A stretch of 64,000 nucleotides of DNA from a virus: IMG/VR virus record IMGVR_UViG_3300025133_007837, positions 32,001-96,000 of that record, one strand, 5' to 3'. The notes below the pieces were generated by a model. It was not told where the DNA came from. It did no database searches and saw only the letters and a list, made by a program, of their open reading frames with translations. Shown here piece by piece: positions 1 through 64,000 of the stretch. A program made the position numbers and the translations under genes. The first letter of the stretch is position 1. Each line of letters opens with the position of its first letter.

Positions 1-1
1 C

Positions 2-943
2 GGCATCAACGAAGGAGGCAAGACTTCTGAAGCCTTGGAAATTGCAAGGCATTTCCTCAAGATGCCCAATTCTAGAGCGGTTTACTTCAAATGCGAAGGT
101 AGACTTAGCCCAGAGATGAGGGAGCGCTCTGGCGTGACCTTTATGGACACACGGGACCCAGAGAGCTGGAAAGACGGAACTTGTTTCATTTACGAGAGTA
201 ACATTTATGAGTCTGTCTTTGATATGATGAAGATGCTAATTCAGTTTAACGAAGAAGGAAAAAAGTATCTCTTCATACTCGACTCAGTAGACGGCCTGCA
301 AACTAAGAGCGATAGCGAAAAAGCTCTTGACGATGCAACCAAGGTTGCTGGCGGCGCTACTATTAGTTCTGTCTTCATGAAGAAAGTAGCCACTGCGCTC
401 ACGAAAAGAGGGCACATGGCTATTTTTGTTAGTCAGGTGAGAGCAGACATTCAGATAGACCCATACTCAAAAGCTCCTGTTAGGCAAACCTCTGCAACAG
501 GAGGGAATGCTCTACTGCATTTTGCTAATTGGATTCTTGAGTTCGAGGCTCGCTACAAGAAAGACTATATACTCGAGGATGACAAAAAAGCACCGGACAG
601 AGTAGCAAACAAGATATTAGGACAGTGGTCGAAAGTCACTGTTAAAAAATCTCCCAACGAAAAGACAAATGTCGTTATCGCATACCCTATCAAACGAGGT
701 AGAAAAGGAGGGACCAGCATCTGGAAGGAGCTAGAAATTGTTGACCTACTGCTACAATTCGGATTTGTCACTAAATCTGGAGCATGGATAAAAGTATCAG
801 AAGAAATAGTTCAACAATTAAAAGACAACAAGATTGAAATACCAGACAAGTTCCAAGGTAAAAATGGTCTTTTTAACTATCTAGAAGAGAATGCGGAAGC
901 TACTAATTATTTCTACAAGATGTTTAAAGAAACTTTAGCTTGA
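2..943 (+). CDS. recA: RecA/UvsX-like recombinase (5'-truncated by window edge)
   Basis: Frame is open from base 2: Walker A GINEGGKT, Walker B FILDSVDGL, and RecA motifs FVSQVR and TGGNALLHFA. Confidence 0.9.
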   Translation, partial: GINEGGKTSEALEIARHFLKMPNSRAVYFKCEGRLSPEMRERSGVTFMDTRDPESWKDGTCFIYESNIYESVFDMMKMLIQFNEEGKKYLFILDSVDGLQTKSDSEKALDDATKVAGGATISSVFMKKVATALTKRGHMAIFVSQVRADIQIDPYSKAPVRQTSATGGNALLHFANWILEFEARYKKDYILEDDKKAPDRVANKILGQWSKVTVKKSPNEKTNVVIAYPIKRGRKGGTSIWKELEIVDLLLQFGFVTKSGAWIKVSEEIVQQLKDNKIEIPDKFQGKNGLFNYLEENAEATNYFYKMFKETLA

Positions 944-968
944 CATGGAATTAAGACTGTGTTATTCT
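940..968 (+). promoter_or_regulatory. sigma70-type promoter overlapping the recA stop codon
   Basis: TTGACA-17bp-TATTCT. Confidence 0.65.
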
Positions 969-981
969 AATAAAAGATGAG

Positions 982-1072
982 CGAGCGATTTAGTTTACAA
1001 TCTCAGTGCGTACGAGCGATTTAGTTTAGACTCTCAGTGCGTACGAGCGCTTTAGTTTATAATCTCAATACG
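982..1072 (+). repeat. 3 x 31-bp tandem repeat (CGAGCGATTTAGTTTACAATCTCAGTGCGTA-like)
   Basis: Units start at 982, 1013 and 1044; the third is degenerate. Confidence 0.9.
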
Positions 1073-1112
1073 TCGTATGTATTTTAAAGGATCACTAAAC
1101 GCTTAACAAATT

Positions 1113-1306
1113 TTCCTCTCTCGACGGAGTGAGGCGGTGTGACGGAATGATCCCTCCCAAGGGGATAACGTAGCGACTGCGGAGTAGCGGACGGCCAAGT
1201 GGCAGAGTGAAATGCGGTTGAATCCGAAGTAGGTCGACCTGAAACATTGTTTCTCGGGGTCCGAAAAGGTGTTGGTAAACAATTAGTCCAACCACCATTT
1301 TTTTTA
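1113..1306 (+). ncRNA. candidate structured non-coding RNA ending in a hairpin + U-tract
   Basis: GC-rich intergenic stretch with several hairpins (CCTCTCTC-GACG-GAGTGAGG; ATCCCT..GGGGAT; GGTGTTGG..CCAACCACC followed by T-run); no credible ORF. Confidence 0.4.
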
Positions 1307-1322
1307 TAGATGCAGGCTTAAC

Positions 1323-1640
1323 ATGAGAGGCAAGAAAGAAAGATTTGGAAGTGGGCTAGTTAATTTTGCACGACACGAAGACAGCGATGGCTTTACTTAC
1401 TTTAGAGAAAAAGAAATGAAGACAAAACATTCAAAGCGAAAAGCAGAGAAGAAGACGAAGGTCAAGATGACTCGCAGTCGTAAGTTGTCTATCGCCTCAA
1501 ATAGGCAGGGTGCGATTACAATGCTGCGAGAGAGAATTCAAAGCAATTTCTCTATGACAAAACGATCATGCTCAAAAGACGGTGAGCTTGTGTCTCGCCT
1601 CAAGAAGCTGGAGTCCCAAGTGATCCAGCTACTTTCGTGA
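1323..1640 (+). CDS. basic hypothetical protein (true start may be ATG 1416)
   Basis: ORF track; stop overlaps the next gene's start (GTGA). Confidence 0.55.
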   Translation: MRGKKERFGSGLVNFARHEDSDGFTYFREKEMKTKHSKRKAEKKTKVKMTRSRKLSIASNRQGAITMLRERIQSNFSMTKRSCSKDGELVSRLKKLESQVIQLLS

Positions 1641-2053
1641 GGCTTTATAATATATACGGACGCCTCGAAAACAGAGCCGTTAACAAGTATTTAATAAAGT
1701 GGGACGGGAAAAGCAGATCAAAGCTTCAATTTGGGGTTAAGCAGTTTTTAAAAAGATACTGGAAAAGCTGCATCGTCTACGAGGAATTCCCTGTTTATGG
1801 CAGTAGAATGAGAGTAGATATCCTCAACGCCACAAAAAAGATTGCCATAGAGGTAAACGGCGCTCAACATGGCAACTTTAATAAGTTTTTTCATGCAAAC
1901 TCCAGAGTTAATTACCTGAAATCCATCAATAGAGATTTTAAAAAGTTAGAGTGGTTGGAGCAAAACGACTATAACGTAATAGAAATAGACTATAACGAAG
2001 CAGAGTCTCTATCAAAAGAGTTTTTTAAAAAAAAATTCAAAGTGGATTTATAG
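1637..2053 (+). CDS. Vsr/DUF559-like PD-(D/E)XK endonuclease
   Basis: EEFPV..RVDI..IAIEVNGAQH..RD..K..WLEQN pattern. Confidence 0.7.
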   Translation: MRLYNIYGRLENRAVNKYLIKWDGKSRSKLQFGVKQFLKRYWKSCIVYEEFPVYGSRMRVDILNATKKIAIEVNGAQHGNFNKFFHANSRVNYLKSINRDFKKLEWLEQNDYNVIEIDYNEAESLSKEFFKKKFKVDL

Positions 2054-2066
2054 TGTAATTAAACAC

Positions 2067-2375
2067 ATGGAGGAATTCGAAAGATTTGATATACCGCCCA
2101 AGCTATTACGCCAACTAAACGAGTTTTCGTATGGAGGCTTTTTGCTTTTTACTTTTGATAACCAAGGGTCTCCTAGGTATTATGCCCAATTCGATAATGA
2201 GCTCAACATGATGGCCCTACAAAAGGCGTCAGAGTATTGGCTCCAAGGAGTACACGAGATAAACGCTGGCACAATAAAGGCCCAACTATGCGGGGAGGCA
2301 CCACCTGAGCCCCCCGAGGACGACAGTGAATACAGAGAAGACGACTGGACGGACGAAGATGATTTTTATTCTTGA
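2067..2375 (+). CDS. hypothetical protein with acidic tail
   Basis: ORF preceded by the AGTGTAAT motif. Confidence 0.7.
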   Translation: MEEFERFDIPPKLLRQLNEFSYGGFLLFTFDNQGSPRYYAQFDNELNMMALQKASEYWLQGVHEINAGTIKAQLCGEAPPEPPEDDSEYREDDWTDEDDFYS

Positions 2376-2409
2376 TTTTTTATTCAGTTTGGCTTACAAT
2401 CAGGGCTGA

Positions 2410-3873
2410 ATGTCTAATATTTCATCCCTTAAGATAGAAAGGCACGTGCTAGGAGGCCTAATAAAGCACCCAGATGTCTTTTTTGACGTAGACAGGTTCA
2501 TAGATGCTTCAGATTTTGTTTCTAAAGAACACTACATAATCTACTCAACTATCAAAGATATCCTTTCGTCAGGCAAGAAGCTTGATAAAACACTGCTTGC
2601 CCATCAAATAAAGAATCTTGGCGTTTCTTTTAAAAATGAAGTAGATATATTTAACTATATAGAGGATATATCCTTTACTCAAATCAAAAAGTCAGCAGTT
2701 ATAGATTCCTGCCAAGAGCTTTGCAAGATAAGAATAAGAAGGGACATAGACGAGACAGCAGACAAACTAAAAACTTTTGTAAAAACTAACGGTCATAAGG
2801 ACGCGGACTCAATAATAGGCAGTGCAGATGAAATTTACAATGAAAAAATACAAACCTACTCAAAGATAAACGAGCCAGAAGATCTCTTTGGAGGCATTGA
2901 AGATTTAATACAAGAAAGAGCCAATGATCCTAAGAGTGAGATGGGCCTAAAGACTCCATATAGAAATTTTGACAGAATGTTTGGGGGAATAAGAAAAGGT
3001 AATATATATGCTTGGGTAAGTCGGCCGAAGCACGGCAAGTCGACTATCCTTTCTCATTTAGCGACTAGGATGTCTGTCATGAATAACTGTCCAGCTCTTA
3101 TTTTAGACACAGAGATGGCAACTGTCGACGTCCAATTCAGAATAGCGTCCTCTGCTACAGGCATACCTGTCTGGTATCTAGAGACAGGAATGTGGAAGAG
3201 CAACGAAGAGATGGTTAAAAAGTTTAACGAAAATAAAGAGAAGCTGAAGCTAGCTCAAGAAAAAGTTAAACATATGACCGTTGCCGGTAAACCTATAGAA
3301 GAAATATGTTCTATAATTAGACGCTGGTACTATTCTGAGGTTGGTAGAGGAAACAACTGCGTAATAGTTTACGACTACATAAAGCTCACAGGAGAAAAAG
3401 ACTACAATAAAAAAGAGTACGAGCTTATCGGCGAGAAAGTTAATTCCCTAAAAGAGCTTACGCTTGAACTAGACATCCCAATCTTGACAGCATGCCAGCT
3501 TAACAGGTCAGCAGAGAACGGCGTAGATGACAGCAGCGCCATCGCTCAGTCAGATAGACTCCAGTGGTTTGCCTCGTTTGTAGCTATATTTAGGAGAAAA
3601 ACTCCAGAGGAGATATCGGAAGAGGGAGTAGCTTTTGGGACTCATAAACTTATACCCCTAGCAACTAGATTTCAAGGTAGAGAGGCTCAAGGTCATCATG
3701 ATTTAGTTAGAGTACCCCAAGGCAACAGGTACAAGTACGTTCCAAATTTTATAAATTATAATATAGAGAATTTCCAAGTATCCGAGAGAGGAACCTTGGA
3801 GGACGTTATGGAAGCAGGGGCTTTTCAAGCTACCATAGATGACGCGGAACCGGAAAGAGATAACCTACTATGA
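2410..3873 (+). CDS. dnaB: replicative DNA helicase DnaB
   Basis: SRPKHGKST Walker A, ILDTEM, IVYDYIKL, CQLNR, DnaB N-terminal domain. Confidence 0.92.
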   Translation: MSNISSLKIERHVLGGLIKHPDVFFDVDRFIDASDFVSKEHYIIYSTIKDILSSGKKLDKTLLAHQIKNLGVSFKNEVDIFNYIEDISFTQIKKSAVIDSCQELCKIRIRRDIDETADKLKTFVKTNGHKDADSIIGSADEIYNEKIQTYSKINEPEDLFGGIEDLIQERANDPKSEMGLKTPYRNFDRMFGGIRKGNIYAWVSRPKHGKSTILSHLATRMSVMNNCPALILDTEMATVDVQFRIASSATGIPVWYLETGMWKSNEEMVKKFNENKEKLKLAQEKVKHMTVAGKPIEEICSIIRRWYYSEVGRGNNCVIVYDYIKLTGEKDYNKKEYELIGEKVNSLKELTLELDIPILTACQLNRSAENGVDDSSAIAQSDRLQWFASFVAIFRRKTPEEISEEGVAFGTHKLIPLATRFQGREAQGHHDLVRVPQGNRYKYVPNFINYNIENFQVSERGTLEDVMEAGAFQATIDDAEPERDNLL

Positions 3874-4814
3874 CCAGTATGGACCCTGATCAAATTAGAG
3901 ACATACTAACCGATATTGGTTACAACTTAAGCGATCAAGGTCAGTACTTCAGAACAAAGCCTTTGTATAGAGACTCTAGTAGCTCAACAGTATTGAGTAT
4001 ACGAAAGTCTGACGGCATGTGGAAAGACTTTAAGGAAGGTATAGGCGGCTCACTAGAGGACCTTGTCAGGTTAACCCTGAGACTAAAATCTAAATCTGAT
4101 ACATTAAAGTGGATGACAAATAAAGGGGTCGACTTTAATAGAGAGCCAAGGAAAATAGAACCCAAGGTTGACCAAACGAAAGTGTTTAAAAATGAGCTTT
4201 TATATAAGCTAGAGAAAGACCACCCATATTGGGAGAAAAGAGGCATCTCAAGCGAGACACTCAGCCTGTTTGAAGGTGGAGCTACATTTACTGGCAAGAT
4301 GGCTTATAGATATGTATTTCCTATATTCAATAACAAAAAACAAATAATAGGCTTTGCCGGTAGAGACCTTAAGCCAGACCAAGGAGACGACGCTAAATTC
4401 TTTAGGCCTAAATGGAAACTGATAGGGGATAAATCTAAATGGAGATTCCCCTTAATAGTTAATCATGAACTAATAAGGAAATCTAAACAAGCTATCTTAG
4501 TGGAAAGCATTGGAGACATGCTTTCGCTTTGGGAGCACGGAATCAAGAATTGCATAGTGACTTTTGGCGTCAGCCTATCTCCCGATACACTCAGCCTACT
4601 AACAAGGCTTGACCCAGATAAAATTTTTCTATCTTTTAACAATGACTCTTCAAATAATGGCGCTGGCAATAAAGGAGCATACCAAGCTAGAAAAAAACTA
4701 TTGAATTTCTTTGATAAAGAGCAGATAACCATTAAGCTGCCAAGCAAGCATAACGACTTCAACGAAATGCACATTAAAGAGCCTGCTCTTTTAAAAAACT
4801 TTTTTAATGTCTAA
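3870..4814 (+). CDS. DNA primase (DnaG-like TOPRIM)
   Basis: YVFPIFN..IIGFAGR, LVESIGDMLSL, NDFNEM; directly follows dnaB. Confidence 0.85.
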   Translation: MTSMDPDQIRDILTDIGYNLSDQGQYFRTKPLYRDSSSSTVLSIRKSDGMWKDFKEGIGGSLEDLVRLTLRLKSKSDTLKWMTNKGVDFNREPRKIEPKVDQTKVFKNELLYKLEKDHPYWEKRGISSETLSLFEGGATFTGKMAYRYVFPIFNNKKQIIGFAGRDLKPDQGDDAKFFRPKWKLIGDKSKWRFPLIVNHELIRKSKQAILVESIGDMLSLWEHGIKNCIVTFGVSLSPDTLSLLTRLDPDKIFLSFNNDSSNNGAGNKGAYQARKKLLNFFDKEQITIKLPSKHNDFNEMHIKEPALLKNFFNV

Positions 4815-5784
4815 AAATGATAAAGTACGTCTTAGCGCAAGCAAGATAAAAACACTAGATACGTGTAGTTGGCTATTCTACTCTAAGTATTTCTTAAAGG
4901 TTCCTGACACGACCAACGACGGAGCATCTAGAGGAACCATTGTCCATTTAATATTTGAGTTACTACTTAAGCCAAGACACAAGAAGAAGTACTTCAATAA
5001 ACTTAAAAAAAATCCGACAGCAATACTTAGATGCGAGCCAATTTATCGACTGTTGCGAAAACACGCCGACCGCCTCAGCGTTAACGATAAAGATAATTTG
5101 GCGCTAATCTACCAAATGCTTTACGTTGGGCTTAACCATAATTTTTATTGCAAAGGAAGTAAAAGCCTAAAGGAAGAAGAGCATTTTGAAATAGAAGGAG
5201 ATAATTTCATTATTAATGGCTTCATTGATAAAAAAGCTTTTTATAAAAATAAAATAGATATCTGGGACTACAAGAGCAGTAAGTCTAAATTTAATAAAGA
5301 AGAGATAGAGGCGAACTACCAAGCATTAATGTATTCTCTAGCAACATTTAAAAAAGACGGAGTAATACCAAATGTAAAATTTTTGTTTTTAAGGTTTCCA
5401 GATAGCCCAGAGCAAGCCGCCCCAAAACTTACAGAGGATGAGCTAGAAGGCTTCGAGATGTTTTTAACAGAGTTGGCCGATCTTCTTTCTGATTACAATG
5501 AAGACAAGGCCCTAGAGAACCTCGCAAAGAATGGGAGGAAGTATAGGTGGCTATGCGGAAGCGAAAAGCCCGGTAAGTGGATTTGTCCCGTAAGGAAACC
5601 TTTTGAATTCTACGCACTAATAAAAAAAGATTCTGGCAGAATAGTGAAAAGCGCGCACGAATCAAAAGACCTATACGCAGATGAAGAGCACTTAATAGTA
5701 AAACAAAGCTATGCAGGGTGTCCAGCTTGGCAACATGACTCTCAGCCATCAGGAAAACCGGCTTTCGATTTCTCTGATTTTTAA
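4807..5784 (+). CDS. PD-(D/E)XK (RecB/Cas4-like) exonuclease
   Basis: LSASKIKTLDTC, RGTIVHLIFE, GFIDK, IWDYKSS, QALMY. Confidence 0.85.
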   Translation: MSKNDKVRLSASKIKTLDTCSWLFYSKYFLKVPDTTNDGASRGTIVHLIFELLLKPRHKKKYFNKLKKNPTAILRCEPIYRLLRKHADRLSVNDKDNLALIYQMLYVGLNHNFYCKGSKSLKEEEHFEIEGDNFIINGFIDKKAFYKNKIDIWDYKSSKSKFNKEEIEANYQALMYSLATFKKDGVIPNVKFLFLRFPDSPEQAAPKLTEDELEGFEMFLTELADLLSDYNEDKALENLAKNGRKYRWLCGSEKPGKWICPVRKPFEFYALIKKDSGRIVKSAHESKDLYADEEHLIVKQSYAGCPAWQHDSQPSGKPAFDFSDF

Positions 5785-5802
5785 CTTGACTTTATCTTCA
5801 GT

Positions 5803-6807
5803 ATGCTGTATCCTCAAGAGAGGAAGATGGACAGCAAAAAGTGTTACGTATTATTTTGTGATAAAAAGTATTTCTACTTAATGAGGAATGCTTTGACTCT
5901 ACTGGAAAAATTTTCAAACCATAAAGTTCTAGCCTATACTGTTAATTTTTTACCCACAGAGCCCTTTAAGAATGTTGTTTGGAAAAGGGTAGATGACCAG
6001 AATTTACTTGAATACGAGAGCACTGGAAAAAATCATTTGATTAAAAATGAGTGGGGTAAGACAATGTACTCTTGCTTTCTGAAAGCCTCCGCTGTCTGCG
6101 AGTCTTTAGATACAGACTTTGATGAATTTGTCTACTTAGATGTAGATACTTTCCCACTCAAGAACGTAGATGATATTTTCATCTTAGGAGAGAGCAAAAA
6201 CCACACTTGCCCAATTCTCCCAAGGTACAATTGGGAGTATATGATGTACGGGGGAAAAGGTAGCCCCTTCACAGATGGAGGGTATGATGAATCGCAGACC
6301 TTAGAGTGGTGGCTACTTAACGAGTTAGGCCTAACTGACGGAGGCCATGAGAGACATTGGTACAGAAGCTCATGTTTCTTTTATTACAATAAAAAATCTA
6401 AGCCGTTTTGGGAAGAGGCTTCTAGTATTTCATCAGACGAAAATATAATTAAGAATCAAGATAAGTTTTTTACAGATGAATCTATTATAAATGTTTTGCT
6501 ATGGAAACACAGATGCGCAGACTTTTTTGAAAACAGCTCTGTTATTCATATTTCTAACGGCGACCAGCTTGACTCAACTAGCAAGATAGATCAATTTTTT
6601 GACGATTTAAAGAGCTCGAAGTCAGGCCCGCCACTTGTAACTAACTGGAACGGAAGCTCTCAATGCCAAGAGGCATGGATGTTTCACGGCAAAATATCTA
6701 AGTTTTTTTGGAAAGAAAATATCCTTAGCGGAGATAGAGTCTATAGCGAATCTCTTGCTAGAACCCTAAATGATTATTTCGTATACAAGTCTGTCTCTAT
6801 TCAATAA
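5803..6807 (+). CDS. putative GT-A glycosyltransferase
   Basis: FVYLDVD DxD motif, DESIINVLLWK, late FHG. Confidence 0.6.
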   Translation: MLYPQERKMDSKKCYVLFCDKKYFYLMRNALTLLEKFSNHKVLAYTVNFLPTEPFKNVVWKRVDDQNLLEYESTGKNHLIKNEWGKTMYSCFLKASAVCESLDTDFDEFVYLDVDTFPLKNVDDIFILGESKNHTCPILPRYNWEYMMYGGKGSPFTDGGYDESQTLEWWLLNELGLTDGGHERHWYRSSCFFYYNKKSKPFWEEASSISSDENIIKNQDKFFTDESIINVLLWKHRCADFFENSSVIHISNGDQLDSTSKIDQFFDDLKSSKSGPPLVTNWNGSSQCQEAWMFHGKISKFFWKENILSGDRVYSESLARTLNDYFVYKSVSIQ

Positions 6808-6812
6808 GAAAA

Positions 6813-7583
6813 ATGAAATCCATACCTTTATTTAAATCACACTACAGCATAGGAAGGTCTATACTTACGCTAGGTAATACGGAAGAGCAACAGGAGAACT
6901 TCCCCTCTTCTATAGTTGAAATAGCAAAGCGGAATAAACTTAAGTCTGTTTTTCTGGTAGAGGACAGTATGAATGGCTTCCTAGAAGCCTACAAGAACCT
7001 CACAGACTCAGAGGTAAATCTAGTGTTCGGCTATAGAGTTTCAGTGTGCAACGATAGTAAAGACAAGTCAAAAGAGTCGATAGACACAGAGTCTAAATTC
7101 GTAATCTTAGCGAGGAACGAGGAAGGATACAAGAAACTAATTAAAATATCAAGCTACGCCGCCTGTGATGGTTTCTACTATCACCCCAGAATAGATTTCT
7201 CCGTACTCAAGGAGCATTGGGACGACAAATATTTACAGCTTTGTGTCCCGTTTTATGATTCCTTTTTATTTAAGAACTCACTCACTTTTGCTGTTTGCTT
7301 TCCTAAATTTGATTTCACCCAACCCATATTTTTTACAGAGGACAACAACATGCCCTTTGACTATATAATTAAAAAGAAAGTAGAAACATATTGCCATGAA
7401 AACAAACTTCAGTCGGTCCCAGTCAAGTCTATCTATTATGAGCGCAGGGACGACTTCAAGGCTTATCTTACTTTTAAGTGCATTAACAATAGGACAACAC
7501 TAGAGAATCCTAGGTTCGACCATCTTTCTTCGGATGAGTTTAGCTTTGAGAGCTGGAAGGAGCAACAGAATGAAAAAGTTTAA
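6813..7583 (+). CDS. stand-alone PHP domain of DNA polymerase III alpha
   Basis: KSHYSIGRS, ILARNEEGYKKLIKISS, GFYYHPRID match the DnaE N-terminal PHP domain. Confidence 0.8.
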   Translation: MKSIPLFKSHYSIGRSILTLGNTEEQQENFPSSIVEIAKRNKLKSVFLVEDSMNGFLEAYKNLTDSEVNLVFGYRVSVCNDSKDKSKESIDTESKFVILARNEEGYKKLIKISSYAACDGFYYHPRIDFSVLKEHWDDKYLQLCVPFYDSFLFKNSLTFAVCFPKFDFTQPIFFTEDNNMPFDYIIKKKVETYCHENKLQSVPVKSIYYERRDDFKAYLTFKCINNRTTLENPRFDHLSSDEFSFESWKEQQNEKV

Positions 7584-8034
7584 CATTACAAAGTCAGCAA
7601 TCGCACGTGCGAAGGGCAGAGCAGATAAGCTCCCCTTACTCAACAACTCAATAAGGAAAGGAGAAGGAAGCTTAGTGGCATACATAGGAGAAGAGGTAGC
7701 AAAACATGTACTAAGCGCGGAAATAAAAGACACTTATGACTACGATTTAGTTTATAATAAAACTAAAGTTGATGTCAAAACCAAAGAGAGAACGGTTCCC
7801 CCAAAACTTTATTACGAGTGTTCGGTTGCCGATTTCAACACAAAGCAGGGCTGTGATGAATACGCTTTTGTTAGCGTATTAAATAACCTAAAACAAGCTT
7901 GGTACTTGGGGAAAATAAGCAAGACAGATTTTTACAAAAACGCAACTTTCCACAAAAAAGGAGAGGTAGACCCGGATAATAACTTTACCTTTAAGGCAGA
8001 CTGTTACAATATAGCAATTTCACAATTAAATTAA
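7570..8034 (+). CDS. hypothetical protein, possible PD-(D/E)XK nuclease
   Basis: GEE...YDYDL..KVDVKTK pattern; start set at ATG 7570. Confidence 0.5.
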   Translation: MKKFNITKSAIARAKGRADKLPLLNNSIRKGEGSLVAYIGEEVAKHVLSAEIKDTYDYDLVYNKTKVDVKTKERTVPPKLYYECSVADFNTKQGCDEYAFVSVLNNLKQAWYLGKISKTDFYKNATFHKKGEVDPDNNFTFKADCYNIAISQLN

Positions 8035-8673
8035 ATGGACGAACACTTACTAAGATTCAGAAAAGATAAAAAGGTAGTCTTTATTGACTGCGAGACATAC
8101 AACCTTTGTCTAAACTTTTGTCACAACGTTACATGGCAGGTATCTATGATACAAACAGACGGGACAAATAAAACAGACGAGAGAGACTATTATATTAAAT
8201 GGGATACAGATTTCAAAATCAGCGAGGACGCAGCAAGAATAACTAAATACGATGACGACTTTGTTCAAAAGAATGGAAAGACTCTCAAACAAACCCTGCC
8301 GACTATACAAAAATGGCTGGACAAGGCTGATTATATTGTTGGCCACAACATACTTGGCTTTGATATTTATTTAATTAAAGAGCTTTACAAGCTACACGGA
8401 GCAGATTATAGGCCTCTAATGCCAAAAGTTATAGATACTAACTGTATTGCGCGTGGAATAAAAATGGATATACCATATAAAGCTGGAGAGGACTTTACCG
8501 AATACCAATACAGAATTTACAACACAAGAAGAAAAGGTATTAGAAGCAACTTAACAGCCTTGGGTAAAGAGTTCGACATAAAGCACGACTACGACAAGTT
8601 GCATAATGCTATAGTTGATTTAGAGCTGAACCTAAAGGTCTGGAATCGCTTAAAGTATTCATTAGAACTATGA
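8035..8673 (+). CDS. DnaQ-like DEDDh 3'-5' exonuclease
   Basis: FIDCET, VGHNILGFD, LHNAIVD. Confidence 0.88.
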   Translation: MDEHLLRFRKDKKVVFIDCETYNLCLNFCHNVTWQVSMIQTDGTNKTDERDYYIKWDTDFKISEDAARITKYDDDFVQKNGKTLKQTLPTIQKWLDKADYIVGHNILGFDIYLIKELYKLHGADYRPLMPKVIDTNCIARGIKMDIPYKAGEDFTEYQYRIYNTRRKGIRSNLTALGKEFDIKHDYDKLHNAIVDLELNLKVWNRLKYSLEL

Positions 8674-11264
8674 CACCAAATACATTTTTAAAAAAGTTTA
8701 AAAAGATAGATTTACCTCTTCATGGAGTGAGGTTGCCTTCGTTTGAGATCAGCGAAGAAGCCAAGCGCAATCACGGAATTAGTGACGAAGATGACAACAA
8801 CCAGATTCTTCGCAAGCTTTGCTTTGCGGGATATAAAGAGAAGATAGAATCTGGAGACCTTGATGTTTCGAAGTCGGAGGAGTATACCGACAGAACAGAG
8901 CATGAGATCGCCATCATGGAAGAACTCGGGTTCGTTGATTATATGCTCTTGACTTGGGACGTCATAAACTTTTGCAAAGAGAACGATATACCTATTGGGT
9001 TAGGGCGTGGCTCAGCAGCGGGAAGCTTTGTCCTCTTCTTATTGGGGATAACAAACCTAGACCCAATCAAGTACAGCTTATTCTTCGAGAGGTTTATATC
9101 TAAGATCCGAGCTAAAAAGAAGGTAGTAGATGGGGTCACATATCTTGACGGAAACCTTATGGTTGATATCGACAATGACGTTTGTTACTACAACAGACAT
9201 AAAGTCTTAGATTATATTGAAAACAAGTTTAAAGGTAAAACTGCGAAAATACTTACCCTAAATACACTAAGCGGTAAGCTCTTAATAAAAGAGTGTGGCA
9301 AGATCGTGTCCAGCAAAAGCGAAACGGAGATGAACACAGTCTCTAGCTACATACCTAAAGTTTTCGGCCAAGTGAAAGACCTTGAAGAAACTTACGAAGA
9401 AGTTAAAGAGTTCAGAGAGTGGTGCAGCGAAAAAGAAAACAAAGAGGCCTACCAAATAGCCTTGAAGCTTCGAGGCTTAATTAAAAATAAGAGCGTTCAT
9501 GCTTCCGGCGTTTTGTTGTCCTATGACCAGCTAGAGGACAGCTCTCCAGTTGAGCTTACTAGCGACAAAGCCGTAGTATCGTCTTACGATATGAACTGGG
9601 TTTCCTTATTTAATGTTAAATTGGATATTCTAGGTCTTCGAAGCGTTTCTGTTGTGCATGACGTTTGCCAGCAAGTAGGCCTAAAGGTTACAGATATCGA
9701 CCTTGACAATCCCTTCATATACAGAAAATTACAAGATCTAAAGACTCCTCACGGGCTGTTCCAGATCGAAGCAGACACCAATTTTAAAGTCTGCCAAGAT
9801 GTCAAGCCTAAGGGCTTAGAGGAGCTTAGCGCTGTACTTGCCCTAGGCAGACCCGGAGCCTTAGGTTTCGTAAAGCAATATTCTGATTACGCAAACCATA
9901 ATGTGTATGAGCCGATTCACCCATTATTTGACGAGATTCTTAAGAGCACAGGTGGAGTAGCCTTGTATCAAGAACAGTTAATGCAAATGGCGCATAAAAT
10001 TGGCTTCACCCTTGACGAAGCGGAAATCCTAAGACGCATTGTTGGCAAAAAGAAAGTTAAAGAGGTTAGACAATGGAAAAAGAAGATCCGAGAGAAGGTT
10101 GACGAAAATAGGCTTAGCAGCGAATGGACAGGGATCAAAGGGTCCGTTGATGTAGGAGACGTACTATGGAAAGTGTTAGAAGATTCCGCCAATTATTCAT
10201 TCAACAAATCTCATTCTATTTGCTATGCAGCATTAGCGGCTATTACAACTTACCTTAAATTTACACACCCCAAAGAGTTCTTCCTGTCTTTGTTGAAGAT
10301 GACAAAGCACGAGCCAGACCCCTTAGCCGAAATCAATAAAGTACAAACGGAGCTGAGCCTATTCGGCATTAAGCTGTTGCCACCTCATATTACAAAGTCT
10401 CAAATGGACTTTACTATTGAGGGAGAGAATATCCGTTACGGCTTAACGTCCATCAAAGGTATCTCTGATAAGACTATTGAGAAGTTAAACGACTTTAGAG
10501 CAGAGTTTAGCAACAAGTTTGAAGTATTTCAAGCCGCGAGCGAAGCAAAAGTCGGTATAGGTGTATTATCCGCTCTTATTCAAGCAGGAGCGTTCGAGGG
10601 TTTCCCACAATCTAGAAGTAAAATAGTATTAGAGGCCCAGTTATGGAACCTACTCACACAAAGAGAAAAAAGGATAGCCTATAACCTAGGAAAAAAATAT
10701 GATTTTGATTTAATAAACATTATTAAAGATTTAGTAGACAGAAAAGATGAGGATGGAAAAATTTATGTCAGAGCTTCTAGATTCGAAACGATTAAAAAGA
10801 AATACGCTCCGTACAGAGATATCTACAAGCAGAACAGCAAGTCAGAGAGTTTAGCGAACTGGTATTACGAGAAGAAGCTGCTTGGCTATTCTCACGCAAA
10901 CTCCCTTAAAAAGGTCTATAGCGCTAAAGTCCCAGACCTTATCAGTATCAGAGACGTCTCCGAGTCCAATATAGGCTCTAGAGTCTTGTTTATATCAACT
11001 GTTGAGGACTTCTATAAGGGCAAGTCCAAAAGAGGCTCTGAGTACATAAGGCTTACCTGTTCTGACGAGACGGGCTCTATGACGGCTCTGCAGTTCAATG
11101 CTAAAATAGATGAGAGCAAGCTCATAAATGGCAAGCTTCCAAGTAAAGATGATATAGTCATCATCAGGGGGCTCAAAAAGGACGACGCAGTATTTATTGA
11201 CGATATTGGCATCCAAAGCCAGAAAATATTCACAAAACTGTCAGAACTAAAGGATATTACTTGA
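8670..11264 (+). CDS. dnaE: DNA polymerase III alpha catalytic core (no PHP domain)
   Basis: GLGRGSAAGS, FFERF, DIDND, KLDILGL, LYQEQLM, YSFNKSH, C-terminal OB fold. Confidence 0.93.
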   Translation: MTPNTFLKKFKKIDLPLHGVRLPSFEISEEAKRNHGISDEDDNNQILRKLCFAGYKEKIESGDLDVSKSEEYTDRTEHEIAIMEELGFVDYMLLTWDVINFCKENDIPIGLGRGSAAGSFVLFLLGITNLDPIKYSLFFERFISKIRAKKKVVDGVTYLDGNLMVDIDNDVCYYNRHKVLDYIENKFKGKTAKILTLNTLSGKLLIKECGKIVSSKSETEMNTVSSYIPKVFGQVKDLEETYEEVKEFREWCSEKENKEAYQIALKLRGLIKNKSVHASGVLLSYDQLEDSSPVELTSDKAVVSSYDMNWVSLFNVKLDILGLRSVSVVHDVCQQVGLKVTDIDLDNPFIYRKLQDLKTPHGLFQIEADTNFKVCQDVKPKGLEELSAVLALGRPGALGFVKQYSDYANHNVYEPIHPLFDEILKSTGGVALYQEQLMQMAHKIGFTLDEAEILRRIVGKKKVKEVRQWKKKIREKVDENRLSSEWTGIKGSVDVGDVLWKVLEDSANYSFNKSHSICYAALAAITTYLKFTHPKEFFLSLLKMTKHEPDPLAEINKVQTELSLFGIKLLPPHITKSQMDFTIEGENIRYGLTSIKGISDKTIEKLNDFRAEFSNKFEVFQAASEAKVGIGVLSALIQAGAFEGFPQSRSKIVLEAQLWNLLTQREKRIAYNLGKKYDFDLINIIKDLVDRKDEDGKIYVRASRFETIKKKYAPYRDIYKQNSKSESLANWYYEKKLLGYSHANSLKKVYSAKVPDLISIRDVSESNIGSRVLFISTVEDFYKGKSKRGSEYIRLTCSDETGSMTALQFNAKIDESKLINGKLPSKDDIVIIRGLKKDDAVFIDDIGIQSQKIFTKLSELKDIT

Positions 11265-11330
11265 CCAAAGTTAAAGTTTGCAGTACAATAGGTTTTAGGG
11301 CACTTAATAACAGTGTAATTAATATACCCA

Positions 11331-11471
11331 ATGCAGAGCATAAGAGTTAAATATAGTCAAGTCGCTAGCGCGCTAGCTGCCAACGCTTTATATAAGGAGG
11401 TCTTTAGGGAGAGCGTCGACAGCGATACTTTTGAGCTACAATATTTGTGGAACATATCAAAAAAGCAGTAG
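11331..11471 (+). CDS. small hypothetical protein (46 aa, MQSIRVKYSQ...)
   Basis: Hand-translated ORF downstream of the AGTGTAAT motif. Confidence 0.45.
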   Translation: MQSIRVKYSQVASALAANALYKEVFRESVDSDTFELQYLWNISKKQ

Positions 11472-11489
11472 AACTAGAGAGAGTACCAC

Positions 11490-12227
11490 ATGCTATCCAC
11501 AGAATTTTTAAGTAATTTTATAAGCTCAGACGCCACTGTCATTGACGTAGGAGCAAGAGACGGAGACTCTTTACTTCCTTTCTTGCCGCTATTAAAAGAG
11601 GGTTCTCAAATGATAGCTTTTGAGCCCATAAAAAAAGAAATGGACTCGCTAATCAAAATGCTTGAGGCTAATAATATCCCAGAAGATAGGTTTAGTTGCA
11701 ATCAATTTGGAATCAATTCAGCTACGGGAGAGTTTGATTTTTTATACGATACAAAAGACAGGAACGGAGGACTGAAAGAGCAACTAGATCACATATCTAA
11801 AATAGCTTTTGAAGAAAGTGGATTTCAGACTCAGTCAGTATGGGATAAACAAACAAAAATTAATACTTTCTGCTGGAAAGATTTAGAAAAAGATTTAAAA
11901 AATAAAATGCTAAAAGCTTCCTTCATTAAGGTGGATACTGAAGGGTCAGACATAGTAGTGCTAAGAGAGCTTTTGCCGGTTATAAACAAGACTCGTCCTT
12001 TTATTTTCCTTGAATTGTACCCCGGAACAGCAAAAGAAGCTATTGAGCTTATTAATGAAATACGATATTATTGTATTAATGCATATAGTGAAATGATTTT
12101 CGTTTCCCCAGATATGAAAACTATTAATAGAGGTTATCTTCCGTTACATAATATAGGAGCGCAATACAATAGTGGGCAAAAAGACTATTTTCTAGCACCA
12201 TTCGAAATGTTCAAAAAAAACCTTTGA
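11490..12227 (+). CDS. FkbM-family methyltransferase
   Basis: VIDVGARDG, IAFEP, FIKVDTEGSD. Confidence 0.85.
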   Translation: MLSTEFLSNFISSDATVIDVGARDGDSLLPFLPLLKEGSQMIAFEPIKKEMDSLIKMLEANNIPEDRFSCNQFGINSATGEFDFLYDTKDRNGGLKEQLDHISKIAFEESGFQTQSVWDKQTKINTFCWKDLEKDLKNKMLKASFIKVDTEGSDIVVLRELLPVINKTRPFIFLELYPGTAKEAIELINEIRYYCINAYSEMIFVSPDMKTINRGYLPLHNIGAQYNSGQKDYFLAPFEMFKKNL

Positions 12228-12258
12228 TTAAGCTAGTGTAATAACAGATTTAAAAGAG

Positions 12259-14232
12259 ATGCAAACACAAGACAAGACCAAGGTCAACGGATTAGAGGAA
12301 ATTTCAAATTTTATTTTTACGAGCAAATACGCTCGCTATAGCGATAAAAATAAACGAAGAGAAACATGGGATGAAGCGGTCTCCAGAGTAGAGGGGATGC
12401 ATTTAGAAAAATATAATTTTTTATCAGATGAAGACAAAGAGCAAATCAAGAAAGCTTTTAGTCTAGTAAGGGAAAAGAAGATAGTCCCTTCCATGAGATC
12501 TATGCAATTTGCAGGACCAGCAGTCCTAGCCCATAACGCAAGAATTTTTAATTGCTCTTGCAGACACATGGATTCAATTAGGTCTTTCGCCGAATGTTTC
12601 TATCTACTTCTTTGCGGGTGTGGAGTTGATTTTGGAATTACTAAGAAATATCTTAGCAGACTTCCTGACTTAGTTAGCGCGGAAAATAAGACGGGAATCG
12701 TCATGACATACTCTGTTGAAGACAGTATAGAGGGCTGGGCGGATAGTATCGAAGTTTTACTTGATAGTTTCTTTAAACAGACTCCCTTTACAGGCAGAAA
12801 GGTTGTATTCGATTACTCTAAGATTCGGAGAAAAGGAACGAGGCTCAAAACTGGAGGAGGGAAAGCGCCCGGCTATAGTGGATTAAAAGCAGCTCACTTA
12901 AAGATCAAGAAGTTGCTAGATGAACTCATCGAAAATAAAAGCCAGTTAAGGCTAGAACCAATAAATGCTTACGACATTCTAATGCATTGCGCCGACGCAG
13001 TTCTCAGCGGAGGCATTCGTCGCGCCGCAACCTCTGTTGTTTTTGACGCAGACGACGAGGCGATGATGAACTCTAAGACAGGGAATTGGTTTGAAGATAA
13101 TCCACAGAGAGCTAGAAGCAATAATTCGATCTTGTTTTTAAGAAAAAAAGTCACAGAGGAGGATTTTAAAAAGGTTTTAAATAGCGCTAAAGAGTTTGGT
13201 GAGCCGGGGTTTATTTTTGCGGACCATGAGGATACGCTATCTAACCCTTGTAGAGAGATAGGTTTTATTCCTGTGACTAAGGACGGAAGGTGTGGTGTTC
13301 AGTTTTGTAATCTTACTTCCGTAAATGGAGCCAAGACCCATACCCCCAAAGAGTTTAGAGAGCACACTTGGGCTGCTGCTTTAGTAGGAACACTTCAAGC
13401 AGGCTACACAGACTTTCATTACCTCAGAAACGCTTCCAGAGAGCTTACAGAAGAAGAAGCTCTTCTCGGTGTATCAATAACAGGAATAATGGACAACCCT
13501 AAGACCCTACTTAGTCCTAAATACCAAAAGGAATGCTCAGAAATAGCAGTTAAAACAAACGGAGAGTGGGCAAAGAAAATCAACATTAGACCAGCAGCCA
13601 GAGTTACTTGTGTCAAACCAGAAGGAACATCTAGCTTAGTTCTCGGTTCTGCGTCAGGCATTCACCCTCACCATAGTCATAAGTATTTTAGGCGCGTACA
13701 GTGCAATAAAATTGATAATGTGTATCAGTATTTTAAGCTGTATAATGATAAGCTCTGCGAGGAAAGCGTTTGGAGTGCGAATAAGACGGATGACGTTGTC
13801 ACCTTTCCAATCGAAATCACGAACGGCGCATTAACCAAGAAAGATCTTGATGCAATTAAGCATCTTAACCACATAAAATCAACTCAAGAAAATTGGGTTC
13901 TTCCCGGCACAACCAAACACAACAAAAAGAAAACTACCCATTCAGTTAGTTGCACGATCCTCGTGGAGAAAGACGAGTGGGACAAGGTAGCTGAATATCT
14001 TTACGAGAACAGAGATTTTTTTGCTGCTGTTTCCTTACTGGCTGCTACTGGAGACAAGGATTTTAAACAAGCCCCGATGGAGAGGGTCTCGACAGAAAAA
14101 GACGAGAAGCTTTTCGACAGACTATCATCCTCTATGTCCAGAGTAGACTATACAGCTCTACAAGAAGCACATGACGAAACGACCCTACAAACTAACTTAG
14201 CGTGCGCTGGAGGCAATTGCGAAATAAATTAA
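12259..14232 (+). CDS. nrdJ: class II (B12-dependent) ribonucleotide reductase
   Basis: FNCSC, NPCREI, FCNLT, VKPEGTSS, C-terminal ACAGGNCE. Confidence 0.9.
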   Translation: MQTQDKTKVNGLEEISNFIFTSKYARYSDKNKRRETWDEAVSRVEGMHLEKYNFLSDEDKEQIKKAFSLVREKKIVPSMRSMQFAGPAVLAHNARIFNCSCRHMDSIRSFAECFYLLLCGCGVDFGITKKYLSRLPDLVSAENKTGIVMTYSVEDSIEGWADSIEVLLDSFFKQTPFTGRKVVFDYSKIRRKGTRLKTGGGKAPGYSGLKAAHLKIKKLLDELIENKSQLRLEPINAYDILMHCADAVLSGGIRRAATSVVFDADDEAMMNSKTGNWFEDNPQRARSNNSILFLRKKVTEEDFKKVLNSAKEFGEPGFIFADHEDTLSNPCREIGFIPVTKDGRCGVQFCNLTSVNGAKTHTPKEFREHTWAAALVGTLQAGYTDFHYLRNASRELTEEEALLGVSITGIMDNPKTLLSPKYQKECSEIAVKTNGEWAKKINIRPAARVTCVKPEGTSSLVLGSASGIHPHHSHKYFRRVQCNKIDNVYQYFKLYNDKLCEESVWSANKTDDVVTFPIEITNGALTKKDLDAIKHLNHIKSTQENWVLPGTTKHNKKKTTHSVSCTILVEKDEWDKVAEYLYENRDFFAAVSLLAATGDKDFKQAPMERVSTEKDEKLFDRLSSSMSRVDYTALQEAHDETTLQTNLACAGGNCEIN

Positions 14233-14328
14233 AGGGTAATATTCCCCAGAGAGTAGGGTTCTATTCCCCAACGTTTTTTAAAATAAATAAAAAAGTAACA
14301 AAACACTAGGAATAAACGTCTCTGTGTT

Positions 14329-14344
14329 TGGCACGATAATTGCA
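14329..14344 (+). promoter_or_regulatory. sigma54 (-24/-12) promoter
   Basis: TGGCACGATAATTGCA matches TGGCACG-N4-TTGCW; ATG follows about 15 nt downstream. Confidence 0.7.
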
Positions 14345-14358
14345 GTGTAATATACATT

Positions 14359-14898
14359 ATGTTCATTAAAAGAATTCTTAAGATTGGGCTGGTTGCTGTT
14401 ATGGCGTCAGCGTTAACAGTTTCAGCTCAGGTCCCTAAGCCTGCGCCTAAACCAGATAAACCTGAAAAGGAGAAGCCTGAGCGCGGTGGCAAGAAATTTG
14501 ATCCAGCTAAAGTTAAAGAGCGCCTTAAGGCTGCTTTTGAGAAGCGCAAGAAGCATCGTGGTGATGCCAAGAAAAAAGGCCACAAAGTTAGTGATCGCAA
14601 GAAAAAAGATGGCGGCTTTGGTAAACTCATAAGAGACGACGCTAAGGTCAAAGAACTGCGCGAGGCCTTCAAAGAGGCCGCTAAAAAGCAATGGACCGGC
14701 TTCGACAAAGATAAGTGGAAAGACGCCACAGACGACGAGAAAAAGGCCCTAAGAGAGCAAATGACTGCTTCTAGGAAAGAATGGATGGAAACAATGAAAA
14801 GCCATCGCAAAGAAGTTCATGCTCGCATAAAAGAGATTCGTGAAGAGTTTAAAAATAAGCGCGATGAAGTCATCGACGGAAACGACCCAAAACCATAA
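14359..14898 (+). CDS. exported Lys/Glu-rich helical protein
   Basis: Signal peptide (ALTVSA|Q) followed by charged helical repeats. Confidence 0.7.
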   Translation: MFIKRILKIGLVAVMASALTVSAQVPKPAPKPDKPEKEKPERGGKKFDPAKVKERLKAAFEKRKKHRGDAKKKGHKVSDRKKKDGGFGKLIRDDAKVKELREAFKEAAKKQWTGFDKDKWKDATDDEKKALREQMTASRKEWMETMKSHRKEVHARIKEIREEFKNKRDEVIDGNDPKP

Positions 14899-14902
14899 TT
14901 TT

Positions 14903-15361
14903 ATGAACAAATATATTAAACTAATTATTGTAGCAGCTTTACTGCTAGGAGGTGTTAGTATCGCTCAAGCCGACCGTCACGGTGGTCACAGCAAAACTAA
15001 CAGAGTAGACAAAGTTAAAGGCAAGCCAGCGCCTAAGAAAGCTAACCCAGCAGAAGTCAGAAAGAAGAGGCACGCTCTTGCTGCCAAGAAAATCAAAGAT
15101 GGCGTCAAGGCTGGTAAGATTACAGAAAAGCAAGCCAAGGAGAAACTAGCAGCCCTAAGAAAGAGTTATGTTTCAGGGGCTAAGGGATCAAGTCGTAGGC
15201 CTTCGCGCGAAGACCTTGTCAAGAAGTTCGATAAGAACAAAGACGGTAAGCTAGATGAAAAAGAGCGCGCAGCAGCGCGAAAGGCTATGGAAGCCAGAAC
15301 CAAGAAAAGAGGGGAAAGCAGGCGAGGGAAAAGCAAAGGGCGCAAATCTCGCAGAAAGTAG
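14903..15361 (+). CDS. exported basic protein with one EF-hand
   Basis: Signal peptide; KFDKNKDGKLDEKE EF-hand loop. Confidence 0.7.
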   Translation: MNKYIKLIIVAALLLGGVSIAQADRHGGHSKTNRVDKVKGKPAPKKANPAEVRKKRHALAAKKIKDGVKAGKITEKQAKEKLAALRKSYVSGAKGSSRRPSREDLVKKFDKNKDGKLDEKERAAARKAMEARTKKRGESRRGKSKGRKSRRK

Positions 15362-15459
15362 ACCCCACACCCATGTGTTTTAAGGTATCAAAGCAGTCAT
15401 GTGTTTTAGCATAGTAAAGCGCTAGATGCTTTTTAGAATATTAACACGTGGCTTAAAAC

Positions 15460-15490
15460 GAGAGGGAGTTTCGGCTCCCTCTCTCTTTTT
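15460..15490 (+). terminator. intrinsic terminator
   Basis: GAGAGGGAG-TTTCGG-CTCCCTCTC followed by a T-tract. Confidence 0.85.
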
Positions 15491-15536
15491 GCTTGACCTA
15501 GGTGTAAGTATACTATATAATAGACATATCAGATAA

Positions 15537-16010
15537 ATGATTGAAAATACATTTACCAAAGACAAAAGACTCGAAGAAAATAAAGAACTTCATACCAAAA
15601 TAGGGAAAACATGGTTCATAGATATAGATGGAACCATTTTAAAAGCCCAGTCAAACGCCAAGCTAGACAGAATGATAGCTCAATTTGGAGATAAATCTCA
15701 CACACAGGAGCAAACCCTACCATCTAGCAAGCACTTTTTAAAAAAGATCCCTAAAAGAGACACTATTATTTTGACCACAGCCAGAGACAGAAAACATAAA
15801 GAACACACGGACAAGACACTCAAGCACCTAGGCGTTAGGTATGACGATGTTATTTATGACTTGAGATCTGGCGCTAGAATATTAGTAAATGATGTTAAAC
15901 CCAGAGGGGCTATCCAAAATGATCATGAAATAAAAACAGCTTTTGCAATAAATCTCAAAAGAAACCAAGGTCTACAAAAGGAGCACTTAGATGAATATCT
16001 CAGAATTTGA
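15537..16010 (+). CDS. HAD-superfamily phosphatase
   Basis: FIDIDGTI motif I, LTTAR motif II, LVND. Confidence 0.75.
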   Translation: MIENTFTKDKRLEENKELHTKIGKTWFIDIDGTILKAQSNAKLDRMIAQFGDKSHTQEQTLPSSKHFLKKIPKRDTIILTTARDRKHKEHTDKTLKHLGVRYDDVIYDLRSGARILVNDVKPRGAIQNDHEIKTAFAINLKRNQGLQKEHLDEYLRI

Positions 16011-16185
16011 ACGCAATAAGCCTAGAAAAACAATGGCTTTCATAAACAAACTTATAAAAAAATATAAAAGAATTTGGCGTAACCATGAAATGATGGATGA
16101 CGACGACGCTACTAAAGTAGAGATGGCACATGATTTTGAAAGAGAGCTGCAAGAATTAAAAAAAATATTTAAATCTGGAGAATAA
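15991..16185 (+). CDS. hypothetical protein
   Basis: ORF coupled to the thyX start (TAATG). Confidence 0.6.
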   Translation: MNISEFERNKPRKTMAFINKLIKKYKRIWRNHEMMDDDDATKVEMAHDFERELQELKKIFKSGE

Positions 16186-16832
16186 TGCAAGTAAAATTAA
16201 TAGCGCTGACGAAACCATTGGCCCTTAGGGATGTAGGCAGCCCTGAGGATCTAATAGCTTATTGCGCTAGAGTAAGCAATCCAGAGAACCAAAGCAAATC
16301 CGAGACAGCCCCAAAGCTGATAAAGTTTTTAATCAAACACAAGCACTGGTCCCCATTCGAAATGGTTGACATGACCTTAGAGATTAAAACAAGCAGAGCT
16401 ATAGCCGCTCAAATACTTCGCCATAGAAGTTTTAGTTTCCAAGAGTTTAGCCAAAGATACTCTAAAGCCGAAACCTTAGAAGCTTTAGAGCTTAGAAAGC
16501 AGGCAGAGAAGAACCGCCAAAGCAGCACTGACGTTTTTGAGGATTCCCAACTCCTAGCCAAAGTCAGGGAACATACAGCCAAGAGCGTCTCCCTATATAA
16601 AAACCTTATTGAAGCTGGCGTAGCAAAAGAGTCAGCCCGTATGATACTCCCACTAACCACAGAGACCACAATGTATATGAAAGGCAACCTAAGAAGCTGG
16701 ATTCACTACATTGATCTAAGGACGAAAGAGAACACACAAAAAGAGCATAGAGATATAGCAAGTGAGTGCAAGAGAATATTTAAAAATGAATTCCCTAACG
16801 TATCTGAAGCTATATGGGATTTAGAAACATGA
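16185..16832 (+). CDS. thyX: flavin-dependent thymidylate synthase
   Basis: HWSPFE, QILRHRSFSFQEFSQRY, ESARMILP, TQKEHR. Confidence 0.95.
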   Translation: MQVKLIALTKPLALRDVGSPEDLIAYCARVSNPENQSKSETAPKLIKFLIKHKHWSPFEMVDMTLEIKTSRAIAAQILRHRSFSFQEFSQRYSKAETLEALELRKQAEKNRQSSTDVFEDSQLLAKVREHTAKSVSLYKNLIEAGVAKESARMILPLTTETTMYMKGNLRSWIHYIDLRTKENTQKEHRDIASECKRIFKNEFPNVSEAIWDLET

Positions 16833-17194
16833 TCTCTAATAAAAAAATACTAATAATTGCAATTGCTGGCCTATTAATGGGTTGGCTGCTAGTTACCTCT
16901 CTATCGGGAGCGTATCCAGCTTTTGGAAACAAAGCAGTCGACCCAGATGTAGAGGTTTTGATTCCCGGTATGGTCTGCCCCTCTTGTGCCGTTGGTATTA
17001 AAATAGGATTTAAGAAAACTAAAAAAGTTAAAAATTTAGAAATGATTACTAAAAAAGAGATCATTCTCTTAGAGTATTGGGGTCCGGAAATACACCCTAC
17101 TCAAATTCGTAAAATTGTGAAGTCCGCTGGCTACGAAGTAAAATCTATAAAATGGTTGAAGAAAAAAGAACCTAATAGATATAACAAACCGTGA
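16814..17194 (+). CDS. heavy-metal-associated (HMA; MerP/CopZ-like) protein with N-terminal signal or TM segment
   Basis: GMVCPSC metal-binding motif; IVKSAGYEV end of fold. Confidence 0.75.
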   Translation: MGFRNMISNKKILIIAIAGLLMGWLLVTSLSGAYPAFGNKAVDPDVEVLIPGMVCPSCAVGIKIGFKKTKKVKNLEMITKKEIILLEYWGPEIHPTQIRKIVKSAGYEVKSIKWLKKKEPNRYNKP

Positions 17195-17727
17195 ATCTAG
17201 TTAATGACATTCCAATAACCAATGATGATTTCCAGCACATATCATGTGTTATAGAAATAGCCAAAGGGACTAATACAAAATATGAATACAACGAAAAGTA
17301 TAATATCTTTGAATTAGAAAGATGTTTGGTATCTTCTCTCCAATACCCAATAAATTACGGCTTCGTAACTCAAACATATGCTCTTGACAGAGACCCCTTG
17401 GATGTGCTAGTATTTAACCATGACCCAATTGATAGAGGCAGTTTAGTGAAGTGTAGGCCGCTGGGGGTACTTGACTTCGTAGATGACGAAGAAGTTGATT
17501 ACAAGCTAATTGTGGCCCCGCATTGGTCACCTACTGCTAAGTATAGCACCTTGGATGGAATAGAAGACAGTCACTTAAAAATATTTAAACAGTTTTTTAG
17601 GATCTATAAAATAGATAGAAGTTCAACAAGTAAAGTTGGAGAATGGAAGAACGGAAAGAAAGCTTTGTCAGTTGTAAAAGAAGCACACGATAGATGGAAA
17701 GGAAGAATGCCTTATGGGAATGTTTGA
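17191..17727 (+). CDS. ppa: family I inorganic pyrophosphatase
   Basis: IEIAKG..KYEY, YPINYGF, DRDPLDVL, DYKLI, FFRIYK. Confidence 0.9.
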   Translation: MNLVNDIPITNDDFQHISCVIEIAKGTNTKYEYNEKYNIFELERCLVSSLQYPINYGFVTQTYALDRDPLDVLVFNHDPIDRGSLVKCRPLGVLDFVDDEEVDYKLIVAPHWSPTAKYSTLDGIEDSHLKIFKQFFRIYKIDRSSTSKVGEWKNGKKALSVVKEAHDRWKGRMPYGNV

Positions 17728-18247
17728 TGACATAACAGTGCCGAAGTCTTATTTAAAGGGCTTACTCACAAAAGAGCAGGAGAAGCTAATAAACGACAAC
17801 AACTACCAAACCAAAAGCTTGGAAAATGCCCTACGCCGATATAAGATTTACAAACAAAAGCTCTTTATAAATGATAGAGACGTAGTACTCCAAGAAAAGG
17901 AAGACAGTAAGTGGGTGCCTGTAAAGTACACAGGAGAAGTCCTTTTTTATAACAATATTAAAGACGGAAAAGGGAACCAGCATTGGGTAGAATTTCGGTT
18001 TATATTCTTAAATGGGAAACTCGACGCCAAGTACTTAGAAGAATTTTTTATAGGTAAAACTATCGGGGAGATAGAAGAAGAAAACAGGAAATGGAAAGAA
18101 GCGCGGATAAAGCAACTTAAATACGAGAGTACTTTCGAGTACAAATTTTATTTTTTTATTTTTAAAATCTTAACTAAATTATTATATAAGGTTCGCGTGA
18201 GAGTAGACCCACACTCTTACGATTATGGTACTAGGAAAATAGAGTAA
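17714..18247 (+). CDS. hypothetical phage protein
   Basis: ORF in operon; MGMFDDI...YQTKSL..WVEF. Confidence 0.65.
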   Translation: MGMFDDITVPKSYLKGLLTKEQEKLINDNNYQTKSLENALRRYKIYKQKLFINDRDVVLQEKEDSKWVPVKYTGEVLFYNNIKDGKGNQHWVEFRFIFLNGKLDAKYLEEFFIGKTIGEIEEENRKWKEARIKQLKYESTFEYKFYFFIFKILTKLLYKVRVRVDPHSYDYGTRKIE

Positions 18248-18249
18248 CC

Positions 18250-18495
18250 ATGAACTTCCCACAAAAAGGATATAAAGATTTAGTGGACGATTGTCCAGAT
18301 ATACCAGCGGACACCTGCCCACATATCGATAAAGCTGGAGACTATATCGATAAAACTCATCAACTCTTAGAAGAATTAAGAGACCAAAACGAAGCCTTAC
18401 GAGAAGTTGGGAAATATTGGAGGACCACATCTATACATTTACTGCAAGAATTGTGCAAACTTAATAAACACACAAACAAGCTGGAAAATGAATGA
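18250..18495 (+). CDS. hypothetical protein
   Basis: ORF in operon; TCPHID followed by coiled coil. Confidence 0.6.
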
Positions 18496-18650
18496 TGAAA
18501 AACTTTTGGTCAAACGCTCACTCGGTTTCTTTGCTGGTAGTGAACCCCTTGTTGGTAATAATTTACTACTTACTGATTTTAGGCATATCACTGATGCTGA
18601 GTGTCGCCAGTATATTTTGCGACAAGCGTAGTAGAGTGTAATAATATAAA

Positions 18651-19364
18651 ATGAAAAAATTAATATTAGTCTTTTTTGCGGTGTCCCTCCAAGCTGGAGA
18701 GACAAATATTTACGAGTCAATTGTTAAGAGAAATGCTTTTGATCTGACGGCTGAGTTACCAAAGCCAATTTTACCTCCCGTAGCTCAGGTTTTGAAGCCT
18801 AACGTATATCTAACAGGGCTGACACATTTCAAAAATGTTAGAAAAGTTCATTTAGTCTTGAGGCCCATCGGAGGGCCTGACAAATTTATATCCCTCGCAA
18901 CAGATGAGAGGCAATACAATATAGAATTGAAAAAGATAAACAAAAATTCCGCTTTAATTTTAAACAATGGAAGTGAAGAGTTGGTGTCTTTTGAAAACAA
19001 CAGCCTACCTACAATAGTAACAAAAGCTCCAGTAAAAAAAGTATTAATGGATAGAAGTTCCTCTAAATCTTCAAAAGGCAGAGAGAGCAGTAAAAAAGAA
19101 GAGAAAAAGTCAACACCTGTTCCAGCGGGACCTAGTATTATAAAAGTTCCATCAAGGAATAAAGGAATTGCCGATCCCAGAATGCAGAAAGCGATGGAAA
19201 GAGGATTAGAATATCTTAACAAAATGGAAGACGGCGAAAAGAAAGACTACCTGCTTAAAAGAATAGAAAGCTTGCAGTCTGGACAGTATCAAATAAAGTC
19301 TAATATAGATCAGAACGAAAGACGCCGTCAGTATGACGAATGGAAGAAGCGCAACTCTAAGTGA
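18651..19364 (+). CDS. exported hypothetical protein
   Basis: Signal peptide, IVKRNAFDL, Pro-rich linker; preceded by the AGTGTAAT motif. Confidence 0.65.
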   Translation: MKKLILVFFAVSLQAGETNIYESIVKRNAFDLTAELPKPILPPVAQVLKPNVYLTGLTHFKNVRKVHLVLRPIGGPDKFISLATDERQYNIELKKINKNSALILNNGSEELVSFENNSLPTIVTKAPVKKVLMDRSSSKSSKGRESSKKEEKKSTPVPAGPSIIKVPSRNKGIADPRMQKAMERGLEYLNKMEDGEKKDYLLKRIESLQSGQYQIKSNIDQNERRRQYDEWKKRNSK

Positions 19365-19573
19365 ATATTAAAAAAGAGTTCTTAATAGAATTTGTCAACC
19401 TTGTCAATGAGTGCTGCGCTGTTATGGATGATGGCCTTGTAGCAGAATGGTTAGATAGACCCAACCCTGATTTAAACATGGAAAAGCCCATAGAACTATT
19501 CATGCATGAAGTAGGAAGAGATAAAATTTATAGGCTTTTGTACTTTATCGAAATAGGAGAGGCCGACTTATGA
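19361..19573 (+). CDS. Xre/MbcA/ParS antitoxin C-terminal-like domain protein (DUF2384-like)
   Basis: AEWLDRPNPDLNMEKPIEL...G...L..IE.G resembles the W-L-x-x-P-N-x-x-L-x-x-x-x-P pattern. Confidence 0.55.
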   Translation: MNIKKEFLIEFVNLVNECCAVMDDGLVAEWLDRPNPDLNMEKPIELFMHEVGRDKIYRLLYFIEIGEADL

Positions 19574-19657
19574 GCAAATGTTCTAAATGCAAAAAACCCA
19601 CCGAAGAAATTTACTTGACATGGTTACAAGTTAAAGGTAAAATGAGGGTATACTGCA

Positions 19658-20044
19658 ATGACTGTATTAGCAAAAGCAAAAAAAGTGGATAAGGACTGGG
19701 GTTATGAAATATGGATGGCCAACAACGAAGAAGAGAACTATTGTGGTAAAATCTTATATATTAAATTTGGGCACTCAACCTCCATGCACTTTCATGCCAA
19801 AAAGCACGAGACTTTTTACATCCTAGAAGGAGCATTAGAAGTAGAGCTAATAGATACCATAAGCACTAACAAATATACAAAGGTTATAAACGAGGGAGAA
19901 GTATTTGTTTTAGATAGGCTTATCCCACACAGGCTAATACCCAAAGGCGGAGATGTAAAGTTTGTAGAGGTCAGCACTTTCCATGAAGATAGTGACAGCT
20001 ACCGAGTATATCGCGAGGCTCCCCAAAATTTTTCAATTACATAG
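19658..20044 (+). CDS. cupin-domain protein (sugar isomerase-like)
   Basis: KDWGYE, SMHFHAKKHETFYI, PHRL, EVST. Confidence 0.8.
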   Translation: MTVLAKAKKVDKDWGYEIWMANNEEENYCGKILYIKFGHSTSMHFHAKKHETFYILEGALEVELIDTISTNKYTKVINEGEVFVLDRLIPHRLIPKGGDVKFVEVSTFHEDSDSYRVYREAPQNFSIT

Positions 20045-20058
20045 AAAGGAAGTAAAAA

Positions 20059-20298
20059 ATGCCATTCAAAAAAACTAGCCCCATACCAAGAGGAGCAACC
20101 CATATTAGAATAGTAACACCAGAAGGCAAAACCGCCGAGTCTGACGTAAAAAATATAGATTGGGTTTTTAGTTATCCTTATAAGTGTCCCGGCAAATTAA
20201 TCTTTTTAAAAAAAGAAAGAAGTAGTTTCAAAGAATTAGGTTCGATTGACTTTAATGGTGAGTGGCCACCACAAAAAGAGCCACAAGTAATAACATAA
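20059..20298 (+). CDS. hypothetical protein
   Basis: ORF with an AAGGA RBS-like sequence upstream. Confidence 0.55.
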   Translation: MPFKKTSPIPRGATHIRIVTPEGKTAESDVKNIDWVFSYPYKCPGKLIFLKKERSSFKELGSIDFNGEWPPQKEPQVIT

Positions 20299-20314
20299 TA
20301 AATAATAAAACATA

Positions 20315-20548
20315 ATGAATGACTTCTTAAGTTATAAATATATGATCACGCCGGGGGTCTTAAAGGCCCTGAGTTACGTAACCATGGTTGTCGCAGTTGC
20401 CGTAGGCCTGTTTACCGCCTTTACAGCAGACGCTGTGGGAGGAATCGCCGTAGCAGTATTGGGGCCAGTAGTAGTCCGCATTTACGCGGAGCTAATGTTG
20501 GTTGTCTTTGAAATACACAACGAGCTCAAAAAAGCTAACGGAAGCTAA
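20315..20548 (+). CDS. small membrane protein (DUF4282-like)
   Basis: FLSY..MITP..., two TM segments, RIYAEL..V.F.I. Confidence 0.65.
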   Translation: MNDFLSYKYMITPGVLKALSYVTMVVAVAVGLFTAFTADAVGGIAVAVLGPVVVRIYAELMLVVFEIHNELKKANGS

Positions 20549-20562
20549 GCTTGACTAAGTTA

Positions 20563-20639
20563 GCCCCGATAGCTCAATTGGATAGAGCATCTGCCTTCTA
20601 AGCAGAGGGTTGCCGGTTCGAGTCCAGCTCGGGGCACCA
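20563..20639 (+). tRNA. tRNA-Arg(TCT)
   Basis: Cloverleaf; anticodon arm TCTGC-CTTCTAA-GCAGA; GGTTCGAGTCC; encoded CCA. Confidence 0.93.
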
Positions 20640-20652
20640 TAAACATTCAAAA

Positions 20653-21114
20653 TTGAGTCCTCGTCTATTAAGAACTAAAGAGATACTAGAAAGGCTAGAG
20701 AAGCAAAGCTATTGCAGGATTCAGCCTTCTAAAACTCACGGAGTAGGGGTATTTGCAATCAAGGAGATTCCCTCAGGGGTTTCTCCTTGGTTTACCCCGA
20801 ACCACCATTTTTTCGGGGGAACCATAAGGATCTCAAGTAACGAGATAGGCAAGCTTGATGAGCCGGTTCGCCAAATGCTACTCGACTATAACCTAGTAAG
20901 TGATAAGGGGCTTTTTGTACACCCTTGCGAGCTGGAAGTTTTGCATATAACACAGTTCCTTAACGCCTCAAAAGACCCAAATCTTGATGTAAGCCTAGAG
21001 AGGGAAGACCCATTTAAAACTATTAGAGAAATAAAAATTGGGGAAGAGCTAACGGTCGACTATCAGAAAGACTTACAGCATACCAGCCTCAAATATAATT
21101 GTAAGTATGAGTGA
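20653..21114 (+). CDS. SET-domain protein
   Basis: HGVGVFAIKEI, FLNASKDPN, IKIGEELTVDY. Confidence 0.8.
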   Translation: MSPRLLRTKEILERLEKQSYCRIQPSKTHGVGVFAIKEIPSGVSPWFTPNHHFFGGTIRISSNEIGKLDEPVRQMLLDYNLVSDKGLFVHPCELEVLHITQFLNASKDPNLDVSLEREDPFKTIREIKIGEELTVDYQKDLQHTSLKYNCKYE

Positions 21115-21323
21115 TTTAATTTAATACATTAATGCGCTCGACGTATTTTAAGTTGTCATTAAACACTCGGTTTTAGCTACAGAAAGCTTGTCCTTAGTCA
21201 AAGTATTTAAAAAGATTACAACACAATTAGAAAAAGAGGGCAAAAGCCCCAATAACTAAGTATGAAAAGAAAAAACCATGATATTCTTCCTGAGGAGTAC
21301 GAGGAAGACTATATGGTCTGGTT

Positions 21324-21848
21324 TTGGTGATGAACACATGGGATGACGATAAAGATTATGTGATGAAAATAAGCCTAATAGACACAGATTATGCCTATGT
21401 GAGCTTTGCCGACCAAGCCAAAGTATCCATCAGATCCAAAGAGGGCAGAGAATACAATGTTCGATGGTACAAAAGAGAAAAAATTTCCGATAAATACGCC
21501 GAGGTTGGCAGAATGGATCTACAAAACAGCCGATGGGGAGCCTACCCTATCCGCGATATAGAAGAATGGAAGATAGAGCTTTGGCAAGGAGACGATATGG
21601 TTCGTATTTTTGACAACCGCTTGTCAAATAATCCAGTTATATTAATAGCTAAAGCAAAAGCAGGAAAGACACCAGACTTCGAACAAATAAAAAAGTACTG
21701 CTCAGATAAAGTAAGTGAATTTAATTGTAAGTTATTTGTATATTTTGAAAATAGCCAGCAGTTCGACTTCTCTGGCTTGAGCTTCCAGCCACTAAGGATG
21801 AATGACGACATACCTAACATGTATTGCGGAGTAGAGAAAGAATTTTAA
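21324..21848 (+). CDS. hypothetical protein
   Basis: ORF abuts the next gene; start uncertain. Confidence 0.55.
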   Translation: MVMNTWDDDKDYVMKISLIDTDYAYVSFADQAKVSIRSKEGREYNVRWYKREKISDKYAEVGRMDLQNSRWGAYPIRDIEEWKIELWQGDDMVRIFDNRLSNNPVILIAKAKAGKTPDFEQIKKYCSDKVSEFNCKLFVYFENSQQFDFSGLSFQPLRMNDDIPNMYCGVEKEF

Positions 21849-22544
21849 ATGGACAGTTTACTTTATAGCAGAGATAACGTTTTACCCAAAGAGTTTTGTC
21901 AATTTGTAATTGATAAGTTTGAGCAGTCTAAGGACAAAAAGCCGGGGATATCCGGGGGAGGAACCAATAAACTCATAAAAGAGTCTACAGATTTAATGAT
22001 AGCCTCGCAACTCGAGGACAAAGACTGGAAGTATATATATGATTACTTAAGGGAAGTATTACTACATTCACTAGTTGAATATATGAGCTTGCATCCATTT
22101 TTAGTAAGGACCCCCGAGCATCAATTCTCAAGCAAACTTAGTTTAGTTAGGACCTGCCAAGGTAGATTTTCCGCTTCTAGCAAAGGTGATCCCCATATGC
22201 AGATGCAAAGATACGTAGACGAAGAAGGTTATCACGCTTGGCATTACGAAAACGAAATCTCAGATAATTCTATGAGAGATAGGCAAATGGCTTTCTTGTG
22301 GTATCTGAACGACGTTTTTGACGGAGGGGAAACAGAATTCAAATATCAAAAAAACGATTTAAACCAAAATATTAAAGTTGAAGCCAGAGCTGGTCGCGGT
22401 AATATATTCCCAGCTTTCTGGACTCACGTACATAAAGGCAATAAGCCTCGAAACGGACAAACAAAATATATAATAACAGGGTGGATAGAATTGGTTGAGC
22501 CAGAAAATGTTTCACGTGAAATATCTGAAGACTTTTTTGTATGA
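21849..22544 (+). CDS. 2OG-Fe(II) oxygenase
   Basis: YHAWHYE, WYLNDV..GGETEF, FPAFWTHVHKG, KYIITGW. Confidence 0.88.
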   Translation: MDSLLYSRDNVLPKEFCQFVIDKFEQSKDKKPGISGGGTNKLIKESTDLMIASQLEDKDWKYIYDYLREVLLHSLVEYMSLHPFLVRTPEHQFSSKLSLVRTCQGRFSASSKGDPHMQMQRYVDEEGYHAWHYENEISDNSMRDRQMAFLWYLNDVFDGGETEFKYQKNDLNQNIKVEARAGRGNIFPAFWTHVHKGNKPRNGQTKYIITGWIELVEPENVSREISEDFFV

Positions 22545-24229
22545 TGGTCTTAGAGCATAGCCCTCCAATCATAATCCAGACTAGCAAGTTTTCTAATTTT
22601 GAAAAATACCTATCGTCACTTTCTAAGTCTTGTTCTTATGCAACCAAGCGAGCCTTAACAAAAGTTTCAAAAGCTTACCCCGAAATAAAATATGAACCCG
22701 TAAACTTTGACCCAAAAGAATGCAGGGAGTTTATGGATCTCTGGTCGGACTGCAATAACTGGAGTTGGGGCGATTGGTATTCAAAAGAAGAGCTTCAAGA
22801 CCTACACAATAGAGGCATACTGCATTGTTTTAGTTGTGGAATCGCTTATCATTTTGTTTTGAAATGGGGAGATTATGTTTATTGCAACTCTCCCTTGTAC
22901 GACACAAAACAATTCAAGGAGATAGGTATTGGTAAATGGATGTGGATTAAGCTAATTGAATATTCAATTAACAATAAGTGGGGTGAGTATATAGACCTAA
23001 TGGGGCCAGAGGGCTTCAACACTTTCGGAGAGGTCATCGCAAGCAGAGACAAAACAAACGAACCGGGAGATTTTGGCTATAAATGGAGTCTTATACCAGA
23101 AGATATAAAAGAAGGAAGAGATAATACCCTTGACCATTTAGAGATAGTATCAGAGAAAACCTTTTGCTGGAAAGGGGTCAGCTTGCCCCCAAAACCTGAC
23201 AAACTGCTAGTCGTAGCTCATCCAGACGATGAAGCTATATTCTTTGGAGACTGGCTTGTAGAGAACGGCAGAAGAACTAAGGTTGTTTGTCTTACATCCT
23301 CAATGGACTTCGATGATTGGTACGAAGATAAAGATAGAACTAGGTTTAAGGAGTTAAAAGACAGCCTCAAGCAAGCTGGAGTCAAATATTTTGAGTGTCT
23401 AGGACTAGAAAGACCTTCACTAAATCCGTTTGTTAATAAAGAAGATTATAAAAATGCTTTAAAAAGAATTAATTCGGAGACAGAGTGGCAGCAAGTCGTA
23501 ACTCATAATCAATACGGAGAGTATGGACACATGCAACATATAGAGACCCATGATATAGTCAAAGAGGTGTTCCCTAACGACAAAATACACGTTTACAAAA
23601 ACTCAACAACGAAGCTGCCAACAAACAGAAAACAAATACTAATTGACCAGCATGTAAGCCAGCAAAAACATTGCGTAAATGAAATAAGGAATAGTGAGTG
23701 GACAGGTTCAGACTGGTACAAACATACAGTTGGTAAAAATATGATTGACTACGAGTCAATCGAAAAGTTGGAGAACGTTAAAACATCCTTACAGGTAGTC
23801 TCCTATTGGGGAGGAGACAGAGATCATCTTACTTTTGATTTTATATTTCTGCTGTCGGGAGAGCTTAAAGCAAGAGGCCATAGACATGTAATTTCAAGAG
23901 TCTACAATAGTTGGCCTTGGGAGCCGGATGTATTTATGGTTCATAGGCGGGAGGACGCAAGAGAGTGTGCGAACAACAACAGGCCATACTTTTTTATGAT
24001 ATACGACGACGAAGTTTTAAACGCGCCCTCAGAAGAAACAATTAAAGAATATAAAGACTTAATAGATAAATCGGTAAAAAGTTTTGTGCAAACTCGTAAA
24101 GTTAGAGATATGATAGGAGACAGAATAAACTTAGTTTGGGTTCCTTTATTTAGAAACTGGCCTATTCTTACTAAAAAACTAGAAGCTCATTTACTTATGG
24201 GCTTAGTGTCCTTAGAGAAAAATGAGTAA
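22541..24229 (+). CDS. multidomain protein with a central PIG-L/LmbE deacetylase domain
   Basis: VVAHPDDE and THNQYGEYGHMQH; the N-terminus is loosely GNAT-like. Confidence 0.7.
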   Translation: MMVLEHSPPIIIQTSKFSNFEKYLSSLSKSCSYATKRALTKVSKAYPEIKYEPVNFDPKECREFMDLWSDCNNWSWGDWYSKEELQDLHNRGILHCFSCGIAYHFVLKWGDYVYCNSPLYDTKQFKEIGIGKWMWIKLIEYSINNKWGEYIDLMGPEGFNTFGEVIASRDKTNEPGDFGYKWSLIPEDIKEGRDNTLDHLEIVSEKTFCWKGVSLPPKPDKLLVVAHPDDEAIFFGDWLVENGRRTKVVCLTSSMDFDDWYEDKDRTRFKELKDSLKQAGVKYFECLGLERPSLNPFVNKEDYKNALKRINSETEWQQVVTHNQYGEYGHMQHIETHDIVKEVFPNDKIHVYKNSTTKLPTNRKQILIDQHVSQQKHCVNEIRNSEWTGSDWYKHTVGKNMIDYESIEKLENVKTSLQVVSYWGGDRDHLTFDFIFLLSGELKARGHRHVISRVYNSWPWEPDVFMVHRREDARECANNNRPYFFMIYDDEVLNAPSEETIKEYKDLIDKSVKSFVQTRKVRDMIGDRINLVWVPLFRNWPILTKKLEAHLLMGLVSLEKNE

Positions 24230-24440
24230 AAAAAATAAACCAAAGAATAAAGGTTACTACGTCAAGGACGGAGAAAAGGTTTCTACGAAAAGGAAACATA
24301 GCGAGACTTACAATAACGAAACCTATAAGCATGTAAAAGAGGGCGGCGCGGTAGGTGCAGCCGGAAAAGGAGACGCCGACAGAACATCGGACAGGGGAGA
24401 GTTTAGAGATAACTACGACAAGATATTTAAAAAGCAATGA
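24222..24440 (+). CDS. small phage hypothetical protein
   Basis: GKGD..R.....FRDNYDKIF; overlaps both neighbours. Confidence 0.6.
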   Translation: MSKKNKPKNKGYYVKDGEKVSTKRKHSETYNNETYKHVKEGGAVGAAGKGDADRTSDRGEFRDNYDKIFKKQ

Positions 24441-24537
24441 GTCCTAAAATAGAAGAAGGGAGAGAAAATTACTCTATCATTAGAGAAGCAATGAATCCTA
24501 AAATAGAAGAAATTAGGGGAGAGAAAATTACTCTATC
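24432..24537 (+). repeat. imperfect ~50-bp tandem duplication at a gene start
   Basis: AAGCAATGA.TCCTAAAATAGAAGAA...GGGAGAGAAAATTACTCTATC at 24432 and 24486. Confidence 0.85.
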
Positions 24538-25912
24538 CCTTGGGCTTGCCCACAATCAAGCTGCCGTAGGTACAAAGAAAGACGGACAGGTTGACTTTAA
24601 AATTACTAAACTTAACGGGGACGTTATTCATTCTGGACAGGTAATTTGGAATGGTGCTCAGCTTTGGGTATCGCATCCACATATAATATTTGATAGGTAT
24701 ATAAAGATAGATATTAAATATAACAACCAACAGGTCGTTCTAGAGTATGACCAAAAATACAACAACTATGAACATTTAAGTAATTTTTACACAGAAGAAG
24801 AGATAGAAGGTTTCAATTACGAAAAACCAAAAAAACTTGCCAAAGGATCAACTGACCTAGTGTTTTCGTCGCCTTTTGATCACATAGAACACGCAGGAGA
24901 AGATGAAGAGGCAAGAAGAACCGTCGTGTTTTTGTCTTACGGACACGGACAAGGAGATGCATTGTTATTCGAGCCCACCCTAAGAAAGCTTTCTCAATCT
25001 CTAAATAGGAAGATATCCGTGGTAACGAAGAGGCCTGAGATGTTGTTTAACCATCCTTGTATTGAAGATTTATTCTTACTTGATATGCCATCTGTGGAAT
25101 ACTGTAAGCGAAGCCACGATATCTTCCGTAGAGAAAAAAACTTTGATGTTTTAATAAGCAGGCCAAATATAAATATACCTTTTAGGTGGGCAGCTTACGC
25201 CCATACGGAACGTTCTGCTCACTTTTTAGGTTTTTGCTTGAGAAAAGACGAGAGGAACATGAAATTTTTTCCTATAAAAAATCAAGACTATAGCTTTTTA
25301 AAGAATTACGTTGTCTGTTCAATTAATCTATCTTCTCCGATTAGATTCTGGAGCTTTGATAAATGGAATAAACTTTTTAGCCTTTTAAATAAGCATGGCA
25401 TAAAAGTAGCTGTTATTGGCACGCCTAATCTACCCGCCAAAGATCTCGGGCACGTAAGATCAAAATTCAGAGCCAACCACTCAGAAGATTTAGATATGTC
25501 TAATGTTTTAGATCTTACATATAAAACTGTTGAGGAAAATTATAACATAATAGATTCTTGTAAAGCCCTCGTTACAACAGACACAGCTAGTCAACACTTA
25601 TGCGGCGCTACAGACACTTGGCTTTTCCTTTTAGGCACTGCAGTTCACCCAGAAGTTACCATGCCGTGGAGGCAAGGCTCCCAAGAATATAAAGCTGTTA
25701 ATATCTCTGGAGATTGCGTTTTGTACTGCTCCTCCAATCTCTCTTATAGTTACGAGCCGGATAAAGTTTTTTCCACTAAAATGGGTTACAAAAGGACTAA
25801 TGTGTCCTCTTACGCTTTAGTAGATGATGCGTGTTTAGAACATTTTGACGAGCCTTCTTGTCACCCACAACCCGAGAAGGTCTTCAAAGAAGTTTTTAAA
25901 ATTTATAAATAA
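24437..25912 (+). CDS. GT9 (heptosyltransferase-like) glycosyltransferase
   Basis: GQGDAL..P, NHPCI, RFWSFDKW, LVTTDTASQHL. Confidence 0.7.
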   Translation: MSPKIEEGRENYSIIREAMNPKIEEIRGEKITLSLGLAHNQAAVGTKKDGQVDFKITKLNGDVIHSGQVIWNGAQLWVSHPHIIFDRYIKIDIKYNNQQVVLEYDQKYNNYEHLSNFYTEEEIEGFNYEKPKKLAKGSTDLVFSSPFDHIEHAGEDEEARRTVVFLSYGHGQGDALLFEPTLRKLSQSLNRKISVVTKRPEMLFNHPCIEDLFLLDMPSVEYCKRSHDIFRREKNFDVLISRPNINIPFRWAAYAHTERSAHFLGFCLRKDERNMKFFPIKNQDYSFLKNYVVCSINLSSPIRFWSFDKWNKLFSLLNKHGIKVAVIGTPNLPAKDLGHVRSKFRANHSEDLDMSNVLDLTYKTVEENYNIIDSCKALVTTDTASQHLCGATDTWLFLLGTAVHPEVTMPWRQGSQEYKAVNISGDCVLYCSSNLSYSYEPDKVFSTKMGYKRTNVSSYALVDDACLEHFDEPSCHPQPEKVFKEVFKIYK

Positions 25913-25913
25913 A

Positions 25914-26963
25914 ATGAAAGTTGCAATTTGCTTTGCGGGCATACCGTATTATATAAAACAGAACCAGAGATACTGGCAAGAGACCATCGAGAAATATGAC
26001 GCTGATGTTTATGCTAGTTTATGGGACGAGGAGAACATCTACCAAGAGGGAGATACCATAGAGGCTTTTAAAGATGCTTACAACCCTATCAAGCTAGAAG
26101 TAGAGAGCCAAGACGCTTTTATGAAAAGTTTTTCATCTATTAATCAAGAGTATCTATCCTCACCTAATTATTTCAATGAAGCTATGCACTTCGCACACAG
26201 GAGCGGCAGGCCTTACTCTACATTTTATAAGATATGGAGAGCTAATTTGTTAGCTTCAGAAAAAGAATACGATGTAGTCGTTAGAGCCGAGACCTGTAGT
26301 TCTTATCCAGACTTGAATATCGTGATGGAGGATAACCTGAGCATTCCATATTGGCATCACGTTTATTGGCAGGGTGGCTACAATACTACCAACTTAAATA
26401 ACTGGATGGTTTTCGGGCCTCAATATCTTATGGACTACTATTGCGCCGTTTTTTTAAAACTAAGAAAGTATTACGACGAGTGCTTTATTCAACCAATAGA
26501 GAGCGTAGTGAATCATCATTTGATGCAACGGCCAAATATTAAGTTAAGACTTTTTTTTACAAAAATATTTAGAAAAGGGGTCATAAATTGGAATGGTGGA
26601 AAATATAACGAGTCTGTAATTCTACCGAGCCCTTGGTACGATACCATAAGCACCCTCGGCAACTCCGACAAAGAACTTGCTGACGAATTCTATAAAGGCA
26701 TTGAGACTTTTGATACCAGCATACTAAACAAAAGGGCTGAAGTACTAGATTTACATAAAATGGCCAAAAAGCCGATACAAATAAAAAGATCAGATTTTAA
26801 TGCAGATGATCACAAAGAAGATGAGTACCAAAAAGTGCACCTCTTTAAACCTAAAGATAAAGCTGACAAGGATTTTTCTAAACCAATAGAAGATCAGGAT
26901 GGAAATTGGATAAGCGAAGATAATTGGATATCATACAAGAAGACCATGAAAGAATATAGTTGA
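25914..26963 (+). CDS. putative glycosyltransferase-like protein; paralogue of 57995-59101
   Basis: MKVAICFAG, DVYASLW, YKIWRAN, AETCSSYPDLN shared with the paralogue. Confidence 0.6.
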   Translation: MKVAICFAGIPYYIKQNQRYWQETIEKYDADVYASLWDEENIYQEGDTIEAFKDAYNPIKLEVESQDAFMKSFSSINQEYLSSPNYFNEAMHFAHRSGRPYSTFYKIWRANLLASEKEYDVVVRAETCSSYPDLNIVMEDNLSIPYWHHVYWQGGYNTTNLNNWMVFGPQYLMDYYCAVFLKLRKYYDECFIQPIESVVNHHLMQRPNIKLRLFFTKIFRKGVINWNGGKYNESVILPSPWYDTISTLGNSDKELADEFYKGIETFDTSILNKRAEVLDLHKMAKKPIQIKRSDFNADDHKEDEYQKVHLFKPKDKADKDFSKPIEDQDGNWISEDNWISYKKTMKEYS

Positions 26964-27010
26964 CCTTTTCTAAAGAATTTGCTATAATATAATATAGATA
27001 TATTGGAACT

Positions 27011-27196
27011 ATGCCCAGAAAGAGAAAAATCAAATCCGAAATGGCCAGAAGATACCAAGCAGCTTACGACAAAGTTTACAAGGAGTATCCATTATGGAAA
27101 AAACAGGCAATAGAAGAAGATTGCCCTAGAATGAAAAGCCAGTTTGCCGAAGAGGTCATCCATATTGCAGAGTTAGAAGAAATAAAGGAACCATAA
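27011..27196 (+). CDS. hypothetical protein
   Basis: Follows the TTGACC-17-TATAAT promoter at 26960. Confidence 0.55.
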   Translation: MPRKRKIKSEMARRYQAAYDKVYKEYPLWKKQAIEEDCPRMKSQFAEEVIHIAELEEIKEP

Positions 27197-27197
27197 A

Positions 27198-27800
27198 GTG
27201 TATTATTTAACAGATTTAGAGGAACTAAACAAAAGAGACGCGGAATTAAGATTAAATGATTATTATTTTTTCCGTACTGGCTTCTCGGATGAAGAGTGCG
27301 CAAAGATAATCAAAGACAACGTTGATAATCTAACCGTCTCGCCACAAGAACACACAAACCAAGATAAGCAAAACAAATCCTGCGATATAGGCTTTTCCCA
27401 AGGAAGTCTTTGGATTTATGATAAAATTTGCCAGTTAGCCCGAGGAGCGAATAGAAGCTCTTGGGATTTCTTGGTAAACGGTATATGCGAAAACATAGAA
27501 CTAATAGAATACTCAGGGGAAACAAAAGACTCTGATGCGCCAAGAATAGATATAGGAAACAACTTCAACCCCAACTTCAAACAATACAGGAAAATAAGTT
27601 TTTATGTTGCTTTAAATAACCCAGAAGAATATGAAGGCGGGGAACACTTAATACATAATTACGGAACTCCTGTTTATGCAGAAAAAAATCTGGGCTGTTG
27701 CGTGCTCTTTCCCTCTTTTATGCTTAATGGCGTAACGCCCGTCACCAAAGGAAAAAAATATTGCCTAAGGGGGTATATATTTGGCCCACATTTTAGATAA
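27198..27800 (+). CDS. PKHD-type 2OG-Fe(II) oxygenase homologue lacking Fe-ligand histidines
   Basis: RKISF..L..PEEYEGG, FPSF...VTPVTKG; expected HxD reads RID and the distal His reads N. Confidence 0.7.
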   Translation: MYYLTDLEELNKRDAELRLNDYYFFRTGFSDEECAKIIKDNVDNLTVSPQEHTNQDKQNKSCDIGFSQGSLWIYDKICQLARGANRSSWDFLVNGICENIELIEYSGETKDSDAPRIDIGNNFNPNFKQYRKISFYVALNNPEEYEGGEHLIHNYGTPVYAEKNLGCCVLFPSFMLNGVTPVTKGKKYCLRGYIFGPHFR

Positions 27801-28171
27801 TGAGATACGAAAACAATGAAGATGCCTTTTACAAACTAAAACAAGGAATCAAAGATAAGCCTTTAATAGCTGAAATAAAAGTTCGCAAAGGTCAAGCTAT
27901 ATTAACTTTTGATAAGTTTAATATTTTTGACAATCCATTTTTGTCAAAAAATGCAGGTAACAATTGGTTAAGAATAAATTATACACTCAACAAAAAAACT
28001 AAAACAAAAATAGAAAAAATTAAATGTGTCTTGGAAGTACAAGGACATCCTTTTAAAAGTGAAGAATATCCCTTACAAAAACTCTTACTAATGGACGGGG
28101 GTTGGAAATATTACACACACAGACTCATTGGAGCCGCTGGTGATGAATTTGGAGTAAAAGTCTATGGGTAA
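27800..28171 (+). CDS. hypothetical protein
   Basis: Translationally coupled ORF. Confidence 0.6.
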   Translation: MRYENNEDAFYKLKQGIKDKPLIAEIKVRKGQAILTFDKFNIFDNPFLSKNAGNNWLRINYTLNKKTKTKIEKIKCVLEVQGHPFKSEEYPLQKLLLMDGGWKYYTHRLIGAAGDEFGVKVYG

Positions 28172-29786
28172 ATCTGTTTTCAGTTTTTTTACTGGCTCTC
28201 ATGATGCCAACATTTCGGTCACTACCGGCAAGAACGACATATACATCATAGAACTAGAGAGAATTTTTGGCAATAGATATTTTAACTTTGGCGCTCTTAT
28301 ACAAAAAGAAGACTATGCACCCTTTTGTAATTACATACGCAACATCTTAAAAGAAAGAGGGCTACCTTTAACCTCACAAGTTTTTGATGTGGGGATATTC
28401 GAATGGTATACATCAGAAACTATCATAGACTTTATGGTTGACTTCTTTTCTATTTCAGAAGTTCACATGAAGGGTGGTAAAGAAGATTTTTGTTACCACC
28501 ATAGGTCCCACGCTGCAAATGCTTTTTATTCTAGTGGTTTTGAAGAAGCTTTAGTAGTTAGCAATGACGGCTTCGGAAATGACGGAACATTCTGTGTGTA
28601 CGAAGTCAGTAAATCTAACCCTAATTTCACCCAAATAAACGAATTTGTAATGCATACCTACCCGACTAAGTACGCGAACTGTGGTAGGTTTATATCAGAA
28701 ATAAAAAAGAAGGCTGGGCCAATCTTGAATAACTTAGCCAATGCAGGTAAAATAATGGGCCTATCTGCCTATGGTTCTTTTAATAAAGATTACTATAAGC
28801 GCATAAATAATTACTTTAGATCAGAGGGGGATAATGGCATCGAAGAGGTTACTCCAGAATTTCTTAAAGAGTTCTCTGACTTTGAAGCAAACTGTTTAAA
28901 AGGTAAAGACTCCTACGATTTTGCTTACTGCGCTCAGTTAGTCTTTGAAGAGTGTTTTTTTGAAAAATTTTATAAATTTTTTGACGAGGAAAAACATAAA
29001 AATGTGTGCCTGACAGGAGGCGGCGCTCTCAATGTGGTCGCCAACGAAAAACTTAGCAAAAGACACCCAAATAATAATTTCTTCGTGCCTTCCTCTCCGG
29101 GGGATAGCGGATTATCTTACGGTATGATCGCTGGCTATCTTAAGGACGCAGTAATACCTGACCCTATGTATTCTGGCTGCGAGATCTTAGACAAAGGCTC
29201 TTTGCCGTACATATTAGACCAGAGAGCTTGGAGAAAAGCAGAGCCTAGCCTTATAGCCGAAGAGTTGAGCAAAGGCAAAATAATAGGGGTATGCAGGGGC
29301 AATAGCGAGACGGGGCCAAGAGCCTTGGGCAACAGAACTATACTAGCTGACCCAAGGAGCCATACAGCAAAAGATGAAATAAACCATAAAGTCAAATTCA
29401 GAGAGTGGTACAGACCCTTTGCGCCGATTTGCAAACAAGAAGAGGCAAATAAGTATTTCGAAACATCTAGTAACGCTTGCTATAAGTATATGTCTTTCAG
29501 CCCCAACGTAAGAGAAGAATATAAAAAACTACTACCGTCTGTGACTCATGTAGATGGCTCATCAAGGCTACAAACATTGACTAGAGACCAAAATGATTAT
29601 ATATATGACATACTAGACAGCTTTGAACAAATAACTGGCATGCCTATACTTATCAATACATCTTTTAACACAAGAGGCAATGCCATACTAACAAGATATC
29701 TAGAAGCTATAAAAGTATTAGATTCAACAGGACTAGATGGAGTAATATTAGAAGATTATTATATTTGTAAGGACACCTCAGATTAA
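28164..29786 (+). CDS. NodU/CmcH-family carbamoyltransferase
   Basis: HHRSHAA, DGFG, GKIMGLSAYG, GGGALN, ETGPRALGNR, KFREWYRPFAP, INTSFN. Confidence 0.93.
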   Translation: MGKSVFSFFTGSHDANISVTTGKNDIYIIELERIFGNRYFNFGALIQKEDYAPFCNYIRNILKERGLPLTSQVFDVGIFEWYTSETIIDFMVDFFSISEVHMKGGKEDFCYHHRSHAANAFYSSGFEEALVVSNDGFGNDGTFCVYEVSKSNPNFTQINEFVMHTYPTKYANCGRFISEIKKKAGPILNNLANAGKIMGLSAYGSFNKDYYKRINNYFRSEGDNGIEEVTPEFLKEFSDFEANCLKGKDSYDFAYCAQLVFEECFFEKFYKFFDEEKHKNVCLTGGGALNVVANEKLSKRHPNNNFFVPSSPGDSGLSYGMIAGYLKDAVIPDPMYSGCEILDKGSLPYILDQRAWRKAEPSLIAEELSKGKIIGVCRGNSETGPRALGNRTILADPRSHTAKDEINHKVKFREWYRPFAPICKQEEANKYFETSSNACYKYMSFSPNVREEYKKLLPSVTHVDGSSRLQTLTRDQNDYIYDILDSFEQITGMPILINTSFNTRGNAILTRYLEAIKVLDSTGLDGVILEDYYICKDTSD

Positions 29787-29788
29787 GA

Positions 29789-30811
29789 ATGGATAACAAA
29801 GCAGCCGTACAAATAGCCTACTTTATATCTAGCAAACTTAGAGATAAAGGGGTTGATGTATGGCTAGACTATGGATCAGCTTTGGGAGCGGTAAGAGATG
29901 GAGGTATACCAGAGTCAGATGACGATATTGACATGGGTGTATGGCTAAAAGATTGGAAAGCCATAGAGGAACTTTTTTCTAAACCCGCTCCATTTCCTTG
30001 CAGGGTTAAATTTATAGGTTGTTACTCAGGGGGCTTCTTTCTTACCATAAAAGAGCCAGAAGGAGCAAAGCCATTTAAAGTAGATGTCTTGCCTTTTGAT
30101 ATAAATGACAACCACGGGTGGCTGAGTGGCGACGGTATAAGGAGTGCCCCTTGCTGCTATCAAAGAGCTTTTCGCAGTAAAGCCTATTATCAAAAAAATC
30201 TCAAAACTATACAGTTCGAAGGAAAAGAGTTTCTAGTTTCTAAATATGTAGAAAAATACTTAGACTATATATATGAGGATACTGGAGGTGACTGGAGAAC
30301 TACATTTGTGGGGCCAGAAGAAATAAGTAAAATGAATTGGGAAGGAGGGCTAAAGTCTTATAATTATAAAGATAAGATAACCGGCTGTGCCGAGGGCGTG
30401 TTCGACCTCTTTCATATAGGTCATGTTAGATTATTTAGAAAAATGAGAGATATATTTGATCGCGTGGTTGTTTCTGTAAATTCTGACGAACTTACGACTA
30501 GTTTTAAAAAATCTCCACCTATTATCAGCTTTGAAGATAGAGTTGAAATAATAAAGTCATGTAAATATGTAGACGATGTAATCCCCTACCCTTTCCAAAA
30601 ATACCCCATTGCAAAAGAGGCTGAGACTAAATATATTAAATGGATGGAAGCAAATAATATAGACTATATGATTCATGGCAAGGGCGATGAAAATTGGCTA
30701 AAAACATGGTATTCAGAACCCATGAAAGAAAGCAGACTATTACTATTAGACGAGACAAAAGATTATCACTCAAAAGATATAAAAGAAAGAATAAAAAATG
30801 TATCAGTATAA
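29789..30811 (+). CDS. LicD-like nucleotidyltransferase fused to a cytidylyltransferase
   Basis: GSALGAVRDGG..DDDIDMG at the N-terminus; FDLFHIGH and CKYVDDVI at the C-terminus. Confidence 0.85.
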   Translation: MDNKAAVQIAYFISSKLRDKGVDVWLDYGSALGAVRDGGIPESDDDIDMGVWLKDWKAIEELFSKPAPFPCRVKFIGCYSGGFFLTIKEPEGAKPFKVDVLPFDINDNHGWLSGDGIRSAPCCYQRAFRSKAYYQKNLKTIQFEGKEFLVSKYVEKYLDYIYEDTGGDWRTTFVGPEEISKMNWEGGLKSYNYKDKITGCAEGVFDLFHIGHVRLFRKMRDIFDRVVVSVNSDELTTSFKKSPPIISFEDRVEIIKSCKYVDDVIPYPFQKYPIAKEAETKYIKWMEANNIDYMIHGKGDENWLKTWYSEPMKESRLLLLDETKDYHSKDIKERIKNVSV

Positions 30812-31214
30812 AGCAAAATTAATTAAAGTAGTGGACGGAGATACAGTAGACGCACTGATTGACTGCGGCTTCAGCACCTTCAAGAAGGAGCGCGTTAGAC
30901 TGCTCGGCATAGACGCACCAGAGAGCCGCACCAGAGACAAAGCAGAGAAGAAAAAGGGGCTCGCAGCTAAGGCCAGACTAAAAGAGTTAATTAAAGAAGG
31001 CAAAAATGAATTTATCATAGAGACATCAATAGACAAGAAGGGTAAGTACGGTAGACTTCTAGGAAAAATTCTTCCGTTACATAAAAAGGAGCTAGTAGTA
31101 GAAAGCCCAAGTAGAAAAGGGATGATGGTAAAAGCAGTGGACTCTAGGAGCTATAACCAAGTCCTATTAGACGAAGGGCACGCGACAGAATATTTTGGAG
31201 GAAAAAAGAAATGA
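30798..31214 (+). CDS. thermonuclease (SNase-like)
   Basis: VVDGDTVD, RVRLLGIDAPE, GKYGRLLG. Confidence 0.9.
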   Translation: MYQYKAKLIKVVDGDTVDALIDCGFSTFKKERVRLLGIDAPESRTRDKAEKKKGLAAKARLKELIKEGKNEFIIETSIDKKGKYGRLLGKILPLHKKELVVESPSRKGMMVKAVDSRSYNQVLLDEGHATEYFGGKKK

Positions 31215-31389
31215 GCTTAGAAAAAGAAATAAATGATATATTAGATAGAATACAAGAAGAAAAGAAGCAAATAAATTTTGATAGTCCCAGCGCAAGAGAG
31301 GTTATTGCCGACACCATAGCGCGAGACCTAAAGAAAAAATCTGACAGAGGACAGAAGTATCAGTCTGATGCTGGTAGTTTGATATTCTA

Positions 31390-32004
31390 ATGAATAAGGG
31401 AAAAAAAGGAAAAGAAACTTATAAGTATGATAAAATTTACTCTCGTAAAGGAGAGTTTTATTTCTTAGATGGAAATGTCTCCTCATGGGTAAACGCTAAC
31501 GAGTTCTTGAGAGGGTGCTGGCTTGAGTACGGTCACGCAGTTGAAGGTAAACAAAATATTGAAGCTATACTTGAATTAAAACCTAGAAACATAATTGATA
31601 TAGGTTGCGGCGGGAATGAGTTTTGTCAACTTATGAAAAATTCCGGAATCCCTAACTCTATAGGAGTAGATTGCTCCTGTCCGGACGCTGATATAATTGC
31701 ATCTGCACACGACCTTTCTTCGATTAACGACAAAGCATACGATCTATTGGTGTCGTTTGACGTTATGGAACATCTTCCCGAAGAGGAGGTAGTTCCTGCT
31801 TTTAAGGAGTTCTCTAGAATTGCTAACAGAATGTTCATCAAGGTGTCTCTTTCTGACATTGCTTCATCTATTGACAACGAAGTTTTACACACCTGCGTCA
31901 AGCCTCATTGGTGGTGGGTAGATCGAGCTGAAGTATATTTTAAGGCAGTTAAATGGTCGTACGATACCACTAGTATTATCATACAAGCAGAAAGCAAACA
32001 ATAA
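31390..32004 (+). CDS. class I SAM-dependent methyltransferase
   Basis: IIDIGCGG, SFDVMEHL. Confidence 0.8.
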   Translation: MNKGKKGKETYKYDKIYSRKGEFYFLDGNVSSWVNANEFLRGCWLEYGHAVEGKQNIEAILELKPRNIIDIGCGGNEFCQLMKNSGIPNSIGVDCSCPDADIIASAHDLSSINDKAYDLLVSFDVMEHLPEEEVVPAFKEFSRIANRMFIKVSLSDIASSIDNEVLHTCVKPHWWWVDRAEVYFKAVKWSYDTTSIIIQAESKQ

Positions 32005-32006
32005 AA

Positions 32007-32453
32007 ATGATAACAATAGCAACAAACGGGTGTTTTGACTTGATTCATGCTGGCCATGTTTCTTTTTTGCGAGAAGCCAGAGAGCTTGGAGACTACCTTA
32101 TTGTTGGATGCAACAGTGACCGATCAGTTAGAGAGTTAAAAGGCTCTACTCGCCCCATAAATAATGAAAAAGACAGGAAAGCTGTTCTTGAAGCTATAAG
32201 ATGGGTAGATGAGGTTCGAATATTTGATGAAACAGATGCTTGTAATTTTTTAGAATCAACAAAACCAGATATTTATGTAAAAGGCGGAGACTACTTTGGT
32301 AACTGGGAAAAGAAATGCCCCGTGGCTACAAGAGAGCGGCTTGCGGTAGAAAAGAACGGGGGAACAGTTAAGCTACTAAGCCTTACAAAAGGAAAATCTA
32401 CAACATCGCTAATTGATAAGATAACAGGCCAACTAAATTTGCAGTATCTATGA
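32007..32453 (+). CDS. RfaE domain II / HldC-like heptose-1-phosphate adenylyltransferase
   Basis: TNGCFDLIHAGH, NSDRSVRELKG..RP, KPDIYVKGGDY, STT. Confidence 0.88.
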   Translation: MITIATNGCFDLIHAGHVSFLREARELGDYLIVGCNSDRSVRELKGSTRPINNEKDRKAVLEAIRWVDEVRIFDETDACNFLESTKPDIYVKGGDYFGNWEKKCPVATRERLAVEKNGGTVKLLSLTKGKSTTSLIDKITGQLNLQYL

Positions 32454-32564
32454 GATATGAGTAAAGAAATGCCAAATAAACATAAGATTATATGGTGGTC
32501 TATTATATTAATTTTAATAATATTAAATTGTGCATTGGCGGCTAAGTATTTAGTTTGACATTTT

Positions 32565-33323
32565 ATGAGTAAAGTATTAGTAGTGGGAGAAAGTTGCGAA
32601 GATGTGTTTGTTTATGGCTCTGCCTCTAGGCTTTGCCCAGATGTTCCGGCTCCAGTTTTTAAGAGTGATAAGACTGTTCTGTCTCAAGGCATGGCTGGAA
32701 ATACAAAAAGGAACCTTCAGGCTTTAGGCTTAAAAGTAGACCTACTAAGCCAATACAAACCGATAACTAAGACAAGATATGTAGATGAGAAGCTTAACTA
32801 TACTTTTTTAAGAGTAGACGAAGAAAGCTCCATTGACCAATTTAATGATTTAGTAATTACTAATGAAGAAATATCAAACTACGATGCAGTTGTGATAAGC
32901 GATTACGGAAAAGGCTTCTTATCAGAAGAAAATGTTAATCGCTTTTGTGCAAATAATACGAACACATTCCTAGATACAAAAAAATGTATAGGTTCTTTTT
33001 GCAAAGACGCGGCTTATATTAAAATTAATAGCCCAGAGTTTGAAATTATTAAAAACAGTATTGACACCCAAGGTTGGGTTGGTAAGCTAATTGTAACTCT
33101 TGGAGATCGAGGCTGCATGATAATGAAGGAAAAAGGTTTTTGCTATTACCCTACTGACAAGGTAGATGTTTTCGACTTATCTGGAGCAGGAGACTCTTTT
33201 CTCGCGGCTTTAGTTGCTAAACAACTTGAGACAAATAATATAGACAAAGCAATAAAGTACGCAAATAAGAAAGCCTCCGAGATAGTTCAACAAAGAGGGG
33301 TCAGCGTAGTCAGTAGAGGTTAG
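32565..33323 (+). CDS. RfaE domain I / HldA-like PfkB sugar kinase
   Basis: RLCPDVPAPV, ISDYGKG, VTLGDRG, DLSGAGDSF. Confidence 0.85.
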   Translation: MSKVLVVGESCEDVFVYGSASRLCPDVPAPVFKSDKTVLSQGMAGNTKRNLQALGLKVDLLSQYKPITKTRYVDEKLNYTFLRVDEESSIDQFNDLVITNEEISNYDAVVISDYGKGFLSEENVNRFCANNTNTFLDTKKCIGSFCKDAAYIKINSPEFEIIKNSIDTQGWVGKLIVTLGDRGCMIMKEKGFCYYPTDKVDVFDLSGAGDSFLAALVAKQLETNNIDKAIKYANKKASEIVQQRGVSVVSRG

Positions 33324-33368
33324 TACGAATATATTTCTTGACATAGATCAAGAATTAAACTATAACTT

Positions 33369-33626
33369 ATGAATAGAGAGAGGTCAAATAATATGATAGA
33401 GCCAGAGTTTAACAGAACAGAAGAAGTTTTGCCAGATAATACGCCCGTCAGACGGTACACGATAAGACTCAGCGACAAGCAAGTCAAAACTCTTAATAGT
33501 ATAAGTTCTAGAAACTTTGCGGGAGCGAACCTTTCCGTGCGCTCAGAAGCGCAAGTGTTCTGTAAGATAGTTAATCAGATATGCGAACACTACAGGCAAG
33601 ATGAAAGCCTAGACAATTATGACTGA
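33369..33626 (+). CDS. hypothetical protein
   Basis: ORF after TTGACA-17-TATAAC at 33338. Confidence 0.55.
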   Translation: MNRERSNNMIEPEFNRTEEVLPDNTPVRRYTIRLSDKQVKTLNSISSRNFAGANLSVRSEAQVFCKIVNQICEHYRQDESLDNYD

Positions 33627-33769
33627 AGAAAAGCCAAATAATGACACATTAAATTGGCCATTAAATAGCGAGGTTGTGGATAGAGAATTTGTGAAAGAAA
33701 AAAGGCCAAATAAGAAAAATAAAAAGGAAACAAAAAGAGCCAAACAACTAGAGGGGAGTGTAATTTAGT

Positions 33770-33970
33770 ATGAAAAACATGGATCTATTAAACATAGATA
33801 CGAAATTAAAAACCGCAAATAATTTACTTGACCAAATAATCGAATCAGCGGCCAAAGATGACGAATATCTAAAAGACTACTGGATTGGTAAAGCTCAAGG
33901 AGAGAAAGCGATAGGAGAATCTTTTGTCCTTTTTCATCTCAAGGCTTTAAAAAAACTTTTAAATGAATAA
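33770..33970 (+). CDS. hypothetical protein
   Basis: ORF after the AGTGTAAT motif. Confidence 0.6.
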   Translation: MKNMDLLNIDTKLKTANNLLDQIIESAAKDDEYLKDYWIGKAQGEKAIGESFVLFHLKALKKLLNE

Positions 33971-34292
33971 AAAAAACGAACATTCTCAAAAAACAGTCAA
34001 GGAACAACTCCAAGAGAGTCACAACTTGATTGAGGATAGTATCGCTTTTTGGGAAGAACAAATGAACGTAGTCATTCAGAAGATGGATGAAGCAGAGCAG
34101 TATCCAGACTGGCATCCAGAGAAAACAGAAGAAAGATATCACGACCTTAATGTCGAAATGATGTTTCTCCTAAAGCGTTTACAAAATGAGGAAAAAGAAA
34201 TTGATAACTTGGAAGAAAAAACTAACAGGCTTTTAGCCGACAAGATTTTCAAAAAATTTAAAAGAGTAGATGGCAGCAAAAAAGAAGGGTAA
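33963..34292 (+). CDS. coiled-coil hypothetical protein
   Basis: ORF overlapping its neighbours. Confidence 0.6.
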   Translation: MNKKNEHSQKTVKEQLQESHNLIEDSIAFWEEQMNVVIQKMDEAEQYPDWHPEKTEERYHDLNVEMMFLLKRLQNEEKEIDNLEEKTNRLLADKIFKKFKRVDGSKKEG

Positions 34293-34449
34293 GAAAAAAA
34301 AACCCCAAGTCTACTTGGTTCTTTCTCAAAGAGGTAATCGCCTCTTTGGTGCTTTCCCTTATTCCGAGGAAGGTCTTGTAAATGCAGAAAAGTATGTAAG
34401 AAAGATCACAAGACAACATAAAGAAAAATTTAGAATCGAACCTTCTTAA
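34270..34449 (+). CDS. small basic protein (59 aa, MAAKKKGKKKKPQVY...)
   Basis: Hand-translated; fills the gap before the next promoter. Confidence 0.55.
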   Translation: MAAKKKGKKKKPQVYLVLSQRGNRLFGAFPYSEEGLVNAEKYVRKITRQHKEKFRIEPS

Positions 34450-34498
34450 AAAAAGTGCTTGACAAACGAAGCAGTATGAGGTATGCTGGAAGAAGGTT

Positions 34499-36781
34499 AT
34501 GATTACAAAGGCAAAACAAAAGACGGTCAAGCAATCCGAGGATTTCAAATCTTACTCTTTCGGCATCAAGAAAGAAGGGCTTGCTCATATCTTCAATGTA
34601 TTACGCAATCAGTTATATTCTGATAAGGTGCTTGCGATTATTCGTGAATACTCCACTAATGGGGTTGATGCCCATACAGAGGTAGGCAAACTTGATAAAC
34701 CAATTAAGGTTACGCTACCGAATCAACTTTCCCCATACTTCAAAGTACGAGATTATGGCAGAGGTTTGACAGAGGAGCAAATCGGTCATGTTTATGCCAT
34801 GTACGGTGAAAGCACCAAGCGCGGGACAAACGAACAAATTGGACAACTAGGTCTAGGCAGCAAGAGTGCTTTTGCTTATGGGGATAATTTCGTTATCAAC
34901 TCATTCGTTAAAGGAGAAAAAACATCCTACAACGCATTTATTGATGACACTCAAATTGGTCAAATCTCCAAGCTAACATCCGAGAAATCGAAAACCGAGG
35001 ACGGCATTGAGATTGTAATACCCGCAAAAGAAGGAGACTTTGAGGCTTTTAAAGATAAAGCATTATCTTTATTCACTCATTTTGAGGTCAGACCAGAAAT
35101 TGAAGGGGCAGACCATAACAATTTCTATGGCGAAGAATCCAAATCGCTAATGCACTCAGACGATTGGACTATACGAGAAAAAGGTAACTCAGTTGCAGTT
35201 ATGGGTAATATAGCCTACCCATTAAGTACGAGTGCTTTAGACTTACAGTATAATTCAAATGAGTATTCACTTCTTGATGATGTATCGTTATGTTTATATT
35301 TTGATATAGGAGACTTGGATATTTCGGCAAGCCGAGAGGCATTGCAATATACCGATGAAACCAAGAAGGTTATCACCAGTAGACTAAAGTCTGTTATTAA
35401 GGAAATTCCCAAATTAGTTAGCGATGAGATGGCAGACTGTAAAAATCTTTGGGAGGCAAAGATGGTCTACGGCAAACTGTTTAGTCATGGAGGATTAGGT
35501 TCTCGATTGAGGAATGTACTTGACAACCAAACTCTTTATTGGAATGGAAAGAAAGTACAAGACAACCATTTTTCATTCCCTAAAAAGAGTGAGGCTATTG
35601 TTAGGACTTTTGGCAAACCAGATAGATGGTCAAAGAAAAAGCGCGTTTCAATGGACGAGGCTCAAAATGTATTATGCAGCGACGATCATATTCTTATTAT
35701 TGATGACCGAAACTTTGTTGATGACGCAAACGGTCTAGCAAATCGCGTCCATCCTCTTGTTAAAGAATATGATTCAAGACCAGAAAGTCAGACGCTTTAC
35801 AAACGAGCATTTTTATTATCGTTTAAAAATAAACAGGCAGAGAAGGACTTTTATGCCGAAGCAGGGACAAAGAAGTTTCAGAAGCTAAACTCTCTACCTA
35901 AAGTAAAGCTATCAGATATTTATGAGAGCAGTAGCAATGGGACTACGGTAGCCAAATCTAGCAAGCATACCACTAAAGAGTTTATTTACGACATAGACAA
36001 GGCAAAAGCAGGTAGTAATTGGGATACATTAAAGAGTCAGCATTTTGATGAGGCATCAGTAGACCTTAAATCAATCAAGGATGGAGTATATGTGAAGATC
36101 GACAGGTTCCTTATCCAGAACAGAGGAATGGAAACTCATCCTGTTGTCTATGCGAAGAAGGTAACTGACGCTTGCGAACAACTTGGGATATCTGTACCAA
36201 AGGTTTACGCTTTTAAGCCGAAAAGGGCATACAGCATAAAAGAATCAAAGAATTGGTCTACTCTTGAAGATTGGGTAATCAACCAAGTCAAGCAGAGATT
36301 TGGCAAGGGCTTGCACCGCAAATTAGTTGAGGCAATGTTTATTGATTCCATTGTCCGAGGTAATGATGTTCGCAATAAACCGTATCTCAATGATGTAGAT
36401 AGGCATTGGGGATGCTTCTCGGAGGAAGTCAGCAAGCATAGTTGGAAAACATTCGGCTTGAATGAAGTCTCTGACCTTCGCAGTTTGCTTGAGTTCTTTG
36501 TAGAAAAGAGTCACAAGAAAGACTCGGATGAGTTGAATAAAGTTCGTGATACGCTTGGTTCTTGGATTGAAAAAGCAGAACTTGACACTCAAAGCATTAG
36601 GGATAATCTATACAAAGAATGGGCTTGCCTTGCAATTAAATGCAATGATAAGTACCCAATGATTAGACACTTGGACGATACCCACTTTAATTCTTGGAGG
36701 CAGCACGACCCTGCTTGGATTCACGACTGTATAAACTATGCAAATGTGATTGATTCAACTTGGGACTTGACAACCAAGTAA
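34499..36781 (+). CDS. rIIA-like protein (N-terminal GHKL/HATPase_c)
   Basis: LYSDKVLAIIREYSTNGVDAH, VRDYGRGL, YGESTK, GQLGLGSKSAFAY; adjacent to the rIIB-like gene. Confidence 0.82.
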   Translation: MITKAKQKTVKQSEDFKSYSFGIKKEGLAHIFNVLRNQLYSDKVLAIIREYSTNGVDAHTEVGKLDKPIKVTLPNQLSPYFKVRDYGRGLTEEQIGHVYAMYGESTKRGTNEQIGQLGLGSKSAFAYGDNFVINSFVKGEKTSYNAFIDDTQIGQISKLTSEKSKTEDGIEIVIPAKEGDFEAFKDKALSLFTHFEVRPEIEGADHNNFYGEESKSLMHSDDWTIREKGNSVAVMGNIAYPLSTSALDLQYNSNEYSLLDDVSLCLYFDIGDLDISASREALQYTDETKKVITSRLKSVIKEIPKLVSDEMADCKNLWEAKMVYGKLFSHGGLGSRLRNVLDNQTLYWNGKKVQDNHFSFPKKSEAIVRTFGKPDRWSKKKRVSMDEAQNVLCSDDHILIIDDRNFVDDANGLANRVHPLVKEYDSRPESQTLYKRAFLLSFKNKQAEKDFYAEAGTKKFQKLNSLPKVKLSDIYESSSNGTTVAKSSKHTTKEFIYDIDKAKAGSNWDTLKSQHFDEASVDLKSIKDGVYVKIDRFLIQNRGMETHPVVYAKKVTDACEQLGISVPKVYAFKPKRAYSIKESKNWSTLEDWVINQVKQRFGKGLHRKLVEAMFIDSIVRGNDVRNKPYLNDVDRHWGCFSEEVSKHSWKTFGLNEVSDLRSLLEFFVEKSHKKDSDELNKVRDTLGSWIEKAELDTQSIRDNLYKEWACLAIKCNDKYPMIRHLDDTHFNSWRQHDPAWIHDCINYANVIDSTWDLTTK

Positions 36782-36818
36782 GTTTAAGATAGGATAACAA
36801 AAGAAGGTTAAAATTATT

Positions 36819-37697
36819 ATGATACCATATATACTGACTGATAACTCCTTGACCGTAGTAGTAAACGGTAAGGCATACACGATGGACAGGACAAACCCTG
36901 CTTTCCATCAAGCAACCGAGGCACTCAATAACGAGGACGCTGAGAAACTGGAGCAACTCTTTGATACCAGTAAGGCAGTCCAAGATTATGCTGACGGCAA
37001 CATCTCCGTAAACGAAGGTGTTGTAAGGTATAAGAACGAAGAAGTGCATGGTCATGTTGTAGGCAGAATCCTCGACTTCATGCGTCAAGGTTTGCCTTAC
37101 AAGCCACTTGTCAAATTTCTCGACAAGTTGATGAGCAACCCTTCTCGTCGCGCAACTCAGGAACTCTACTCGTTCCTTGAGCATAAAGCAATGCCACTAA
37201 CCCCTGACGGCAACTTCCTTGCCTATAAGGGAGTCAAGAGCGACTTCACCGATTGGCATAGTAGTTCGTTCGATAACAATGTTGGTCAGACTTTAGAAAT
37301 GACTCGAAACAATGTTTGTGACGATGCGAACATTGGATGCTCTGATGGTTTCCATGCTGGTAGCCTTGACTATGCTCGCAGTTTTGGTATTGGAGGCAAC
37401 TTGATGGTTGTTGAGATTGACCCTGCTGATGTTGTTTCGGTTCCAAGTGACTGCAACTGTCAGAAACTACGCACTTGCAAATACAAGGTTGTATCCTTGT
37501 TTGAGCGCAAGCTGGAGGAGCCTCTTTGTGATGACTACGGTGATTACGATTACGAGGAAGATGAAGATGAAGATTCTGGTTACGATGCTGGATATGAAGC
37601 AGGGTTTAATGCTGCGAAAAAGACTTTGGGAGCGAGTGTTCCCAAAACGGCCAAGAAACTCCTCAAAAGGGATACTCTAGGCCGGTTCAGTAAGTAA
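36819..37697 (+). CDS. rIIB-like protein
   Basis: LVKFLDKLMSNPS, ELYSFL, DGNFLAYKGV, CSDGFHAG, DVVSVP, KLRTCKY. Confidence 0.85.
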   Translation: MIPYILTDNSLTVVVNGKAYTMDRTNPAFHQATEALNNEDAEKLEQLFDTSKAVQDYADGNISVNEGVVRYKNEEVHGHVVGRILDFMRQGLPYKPLVKFLDKLMSNPSRRATQELYSFLEHKAMPLTPDGNFLAYKGVKSDFTDWHSSSFDNNVGQTLEMTRNNVCDDANIGCSDGFHAGSLDYARSFGIGGNLMVVEIDPADVVSVPSDCNCQKLRTCKYKVVSLFERKLEEPLCDDYGDYDYEEDEDEDSGYDAGYEAGFNAAKKTLGASVPKTAKKLLKRDTLGRFSK

Positions 37698-37712
37698 GTA
37701 ATCGTATCCTAT

Positions 37713-37746
37713 ATGCGGGGAGGCTTTTGCTTCCCCGCATTTATTT
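37713..37746 (+). terminator. intrinsic terminator
   Basis: ATGCGGGGAGGC-TTTT-GCTTCCCCGCAT followed by a T-rich tail. Confidence 0.75.
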
Positions 37747-37758
37747 AAAAATTTTAAA

Positions 37759-39579
37759 ATGGCACATTTTGTAAAATTACATACAGCGGGAATGAATCAA
37801 GAGATTCTATTCAACCTAGATACAGTAGTAAGCATTGAGCCTATGGGCGACAACTCAACGATAGTTACCCGATGGAGTCATCAGAATGTCAAAGAGAACC
37901 TAGATGAAATACAGAGACTATCTAAACATGGGCAAGGCGAAATGGTAGCAAAGTTTAACGATATTGGTTAAGATATTAGATATGACAGCATTACCAAAGG
38001 ATAAAGTCAACGCACAAAAAGAGTTCCCGCATTATGTCGATTGCACCAGCAAGCGTAGCTTCATTGGCGATATAAATGAACACGCTTTGTTTGCAGATGG
38101 ATTTGATAATGCGATTATTGGTTACGATGCCAGTAATTATTGTGTTGTTTACGACTACGATAAATGCCTCAAGGTTTTAACAGAGAAGGATAACATGAGT
38201 TATCCAGACGCGCATGAGTATATGGAATTTAATGTGGTAAGTGCGTATGTTGGAGACTTTACGCCGACATTTGTTCACTCGCTAACATAACCATGACATA
38301 CATAGTTGAATTTGAAGTGGACGGTGATTCAGTATCCTATACTGTAAAAGCGGATAATGTTCTTAATGCAGAGAAAGCGGCGAAAGAAAAATTGAAGAAG
38401 GACTGTAAGATCAGCAAGGGTCGAGGTTCTTCCGTTTCCTCTTGGAAAGTCAAAGATATAGAATACATACATGAGTAAAAAAGACTCAAAGTTAAATCGC
38501 TATACCGATATTGAATGTGAGGTATGCGGAGAGATCATACAAGGCAAGTGGGACTCTCAAGTTTACTTGGGGATGGAGACAGGAGAGTTGGATAAAAGCG
38601 GCATACATCGTTGGTTGATTTATGATAAGCATATCAAATGCTCTCCGAGTCGAGCGCAAAGGATCGTGCATTCAAAATATCCAACGGTCATTGATAAAAG
38701 ACCGCAATTTGATTGGCGACCAGAAGCAGACAACGCTTGGACAGATGAGATGCGTAGCAAGTGGAAGAAGGTTTATACCGAAGCATGGGTAAGGTTGCAG
38801 GAGAAGTACAACCCCTATTGGGAGTGTGAGGCGTAATTTTTAAAAATGTTTAAAAAATGAACGAACAAGAATGGTCAATCGAATATAGGAAACAGGGCAA
38901 CGAAGTTTATGTTGTTAGCTCGAAAGAAGGAATCTTTATTGGAGAAGGATACGAGAAAGAAGAAAGAAAGAGAACCCGTTTCCTAGCAGACATAATTGTT
39001 GAAGCCTTGAATAAAGCCGAGAACAAGCGACAAGACGAGAAGAACAGGGAAGGTTGGGTTTGTATCCATTGCGGCAAATCAACTTATGACAACGATACAG
39101 AACAACTCTTTTCGGCAATAGAGCATATCGGTTGTGCCTTAAAAGCGGAACAAGAAGCAAAGAAGGCGACAAAAGTTTGAGAGAGAAAAATTGTAGGTAT
39201 TAAACAAATGAATTTATTTAAAAATTTAAAAAAAGTTATAGCGTGGGCTTCGATCTGCATCTGGATTTCGATTTTCATTATCCTAATCTTGTCAAGCGGC
39301 TGTTCGACAACGAAGTGGTATCATCCCGAACATTACGAATGGGAAGCAGATGATTATGATTTTCCGCCCCATGAACGCATTGAAGGAGGCTGGAAGGCGA
39401 TACACAACTACTATGTCATAGACGCGAACGCCGATGTACCTGACGCTTATTTTGAAACAAAGAGCAAGGCTTTAACCTACCAGAAGGATTTCGCGGGGCA
39501 TCACGATTATGTTGTTGTAAAGATTGACAAGAAATACAATGTCTACAATATGGCAAAACCAATTAGCTTGACCCCATAA
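37759..39579 (+). other. run of six small hypothetical CDSs (37759-37971, 37964-38290, 38293-38478, 38471-38836, 38857-39180, 39208-39579; the last is a probable lipoprotein)
   Basis: Tightly packed same-strand ORFs; lipobox-like LSSGC in the last. Confidence 0.6.
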
Positions 39580-39626
39580 GATAACTCTTGACATTAGATT
39601 AAGTATCTTGTATAGTTAGGATAGAT

Positions 39627-40271
39627 ATGCTTACTACAAAAGGAAAAGAGTTTTTCGACTCAATCAAGCCAGAGGACGTTTGTCGCTACATGGAATACTG
39701 GCAGAGCGTTGCACCAAAGAGCGAGGAAGAACACTATCAGCGTTGGTTGTTTGCTTACATGAGCGTCCATACTTCTTGGAAAAGCAATGTGCGTGGATAC
39801 CAAGCAATCAAGCGTTTCAAGCAATGGGAAGGAGATAAGAACAAACTCCACTATAAGATTGAGAATGCTAGAGTTGGGTTCCAGAACCAGAGAACACGCT
39901 TCATCATGGACTTTAAAGAAAAGTTTTGGGGCAATGTTGATGACTTTCTGAATCGCAGCCAGAGGACTTGGACTGAATGGCGCGACCATCTTGTGAAAAA
40001 GATTCTTGGTTTAGGTAACGCAAAGACGAGCTTTGGCTTGGAGATGGCATTTCCAAACGAGGCAGAAGTTACTTGCATGGACACTCATCTGTTTAAGTTC
40101 TATGGACTCGACCAAACAAAGGATGCCAAGCAGTACAAAAGCATTGAAGCAGATTGGCTTAATCAATGCGAAGCAAAGCGAGTACCGTCCTATATCGCAC
40201 GGTGCATCTATTGGGATAAGAATCAAAACAAGCGTAACTCACGCTACTGGTCATACTGTTTAGAGAAATGA
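39627..40271 (+). CDS. HhH-GPD DNA glycosylase-like protein
   Basis: HhH LVKKILGLGNAKTSF followed by CMDTHL; own promoter at about 39588. Confidence 0.6.
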   Translation: MLTTKGKEFFDSIKPEDVCRYMEYWQSVAPKSEEEHYQRWLFAYMSVHTSWKSNVRGYQAIKRFKQWEGDKNKLHYKIENARVGFQNQRTRFIMDFKEKFWGNVDDFLNRSQRTWTEWRDHLVKKILGLGNAKTSFGLEMAFPNEAEVTCMDTHLFKFYGLDQTKDAKQYKSIEADWLNQCEAKRVPSYIARCIYWDKNQNKRNSRYWSYCLEK

Positions 40272-43200
40272 TACAAGACAATTATACTGGTATAGGACTG
40301 AAAGATTGGAATATAATTATTCAAAAGCAGGATCAACCTAGAGAAATTAAGGTTACTATTCATTCTAAAGATATACCAGAAATGAAAGAGGTTGACAATG
40401 TGATTCAATACCTTGGAGAAGAAGGTTTTCTTGATTACGAAGATGAACCCATACAAGAAGAAACAAAATTACAAGTAGGATATTTGCCAAAATATAAGTT
40501 CAAAGCACTAGAGACAATTATTAAAAAAAATATAACAAATCATGGATAGTCAACAAATAGCAGTAAATACATTAGAAGAAGCAATTGATAACATCGAAAC
40601 TCTGGACTTATCGTTCCTCTTTGGTGAAGCAAAAAGAGATGCTGAATACTCACTAAATGAAGTTATCATAGACTTGCAACATATCCAAACGATCTTCGAT
40701 GCAGGGCAAAATTAAAATACTTGAGTCAGACAACGAAGAAGTTGTCAAAAGCAAAAAAGTGTTTGAGGATGCAAATATACATTTCTCTGGACTTAATACG
40801 CATAGACTGACGATAAAGGCAAAAACAGAAATCGAATACACTTTTGAAATTGAGTTAGCTACTGTCGAGGCAAACTCACTTCTTTTCGATGGAGAACTAT
40901 GCAGCCCAAATTACAAAGATACAGAAGAACAAAGCGAAACGAGTTATGTTTCACTTCGATTCACTCCATTTTTAAAAAAGTTTTAAAAATGTTTTGATTA
41001 AACATTATTTTTACTATTTCACAGACAGTCTTGTAGCCTACACCAGTTGGCACATGAGTTGGAGAATTTGGAGCGAAGAAATAGGTAAAGATGAAGATGA
41101 CTATACACTAACAGGAATGCAAATGAACACGCACATGGGTACAATGTATTTAGGAAAAGCAGCAATACATTTAACAGAGAAAGAATACGAGCTTTTTGAA
41201 GAAGGTTCTTGACATTTGCCTCAGTATCTGATATCATAAGAACATGGATAACATCACAACACAAGTCTTTTGGGAAAAGAACGGTTTAGTAAAGCGCAAC
41301 CCAAACATTCACGATGACCAAATCTTTTCGAGATGCCCGACAAAAGATTTTCCGTATGATTCGGTTTCGGTTAGGATAAACAATCAATCGAAAGGCACGG
41401 CGACTGTATATTTTAAGGACGCAATTAAAACTCGTACTTATGGTTCTGGAAAGAATAAACAAAGCTACGATTATTGCGATTCCGAGATAAAGGTTACTAT
41501 GCCACTCAAATCAAATTTTAACGGTGAGGACTATAATTACTCAATGCAGGGTACTATACCTCAGAAATATGACCTAATTACTTTCTCTAGGGTTCTACAA
41601 TATGTGCGAGATGAACTTGAAGTAATGTCTGGCGCGTCATATAACATCCCTCGTATAACATGAGCTTAAAAGAAAGACATATAGTAGAAAACCGTATGAC
41701 AGCACAAGATCAAATCGACAAGTGGGTAATGGAAGCGACAAGCTCATACAACGATGGTTGGACGCAAAAACACTACCGCGACCTGTTACAAGAAGTTTAC
41801 GATAGGCTTAATCAATTAGAATTTATATTAAAAGATAAAAATGGCAAAGAAAGCAACTAGCGGCAAGGTTACATTTGGAACAAAGAGCAAGGGACGCAAA
41901 GGAATCCACTCTAAAAACAAACACTCTTGGAATAAAAACAGTAAGAATTATGTCAAATCATATAGAGGACAAGGACGATAAGATGACCATTACGGTTAAG
42001 AGAGGTGAAGAAACCATTTCTTTCGAGACTTCTCCTGACCTACATATCTCTGAATTTAGGGACTTGCTGATGCGATTGACAGCAGCAGTTGGCTATCAAG
42101 AAAGCAACATTGAGCAGTATTTCCTCCCTAAAGAAGAACGGGATACTCAATTTGCCAACGAAGCAACTGTTCAAAGTTTTCAGAAGGAGGCTTGCTCGAC
42201 GCAAGACATGGATGTTATCCATAACGATATACTAGCAAAGAATTACAAGAGTTTCACACATAAAGAGACTCCCTCTGTTGACATGGGCGGCAACTATACA
42301 CGCGACGATACTTTTGTATAAGAAATGGATTTAAAAAAATTAGAAGAAAAGATTAAAGAAGATATTGCTTTCTATTTGCTTGATGCGGATTGGCCTTTCC
42401 CAAAGAACATACAAGATCAGTTCTTCAGAATCATAACACAAAATTTTACAAGATTTATCATAGTAAACGAAGAAACAAACGAAGAAGATGAGAGGATAAA
42501 ATGAGGAAGATAGAAAAAATGTTAACAGTCGCAGTTTTAGCAGTAGTATTTGGTTGTTCGTATTATTCACTCTCGACTTTAAATCAACTCATGTCTCACC
42601 TAGATGACATTGAGAGGGTAGCAAGAATGGGAAATGGGTCTACTTTCCATATAGTCAAGAATGAAAATTAAATTACCTATCTATTGGGACTTCAAGAACC
42701 AAGAGGAAAGCGAAGTCATTGCAAATGTGCCTAATGAGTCAGTCAAGAAAGTGTTTATGGACTTCTTGATGCAAAAAGATTACCATGAAAGGCGAGAGTG
42801 GTTGGTTAAAAATGTACCAGAAATCAACTTGAACATACCAAAAGAACTTTTTTAAAAAAATTTAATTAAACTTATTTATGTCATTAAAAACATTATTGGA
42901 ATACCAGTTAGCATCGGGAGGTTGGGTAGATATACCATTTGAAACTATCCGAGAATATATCCTTGATGAAGTAAAAGCCAACCAATCGCATACGGCTATT
43001 TGCAGAGTGCTTGAAACAATTACGGGATACAGAGTCGATTCAACTGACGACCCAAACATCAAGAGAATTAGCTCAACATGAAACAGATTGTAGCGATACG
43101 GGAATCAATCCTCAATGCAGAGGACAAGAAAATGCTCAGTAGAATGACTCAGATTGCTGACATAATGGCAGAGCAACTTGACGAGATTCCAGAACGAACC

Positions 43201-43719
43201 AAGCGTAGATGGAAACTGGCTCAGAAACGCGCCGAGGCGCGGCTACAAAAAGAGAATGAGTCACGACAGGCCAAGGCTGAGAAAACGCCTCAGAAGGCAA
43301 ACAAGAAGCAAAGGAGCAAGAAGAAATGAGTTGGTTAGCATCAGCGGAAAGCTACGACAAAAAGAAGGAGCAACAACCTCTTTGGCATCAAATTGATAAA
43401 TGCGAGTGCGAGAAGATGGACGGCGAAAGACTATGCGATTGGTGCTACTCTTTGGACGAGAATGACCGTCAGGAAATGATGCACTCTAGCCCTTGCGACC
43501 TATTTTAAGATGACAGACTATTCCGAGGAAGAACAATACTGGAAACGAGAAAATGGAGAAGTAATCGCAGTCGGAGACATGAACGAGCATCACGCTAAAA
43601 ACGTGTTACGAAAGATGTTAAAGAAAAGCAGACAAAGAGGGTTAGATGCTCTGGAGATGCGAGACAAAATGAGGCTAATTAGTGGTATGTTAGAGGATAT
43701 TAGAAGCGAGTTACTATGA
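40268..43719 (+). other. run of small hypothetical CDSs (40268-40549, 40699-40986, 40994-41212, 41244-41663, 41660-41860, 41983-42321, 42661-42855, 42878-43081, 43078-43329, 43326-43508, 43510-43719)
   Basis: Packed same-strand ORFs with ATGA-type overlaps. Confidence 0.55.
41841..41981 (+). CDS. 46-aa basic peptide ending KSYRGQGR
   Basis: Hand-translated MAKKATSGKVTFGTKSKGRKGIHSKNKHSWNKNSKNYVKSYRGQGR; sits between neighbouring ORFs. Confidence 0.65.
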   Translation: MAKKATSGKVTFGTKSKGRKGIHSKNKHSWNKNSKNYVKSYRGQGR

Positions 43720-44318
43720 AGGAGAAGAAGCAGTTCGCGGCAATGAGTCGCCCAAAGAATAGCAACAGGGAGTGGAACTATATGTACTTTTGGGCGGCAA
43801 GCCAGAAGGAAGCAGAGGTTACATTTAAGGATTTAAAACCCTCCACAAGCCCATATATGGACTATAAATTAGAAAGGATACAAAAAAAGAAATGACTTGA
43901 CTTTTGCTGCACTTTTTGATATACTAATATACTGATACACAACGATTTACGACTTACTGATATATGAACCCTTTACTTTCTCACATATTACATACGGAAC
44001 ACAATTTGATTATATTTTTACTCTGTTTTATTATAGTAGGCTTTTATGTCTGCACCCATTACGAACATTGAACAAAGGATAGAATGGATATTAAGAACAA
44101 TACATATAAAGATTTATATTTAAATTTATTTAAGTTTATTTAAATTAGATTGGTTGTATCGCAAAGATATAATTGGAAATATAGCCGCCGATTTAAAAAA
44201 ATTTAAAAATTTAATTTAATACTTTTTACTCTTTATCTATTATGCTATTCAATACTACTCAACATATAAACAAACATATTAACTTATTTTTATTTATATT
44301 ATTATTTTATTATTTTGG

Positions 44319-44393
44319 CGCGGGGTAGCCAAGTGGTAAGGCGGGAGTCTGCAAAACTCTTACTCGTCGGTTCGATTCCGACCCTCGCGTCCA
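44319..44393 (+). tRNA. tRNA-Cys(GCA)
   Basis: Acceptor CGCGGGG/CCTCGCG, anticodon arm GGAGT-CTGCAAA-ACTCT, U73 discriminator, CCA. Confidence 0.9.
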
Positions 44394-44539
44394 TATTTGT
44401 GAATGAATCGCGGCGAAATACTTAGTCATATTTGTGAATGAATTGGCCCGAAATATTATCATGTAAATATAGCAGCTAACTAACAAAACAACATACAATT
44501 TTTAATTAAATTTATTTAAATTTTTTAATTTATTTTTAT

Positions 44540-44614
44540 AGGCCGGTAGCTCAATGGTAGAGCAGTAGCCTTTTAAGCTATTGGTTGAGGGTTCGATCCC
44601 CTCCCGACCTACCA
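44540..44614 (+). tRNA. tRNA-Lys(TTT)
   Basis: Anticodon arm GTAGC-CTTTTAA-GCTAT, GGTTCGATCCC, CCA. Confidence 0.9.
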
Positions 44615-44852
44615 TATTTGTGAATGGTTTTTTCCGTAATATTATAAGTGAACGAGCTAATGCCAAATATTATAGCCGCCGCCTATAACGTGACACTTTT
44701 AAAAGAAATCTAATAGCATCATTCTTTTATTAAAAAATTTTAAAATAAATTAAAATAAATCAAGTAATCTCAAACATAGTCAAATCAATCATTCTTTTAA
44801 TTAAATTTATTAATTCATTTTAATTCTTTTTTATGTTGACAAGTAGTTCAGC

Positions 44853-45137
44853 TTGTGCTATTATATATATATGTCAACGATGACCAGAAAGAAAGGATCG
44901 GGCCGAACTAAAGGCGCGACAAGCCTCATCGAAGTCAACCTACGAGAGCTTAACCGTGTCTTGCGCGAGGACGCTATCGTTATGGTTGGAAGGAAGTACG
45001 CCGAGCAACTCGGACTTCAGACAGGCAATCGTATCATATCTAATTATGCGAATGTGTCTGCCGCCGCGCCAGTTGAGGTCAAAGAGACTGCCCTTGAGGA
45101 AGAATCTCAGGTCGCAGTAAAAAGCATTGACTTTTAA
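44853..45137 (+). CDS. hypothetical protein (likely start ATG 44871)
   Basis: ORF after TTGACA-17-TATTAT. Confidence 0.6.
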   Translation: MCYYIYMSTMTRKKGSGRTKGATSLIEVNLRELNRVLREDAIVMVGRKYAEQLGLQTGNRIISNYANVSAAAPVEVKETALEEESQVAVKSIDF

Positions 45138-45161
45138 TCAAGTAACTGTTAAGATAGACTA

Positions 45162-46091
45162 ATGGATACGACTACATTCCCCGACATAATCGGGCAAGAA
45201 AGCGCGAAGCGTGTACTGGATTTCCATATTGGAGGATTCAAAGCTACTTCAGTAATGCCTCACCTCATGTTTGTCGCGCCCAAGGGTTGCGGCAAAACGA
45301 CGATGGCAAAGGCAGTTGCTCGTACACTCAAGGGTATTGACGATGCCAAACGGTACTTTGAGATTAACTGTTCTACGATTAAGAATGTAAAGCAGTTCTT
45401 TAATCAGTTGGTTATTCCATTGATGCAGGACAGGGACGCTACCATCCTCTTTGATGAGGCAAGTGAGATTCCCAAGGATGTTTCGATGGCCATGCTGACC
45501 ATCCTTAATCCAAACTCCGAGAATCGTACTTCGTTCTCCTTTGAGGACTATACGGTAGATTTTGATTTCAGTCGGCTATCGTTCATGTTCGCCACAACTG
45601 AAACTCAATCCGTATTTCATGCCTTGATGGACAGATTAGAGCGTGTTGATCTTGAGGAATACTCTATTGAGGAGATGGGACAGATAGTTGCCTTGAATCT
45701 CGACATAGACATTGATCCAAAAACATTACAGGATATCGCCTCTGTCTTGCGCGGCAATGCGAGAGCAGCACAAAAAATGGCTCATAAAATTGAGTCTTAT
45801 TGCAGTCAGAAAAAAGTTAAAAGATTTGATTCAACTCATTGGAAAGAATTGAGCAGAATCTTAAACATATTTGCACTTGGCTTAAATGTTACTGAAATCC
45901 AGTTGCTAAACATATTGAAAGATCACAAAGATTGTAGTCTTACTAATTTGTCTGCAAAAACTGGTATCAGCAAAGCAGCAATTCAAAGAGATTTTGAAAT
46001 CTACTTGCAGAAGCATTCTTTAATGGAGATAACAACTGCTGGAAGAAACATAACAGCAAAAGGTTTGGATTATTTAAAACTAATTGCTTGA
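45162..46091 (+). CDS. RuvB-like AAA+ ATPase (Holliday junction helicase homologue)
   Basis: FPDIIGQE, APKGCGKTT, LFDEA, FATTE, ALMDRL, RGNAR, C-terminal wHTH with TAGR. Confidence 0.8.
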   Translation: MDTTTFPDIIGQESAKRVLDFHIGGFKATSVMPHLMFVAPKGCGKTTMAKAVARTLKGIDDAKRYFEINCSTIKNVKQFFNQLVIPLMQDRDATILFDEASEIPKDVSMAMLTILNPNSENRTSFSFEDYTVDFDFSRLSFMFATTETQSVFHALMDRLERVDLEEYSIEEMGQIVALNLDIDIDPKTLQDIASVLRGNARAAQKMAHKIESYCSQKKVKRFDSTHWKELSRILNIFALGLNVTEIQLLNILKDHKDCSLTNLSAKTGISKAAIQRDFEIYLQKHSLMEITTAGRNITAKGLDYLKLIA

Positions 46092-46165
46092 CTTTGAGTT
46101 CAGGTACTGGTATAATTAAGAAGTAGTCAGGGAAAGGCCCAGACAAAAAAACAGACGAATAAATT

Positions 46166-46363
46166 ATGGGTATGCGCAATCATACATATAGGTTGGAGGT
46201 TCAACGCCAGACTGGCGGAGGCCTGAAAGTCGTGACCGCTGAACAGTTGGTCAAAATCAATCAACACTCTCATGCATATGAGACAGTTGATAAGGCGGCG
46301 TTTGCCGCTACCATGAACGGCCCCAAGGCCGCTCGACGCACGGTTCCGCGAAAACGGAGCTAG
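46166..46363 (+). CDS. hypothetical protein
   Basis: ORF after TTGACT-17-TATAAT at 46088. Confidence 0.6.
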   Translation: MGMRNHTYRLEVQRQTGGGLKVVTAEQLVKINQHSHAYETVDKAAFAATMNGPKAARRTVPRKRS

Positions 46364-46369
46364 GCGTTA

Positions 46370-46446
46370 GGAGACTTCGGCATGGTGCTGCGCGAGATGC
46401 GCGGACGGGGTTTGTAGGTTACCCTAGTGAAACACCGGAGTTCTCC
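46370..46446 (+). ncRNA. three-way-junction RNA motif, copy B
   Basis: stem-CATGGTG-stem(GAGAT loop)-AC-stem-TGAAACA-stem; same core as 48193-48279 with different paired stems. Confidence 0.7.
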
Positions 46447-46485
46447 CCCATTTCCCCCCCTGAGTAGTAGTTGATAGTTCATTCG

Positions 46486-46514
46486 TACCCCCGCTTCGGC
46501 GGGGGTATTTTTTT
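46486..46514 (+). terminator. intrinsic terminator closing the + strand block
   Basis: TACCCCCGC-TTCG-GCGGGGGTA followed by T7. Confidence 0.9.
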
Positions 46515-46587
46515 GTCCACTTTCCCCATTTTTTCCAAATAAGGCAAATAAAGGGCTATCTTATTATACTATAATCTTTTAGGATCC

Positions 46588-46663
46588 TTAAGTCACTGAC
46601 AGTCAACGAGTTACGGCGCGCGCCTCCCCCCCGCGCGTAACCTCTTGAGTACCAAAGACTTAC
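46588..46663 (-). repeat. 76-bp double-palindrome element, copy 1 (inverted relative to copies 2-8)
   Basis: TTAAGTCACTGACAGTCAACGAGTTAC + 22-bp C-rich spacer + GTAACCTCTTGAGTACCAAAGACTTAC. Confidence 0.9.
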
Positions 46664-46768
46664 GCCTCCCGTAAAACGAGAGGCGTGTCAAGCTTTTATT
46701 TAAAGGGAGGCAGGGGAGTAGTAACCGTGATAGTGCCCATCAAAGTCTCCCCCACCTCCCACGTGCCG

Positions 46769-47656
46769 CTAAGAGGTCACTAAGACATCGTCAGATTTGG
46801 TGACGGGCTTGCGAGTGAGCTTCGCAAAGAACGCCTTGTCCTTCGCTGCCTTCGTCAGCTTCTTGAGGATGGTCTCATTGACCTTGCTTGCGTATTCGTA
46901 CCGGTCGTTTTGCACGGCAGTACGATTCTTACCACTTGTCAGGTGCTGGGTTGCAGCATTATACAAGTTGTAGAGGTTCCGAGCCTCGTCCTCTTTGTAA
47001 GTGGGATTTATCCATATCTTGGAAATCTCCTCACGCAGAGAGTTGCTCAGTACCTTAGAATCACGTAGATTCTTGAGGATGAAATCCCCGATGGTGTTGT
47101 CGATCTTGGTCTCAGCTAAGAGACCGTAGTCTTCACCGATTGTATCGAATGCTGTTAGAGCAGAGTCGATAGCCCTAGACACTCCGCTCAGGTCGAGCTT
47201 GCTGGAGTGTTTCTGGTTGAAGGTGTACGTCGAGCGTAAAGCCTTCATGCCGTTGGTGCATACCTCGCGCAACGCTGCCAAGTCCAAGCCTGCGAAACAG
47301 GATCGGTCGTAGGAGTTGCGCCCTGTAATACGCATACCGACGGTATCGCCTACACCGGGAACAGCGATGTTCTTTCCGGGCAGGTCGTACGTTGCGTACA
47401 TGGTAGCACCATCACGCGCCACCCTGACTTCCTTGTTATAGTCTAAACCTTTGTCGGTTAAGACTGACTCGATAGAGTCAACCAAGGTTGAGTTTAGCAA
47501 CAAGCCATACTTGTCACTCGTTACACCTAGCACTTGGCCGGTGTCTGTCCTGCGCGTTCCCCAAAAGCCAGCATCGCTGCCGTCTTGGGTTTGCAGTTGC
47601 TCCATAACTACAGGGAAGTCGTAGTTGCCGCTTGTTGGTCTTGTTGTTCTTGCCAT
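46769..47656 (-). CDS. DUF932 / TIGR03299-like phage-plasmid protein
   Basis: RRTDTGQVLGVTSDKY, NSYD, REVCTNGM, KHS, NLYNLYNAAT. Confidence 0.8.
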   Translation of the reverse strand: MARTTRPTSGNYDFPVVMEQLQTQDGSDAGFWGTRRTDTGQVLGVTSDKYGLLLNSTLVDSIESVLTDKGLDYNKEVRVARDGATMYATYDLPGKNIAVPGVGDTVGMRITGRNSYDRSCFAGLDLAALREVCTNGMKALRSTYTFNQKHSSKLDLSGVSRAIDSALTAFDTIGEDYGLLAETKIDNTIGDFILKNLRDSKVLSNSLREEISKIWINPTYKEDEARNLYNLYNAATQHLTSGKNRTAVQNDRYEYASKVNETILKKLTKAAKDKAFFAKLTRKPVTKSDDVLVTS

Positions 47657-47694
47657 AACGTCTTTTTATATATTAACAGTTACTGTATTGAAAG

Positions 47695-47907
47695 TCAAGA
47701 TAATAATTCTTTTATTCGGTTAGCATTTAAAATTCCATCAAGCTCATGCTCAATTTCTTTAGCCAGCTTAACTTCTGATGGTTCATACAATTCGTGCCAC
47801 TTGATAATGGCCATGCATTTACCTTTTAGGCCAGCCACCTTGCAGCGTAAGGATAGGATTTTGTCTTGCGCTTCGTGTAGTTTCTTTAGGTTTTCTAACT
47901 CGCTCAT
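47695..47907 (-). CDS. hypothetical protein, leaderless
   Basis: TTGACT-17-TATAAT, then ATG 6 nt later. Confidence 0.65.
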   Translation of the reverse strand: MSELENLKKLHEAQDKILSLRCKVAGLKGKCMAIIKWHELYEPSEVKLAKEIEHELDGILNANRIKELLS

Positions 47908-47958
47908 GTCTTAATTATAACAGTAACTTTATTGAAAGTCAAGCTTTTAAATTTAAAT

Positions 47959-48018
47959 AGTTGGTGTCGATTAACGTCTGCAGCGGCTAACCGAAGGTGA
48001 GCTATTCCCGCACCAACT
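47959..48018 (-). ncRNA. candidate ~60-nt structured RNA with its own promoter
   Basis: TTGACT-17-TATACT at 48053-48025; ends pair AGTTGGTG/CACCAACT; internal hairpin; no ORF. Confidence 0.55.
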
Positions 48019-48070
48019 TTAATAAGTATAGCACATTCTGACGCTCAAGTCAAGCCTTAATAGTGATGTC

Positions 48071-48146
48071 TTAAGTCGTTGAGCATCAAGGACTTACGCG
48101 CGGGGGGGAGGCCGCGGCCGTAACTCTCTGATTACCAAGGACTTAC
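48071..48146 (+). repeat. 76-bp double-palindrome element, copy 2
   Basis: TTAAGTCGTTGAGCATCAAGGACTTAC-GCGCGGGGGGGAGGCCGCGGCC-GTAACTCTCTGATTACCAAGGACTTAC. Confidence 0.92.
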
Positions 48147-48151
48147 AAGAC

Positions 48152-48190
48152 AAAAAAAGGGCGAGGGGGGCGAAACAAAACCCCCCTCGC
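48152..48190 (-). terminator. intrinsic terminator
   Basis: GCGAGGGGGG/CCCCCCTCGC stem followed by T7 on the minus strand. Confidence 0.85.
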
Positions 48191-48192
48191 AT

Positions 48193-48279
48193 TCCGGGCA
48201 CGTGTGGCTGTTTCATGAGGCACCTGAACCGTCCACCTGTATCAGGATCTCCCTGATCACCATGGCCACTGAGCCCGGA
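48193..48279 (-). ncRNA. three-way-junction RNA motif, copy A
   Basis: GTGGC-CATGGTG-ATCAGG-GAGAT-CCTGAT-AC-AGGTG..TGCCT-CATGAAACA-GCCAC inside TCCGGGC/GCCCGGA. Confidence 0.7.
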
Positions 48280-48295
48280 TGGGTTCAGAAAAGCG

Positions 48296-48730
48296 TCACG
48301 CCTTTACGGCGTCCCAGTCGCTTAAGTCTTCAGCCGAAATCGAAAGCTCTTCGTGAATGTTGAGTTCCGGCGTACGCATTTTGTGCGTGTACAGTTCTTG
48401 CGTGTACGGAATGGAGTCGATGAATTCCTTTGCCCAATCGACCGCCAAGAAGTCTGCTCCGCCCTTCTTGCCCTTAAAGACTTCGCCGCCGAGGTCTTGG
48501 ATGCAGCGCGTGCGGTAGATGTCGAGAACAGCTTTGCTGAAGCGTTTCTCGTCTGTCCAGAATACAGCCAGCTTGTCCGTGCGCCAGTCAAGCTCGCCGT
48601 TCGTAGCCATCCAGTTGTAGAAGGCGTAGTAACGTCTCGTCATCTCCTCTTGGTCGCTGCCCTCCATGCCGATGATCAGGCTGTCCTCGTCGATAACCTG
48701 CCGATAGTAGTTTATTTTTTCGCTAAACAT
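48296..48730 (-). CDS. hypothetical protein (GC-rich coding)
   Basis: ORF with promoter at about 48808 and a leader hairpin GCTGCT-GGGGAAA-AGCAGC. Confidence 0.7.
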   Translation of the reverse strand: MFSEKINYYRQVIDEDSLIIGMEGSDQEEMTRRYYAFYNWMATNGELDWRTDKLAVFWTDEKRFSKAVLDIYRTRCIQDLGGEVFKGKKGGADFLAVDWAKEFIDSIPYTQELYTHKMRTPELNIHEELSISAEDLSDWDAVKA

Positions 48731-48916
48731 TTGTTTTTTAGTTTTTCAATTGCTGCTTTTCCCCAGCAGCGATAAGAGTATTATTGCATATTTTAGAGCT
48801 AAAGTCAAGTCTTTTTTTATCTTTTTATATAGTCGTTTAGCCAGAACACAACAAAAATTGATAGAACGAAAAGTATGATACCCATTTCTTTATAATATAG
48901 GAAACTTGACGGGCTG

Positions 48917-49552
48917 TCAATGTTTTTTGTAGTCAATGTTTTCGACTGTTTCATCCCAACAGGCTCGACAGTCTTTGCAGCTATTGTCTTGCTTTGGTGC
49001 TGGGCAGGTAAAACTTTCGTCAGTTTTCGCTCCGCTCGTGGTCAAGCCTAAACGACTTGCCAAGGCGGTTGGCGGTGCGCCGTCCATCATAATTGCAGAC
49101 AATCGAATGATAAGATTGTCAGGCTTACGGCCTAGTTTCATCCATTCGCTGACAAAGGAGTATTCCCTAGTCGGCAGCCAAAATTTAATGTGAGGCAACC
49201 GCCTTGCAACCTCTGCAATCTTTTCGAGATGCCAAACGCCCTGAACGTCACCAGCATCATGCCAACGAAAAAAGCCAGTCTTTTCCCTTTTCCCGATCAT
49301 AAAAACCATCATGTCCACCCAATCAATTTGGTCTAATGATTTAAGCCGTTTCTTTTGCGCGGCCTTTACGTTAGGAAAAACATAACGTCCTTTGCGAGCG
49401 TAGCAAAAAGAACAAATCGAATTGATAACCTCGACCAACTTCGAACCCCTGATACAGTCCTCTGCTGGTGTGCTGTAACTAAAGCCGGGCATCTTCGACG
49501 GCACGGAAAGTGAACCAACGCGCCCCTCTGCAAGTTTGATAGTAAGTCTCAT
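48917..49552 (-). CDS. phage Gp88-like protein (radical-SAM-like Cys motifs)
   Basis: SKMPG, ICSFCYA.KGRY, FFRWHDAGD, FWLPTRE, IIRLS, CPA...CKDCRACW. Confidence 0.75.
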   Translation of the reverse strand: MRLTIKLAEGRVGSLSVPSKMPGFSYSTPAEDCIRGSKLVEVINSICSFCYARKGRYVFPNVKAAQKKRLKSLDQIDWVDMMVFMIGKREKTGFFRWHDAGDVQGVWHLEKIAEVARRLPHIKFWLPTREYSFVSEWMKLGRKPDNLIIRLSAIMMDGAPPTALASRLGLTTSGAKTDESFTCPAPKQDNSCKDCRACWDETVENIDYKKH

Positions 49553-49587
49553 AACGCGAAAGAGTATAGCAGATTAAGCCTCACTTG

Positions 49588-49830
49588 TCAAGCCCATAAT
49601 TTAGCCCAACCCTCAGGGCTGTATCCGCTGGCTACGAACTCCCTATCATCCGCACTTAAAGACTTAAGCGCAACCTGTAGCAGCTCGCCCTGATTCAAGT
49701 CCCAAAGCTCATGCCCTAATATTGTCACACTATAGGGCTTGCCGGTTCCCCGACACGGGCCGGTGAATGTATAGGTTCCCTCTGTGTGGTTCTGCTCGTA
49801 AGTGCAGTTTGTATGTATATAACGTCCCAT
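49588..49830 (-). CDS. hypothetical protein
   Basis: Own promoter; LSADDREF..SG..PEGW. Confidence 0.7.
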   Translation of the reverse strand: MGRYIHTNCTYEQNHTEGTYTFTGPCRGTGKPYSVTILGHELWDLNQGELLQVALKSLSADDREFVASGYSPEGWAKLWA

Positions 49831-49858
49831 AACGCGAAACAGTATACCAGATTAAAGG

Positions 49859-49978
49859 CTACTTGTCAAGCCCTTTTTTTCTATCATATGACCCTTTTCC
49901 CCTTTTAGGTTTGTGTACGCGCTCGCCTGTGTTCCACTTGACGCGCTTTCGAATAATAGGTTTCCTTTTCTCACTCAC
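49859..49978 (-). CDS. 39-aa ArfA-like basic peptide
   Basis: MSEKRKPIIRKRVKWNTGERVHKPKRGKGSYDRKKGLDK; GTG start 7 nt after TTGACA-17-TACTAT. Confidence 0.65.
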   Translation of the reverse strand: MSEKRKPIIRKRVKWNTGERVHKPKRGKGSYDRKKGLDK

Positions 49979-50030
49979 TTTATTAATAGTAACACAAATT
50001 TTGCGACATGTCAAGTATTTTTTTTATGTT

Positions 50031-50106
50031 ATAAGTCGTTGAGCATCAAGGACTTACGCGCGGGGGGGAGGCCGCGGCCGTAACTCTCTGATTACCAAGG
50101 ACTTAG
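50031..50106 (+). repeat. 76-bp double-palindrome element, copy 3
   Basis: Identical to copy 2 over the internal 74 bp. Confidence 0.92.
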
Positions 50107-50114
50107 GACAAGAG

Positions 50115-50157
50115 AAAACCCCCCACCAAGGAAAACCAAAAACCTCGGCAGGGGGGT
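50115..50157 (-). terminator. intrinsic terminator
   Basis: G/C-rich stem with G-U pairs (CCCCCC..CCGAGG/CCTTGG..GGGGGG) followed by a T-tract on the minus strand. Confidence 0.7.
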
Positions 50158-50159
50158 CA

Positions 50160-50395
50160 CGTTATGAGTGAAAAGTATTTAGGAAACCTGTTACATTTTT
50201 TGAAGTGCTACTTCTAACTAGGTGCTAACGTAGGTAGTATTTAGGTTTCCTAAGTTTCGAGTTGCTGCCGCACCACCAACAGTAAAACGGGCGTGTGAAA
50301 TCTGGCTGGATTCTAGCACACAGGGGTATTTAACTCCGTCAACTCTAAATCGTTCTGACTGTCACGCTGCGTTTAAAGCGTAGCGTCAGATTGGG
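50160..50395 (-). ncRNA. candidate multi-stem ncRNA or structured 3' UTR
   Basis: No ORF in the track; stems TCTGAC/GTCAGA, GTGTG/CACAC, GTTG-G-TG/CA-G-CAAC, TTAGGAAACCT/AGGTTTCCTAA. Confidence 0.5.
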
Positions 50396-50398
50396 TAG

Positions 50399-50611
50399 CT
50401 AGATCGCTACCGTGCTGTTAATTCTATCCCAGCGGAATCGCTTCCACAATCCAGAATCGGCATCTTTTGCAGCCATGCCAGCGGAATTGTCGTTCTCGCT
50501 TCGGTTTGCGAACTGTTCATCCATTTCTACGCGGTAGAAAAAGGATTTGCTGCTGTCGTTTTCCTGTCCTTCATGGACAGCCGGTGTATAGTTTATTAGG
50601 AACTTCTTCAT
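50399..50611 (-). CDS. small protein with a WYL-like C-terminal motif
   Basis: D.DSGLWKRFRWDRI; start set at ATG 50611. Confidence 0.5.
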   Translation of the reverse strand: MKKFLINYTPAVHEGQENDSSKSFFYRVEMDEQFANRSENDNSAGMAAKDADSGLWKRFRWDRINSTVAI

Positions 50612-50691
50612 AACTTTGTTTTTTATTTGTTTTTTATTCTTCTTATTTCTCACTTCCAATAAATTAAGTATACCACAAACTGCACTACAAG

Positions 50692-51042
50692 TCAAGCCTT
50701 TTTAACAAATATTTCTTTGTTTTTGATAAAAACCTTCTCATAAATACCACGCATCTCATTACCCTTAAGATCAACAAAAAAGTCATTCTTATAAGGGTTG
50801 TACTTGACAAGCTCAAACTCCTCGACAGTACCATTGCCAAAGCTTTGCTTGCTGGCCAAGTCACCAGCGACGTAAGCGTGAACGTTTTTACGTTTGGTCT
50901 TCCGTACCTTGGCTAGTCCTGCTGGCTGAACATGGAACTTCACGTTTTCCAGCGCGACAATATCAGCGTGTTTAATGACTTTGCCTCTATTACGAACCGA
51001 GAGGCGTTTCTTATGTAGATTGTAGTAAACCTGTACTCTCAT
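50692..51042 (-). CDS. phage hypothetical protein
   Basis: VYYNLHKK..SVR, RKNVHAYV.G, YNPYK; own promoter. Confidence 0.75.
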   Translation of the reverse strand: MRVQVYYNLHKKRLSVRNRGKVIKHADIVALENVKFHVQPAGLAKVRKTKRKNVHAYVAGDLASKQSFGNGTVEEFELVKYNPYKNDFFVDLKGNEMRGIYEKVFIKNKEIFVKKA

Positions 51043-51066
51043 AACTTTTATTAGTATAACACGAAC

Positions 51067-51324
51067 TTAAGCACTTGTCAAGCACTCATGCCAATATTCA
51101 TTGATCTCTTTTCGGAGTTCGTACTCGTCGAGTCGATTGCTCCAGCACTCACGCATGAAGTCATCAAAGCCGGGGTCTTTCGTCAACGAGGCAACGATAC
51201 CTGAGTATCTTTCGTGTTCAGACTCTATGTTATAGAGTTTAATCATGAGGTCATCACAAAACTCTTCCCAGCTAGTATTTAATATCGATATAATAGATCT
51301 TCTTTCCCTAACAACCATAAGCAT
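51067..51324 (-). CDS. hypothetical protein
   Basis: Own promoter TTGACA-17-TATGAT. Confidence 0.6.
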   Translation of the reverse strand: MLMVVRERRSIISILNTSWEEFCDDLMIKLYNIESEHERYSGIVASLTKDPGFDDFMRECWSNRLDEYELRKEINEYWHECLTSA

Positions 51325-51409
51325 ATCATAGCATAAAATACGAAATATGTCAAGACTAAATACGACAAATATAGATTTTTTTTTCGTTTATAGATTTTTT
51401 TTCGTTTGC

Positions 51410-51485
51410 GTAAGTTACTGACTGTCAAGGAGTTACGGGTGGGGGTGGGGCCGCGAGCCTAAGTCATTGGTAATCAACGACTTAG
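51410..51485 (+). repeat. 76-bp double-palindrome element, copy 4
   Basis: GTAAGTTACTGACTGTCAAGGAGTTAC-22bp-CTAAGTCATTGGTAATCAACGACTTAG. Confidence 0.9.
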
Positions 51486-51644
51486 GAGATCACTAATTGA
51501 CCCGAACCCACGATTAAAAGCCACGCGCTCGGTGCGCGCCTTCCTGACCCGCTGACGCTCCACCTTGGCGGCGGTAGCGTTAGCCCGTTCCCGTTTCCAA
51601 TTCTCAACATTTTTGAGAATGGTCTCATTAGTATTTTGAGGCAT
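51474..51644 (-). CDS. 56-aa basic protein whose stop codon lies inside element copy 4
   Basis: Hand-translated MPQNTNETILKNVENWKRER...SDLLSR*. Confidence 0.55.
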   Translation of the reverse strand: MPQNTNETILKNVENWKRERANATAAKVERQRVRKARTERVAFNRGFGSISDLLSR

Positions 51645-51697
51645 AAATTTAAAAGAGCGTCACGCTGCGTTTAAAGCGTAGCACTCAAAACGACGGC

Positions 51698-51997
51698 TCA
51701 AAAGCCATCGTTGTAATCGTCGTAGCAACCGTAGTCCTCGTCGGTTCCCCAACCCGCGCTGGCCAACGCATCTGCGTCAGCTTCGGCGTCGGAGTTGAAG
51801 CCGTCCCAAGGCTCGTCTGCCTCGGAGTCGCCAGACTCCTCAAATGACCAGACCGTTTCTGTCTCGCCATCACGTTCGCGCATTACGTCGGCGTTGATGC
51901 CGTTGGCGAACTCAATCGCGTCCTCAAGCCCGTCATGGCTCACGTCGAACATACGGAACAAACCGTCCTCATCCTTAACGTAGTAGTGGTTATTCAT
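51698..51997 (-). CDS. highly acidic phage protein
   Basis: DADALASAGWGTDEDYG; D/E-rich; own promoter. Confidence 0.75.
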   Translation of the reverse strand: MNNHYYVKDEDGLFRMFDVSHDGLEDAIEFANGINADVMRERDGETETVWSFEESGDSEADEPWDGFNSDAEADADALASAGWGTDEDYGCYDDYNDGF

Positions 51998-52292
51998 GTT
52001 ATTATTTCTCTCACTCACTGGTAAAATGGTATCACACTTTAGGGACAAAGTCAAGCCCTTTTTCAACTTTTTTTTCACTTTTTTTTCGCGGAACAAACGC
52101 CTTGCTGACTGGCTCCTCGCGTGGGATAAATGGGTGCTTTTTCTTTGCGACTTCTGCGAGAGCGTGTGGCGACCACCGCGCTCCGTAAACCTTGGACATT
52201 GTTTTTTCGTTGTTCATTCTCTCACTCACTGGGAATATGATAGCACACTTTGCCGAGGATGTCAACACCTTTTTTCACTTTTTTTTCATGTC

Positions 52293-52368
52293 GTAAGTCG
52301 TTGACTATCAGTGACTTGCGCGGCGCAAGGGGGTGGCTACCCTAAGTTCCTGATACTCAGAGGCTTAG
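52293..52368 (+). repeat. 76-bp double-palindrome element, copy 5
   Basis: GTAAGTCGTTGACTATCAGTGACTTGC-22bp-CTAAGTTCCTGATACTCAGAGGCTTAG. Confidence 0.88.
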
Positions 52369-52381
52369 CAATAGTAAAATC

Positions 52382-52556
52382 TTATTTCTTACCGAAACAA
52401 GTGGGGCAAGACTCAAAAAATTTACACCAACAAACCTCTTCGGCGTCCTGCGCGAAAACAGCCTCGTCCTGCCATTCATCACACACCGCATCAAACTCTG
52501 CCCGCGCTTGCGGATCAGCCTCGAAAACCTCCTCACAACTAATCATATCTCTCATA
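52382..52556 (-). CDS. small acidic Cys-rich protein (start approximate)
   Basis: MRDMISCEEVF...CWCKFFESCPTCF; lies with its promoter between copies 5 and 6. Confidence 0.55.
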
Positions 52557-52620
52557 ACAGAAAACAGTATAACACAAACGACGAGAATGTCAACACTTTT
52601 TTTACTTTTTTTTTCATAGC

Positions 52621-52696
52621 GTAAGTTGTTTACCATCAAGGAGTTACACGCGGCATAGGGGCCGCGGCCCTAACTTGTTCTGGATCAGTTACTTAC
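52621..52696 (+). repeat. 76-bp double-palindrome element, copy 6
   Basis: GTAAGTTGTTTACCATCAAGGAGTTAC-22bp-CTAACTTGTTCTGGATCAGTTACTTAC. Confidence 0.85.
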
Positions 52697-52702
52697 AACT
52701 CA

Positions 52703-52972
52703 TCAGAAAAGATCGAAGTTGAACGGGACGAGAAGAGCTTTATCGAACCAAGTTTGTGGGACGACTTTACACTCTACATCTTCAAGCCATGCGTTCGTGT
52801 GGCGCGATGTCGTTTGGCTGAATTTGTCTTCGCAACGGTAGTATGTCGTGCCAATCTTGGCAGCAACAGGCGTTCCGTAAGAGAAGAAAAAAACAGCGTG
52901 TTTTGCTCTGTCCGATAGTCTATCATTGAAGTGGACTTCGGTTTGGTTTGTTGCTATTAGTTTTAGTCTCAT
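52703..52972 (-). CDS. phage hypothetical protein
   Basis: FFSYGTPVAA...SQTTSRH.N.W; own promoter. Confidence 0.75.
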   Translation of the reverse strand: MRLKLIATNQTEVHFNDRLSDRAKHAVFFFSYGTPVAAKIGTTYYRCEDKFSQTTSRHTNAWLEDVECKVVPQTWFDKALLVPFNFDLF

Positions 52973-53015
52973 TAGATAAAGTATAACAGTTTATTGTTTA
53001 AAAGTCAAGCGTTTT

Positions 53016-53747
53016 TTAGGTTTCGTGACAGTCGCACTCTTCGCAAATGACGCCCCAGTCGTATGGGTTGCCCCATTCTCGGACTTCGTTTTCTTTGCTG
53101 TCTTCTGCTTCGCATAGATCGCAAGTCAGCACCTTACCCGTGAAGCGGTCAAGTGTTTGCCCTGCTTCGTTTGTTTTGTATATCTTCTTTTCCATTTTAG
53201 TAATTATCTTTGTGAAATCTACCCTTGGGCGATCTATCCTCAAAGCACTTGGTTATCTCAACGACTTGGAGAATGTCTCCGTATTTTGTCGTGTTGTTAA
53301 CTTTTTGTTCAAGGAACTGGTCAGTCATCTCCTGCTTGGTTGTACCAAGCGGGAAAGTGTTACCCATAATTGAATCACAGGTGGCAAGGTAATGATTGCC
53401 CGTGTAGTTAGGGTTTCGCTTCACCTTAAAGGTGGCATTCAGGAAGTTTATGTATTCTTTATTATCTCTCATAACGCAATTAGTATAGCAGATTTTCGGT
53501 AAAAGTCAAGCTTTATTTCACTTTTTTATTCGCATTCGTGGCATTGGAACCAATCGGTGTCAGTCCATTCATTGGCCTCTTCGCGGCTAATGCGAAGCTC
53601 TTCGCCGCATCCGCAGCAGGACACCAGCACCTTGTCGGTGGTCACTTGGCCATTGTCGATTGGGTGAACTATTTCGTTAGTATTCATATTCATTGTATTT
53701 CTCTCACTCACTGGATATAGCTTACCAGAAAAATCGGTAAAAGTCAA
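53016..53747 (-). other. three small hypothetical CDSs (ending at 53016, 53197 and 53526), two with CxxC pairs
   Basis: ORF track; promoters at about 53509 and 53747. Confidence 0.55.
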
Positions 53748-53784
53748 GCACTATTTTCACTTTTTTTTACTTTTTTTTATTACT

Positions 53785-53860
53785 GTAAGTTACTGATAAT
53801 CAAGGACTTACGAGCGCCGGAAGGGCCGCGGCCGTAACTTATTGATTACCAAGCAATTAC
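53785..53860 (+). repeat. 76-bp double-palindrome element, copy 7
   Basis: GTAAGTTACTGATAATCAAGGACTTAC-22bp-GTAACTTATTGATTACCAAGCAATTAC. Confidence 0.9.
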
Positions 53861-54157
53861 AACTCTAAAGAAACACTTTTCTGGCGGCAACTCTTTCCAA
53901 GTCCAGTAAGGCGAAGTCATCGACATTTTGTAAGTTCCGAGATGGACTAAATCTTTCCATTTTCTTAAATCTTCAGAATATTGCAATTTATACATTATAA
54001 ATGGTTCAAGATTCGTTAATTCAAAATAGATACCGCTTTCTAAACCATAAGCATTACCATTTGGCAAAACCTTTTGTTGAACAGGAACAATCTTTAAAGT
54101 CGGGTTAGCATTTAAGCTAACAGAGAATAAGAATAGAAAAAGGATAATTTTTTTCAT
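53846..54157 (-). CDS. exported hypothetical protein; stop codon inside element copy 7
   Basis: Signal peptide; YKLQYSEDLRKW...FFRV C-terminal pattern. Confidence 0.65.
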   Translation of the reverse strand: MKKIILFLFLFSVSLNANPTLKIVPVQQKVLPNGNAYGLESGIYFELTNLEPFIMYKLQYSEDLRKWKDLVHLGTYKMSMTSPYWTWKELPPEKCFFRVVIAW

Positions 54158-54679
54158 TTAGAGTTTATAGAATGCGTGTTGACCAATCACCTTAACGGGC
54201 TTCTGTCCCTTGGCCCAGTAAGGCTTCTTTTTCATCCATGTGGCATGGTAGTGGTTAGCATAGCCAACATAGTCACGGCTCAACAGCTTAACACTCTTGG
54301 CCAAGCGTAGTGCGTACTTGGCTTGCGGTGTCTTGAGTAGATGCTCAAGGCTCTTGATGCTCTTGCCATTCCAGCAACTGAATTGCCATTTGGCACGGCA
54401 TACCTGCTCTGGTGTCTGGTGTCGCTCCATTGCTCGCTGTGCTATAACAGCAGCCACGGCATACATGCCCTTGTTGCCTTCGCCTCTAGCTTCTGCCAGT
54501 ATGGTGATGGCTACTACCTTATGCTCTTGCGTATGCTCTTGCCCTGCTACCTTGCATATGGTAGCCATGCCCCATAGTACAGCAAGCACGATGAGTAGCT
54601 TCTCTACTGTATAGTTTTGATGTCCGTATTTCATTAGGTTTGGTTTCTTGTATTTCATTTGACTTAACTCCAATTCCAT
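54158..54679 (-). CDS. SleB/Hydrolase_2 cell wall hydrolase
   Basis: ILAEARGEG, AVAAVI..R, QFSCWN, NHYHA, PYWA, IGQHAFY. Confidence 0.88.
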   Translation of the reverse strand: MELELSQMKYKKPNLMKYGHQNYTVEKLLIVLAVLWGMATICKVAGQEHTQEHKVVAITILAEARGEGNKGMYAVAAVIAQRAMERHQTPEQVCRAKWQFSCWNGKSIKSLEHLLKTPQAKYALRLAKSVKLLSRDYVGYANHYHATWMKKKPYWAKGQKPVKVIGQHAFYKL

Positions 54680-54855
54680 TCTGGTGCGTTTCCTTTGTAT
54701 GGCTTACTCAAGCGGATTGCTTCGAGTGCCTCATTAACCAGACGCTTATGGTTGCGTGCTTGTGTTTGTGCTGCCTCAAGACGCTTGAGCGCGTCAGGCT
54801 TGGGCTTACTTATCATCTTTCTGGCCATTTGGTATGCTGTCATTCTCTCACTCAC
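54664..54855 (-). CDS. hypothetical protein
   Basis: Own promoter; GTGAGTGAGAGA leader. Confidence 0.6.
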   Translation of the reverse strand: MSERMTAYQMARKMISKPKPDALKRLEAAQTQARNHKRLVNEALEAIRLSKPYKGNAPEWNWS

Positions 54856-54909
54856 TTGTTATATGGTATCAGATTTTAGGCTAAAAGTCAAGCTTTATTT
54901 TCATCTTTT

Positions 54910-55143
54910 TTACCCTTGGTAACGGTAGCTTCCCAGTAGATCACCGCCCCAACCGGAGGCGATCTCTTGGCCGTCTCTTTCCAGCACCCATGGCCACATG
55001 TTGCCGTCAGCCTCTTGGGCTAGTTCGAGGGCTGCGTCCATTGCTGAATGGTCTTTGCCTTCTTCGCCTGTGAACTTCTTGCTGCTCACGCGGTTGGTAT
55101 CTTCGTTCTTCCAACTTAATTCGTATAACATCTTATCTCTCAT
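54910..55143 (-). CDS. acidic hypothetical protein
   Basis: Own promoter TTGACT-17-TATACT; start set at ATG 55143. Confidence 0.6.
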   Translation of the reverse strand: MRDKMLYELSWKNEDTNRVSSKKFTGEEGKDHSAMDAALELAQEADGNMWPWVLERDGQEIASGWGGDLLGSYRYQG

Positions 55144-55218
55144 AACTGGATATAGTATAGCACAATCCCCGCAAAAGTCAAGCGTTATTTTCATTTTTTT
55201 AAAAAAAGTTTTAGTGTC

Positions 55219-55295
55219 GTAAGTCATTGAGTATCAGAGACTTACAGCGGCGGGCAGGGTGAGCCTCGCTAACTCTTTGAGGCTTAGTGGTTTAC
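55219..55295 (+). repeat. double-palindrome element, copy 8 (23-bp spacer)
   Basis: GTAAGTCATTGAGTATCAGAGACTTAC-23bp-CTAACTCTTTGAGGCTTAGTGGTTTAC. Confidence 0.82.
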
Positions 55296-55296
55296 G

Positions 55297-55488
55297 TTAG
55301 TCTTCGCAAAGACCTTCGTAGCCGAACCACCCACAGTCCTCCTCCACCGGCGAGGCGAAGTCGTGCTGCTGCATCTCTCGTGGGTCGATGCGATACCCGT
55401 CGTGCGAACCCTCAACGGGCGTGACGACCTGTTTGTCATCCTGCGCGTTGAGCCAATCGATGTGTTGGTTCTTCATTCTATCCCTCAT
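55297..55488 (-). CDS. acidic hypothetical protein, first gene of the minus-strand island
   Basis: Promoter TTGACA-17-TATCAT; stop 2 nt from copy 8. Confidence 0.6.
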   Translation of the reverse strand: MRDRMKNQHIDWLNAQDDKQVVTPVEGSHDGYRIDPREMQQHDFASPVEEDCGWFGYEGLCED

Positions 55489-55888
55489 AACTGGTAAAAT
55501 GATAGCACAGGTTGAGACATATGTCAACAATAAAGTGGGGGTATTTATGAAAAAAAACACGACACAATAGTCTTGACACGACGGGGGTGGCCCTTTTTTC
55601 AGTCTCCCCGAGCCTTCTAAGGGTTTCTAATTTACAACTTCGAAAAAATCCGCGGCTATATATAGAAAAAAAGCGCTTCTGATATATAAAATGTGTAAAA
55701 GTTGATATGACGCCTTTTGTAGACCCGGAGATAGTCAAAGATGCCGAAGAAAAAGATCTAGAACGGGTTATAATAAAAGGGGAGAGAGTGCTTGAAGTTT
55801 GCACCAATCCAAAATGCTTCGAAGACACATGTAAAGGTGAATGTGAATACAGTGAAGACGAGTAATACAAGTGCAGAAAGGATAAATA

Positions 55889-56077
55889 ATGCCAATACCA
55901 AACCCCAAAGGAGAAGAGAAGAGTGAATTCTTGAATAAATGTATGGGAGACGACGTAATGACTACAGAGTTCGCTGACTCTAAACAAAGATACGCGGTCT
56001 GCCAATCCAAATGGAAAAAATCAAAAAGCGCCGAGTATACCCCAGAAGATAAAGATTCCCAAGTAGTTATCTACTAA
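55889..56077 (+). CDS. small phage protein
   Basis: MPIP.P..E...F...CM....QRYAVC..KW. Confidence 0.7.
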   Translation: MPIPNPKGEEKSEFLNKCMGDDVMTTEFADSKQRYAVCQSKWKKSKSAEYTPEDKDSQVVIY

Positions 56078-56574
56078 TGGACATCAAGACAATAGATAAT
56101 AAGGGACTTAAGGAATTAGTGTCCCTACGCTTCCCCAATAATCAGAAAGATCCAACTACAGACAGAGACTACGCGTATCTAGACTTAGATTGGGTGGAAA
56201 ACGAAGCCTACCAAGGCTACAAACACTGGTTGTCTTTGTTCAACTTTGGTAGAGGCATACATAACTCTGACTGGAAGCCCAACTTTGACTGCGAGGACTT
56301 AGCCAACTCATTTAAAATATATTTAAAGCTGCTGCACGCGGAAGCCAACCCTTATACTTTCTCTGAGCGCAGAAAAGGTAAGGAGAACCTCGTAAATACA
56401 GAATCAGCTTTAGTGGGGACAATCTTCTATAGAAACTCAACAATGAGCGCTCACTCAATAAACGTTTTCTTTGACGACGAAGAAGACTCGCCCAAATTCT
56501 TTGAGCCGATGTACGGCAAGTTTATAAACCTTAACCAAAACGAACAGGACAGCATATGGTACGTAGAATTTTGA
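56077..56574 (+). CDS. hypothetical protein, possible transglutaminase-like cysteine protease fold
   Basis: FDCEDLA...AHSIN...FFEP, suggestive of a Cys/His/Glu triad. Confidence 0.45.
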   Translation: MDIKTIDNKGLKELVSLRFPNNQKDPTTDRDYAYLDLDWVENEAYQGYKHWLSLFNFGRGIHNSDWKPNFDCEDLANSFKIYLKLLHAEANPYTFSERRKGKENLVNTESALVGTIFYRNSTMSAHSINVFFDDEEDSPKFFEPMYGKFINLNQNEQDSIWYVEF

Positions 56575-56854
56575 CAAAATTATTTGGAATCAAAGCCCTT
56601 GAGGACTATAAACAAAAGGTTGTATTAAAACCCAAGTACCTTAAAGTAAAGGACTCTCAAAAGTGACCGAGGCACAACGAAATAATGAGGTCGTCTGTAG
56701 GACGAACAGCCTCATAACTATGCTAACCTGCTTCAATAACCAAATCATAAGAAAACCCGAAGAAGTACAAGAAACTTTGGAAAAAATTCAAGCTGAGACT
56801 CAAAACTATAAAGACAGGATCGCTAAATGTTCCGATCTTATAAATTAAGAAATT

Positions 56855-57082
56855 ATGACAGTAGAAGAAGCAAAAGAGTTAGAGATAAAAATAGCAAATG
56901 ACATTTTAAATAATGCTCAACTCTCAGCAATAATCCAGCTAGTATCGGAAGAAGCTAAAACTAGGGCAAAAAAGGTCGTTTCCGACGCAACTCCAGAACA
57001 GCTCATCGAGATGAAGAATAAATTCGAAGAGTTAGAGAAAGAAATGGCAGAAGCAGAAGCTGGAACCATCAAAGAATTCTAA
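56855..57082 (+). CDS. hypothetical protein
   Basis: ORF track. Confidence 0.6.
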   Translation: MTVEEAKELEIKIANDILNNAQLSAIIQLVSEEAKTRAKKVVSDATPEQLIEMKNKFEELEKEMAEAEAGTIKEF

Positions 57083-57084
57083 AA

Positions 57085-57360
57085 ATGTGTCCTCTTTGTG
57101 AGTTAAAAATAATTCTTAACGTTTACGACGACTCTGATCCTAGATGGATCATCATGGACTGCATGACCTGTATTCTTCCTATGGCGGTTTGGAGAGGGGA
57201 GCCTTTACATACCATGGACATCTCCAAAAAAGACACAGAAGATATGGAGAACGCCCTTAGGAAAGTCGGAGAGGAAAAATTTGGGAAAGAAAAATTCTTT
57301 ATAGATAAGGTTCAAAGAGAAATTCCTGATCACCTACATTGGCACGCGCGGCCTCTATGA
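57085..57360 (+). CDS. HIT-like protein
   Basis: CPLC at the N-terminus; HLHWH triad. Confidence 0.6.
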   Translation: MCPLCELKIILNVYDDSDPRWIIMDCMTCILPMAVWRGEPLHTMDISKKDTEDMENALRKVGEEKFGKEKFFIDKVQREIPDHLHWHARPL

Positions 57361-57998
57361 ATATAGTTTGTTTTAAAGTGGGGGATCTGTATAGCGCAGA
57401 ACACGTTAATAAGCTATACAATATGGTAAAAAGAAATACCACTTACGACTTTAACTTCATCTGCTTCACCGAACAACCTAAAGATATAGAAAAACACATT
57501 GACGTAAGGCCTTTACCATGCGAAGGGCTATATCATTGGTGGAATCGAATGGCGCTTTTTAAAAAGGGAGTTCTAAGCGGGCCTTGTATAAATATTGATT
57601 TAGATGTGGTGATACACAACAACATAGACGAGGTTTTTGAGCTAGACGATAGTTTTTACATGGTTCCAAGAAACTGGATCGGAGGAGGGGTTCATATTGG
57701 CTGTTCGGGTTATAATGATTGTGTCGTGAAATTCAACGCAGACAAACATAACTTTATGTGGGACATGTACCAAGAAGCCGGAGACACTGCATTATTTGGT
57801 ACTCAAGTTGACAATGCTATGACTTTAATATTAAAACTCGGGAAGTACGAGCATAAACTTTTTCCTCAAGAGTGGTTTTGGAGATTTTGGAATAAAGAAC
57901 ATAAAAACGAAAAATCTAAGTTTTGTCATTTTTCAGCAAACAATGACCATAAACAACATACGATAGATGATGAGTTCGTAAAGGAGCACTGGGTATGA
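57357..57998 (+). CDS. GT-A glycosyltransferase-like protein
   Basis: K.G..Y...VN.LY.MV.RN, FICFTE, WWN...LF, IDLDVVI. Confidence 0.75.
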   Translation: MNIVCFKVGDLYSAEHVNKLYNMVKRNTTYDFNFICFTEQPKDIEKHIDVRPLPCEGLYHWWNRMALFKKGVLSGPCINIDLDVVIHNNIDEVFELDDSFYMVPRNWIGGGVHIGCSGYNDCVVKFNADKHNFMWDMYQEAGDTALFGTQVDNAMTLILKLGKYEHKLFPQEWFWRFWNKEHKNEKSKFCHFSANNDHKQHTIDDEFVKEHWV

Positions 57999-59101
57999 CT
58001 AAAAAAGTTGCTTTATGTTTCTCTGGTTTGCCTAACTCAATAAACAAGAACAAAGGCTACTGGCTGGAACTTATTGATAAGTACGACGTAGATGTATACG
58101 CAAGCCTCTGGAGTGACGAAGAGGGCTTATCTCAAGAAGGAGATACTGTAAGTAATTTTATAAACGTATACAATCCTATAAAAATAGAGGTAGAAAAGCA
58201 CGAAGACTTTCAAAATAATACATATAGATTTTTAGCGGAAGAGTTCGTCTCATCTGACTGCTTTTCGCAGATAAGCACTTACAAGGGTAGCGCTATTAGC
58301 TTAGATCAACCTCGTATTTCACATGAAACTGGCAGAATTTACGCTATGTTGTATAAGATATGGAAGACAAATATTTTAAAAGACTCTATTGGTAGAAAAT
58401 ATGACATTGTGATTAAAGCTGAGACCTGTTCGTCTTACCCTGATTTAAATCTCTTTACAGAAGACTTTGGGCATAAGTCGGAAAACTGTATAAGTCTGCC
58501 ATACTACCACCATCGGTACAAATATAACGACTTGAGTAAAACTGCCTTAAACCATTGGGTCGCTTTCGGGCCGCCTTCTTTAATGAATTATTATTGTTCT
58601 GCATTTACTTACCTAAGGAAGTACTATGATGATGGCATTGCTATATGCCCAGCAGAGAATATTATGACATATCACCTAGAAAGGAGATCCTCTATTCAAT
58701 TAAGACTGTTTTTCAACCAAATATTTAGAAAAGGTTTTATGATTTGGAATGGGGATACAAATAGTTTTCATTGTTGGGGCAAAGTAGGAAAGCCTGCCTA
58801 TATAGACCCGAGAAGCTTCTACGTTCGGTCTGGGTATTTAAGTCGGATAACTGCCGACACACCAAAACAGATAAAATGCAATATGAAAGAGTCTCTTCCG
58901 TTTTCTAATTCGCCAATTGAGATACAGAAAGAATCCTCATACCTAAAAGTCACTCAAGGTGGAGTACCGACTCCCGGAAACACATACCCAAAAATTAAAA
59001 ATTATAATAAAATACTAAAAAAAGACAAATACGATAACATTTTACCTGTATACGAAAAAATAAAAACAAAAACAGATTTTAATATTGCTTACGAAATATA
59101 A
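57995..59101 (+). CDS. putative glycosyltransferase-like protein; paralogue of 25914-26963
   Basis: KVALCFSG, DVYASLW, AETCSSYPDLN. Confidence 0.6.
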   Translation: MTKKVALCFSGLPNSINKNKGYWLELIDKYDVDVYASLWSDEEGLSQEGDTVSNFINVYNPIKIEVEKHEDFQNNTYRFLAEEFVSSDCFSQISTYKGSAISLDQPRISHETGRIYAMLYKIWKTNILKDSIGRKYDIVIKAETCSSYPDLNLFTEDFGHKSENCISLPYYHHRYKYNDLSKTALNHWVAFGPPSLMNYYCSAFTYLRKYYDDGIAICPAENIMTYHLERRSSIQLRLFFNQIFRKGFMIWNGDTNSFHCWGKVGKPAYIDPRSFYVRSGYLSRITADTPKQIKCNMKESLPFSNSPIEIQKESSYLKVTQGGVPTPGNTYPKIKNYNKILKKDKYDNILPVYEKIKTKTDFNIAYEI

Positions 59102-59106
59102 ATAAC

Positions 59107-59997
59107 TTGAAAATGAGAGTATTGGTCACAGGCGGCACTGGTTTTATAGGGTCTCGTTTAGTAAAAAAGCTAGATAAGGCGGGGCATGATGTAATAAGTA
59201 TTGATAGAGCTCTTAATTCTGTTAATTTTCAGGAATATAATTATGTTTTGGCGGATCTTTGTAATCAATCTGACTTAACTAGGCTAAGATATAAATTAGA
59301 TGGAATAGATGTTGTTTATCATTTAGCAGGAAAGAAAAATTTACAAGAGTCTTTTGATAGAGTTCTTTATTATCATAACTCTAATGTAGTTGGCTCGCTT
59401 AATTTACTGTCGCTTTGCGAAGATGCAGGCGTTAAAAGGTTTGTTTTTGCTTCGTCTGCTGCTGTTTATAGTGAGCCCGACGTGAATTTGCCTATTGTCA
59501 CAGAAGACCTCTCCCCAACAGACCCAGCCAGCCCATACGGACTACAAAAACTAACAGTAGAGAAATATTGCAAGATTTATAGCCGAAATACTAATCTAGA
59601 CACAGTTAGCTTGAGATATTTTAATTTATTTGGCCCCGAAACCCAAAGTGGCGTGGTAGGGGCTATGTTAAATAAACATAAAAATGGAGAAAAGTTGACT
59701 ATTTTTGGTGACGGCACTAATTCTAGGGATTTTATTCATATTGATGATGTAGTTGACGCAACTATAGCCGCCGGAGAGCACAATGAGGCCCATAATGGAG
59801 AAATCTACAATGTTGGCTCTGGTGAACCGACGTCTGTCAATGATATTGCTTTTTGCATTTGCAAAGATGACAAAAACATAACAAGACTCCCTGCTCAGCA
59901 AGAAGTTTCTTCTATTTATTGCTCAATAGAAAAAATTACAAAAAAGTTAGGATGGCAGCCTAATACTAATGTATTGAAGTGGCTATCTAATCAATAA
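59107..59997 (+). CDS. NAD-dependent epimerase/dehydratase
   Basis: VTGGTGFIG, ASSAAVY, SPYGLQK, LRYFN, RDFIH. Confidence 0.92.
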   Translation: MKMRVLVTGGTGFIGSRLVKKLDKAGHDVISIDRALNSVNFQEYNYVLADLCNQSDLTRLRYKLDGIDVVYHLAGKKNLQESFDRVLYYHNSNVVGSLNLLSLCEDAGVKRFVFASSAAVYSEPDVNLPIVTEDLSPTDPASPYGLQKLTVEKYCKIYSRNTNLDTVSLRYFNLFGPETQSGVVGAMLNKHKNGEKLTIFGDGTNSRDFIHIDDVVDATIAAGEHNEAHNGEIYNVGSGEPTSVNDIAFCICKDDKNITRLPAQQEVSSIYCSIEKITKKLGWQPNTNVLKWLSNQ

Positions 59998-60176
59998 TTT
60001 TTATATTTAAATTTTTTAATTCATATTAATTTATTTTTATTAATTTGTTTCAGGAAAAGACGCTTTACGCGCTCTTAGCGCACTCAAAATTTTTACAAAA
60101 AAAACTTGAAAAATGTGTAAGGTACATGTACAATACTAAAACTGGCTCTAAGTAGAGCAAACCTTTTTTTATAATT

Positions 60177-60881
60177 ATGAAGAAATTAGTAGTAGCATTA
60201 ATGCTCACGATTGGTCTGCATAGTATTTATGCAGAGGACGCCGCTCCTGTGTCTTTGACACTTGAGTCGGGTTACGTAGATACCCATTATATCAATGGTG
60301 TACCTAGGGTTTCAGAGGCTCCATTCGTTGGTGCAACATTTGTAAAGCCTAACGCTTTACTGGGGTTGGATCTAACGGGTGGCGCTCTGTTGACTGTTCC
60401 AGAAGAAGATAATTCTGAGTCTCACTGGAATGTAGGGGTTGGTAAAACACTTGGTTTCGAAAACTTTGGTTTGAGAACCAGTGCTGAGCTCTGGAGGCAT
60501 CAAAGTGGTGTTCCAAACATCCCTGACAGTACCGAGGCAGCTTTAAAAGTAGGGTTGGTAAATCCTATCGTAAGTCCTTTTGTTAAGCTTGTGAATGACT
60601 TCGAGCTTGGCCAAAAAGGCTATGCTGTAGGAGCAGAGGCAGAATGGTCTCTCTGGGGCGTTGGGATTACACCAAACGTTTCTTGGAGTAAATTTGATGA
60701 CTACGAGTCCGTTGTCGCTTCTACAACCCTTTCTTACGAAACAGACGTCTTAGGAGGTCTAACTCCTTTCGCTACTGTTAATTGGGTGGATAACGACTTC
60801 GACGTGACTAATTTCGACTTCGCATCTTATGAAGCAAGTGGAGATTGGTCTTGGCTCGTGGGACTTAGGTATAAATTTTAG
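60177..60881 (+). CDS. putative outer-membrane beta-barrel protein
   Basis: Signal peptide, amphipathic strands, C-terminal GLRYKF. Confidence 0.7.
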   Translation: MKKLVVALMLTIGLHSIYAEDAAPVSLTLESGYVDTHYINGVPRVSEAPFVGATFVKPNALLGLDLTGGALLTVPEEDNSESHWNVGVGKTLGFENFGLRTSAELWRHQSGVPNIPDSTEAALKVGLVNPIVSPFVKLVNDFELGQKGYAVGAEAEWSLWGVGITPNVSWSKFDDYESVVASTTLSYETDVLGGLTPFATVNWVDNDFDVTNFDFASYEASGDWSWLVGLRYKF

Positions 60882-60914
60882 TACTGACGTCAAGGAGACA
60901 CACGCTACGAACCC

Positions 60915-60944
60915 AACCCTCGCTCTAACGAGCGGGGGTTTTTT
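60915..60944 (+). terminator. intrinsic terminator
   Basis: AACCCTCGCTC-TAAC-GAGCGGGGGTT followed by a T-tract. Confidence 0.85.
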
Positions 60945-61019
60945 ATTAGACTGAGTCTTAAATTAAGTGTATAACGAAAGACACCTGCTATTTGTTAGAG
61001 GGTGGATTTGTGCAATAAT

Positions 61020-61316
61020 ATGAAGAAATTGACAATCAGTAAGATCGGCGTACTTCCTTTCGCAAACTTTTTTGGTTTGTTAGGGGCGGTTACGGGTGTC
61101 GTTGGCGGAATCGTACTTCCAGTGTTGGCTGTAATTGCCGCAGGGAACCTCGGTGATGTTGACGCAGCAATTAAAAGCGTAAGTACCGCAGCGACAGCTG
61201 ACCTAGGCAAAGTAGTCGGCTTGGGTATTGGTGGATGGATCGGCGGAGCAGTTTACGCTTGGATTACTAACGTGGCACTTAAAGTCACTAAAGGGGTTAC
61301 TCTCGAAGTTAAGTAA
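61020..61316 (+). CDS. small membrane protein (DUF3566-like)
   Basis: Two Gly-rich TM segments; W..N..LK..KGV.LE. Confidence 0.55.
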   Translation: MKKLTISKIGVLPFANFFGLLGAVTGVVGGIVLPVLAVIAAGNLGDVDAAIKSVSTAATADLGKVVGLGIGGWIGGAVYAWITNVALKVTKGVTLEVK

Positions 61317-61338
61317 TCTGAACTACAAACCTACTGCT

Positions 61339-61375
61339 AATCCCTCACCAGTCAAACGGTGGGGGATTTTTCTTT
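61339..61375 (+). terminator. intrinsic terminator
   Basis: AATCCCTCACC/GGTGGGGGATT followed by a T-tract. Confidence 0.8.
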
Positions 61376-61440
61376 GCCTACTGTACAAAAAGACACAGGG
61401 AATTTAACAGGATCTACTAATATATAGGGTTTTCTATGGG

Positions 61441-61456
61441 TGGCATTATTTCTGCT
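61441..61456 (+). promoter_or_regulatory. putative sigma54 promoter of amt
   Basis: TGGCATTATTTCTGCT (GG-N10-GC), about 14 nt before ATG 61470. Confidence 0.5.
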
Positions 61457-61469
61457 TTATAGGAACCTA

Positions 61470-62684
61470 ATGGAAGACGTAAAATTCATCATAGATAACC
61501 TTTGGGTTCTAATATCAGCTTTGTTGGTATTTATTATGCATCTGGGCTTTTCTAGCTTAGAAGTCGGCTTGACAAGACAAAAGAATACAGTAAATGTTTT
61601 GTTCAAGAATCTTTTTATTATTAGTATTGGTTTAATCAGTTATGCTTTAATAGGTTTTAATACAATGTATCCCGGTGAGCTATTTAATGGCTGGCTGAGT
61701 ATAGGGGGGCCTATTGGCTTTTCAGATGATACTGCAAATCTAACAAAAGCATATGCTGACTATACATATTGGACAGATTTTCTGTTTCAAGCTATGTTCG
61801 CAGCAACAGGAGCAACAATAGTATCAGGGGCAGTAGCGGAGAGGGTAAAATTATCTTCTTTCTTATTGTTTGCTACTTTATTAGTTGCTATTGCTTATCC
61901 TATAGCTGGAGCTTGGAAATGGGGAGGAGGATTCCTAGATAAAATGGGATTTTATGATTTCGCAGGTAGTAGTGTCGTGCATGCCTTCGGAGGGTTTGCT
62001 GCCTTAGCTTGCGCTTGGCTTTTAGGGCCTAGGGCAGATAAGTATAAGGACGGTAAAATAAACGCTCTACCGGGCCATAGTATGCCTTTAGTGGCTATTG
62101 GCGTCTTCCTACTGTGGTTTGGTTGGTATGGGTTCAATGGGGGTAGCGTATTAAGCGCAGATCCCGCCTCTGTATCCTTTGTATGCGTTACGACATCCCT
62201 TTCGGCTGCAGCCGGTGCTCTATCTGCGATGCTTTTCTCTTGGTTTAAATCAAAGAAGCCAGATTATACTATGACAACGAATGGCGTGCTAGCCGGATTA
62301 GTGGGCATAACCGCAGGGGCAGATGTAGTTAGCGTTTGGAGTGCATGCGCAATCGGGGCTATCGCCGGTATTATATTGTGCTTCGCTTCCTCTTTTATTG
62401 AGAGGGTGATTAAGATTGACGATCCAGTCGGTGCTATCGCTGTTCATGGAGTGTGTGGCGTATGGGGAACGGTTGCCGTAGGCATATTTTCTTCAGAGCA
62501 TTCAATACTGATTCAATTATTTGGAACATTAGTAATAAGTTTATTTTCTTTCTTGTTTTCTTTGTTAGTATTTGGTAGTATTAAAAAGGTATTAGGGGTT
62601 AGAATAAATGGTGAGCTAGAAGCTAAAGGGTTAGATCTTTTAGAACATGGCCATACTGCTTATCCAGACTTTCAAGTAAGTTAA
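61470..62684 (+). CDS. amt: ammonium transporter
   Basis: FQAMFAAT...IVSGAVAER, DFAGSSVVH, LWFGWYGFNGGS, IDDPVGAIAVHG. Confidence 0.95.
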   Translation: MEDVKFIIDNLWVLISALLVFIMHLGFSSLEVGLTRQKNTVNVLFKNLFIISIGLISYALIGFNTMYPGELFNGWLSIGGPIGFSDDTANLTKAYADYTYWTDFLFQAMFAATGATIVSGAVAERVKLSSFLLFATLLVAIAYPIAGAWKWGGGFLDKMGFYDFAGSSVVHAFGGFAALACAWLLGPRADKYKDGKINALPGHSMPLVAIGVFLLWFGWYGFNGGSVLSADPASVSFVCVTTSLSAAAGALSAMLFSWFKSKKPDYTMTTNGVLAGLVGITAGADVVSVWSACAIGAIAGIILCFASSFIERVIKIDDPVGAIAVHGVCGVWGTVAVGIFSSEHSILIQLFGTLVISLFSFLFSLLVFGSIKKVLGVRINGELEAKGLDLLEHGHTAYPDFQVS

Positions 62685-62705
62685 TAATAAAATAATATTA
62701 TTGCA

Positions 62706-62728
62706 AGCCACCCTTCGGGGTGGTTTTT
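62706..62728 (+). terminator. intrinsic terminator
   Basis: AGCCACCC-TTCG-GGGTGGTT followed by a T-tract. Confidence 0.85.
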
Positions 62729-62823
62729 ATCTATTCATTACTTGTCCTAAATATAGTCTTTAATGGCCCGTAAATGCCCCCTCACGGCGTTTTTGTCATA
62801 AAGAGGTATAATGTGGTGTATAT

Positions 62824-63012
62824 ATGTTTGCTATGTGGAAAAAACTAAAAAACCTATTCAAAAAGAAGCCCAAGGCAGAACAAGAGACTAAAACTTTAGA
62901 CCAAGTCTTAAAAAAGATACCTGCGAGAGCAAATGAGACAATTGAAGAGACAAGAGCGCGAGTAAAGGCAAATAAGAAAATAGTTTCAGCTAGAAGAGCA
63001 AAAAAAATGTAA
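62824..63012 (+). CDS. small basic hypothetical protein
   Basis: ORF track; converges with the next gene. Confidence 0.5.
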   Translation: MFAMWKKLKNLFKKKPKAEQETKTLDQVLKKIPARANETIEETRARVKANKKIVSARRAKKM

Positions 63013-63013
63013 T

Positions 63014-63361
63014 TTACCTTGTTTTTCCCCAGTATTTATGCTCGTAGTCTGGAGTGTTTTCCTCTCTCATGGCTTCTATCCATTCAGGGCTGGAGTTTTT
63101 ATCTAAAAGGTTATGGCTCCCGCTATTGGTGTCTGCGTGAGGTTCCCACAGTCTAGCTAATGCAAAAAGCTGAGCCTGCTCATAACTTAAGGCGGCTACT
63201 AAGACACAAAACTTGTTTAATATCGATCTTCGAGGCGGAGGGTTTATTCCGCGTTCAATTTTGCGCCATTCCCCTTTCGAGACACCAAGCATCATGCACA
63301 GTTTTTTAGTGTCTTTGAACCGTGCGGATCTAAGCTCTTTTAAATACAAATGGAATTTCAT
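63014..63361 (-). CDS. XRE-family HTH protein
   Basis: YLKELR...LC.MLGVS...WRKIERG..PP. Confidence 0.7.
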   Translation of the reverse strand: MKFHLYLKELRSARFKDTKKLCMMLGVSKGEWRKIERGINPPPRRSILNKFCVLVAALSYEQAQLFALARLWEPHADTNSGSHNLLDKNSSPEWIEAMREENTPDYEHKYWGKTR

Positions 63362-63370
63362 TTATGTTTT

Positions 63371-63625
63371 TCATACATACAAATCAAAGAACCCTCCTTG
63401 GTTTATCATCACCTCAGCATTTAGTATAGCATTAAATTCTTGAATTTCATCTATGTGTTTAATCGTATCAATATCTTCTAATTCTTTAGCTTCCGTTAAT
63501 CGTGAAGATTCTATTTCTTTATATACTGCTATAGTTTGACCTTCCTGTGTTATGCCTTCTATATTCATTCTTCTTTTATGCAGTTTATTAAAACAAGCAG
63601 AAACAACAATATGGATATTACCCAA
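63371..63625 (-). CDS. hypothetical protein (start uncertain)
   Basis: ORF track. Confidence 0.45.
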   Translation of the reverse strand: MGNIHIVVSACFNKLHKRRMNIEGITQEGQTIAVYKEIESSRLTEAKELEDIDTIKHIDEIQEFNAILNAEVMINQGGFFDLYV

Positions 63626-63632
63626 AGTCCCG

Positions 63633-63938
63633 TCATCTCCTATCTCGTGGGTTACTTGGAGGCTCGGGTACTCCCTTGCTTATGGATCTAGGAGGTGGGG
63701 GAGCTGGGTTGCGAGTAGGAGTAACGACTCTACTGGCGGGTCGACCACTTCTTCTACTGCTATGGCGATGATGATCGTGATGATAGTCATGATGATAATC
63801 ATGATGTAGGTACGATGTCCCGAAATAATAACCCGGACGAGGGTTATAGTGCTCCCTAACATATACTGTGTCAGGGCTATAGCACCCTGCACAAGTAACT
63901 ACGCCTAATATTATTATTTTTTTAAAGATCGTTATCAT
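63633..63938 (-). CDS. putative lipoprotein with His-rich and Pro/Arg-rich tail
   Basis: Lipobox-like CAGC; HHDYHHDYHHDHHRH. Confidence 0.6.
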   Translation of the reverse strand: MITIFKKIIILGVVTCAGCYSPDTVYVREHYNPRPGYYFGTSYLHHDYHHDYHHDHHRHSSRRSGRPASRVVTPTRNPAPPPPRSISKGVPEPPSNPRDRR

Positions 63939-64000
63939 ATGTTTTACTCAGCACATGATTTTCCTAAAAAGGTTATAGCTAGTGCTATAACTATAACCAA

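Follow-up and report, generated by a model that had tools for sequence, protein, structure and literature searches.

Double-palindrome repeat elements in the early-type gene island of uncultured phages: candidate protein-binding boundary modules associated with cassette rearrangement

A 64,000-nt stretch of DNA from an uncultured marine phage (termed the window) contains eight repeat elements, located between small early-type genes. What is the function of such a repeat? A preliminary description of this DNA proposed that the elements are recombination or protein-binding sites that delimit exchangeable promoter and gene cassettes, with a purely regulatory role as the fallback.

Each element consists of two imperfect 27-bp palindromes with a GC-rich spacer of 22 or 23 nt between them, and has a length of 76–77 bp. 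The start-to-start spacing of the palindromes is 49 nt in seven copies and 50 nt in one. The eight copies were found again at the starts first described, with the same palindromes, spacers and unit lengths (Table 1). A search of the 64-kb window with the core pattern TAAGTNNNTGANNNTCANNGANTTA, allowing up to three mismatches, gave 32 strand-matches compared with 1.29 ± 1.39 in shuffled sequences, and none of 100 shuffles attained this number. Thirty-one of the 32 matches are accounted for by the elements, which together have 16 palindromes; the remaining match is solitary, has three mismatches and is at position 43925. Thus the earlier statement that there is no copy beyond the island is true for the window. 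Copy 1 is reversed relative to copies 2–8, with a + strand that is C-rich in the spacer.

Table 1. Positions of the repeat elements and associated loci in the window. Gaps are from the element edge to the outward −35 box.
Feature	Coordinates	Strand	Properties
RuvB-like AAA+ gene	45162..46091	+	adjoins island
Element copy 1	46588..46663	−	spacer G-rich on − strand; where + and − strand transcription converge
Segment between inverted copies 1 and 2	46664..48070	−	DUF932 gene 46769–47656 and 70-aa ORF
Element copy 2	48071..48146	+	G-rich spacer on + strand; promoter −35 at 48053, gap 17 nt
80-aa gene cassette	49587..49849	−	between 64-nt promoter direct repeats
Element copy 3	50031..50106	+	91% identity to copy 2 over 93 nt; promoter −35 at 50014, gap 16 nt
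Element copy 4	51410..51485	+	promoter −35 at 51353, gap 56 nt
Element copy 5	52293..52368	+	promoter −35 at 52265, gap 27 nt
Element copy 6	52621..52696	+	promoter −35 at 52593, gap 27 nt
Element copy 7	53785..53860	+	three exact WATCARNNNNTTR matches; −35-like TTGACT 53747–53742 (read by eye), gap 37 nt
Element copy 8	55219..55295	+	23-nt spacer; promoter −35 at 55181, gap 37 nt

A scan of related contigs, as had been suggested, identified 120 sequences of uncultured phages that together have 320 element copies, clustered in one region of 10–13 kb per genome. Fourteen phage records display 6–20 palindromes per strand each, compared with 0–1 when a reversed-pattern control is used. The elements are grouped in one region per record, roughly 2–13 kb long and shortest where the contig ends inside the region; record G005, with two element clusters, is an exception. 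The element recurs 4–10 times within about 10 kb per genome, and the palindrome spacing differs between lineages, from 41 to 60 bp. In bacteria the full double-palindrome pattern was found in only two MAG contigs (one genome per species, 185,579 species), and isolated phages gave no match to the element family. A known Rfam RNA family was also considered and rejected: a search of the window at the gathering score gave three tRNAs only and no match to the element. The spacer had been described as G-rich on one strand, which is correct for the window copies (copy 1 being inverted) but does not extend to the family, where polarity is mixed or absent: strand skew is absent in 133 of 320 copies, and 56 of 74 elements have the majority orientation within their island, the rest being opposed. 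In 18 pairs from close relatives the mean identity is 0.88 and 0.87 for the two palindromes and 0.64 for the spacer. Conservation is lowest in the hairpin-like middle of the element, and the palindromes are kept across very diverged phages.

The palindromes were analyzed for covariation with a set of 141 unique elements that have a 50-nt spacing. Watson-Crick pairs are close to the numbers expected from independence: 73 vs 63.7 at S5/S23, 53 vs 51.2 at R8/N20 and 86 vs 86.9 at Y9/R19. Pairing between the left and right palindromes likewise displays no excess over independence in these 141 elements. Because the arms vary independently, without base-pair covariation, we infer that the palindromes are DNA–protein sites and not RNA stems. 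For spacers of the 49-nt class, to which the window belongs, and of the main 50-nt class, folding is on a par with that of shuffled sequences (z = −0.35 and −0.44, respectively). Real hairpins are formed by the spacers of the 42-nt class (z = −2.1) and the 58-nt class (z = −2.6); those of the 58-nt class have TTCG or TACG loops and a T run, i.e. they are terminator-like UUCG/UACG hairpins. T runs also follow the element in family members.

The half-site consensus, GTAASTCRYTGA, is compatible on each strand with the consensus of the integration host factor (IHF). In the inward reading the family half-site is W-A-TCAR-NNNN-TTA (141 elements), and the positions left free in the search pattern are W in 128, A in 74 and R in all 141 of these. 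The family logo agrees with the IHF consensus at W, TCAR and TTA, and the A of WATCA is retained in about half of the family only. The IHF consensus WATCARNNNNTTR has 16 matches in the window, nine of which are inside the elements, which make up 1% of the window. Exact matches are present in 9 of the 32 window half-sites, with at least one in six of the eight elements. As a control of the pattern, lambda attP matches WATCARNNNNTTR exactly three times, with 0.07 expected. Other positions, free in the IHF consensus, are conserved as well (the S positions, the outer G/C, G21 and A22), as would be expected of a protein with higher specificity that the phage itself may encode. The variation in palindrome spacing between lineages, 41–60 bp, is not compatible with a single fixed protein–protein geometry.

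Proteins were searched for in 14 element-bearing phage records, six of them complete genomes. None of the 14 records, and none of the six complete genomes among them, gave a match to tyrosine recombinases (PF00589), serine recombinases (PF00239), Y1 transposases (PF01797), HU/IHF family proteins (PF00216) or ParB (PF02195). The search for a co-occurring recombinase or binding protein that had been recommended thus gave no known type among these five Pfam families. No DNA-binding domain was detected in the island open reading frames scanned: 20 with Pfam, in a set that also took in three from beyond the island, and six with PHROGs, in a set of ten. Twelve of the 14 records encode a RuvB-like ATPase, and its gene lies next to the island in 6 of the 11 genomes inspected; it is a conserved neighbour in about half of the relatives, with proximity as its only tie to the elements. 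Apart from it, none of the protein families examined was found to be common to all element-bearing genomes.

Four known types of site were rejected as candidates. Integron attC sites require an IntI-type tyrosine recombinase, which was not found in the 14 records; they conserve the structure of a folded strand and have promoterless cassettes, whereas here sequence and not structure is conserved and the cassettes have promoters. Serine invertase or resolvase sites lack their cognate serine recombinase in the same records, and ParB/parS or KorB-type centromere/operator arrays lack a ParB-family protein. For REP/BIME elements there is no RAYT/Y1 transposase (0 of 14), and the present family is phage-specific and not chromosome-wide, with two MAG contigs only.

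The order first described for copies 2–8, gene stop or terminator followed by element and promoter, was largely seen again. A promoter follows all seven copies; sigma-70-like promoters on the − strand are found after copies 2–6 and 8, and that after copy 7 was read by eye. Terminators precede copies 2 and 3: a strong intrinsic terminator is on the − strand at 48190–48161, just before copy 2 in the direction of transcription, and a second, terminator-like hairpin before copy 3 was seen by eye only. The gene ends were also re-found, two inside elements and three at 1–13 nt. The stop codon of a 56-aa open reading frame (51474) is inside element 4 and that of a 103-aa open reading frame (53846) is inside element 7, and the distance from stop to element is 1 nt for element 8 (stop at 55297), 6 nt for element 6 (52703) and 13 nt for element 5 (52382).

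Promoter calls are regular-expression matches, and starts are predicted starts only. Family-wide, 48 unique gaps between the element edge and the outward −35 box display a 10.5-bp periodicity (Rayleigh R = 0.53), and with the window and a close relative left out, 40 gaps give R = 0.46 (p = 2e-4). Inward TTGAC boxes are present 35–39 nt from the edge in 86 of 600 flanks, or 66 of 300 elements of the family. These inward sigma-70-like promoters have a predicted start 2–3 nt before the element, and 20 of the 66 elements have them on both sides. In addition, 29 of 46 sigma-54-like motifs (959 kb searched) are within 130 nt of an element, with boxes 26–39 nt from the element edge. Promoter-like sites number 30, with 12.2 expected, and the cassettes have their own promoters. 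Copies 2–8 of the window have neither an inward promoter nor a T run on the transcribed strand. The fallback proposal, that the elements are protein-binding or regulatory sites, fits best, in view of the absence of stem covariation and the helical register of the promoters.

One close relative (termed G001) can be used to show the relationship of the elements to rearrangements. In G001 the segment between copies 1 and 2 is in the opposite orientation and both junctions are inside the element spacer; the middle cassette of the segment is replaced by a homologue of the 80-aa cassette at 49587–49849. The crossovers are within a 19-nt spacer stretch that is the longest identical block common to copies 1 and 2, and on this ground ordinary homology-driven exchange would explain the inversion crossover equally well. 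The 80-aa cassette itself is flanked by promoter direct repeats (49539–49602 and 49817–49880, 64 nt, 78% identical, repeat family D14). In G001 it is missing at this place and present elsewhere, and thus appears to have moved without an element at its borders. Overall, an inversion, the replacement of a cassette and changes in cassette order distinguish G001 from the window, both at elements and at promoter repeats.

In a wider comparison, 58 of 369 informative locus comparisons are collinear across the elements, compared with 118–176 of about 430–480 at random control sites. Synteny breaks are thus enriched about twofold at elements, and there are 26 rearranged flanks at elements compared with 3–10 at control sites. 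Metagenome joints, read from assembled contigs, show different left partners joined to the right edge of copy 8 in three of four runs, several of them at 55297. The proposal that the elements delimit promoter and gene cassettes is supported. That gene content and order vary exactly at the elements is correct in part: breaks are enriched there, but they also occur at plain promoter repeats. The reading as recombination sites is likewise supported in part: the spacer inversion agrees with it, whereas a dedicated integron-like site-specific system is not supported, with a tyrosine or serine recombinase or Y1 transposase in 0 of 14 records.

We consider it an evenly balanced judgement that the elements are boundary and upstream-promoter modules bound by an IHF-like protein and, in addition, patches of homology for cassette shuffling. 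The element would be a docking module in double-stranded DNA, having two dimer-type palindromes 41–60 bp apart with a GC-rich filler. A DNA-bending protein of the IHF kind would bind the palindromes, most likely that of the host, since these phages encode no such protein. The elements stand between the transcription units of an early-type gene island driven by host promoters, and the bound and bent DNA may act as both boundary and upstream-promoter module; such a role would lead to the helical register of nearby promoters and to the starts at the element edge in many relatives. As the same 76–77-bp sequence is repeated at short distances, the elements, together with the repeated promoters, could form patches of homology, and general recombination at these may invert, delete and reshuffle cassettes.

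The palindromes may instead be operators of an unrecognised dimeric regulator encoded by the phage. Such an early or middle protein would occupy all of the elements simultaneously, and the early island would thereby be insulated from, or closed to, transcription by the host polymerase. This appears unlikely, yet a 12-bp half-site conserved where the IHF consensus is free, the restriction of elements to an early-type island, and palindromes that stay while spacers diverge in close relatives are in accordance with it, and relative to the inward promoters the first palindrome is at about +16, where repressors classically bind. However, the match to the IHF consensus would then be a coincidence, the scanned island open reading frames (20 by Pfam, 6 by PHROGs) have no DNA-binding domain, and the RuvB-like ATPase apart, no protein family was found across all element-bearing genomes. 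A function of the element as RNA or by its own transcription is suggested by the inward promoters, the starts at the edge, the T runs and the 58-nt-class hairpins; the sigma-54-like boxes and the hairpin spacers of the 42-nt class are also in line with it. The product may be an element-length transcript or a convergent pair, or the element may be a bidirectional terminator or collision device against read-through between cassettes; the five window elements that have no other terminator do have gene ends inside or within 13 nt. Nevertheless, the lack of covariation within and between palindromes, the shuffle-like folding of the 49- and 50-nt-class spacers, the absence of inward promoters and transcribed-strand T runs at copies 2–8, and the Rfam result make this improbable.

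It is also doubtful, to a high degree, that the elements serve a dedicated system of cassette exchange as its crossover sites, with a recombinase that is host-encoded or of an unknown family. The recombinase would act on the palindromes, with strand exchange in the spacer, so that inverted pairs invert and direct pairs excise or reinsert promoter and gene cassettes. The reciprocal inversion between copies 1 and 2, the copy 8 joints with different partners, and the excess of rearranged flanks are what such a system would produce, two palindromes around a central spacer are the general layout of a recombinase site, and the RuvB-like protein is a branch-migration ATPase. On the other side, the 14 records, six of them complete, contain no tyrosine or serine recombinase or Y1 transposase, and a 22–23-bp spacer far exceeds known overlap regions. 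The polarity that such systems need is missing, given the unskewed spacers and mixed orientation within islands. Cassettes also move at element-free promoter repeats, the crossover is where homology-driven exchange predicts it, and the helical phasing of promoters is left unexplained. A more specific form, in which a new-family or host catalyst, perhaps with the RuvB-like motor, acts on the four half-sites and exchanges strands in the spacer, seems scarcely probable; if true, the early island would be a promoter-carrying integron whose cassettes are inverted, excised and reinserted at the elements.

The reading as IHF-bound boundary modules and homology patches can be compared with known systems. 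Integron attC sites and invertase or resolvase sites (hix, res, shufflon sfx) resemble the elements in marking cassette boundaries, in stop-codon overlap, in inverted-repeat architecture and in the one documented inversion between inverted copies; they differ in that the spacer here is long, there is no consistent polarity and no integrase or invertase gene is present. IHF sites lie upstream of lambda pL and Mu Pe. The elements are similar in that an IHF-like consensus is inside each half-palindrome, with agreement of the degenerate positions W, R and R, and they are ~40–140 bp upstream of strong promoters on a single helix face. Unlike IHF sites, they have two consensus copies back to back in a perfect dyad, always paired around a GC-rich spacer, 4–10 per genome, and with extra conserved positions. 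The BIME/RIP elements of E. coli are REP palindromes that flank an IHF site. Both families are composite extragenic repeats (about 80–100 bp) between transcription units, and in both palindromes are joined to an IHF-type site, but the order is reversed here, with IHF-like palindromes flanking a GC-rich core, and there is no REP sequence.

The promoter-early stem-loop (PeSL) elements are mobile regulatory cassettes of T4-type phages (PMC2839356, PMC4122927). Their stem-loops are terminator hairpins of a simple form that is specific to the lineage (GN-loop-CN, A3-4G3-loop-C3T3-4; PMC4122927). By comparison, the conserved part here is two 27-bp sequence-specific palindromes without stem covariation and in helical register with promoters. 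As regards the PeSL trait of a terminator-like stem-loop joined to a sigma-70-type early promoter, a promoter is 16–56 nt after copies 2–8, but the element itself does not have the form of a plain terminator hairpin, and copies 2 and 3 have terminators of their own in front of them (that of copy 3 by eye). PeSL and the present elements alike are composite regulatory motifs that are repeated beside early promoters of near-consensus sigma-70 type. They are found mainly in a plastic region with small ORFan genes and are tied to cassette insertion, deletion and replacement between close relatives, and both are regarded as homology patches for recombination. The recombination proposed for the present elements would proceed as in the PeSL of T4-type phages.

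Nucleotide sequence predicts that the double-palindrome elements of the window most probably serve an early gene island as boundary and upstream-promoter modules that are bound by protein (IHF-like). The window derives from a large uncultured phage and encodes a DnaE-type polymerase, a DnaB-like helicase, a ribonucleotide reductase, an rIIA-like protein and three tRNAs. A close isolated phage was not found; the best polymerase identity is ~32%. A megablast search of 50,697 phage records with the island gave no match, nor did a blastn search of the same records with a typical element (word 11, E up to 1; a lone 27-bp site is below the reach of this threshold). The island sequence (positions 46300–56200) is present nearly whole, with at least 80% of sampled words, in 20 marine metagenome runs from 19 studies. 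Thus the phage lineage is widespread in the sea. No RNA run is among the runs listed with this sequence.

Re-mapping places eight copies at the positions shown in the table and agrees with the preliminary description of the unit, i.e. two imperfect 27-bp palindromes that flank a GC-rich spacer of 22–23 nt, with a total length of 76–77 bp. The start-to-start distance of the palindromes is 49 nt in all copies but one, where it is 50 nt. With at most 3 mismatches allowed, the core pattern yields 32 strand-matches across the window, compared with 1.29 ± 1.39 in shuffled sequences. Thirty-one of these are inside the eight elements and the remaining one is weak, which upholds, for the window, the statement that no copy is found outside the island. 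Genes described as ending inside an element, or 1–13 nt from one, were found to do so. The island extends from ~46.5 to 55.6 kb and has a G+C content of 0.41–0.49, above that of most of the window. It displays 30 sigma-70-like promoter matches, where 12.2 ± 3.8 are expected, and nearly all are on the minus strand. Copy 1 is inverted relative to copies 2–8 and is situated where plus strand genes meet the minus strand island.

Features of the window that are related to the elements and their surroundings (the gap is the distance in nt from the element edge to the −35 of the next minus strand promoter)
Feature	Position	Strand	Gap	Remark
Weak core match	43925			Outside the island
33-nt repeat (CATATTTGTGAATG...), three copies	44390–44650			Flanks tRNA-Cys and tRNA-Lys genes; stretch very A+T-rich, G+C 0.31
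RuvB-like AAA+ protein, full-length	45162–46091	+		Matches Thermotoga RuvB residues 6–306 (E = 1.7e-12); includes the RuvB C-terminal winged helix
Terminator of plus strand genes	46485–46508	+		
Copy 1, start	46588			
Copy 2, start	48071		17	
64-nt promoter repeat	49539–49602			78% identical to the next repeat
80-aa gene	49587–49849			Flanked by the two promoter repeats
64-nt promoter repeat	49817–49880			
Copy 3, start	50031		16	
Copy 4, start	51410		56	
Stop codon	51474			Inside an element
Copy 5, start	52293		27	
Stop codon	52382			1–13 nt from an element
Copy 6, start	52621		27	
Stop codon	52703			1–13 nt from an element
Copy 7, start	53785		37	Gap by eye
Stop codon	53846			Inside an element
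Cell-wall hydrolase (Pfam Hydrolase_2; PHROG endolysin)	54158–54679	−		Early-type cassette between copies 7 and 8
Gene start close to −10 hexamer	55131–55160			
Copy 8, start	55219		37	
Stop codon	55297			1–13 nt from an element; base after copy 8

A scan of IMG/VR with an exact pattern matched at least 119 stretches. The family set consists of 120 sequences: 118 loci, a 19-kb stretch of a close relative and a slice of the window. With a copy defined as an adjacent palindrome pair 38–62 nt apart, 320 pairs were counted. Spacing is constant inside each contig; 152 of the pairs are at 50 nt, and other classes are 41, 42, 48, 49, 51–53 and 58 nt. Fourteen whole viral records that carry the element (six judged complete, 140–195 kb) have 6–20 palindromes per strand, compared with 0–1 when the pattern is reversed. 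Each record has a single cluster of copies, ~2–13 kb long (shortest where a contig ends inside it), with the exception of G005, which has two. A single genome has terminal repeats, and its cluster is near an end. The full double-palindrome pattern was found on only two contigs in a genome collection of 185,579 species, both in metagenome-assembled bins; the family is thus a phage and not a bacterial element. No description of the element was found in the openly accessible literature searched, and Rfam at gathering scores shows only tRNAs in the window. Among uncultured aquatic phages the family would represent a cis-element of conserved sequence and very wide distribution. The double palindrome is a practical marker with which to find early regions and the borders of cassettes in phage contigs from metagenomes.

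Whether the palindromes represent DNA sites or RNA stems can be judged from 141 unique elements of the 50-nt class, whose half-site consensus is GTAASTCRYTGA. Variable positions change independently across the four half-sites. Watson-Crick counts within palindromes, observed and expected under independence, are 73 and 63.7, 53 and 51.2, 86 and 86.9, 47 and 48.4, and 72 and 79; pairing between the palindromes is likewise at the expectation. Selection therefore acts on the sequence itself, as at the site of a dimeric DNA-binding protein, rather than on a stem. In folding, the spacers of the window (49-nt class) and of the main 50-nt class do not surpass shuffled sequences (z = −0.35 and −0.44). 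Spacers of the 42- and 58-nt classes are real hairpins (mean z = −2.1 and −2.6), with GACCCC-TTCG/TACG-GGGGTC and a subsequent T run in the 58-nt class. At seven loci of one lineage with 58–60 nt spacing (L069, L092, L004, L008, L035, L076 and L102), the spacer between the palindromes is a canonical-looking intrinsic terminator whose hairpin is followed by TTTT.

The spacer had been described as G-rich on one strand. This is true of the window copies; it does not extend to the family, where 133 of 320 spacers are unskewed. Within islands the elements do not all point the same way; 56 of 74 have the majority orientation. In closely related contigs, as in the pairs of L113:9178 with L037:1777 and L098:2180, both palindromes are 100% identical and the spacer only 65–70%; the spacer thus evolves faster than its surroundings while retaining length and G+C content. 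In 18 close pairs spacer divergence is also faster than palindrome divergence, with data too noisy to place crossovers. A mini-CRISPR (repeat-spacer-repeat with promoter) was rejected in view of the high GC content of every "spacer", the differences between the two "repeats" and the presence of promoters on both strands.

A reading of each palindrome as a pair of IHF consensus sites set back to back was analyzed with the pattern WATCARNNNNTTR. The lambda record carries no IHF annotation and the pattern was therefore run on lambda attP, where it finds exactly three sites (0.07 expected). In the window it finds 16 sites, nine of them inside the elements, whose share of the sequence is 1%. At positions left free in the search pattern, the family logo agrees with the IHF consensus at W (128/141) and R (141/141); the A of WATCA is only partly kept (74/141), and G21, A22 and the outer G/C are conserved though free in the IHF consensus. 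HU/IHF-family proteins and ParB are both missing from all 14 element-bearing records, including the six complete genomes, and no DNA-binding domain was recognized among the island open reading frames scanned. The candidate binder is thus a host IHF-type protein or an unrecognized phage protein. The chances that the predicted binder is the host's IHF-type protein are about even; an unrecognized phage protein would be a much less likely binder. Possible likenesses to ECF-sigma promoters and to FNR/CRP, LacI-family and TyrR/TrpR operators were considered and dropped as the spacings do not fit.

The position of promoters relative to the elements is regular. In the window, gaps of 16–56 nt change in steps of about one helical turn. 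Family-wide, a period of 10.5 bp is seen in 48 unique outward gaps (Rayleigh R = 0.53). It is also seen in the 40 gaps that remain when the window and the relative close to it are removed (R = 0.46, p = 2e-4); periods of 9, 9.5 and 12 bp give no signal. Inward promoters are common in relatives, those of the L113 and L099 types among them: TTGAC is found 35–39 nt off the edge at 86 of 600 flanks, which belong to 66 of 300 elements (20 of these have it on either side), and the predicted start is 2–3 nt ahead of the first palindrome. In 959 kb, 29 of 46 matches to a sigma-54-like motif are within 130 nt of an element. Good boxes of this type (TGGCAC/T-N5-TTGCT) are seen beside elements in L021 (4725 and 6916), L005 (1919) and L131 (1775), and in relatives some pair convergently around one element. 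Copies 2–8 of the window show neither fixed-distance inward promoters nor adjoining sigma-54-like boxes; the window has just two such motifs, neither near an element. A true sigma-54 activator gene was not found in the phages and this candidate was set aside, as the PF00158 matches are weak and generic AAA+, the RuvB-like gene among them. Few flanks match a strict promoter regular expression, and gene direction around elements based on open reading frames is (−,−) in 23 cases and (+,+) in 19, with many undecided. Many island genes start within 6–10 nt of a −10 hexamer (e.g. L099 1315–1350, L113 9340–9372 and one in the window), and the mRNAs of these genes are thus apparently leaderless. These geometries would fit a protein-bound, bent module "seen" by neighboring promoters from one face of the helix. 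They do not distinguish activation from repression.

The preliminary description proposed recombination or protein-binding sites that bound cassettes of promoter and genes. Comparison with G001, a close IMG/VR relative with nine elements and 75%–90% identity over aligning stretches, bears on the first possibility. The segment between copies 1 and 2, which carries a DUF932 gene (no function was found for DUF932 in the literature), is oppositely oriented in G001. In a four-way alignment the inner palindrome and inner flank of both copies have switched partners, and the outer palindrome, outer flank and 3′ part of the spacer are unmoved. Both crossovers are therefore within TTACGCGCGGGGGGGAGGC, which is common to copies 1 and 2. 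Since this is the longest identical stretch of the two copies, the inversion fits homology-driven as well as site-specific exchange. Elsewhere, cassettes have been replaced and reordered, with some of the differences at elements and others at promoter repeats. The 80-aa gene between the 64-nt promoter repeats is missing at this place in G001 and sits inside the inverted segment there; it is a cassette putatively moved by these repeats.

Gene order varies at elements: the two flanks of an element remain neighbors in another locus in 58 of 369 informative comparisons, compared with 118–176 of ~430–480 at random sites of the same loci, and 26 cases at elements are classed as rearranged compared with 3–10 at random sites. 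HSP end points are weakly enriched near elements (78, 55.4 expected). Contigs of four marine runs break inside the near-identical copies 2 and 3, and joints are found where position 52088, 52603 (two runs) or 53732 is attached to 55297. As these contigs are assembled from mixed strains, the joints represent natural variants and not events in one population. The lack of a recognized recombinase is not confined to the window: tyrosine recombinases, serine recombinases and Y1 transposases are missing from all 14 element-bearing records, the six complete genomes included. The original proposal is supported in part, for the boundary role and for protein-binding sites; a dedicated recombination system, for which no known recombinase is found in these records, is quite improbable. 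As protein-bound modules, the element copies probably double as recombination patches.

The RuvB-like gene was considered as a dedicated partner of the elements. It is present in 12 of the 14 records, including 6 of 6 complete ones, but among 11 genomes examined it adjoins the island in only six (the window, G001, G004, G007, G009 and G013), and is away from it in G002, G003, G005, G006 and G008; this candidate was set aside. G005 has two RuvB-like paralogues and two element clusters.

Large lytic phages may enlist an architectural protein of the host, by which the many strong promoters of the host-takeover region would be phased and insulated. The element repeats may, in addition, be what drives small accessory genes to be gained, lost and inverted as modules. 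The element family offers a concrete, testable case of how such phages may organize this region.

With respect to known systems, the elements do not qualify, on the features tested, as attC sites, invertase/resolvase sites, REP/BIME, parS-type arrays or members of Rfam families. The T5 injection-stop region is not a comparable counterpart, since it consists of one non-coding region of repeats that has DnaA boxes (10.1101/866236). The closest described sequences are the PeSL promoter-terminator cassettes of T4-type phages (PMC4122927). These share with the elements the kind of genomic place and the link to cassette shuffling. However, PeSL stem-loops are simple and lineage-specific, whereas the elements consist of two sequence-specific palindromes that are kept across very diverged phages.
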